A program made the translations under genes and the position numbers. Of a stretch of DNA of 248 nucleotides, positions 1 through 248 are shown one piece after another; position 1 is the first letter of the stretch, and each line of letters opens with the position of its first letter. Source of the DNA: a phage. The notes under the pieces are model-generated. The model made no database searches, was not told where the DNA came from, and was given only the letters and a program-made list of their open reading frames with translations. The DNA is taken from sequence record K01278.1; one strand, 5' to 3'.

Positions 1-31
1 CACTGTCGGCGAAGGTAAGTTGATGACTCAT
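1..31 (-). CDS. insH: IS5 transposase InsH, N-terminal fragment (first 10 codons, 5' partial; gene continues leftward out of window)
   Basis: Minus-strand ATG is the complement of 29-31. Translation ATG AGT CAT CAA CTT ACC TTC GCC GAC AGT gives M S H Q L T F A D S, the recalled N-terminus of IS5 InsH. A weak Shine-Dalgarno-like CAGGG lies 6 nt upstream of the ATG (complement of about 38-42). Confidence 0.8.
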   Translation of the reverse strand, partial: MSHQLTFADS

Positions 32-37
32 GATGAA

Positions 38-83
38 CCCTGTTCTATGGCTCCAGATGACAAACATGATCTCACATCAGGGA
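38..83 (-). promoter_or_regulatory. Leader / presumed promoter region of the IS5 transposase gene, between the terminal repeat and the insH start codon
   Basis: Positional inference only: about 68 bp lie between the terminal repeat and the ATG, and transposase promoters usually sit in this interval. No strong -35/-10 pair could be assigned (TTGTCA and TAGAAC-like hexamers are present but poorly spaced). A GATC site lies at 68-71. Confidence 0.3.
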
Positions 84-99
84 CTTGTTCGCACCTTCC
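84..99. repeat. IS5 terminal inverted repeat, left end, 16 bp (CTTGTTCGCACCTTCC on + strand = GGAAGGTGCGAACAAG on the transposase strand)
   Basis: Direct read of the sequence, compared with the remembered IS5 16-bp terminal repeat. The partner repeat at the other end of the element is outside the window, so the inverted pairing itself cannot be shown here. Confidence 0.75.
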
Positions 100-103
100 C
101 TAA
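100..103. other. CTAA tetranucleotide immediately abutting the IS5 terminus: presumptive target site / one copy of the 4-bp target-site duplication
   Basis: IS5 is known to insert at YTAR (typically CTAA) sites and generate a 4-bp duplication. CTAA directly follows the terminal repeat. The second copy at the far end of the element is not in the window. Confidence 0.6.
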
Positions 104-112
104 GTGATCCCC

Positions 113-158
113 ATGTAATGAATAAAAAGCAGTAATTAATACATCTGTTTCATTTGAA
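113..158. promoter_or_regulatory. AT-rich tract in the flanking intergenic DNA (candidate UP-element or nucleoid-protein binding region)
   Basis: ATGTAATGAATAAAAAGCAGTAATTAATACATCTGTTTCATTTGAA is strongly A+T-rich, with A-tracts and TAAT repeats, and every frame on both strands is closed by stops. Function is inferred from composition only. Confidence 0.3.
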
Positions 159-159
159 G

Positions 160-202
160 CGCGAAAGCTAAAGTTTTCGCATTTATCGTGAACGCTTTCG
201 CG
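160..202. promoter_or_regulatory. 9-bp inverted repeat CGCGAAAGC (160-168) ... GCTTTCGCG (194-202), 25-bp spacer: candidate regulator binding site(s)
   Basis: Exact reverse-complement pair read from the sequence. It is embedded in a cluster of the hexamer GCGAAA (161-166) / TTTCGC (175-180, 196-201) and the near-copy TTTCGT (205-210). The centre of symmetry (about 181) lies roughly 70 bp upstream of the transcription start predicted for the 218-245 promoter. Confidence 0.4.
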
Positions 203-217
203 TTTTTCGTGCGCCGC

Positions 218-245
218 TTCACAGTGGGTTACAGTGGGTTATAAA
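218..245 (+). promoter_or_regulatory. Sigma70-like promoter reading rightward out of the window: -35 TTCACA (218-223), 16-bp spacer, -10 TATAAA (240-245)
   Basis: Each hexamer matches consensus at 5 of 6 positions (TTGACA / TATAAT) with a 16-bp spacer. A GC-rich GCGCCGC lies just upstream. The predicted transcription start (about 252) and the driven gene are beyond the window. Prediction from sequence only. Confidence 0.4.
221..240. repeat. Perfect tandem direct repeat, 2 x ACAGTGGGTT (10 bp unit)
   Basis: 221-230 and 231-240 are identical, and base 241 (A) continues the unit by one nucleotide. The repeat forms most of the spacer between the -35 and -10 hexamers. Confidence 0.9.
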
Positions 246-248
246 AGC

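Follow-up and report, generated by a model that had tools for sequence, protein, structure and literature searches.

We found that the cluster of CGAAA/TTTCG motifs in the 248-nt stretch of phage DNA analysed here (the window) is almost certainly the right end, attR, of phage Mu, in which the motif copies belong to the predicted MuA transposase sites R1, R2 and R3, as judged from sequence comparison. The feature is genuine, and its biology was known before. The earlier note on this DNA had proposed a phased array of protein-binding sites, and these do appear to be sites of a sequence-specific DNA-binding protein, but the protein is the MuA transposase and not a transcription factor. For annotation, the value of the result is that an apparent operator array for an unknown regulator turns out to be a well-studied transposon end rather than a new regulon to chase.

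Results

Comparison with annotated phage records by BLAST divided the window into a mosaic of three parts, IS5, the Mu end and a non-Mu flank, and the whole window is explained as IS5, then the tail of mom together with Mu attR, then the flank. The features are as follows.

1-99, minus strand: left end of IS5, with its terminal inverted repeat GGAAGGTGCGAACAAG read from 99 downward
100-103, unstranded: CTAA, the IS5 target tetranucleotide, equal to Mu 36595-36598 in the last codons of mom
100-107, plus strand: remnant of the mom 3' end, with stop codon TGA at 105-107; the end of the mom CDS, Mu 36602, is window 107
146-167, plus strand: predicted MuA site R3, TGTTTCATTTGAAGCGCGAAAG, inverted relative to R1 and R2, 55-76 nt from the Mu end, 0 mismatches to the consensus at 151-167
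168-173, unstranded: R3-R2 spacer, variable in Mu-like phages, with 3/6 positions identical between Mu and D108 or YpM_3
194-174, minus strand: predicted MuA site R2, CGTTCACGATAAATGCGAAAA, 21 nt long here, 28-48 nt from the Mu end, 1 mismatch to the consensus
216-195, minus strand: predicted MuA site R1, CGGCGCACGAAAAACGCGAAAG, 6-27 nt from the Mu end, 0 mismatches to the consensus
217-221, plus strand: CTTCA, the terminal 5 nt of Mu, ending in the conserved CA-3'; the alignment stops at Mu 36717
222-248, unstranded: non-Mu flank, with a perfect 10-bp tandem repeat, ACAGTGGGTT twice, at 221-240, abutting the Mu terminus

Window positions 98-221 align with Mu 36593-36717 at 99.2% aligned identity, and 36717 is the final base of the Mu genome record. 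From 100 to 221 the window carries 122 bp that equal the last 123 bp of Mu save for a 1-nt deletion, with no substitutions; identity to Mu ends at 221 (...GCGCCGCTTCA), and non-Mu DNA follows from 222. The wild-type mom gene ends in ...CCT AAG TGA, its C-terminus translating as ...VQPYPK followed by the stop. Only these 122 bp of Mu lie in the window between IS5 and the Mu terminus, and both the MuA gene and the Mu left end are absent from the 248 nt. Set against Mu attR (NC_000929 / AF083977, approximately 36641-36712), 122 of 123 positions are identical up to the genome terminus, and the two agree in the terminal CA and in how many sites there are, their order, orientation and consensus; the window differs in having IS5 122 bp from the end, in the last mom codons, and in a spacing of 21 bp between the R1 and R2 cores, where Mu attR has 22 bp, the window being one base short in the TTT of CGTTTCAC.

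The other side of the Mu segment belongs to IS5, with window 1-103 sharing 97-99% identity with the IS5 copies of phages P1 and 434; 98 of 99 bases equal the annotated IS5 of P1, and the single internal mismatch is at 75. The terminal repeat (...CGCACCTTCC; GGAAGGTGCGAA...) ends at 99, and the ATG of the IS5 transposase (InsH) stands at 31-29 on the minus strand, its open reading frame (MSHQLTFADS...) continuing past the start of the window. Base 99 is the last with homology to IS5, and from 100 onward the sequence is continuously homologous to Mu. IS5 prefers YTAR as its target, and terminal inverted repeat, transposase start and a YTAR-type 4-bp target are all present; the P1 record annotates IS5 together with a 4-bp target duplication, and beside the P1 copy stands TTAG, which is CTAA read on the other strand. 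IS5 is inserted at, or deleted up to, CTAA nine bases before the end of mom. The IS5::Mu junction had no match in any collection searched, the junction 25-mer being absent from genome and viral contigs, and a literature search on IS5 in mom returned nothing relevant. Among phages, plasmids and complete E. coli genomes, no entry matched as much as 80% of the window. Because the array lies between the IS5 junction at 99/100 and the Mu terminus at 221/222, it sits in a mobile-element context in which neither neighbour is native to it. Base 1 of the window is the last base of the GAATTC (EcoRI) site of IS5 (in the P1 copy, ...CTGAATT followed by CACTGTCGG), and a window starting at an EcoRI site would fit a read from the end of a restriction fragment, or a coincidence.

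The flank beyond the Mu terminus found no match in E. coli genomes, its 27-mer was absent from metagenome contigs, and comparison with plasmids and phages gave chance-level matches only (E about 1). Viral-contig matches to a 17-mer of the flank were rejected as chance because they fell in three unrelated contexts, and no match to the flank strings was found in the literature searched. The 5-bp target duplication of Mu, which falls at opposite ends, fails to explain a 10-bp tandem repeat at one end. CACTGT at 1-6 is a partial reverse complement of the tandem repeat, probably by chance.

The motifs themselves lie where the earlier note had put them: the inverted repeat is exact, with CGCGAAAGC at 160-168 and its reverse complement GCTTTCGCG at 194-202, and TTTCGC recurs at 175-180 and 196-201, 21 nt apart, with TTTCGT at 205-210. 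A repeat search extended the inverted repeat to 12 nt at 92% (157-168 / 194-205) and added a 21-nt direct repeat, 170-190 against 191-211, at 81%. Chance expectation was taken from 2000 dinucleotide-preserving shuffles of the window (200 shuffles for the 17-nt consensus described below). CGAAA/TTTCG pentamers occur 4 times, against a shuffle mean of 0.84, a count reached by 12 of the 2000 shuffles, and all 4 fall inside 56 nt, which was reached by a single shuffle in 2000; RCGAAA/TTTCGY hexamers likewise number 4, against a mean of 0.45, with 2/2000 shuffles reaching that count. The exact 9-nt inverted repeat is weak when taken alone, as 118/2000 shuffles contained one at least as long.

When the 17-nt Mu site consensus YMYNWRAARYRCGAAAR was applied with at most one mismatch, exactly 3 matches were found in the window against 0.01 expected, and 0 of the 200 shuffles reached 3. 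Two of the matches are on the minus strand, at 211-195 (0 mismatches) and 190-174 (1 mismatch), and the third is on the plus strand at 151-167 (0 mismatches). It is on these matches and on the pentamer clustering that the earlier contention of a non-random cluster is upheld. The consensus comes from the GenBank record of D108, which describes two right-end sites as 'transposase-binding sites based upon homology to Mu consensus YMyNwRAARYRCGAAAR', and the aligned D108 counterparts of R1 and R2 are annotated as such sites. Two consensus copies of like orientation thus abut in the window, beginning some 6 nt from the end, and next to them on the inner side is a third copy that is inverted. Craigie, Mizuuchi and Mizuuchi reportedly placed the boundaries of the 22-bp sites in 1984 at 6-27, 28-49 and 56-77 from the Mu end. 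The length of about 22 bp and the names R1-R3 that we use for the sites of the window follow that study in part, and the boundaries agree with the consensus matches.

Each motif copy finds its place in these sites. CGCGAAAGC at 160-168 is the R3 core, TTTCGC at 175-180 is the R2 core and TTTCGC at 196-201 is the R1 core; TTTCGT at 205-210 corresponds to the stretch CACGAAAAA within the 5' half of R1, and GCTTTCGCG at 194-202 straddles the R2/R1 boundary, lying mostly inside R1. The 9-bp inverted repeat arises because R3 is inverted relative to R1 and R2, and the 21-bp direct repeat arises because R2 abuts R1. The spacing of 21 bp, which had been read as two helical turns, is true of this copy, but the cores of reference Mu are 22 bp apart, and the shorter distance in the window results from one base missing from the A-run at 191-192.

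At that place the window reads AA and Mu reads AAA (GTGAACG versus GTGAAACG), so that the R2 half-site is CGTTCAC versus wild-type CGTTTCAC, and the deletion sits in the conserved TTTCA half of R2. No exact match to the shorter R2 variant came from the genome, viral or metagenome collections; R2 has its wild-type length in every one of the 40 E. coli genomes that contain a Mu right end, and the wild-type R1-R2 30-mer had 29 viral-contig matches. The D108 record also has AA at the homologous place, and its close relatives PhiR68_1, Mu_3F6 and YpM_3 have AAA. The AA run is a homopolymer-length change, and may be a sequencing error or a tolerated polymorphism.

The earlier note had proposed phylogenetic footprinting, with a lack of conservation counting against its reading; the repeats proved to be conserved in orthologous right ends, but as transposon-end sites. 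The layout of R1, R2 and inverted R3 was recovered by consensus in SfMu, D108, Mu_3F6 and Yersinia phage vB_YpM_3, and the right end of PhiR68_1 aligns to the same R1-R2-R3 layout; in these five members of the genus Muvirus the three-site architecture is the same, the CGAAA cores are invariant and the last 18 bp (GTGCGCCGCTTCA and the preceding bases) are identical to the window. The CTTCA terminus is unchanged in six of six Mu-like right ends. Between Mu and the D108 group, identity is 58% over window 101-145 and 83-86% over 146-221, from R3 to the end; by element it is 87-91% in R3, 50% in the R3/R2 spacer, 73-77% in R2, with the changes in its degenerate middle, 95% in R1 and 100% in the terminal 5 nt. 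The sites are therefore kept across diverged Mu-like right ends in which the adjoining upstream DNA has diverged. The D108 group departs from the window at the spacer and the middle part of R2, and has an extra D108-specific gene upstream; in SfMu two bases differ just upstream of R3, and R3 itself is identical in the window, Mu and SfMu. In IMG/VR, eight genuine Mu-like prophage ends carry an identical R3-R2-R1 block. The spacer between R3 and R2 reads TTTT in D108 and Mu_3F6 and TTT in PhiR68_1 and YpM_3, and the distance from R3 to R2 thus varies by 1 bp among D108-group ends that are otherwise near-identical.

Discussion

The left and right ends of Mu each have three MuA sites, with different spacings, and each site is bound by a MuA monomer, which bends the DNA through 80-90 degrees; a stable synaptic complex needs only L1, R1 and R2, and R3 can be dispensed with genetically (PMC3145075). 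A minimal in vitro reaction needs no more donor DNA than some 50 bp of the R end carrying R1 and R2; four MuA subunits on a pair of synapsed ends make up the core transpososome, and 5 bp of target DNA are duplicated upon insertion (PMC1475752, PMC3362531). The wild-type form of window 172-221 has been used with purified MuA under the name 'Mu right-end adaptors' (PMC4005685). If the window is read as a Mu right end, MuA would recognise the sites R1-R3 of about 22 bp, each with a conserved CGAAA core, R1 and R2 being arranged head to tail from 6 nt inside the terminus and R3 lying 6 nt further in, in the opposite orientation. Together with L1-L3 and the internal enhancer, the R sites would assemble a tetrameric transpososome, which would nick at the terminal CA-3' (window 220-221) and join the end to target DNA with a 5-bp stagger. 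R1 and R2 would be the critical right-end sites and R3 largely dispensable, and the array would serve as a platform for transpososome assembly adjoining the cleavage site and not for promoter control.

The right end can also be compared with other transposon ends. In Mu attL, a consensus from six Mu sites, nGtttCAnnnnAAangCGAAAn, which is the same as that used here, finds L1-L3, with cores at 11-27, 116-132 and 156-172 from the end, so that the 17-nt core of the first site lies at 11-27 at both Mu attL and the right end. The two ends differ in that L1 is about 85 bp from L2/L3 and the left sites share one orientation, whereas the right-end sites are nearly contiguous and R3 is inverted. Tn7-like elements are reported to have several direct and inverted TnsB sites of about 20 bp near each end, with asymmetric packing and beads-on-a-string binding (PMC9308760); they resemble the Mu right end by analogy only, and their recognition sequence and transposase are unrelated to those of Mu in sequence.

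Within the assignment to Mu attR, a few oddities are left over, namely the deletion in R2, the IS5 site in the last mom codons and the 10-bp tandem repeat at the terminus. The deletion could weaken R2 or shift its phase relative to R1. We consider it unlikely that the deletion is genuine, with the phasing changed from 22 to 21 bp, and that the window comes from an undescribed Mu derivative or a rearrangement product, a reading that draws also on IS5 at the end of mom and on the unexplained tandem repeat. If the deletion were genuine and the end were proficient in transposition, the transpososome would tolerate a one-base shift, equivalent to about 34 degrees of helical rotation.

One could also envision the inverted repeats doubling as RNA hairpins that form an intrinsic terminator of the mom (late) transcript. 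The plus strand does carry two terminator-like hairpins, at 161-180 and 187-202, where shuffled sequences would give 0.3; both are present when the window or wild-type Mu is folded to minimum free energy, and their position is 55-95 nt past the mom stop codon (105-107). However, with z = -1.3 for the window and -2.1 for wild-type Mu, the folding energy does not clearly surpass that of shuffles, what comes after the first hairpin is AUUUAUCG and no U-tract, and the U-run of the second is largely consumed by its stem. Hairpins also follow automatically from adjoining inverted MuA sites, so their conservation carries no independent weight, and no Rfam family scored above noise, the best being the SR6 antitoxin, whose 18.8 bits fall short of its gathering score of 55. 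A terminator in addition to the MuA sites is accordingly quite improbable.

That the motifs are operator sites through which a host or phage transcription factor controls a nearby promoter is scarcely credible, even though the sites are phased, repeated and partly palindromic, as operators often are, and, on the minus strand, stand upstream of the IS5 transposase ORF that starts at 31. The earlier note had set the array upstream of a promoter, which we could not reproduce: a simple consensus scan, which could miss weak or non-sigma-70 promoters, gave 0 sigma-70-like sites on either strand of the window. Nor is there a native neighbour for the array to regulate, the IS5 ORF lying beyond the junction at 99/100 and the other flank beyond the Mu terminus at 221/222, and in intact Mu the sites come after the final gene, where the genome itself ends and there is nothing further on for them to regulate. 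The difficulty that was met earlier in matching the motifs to a regulator was well founded, as no ordinary regulator consensus fits them and the MuA transposase consensus, which the sites fit completely, does so instead. TTTCGCG is vaguely like NagC/Mlc-type operators, and this likeness was set aside because the MuA consensus explains every copy of the motif.

The chance that the Mu-end sequence of the window is a MuA-transposon library-preparation adaptor left in an assembly is practically negligible, for although the 50-bp R1-R2 end is an obvious contaminant in public data and the contaminant copies show homopolymer-length errors like the AAA-to-AA change, Mu identity in the window runs 72 nt past the 50-bp portion, through R3, intergenic DNA, the mom stop and the IS5 target, whereas true adaptor cases lose it 0-1 nt upstream of the 30-mer searched.

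The public records in which the end appears as such a contaminant are of some practical interest. Proteus phage vB_PmiA_PM1, an Autographiviridae record, carries an exact 50-bp Mu R1-R2 end (PQ065999.1 42010-42059). The copy, which falls within an annotated hypothetical protein close to where the record stops and is surrounded by sequence without Mu homology, looks like a MuA-transposon library adaptor left in the assembly. Of the 29 viral-contig matches to the Mu R1-R2 30-mer, 21 (IMG/VR sample 3300045125) are found close to contig termini, at a distance of 16-43 nt, and in these 21 contigs the match is preceded by a noisy common sequence (...TTCGTTCAGTT...GGGTGTTTAACCG) with homopolymer errors, presumably the MuA adaptor of a nanopore rapid kit left untrimmed. 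The 50-bp Mu end as adaptor contamination in phage and viral-contig records is worth filtering out in similar scans.

A Mu right end also lies between a glycosyltransferase gene and the fliH/I/J cluster in NZ_CP026085.1 ('E. coli DH5alpha', 4.83 Mb; 3778790-3778852). This record was dropped as a lead to a laboratory construct, there being no IS5 junction at its Mu end. Its strain label may be wrong, as neither feature is expected in a K-12 cloning strain.
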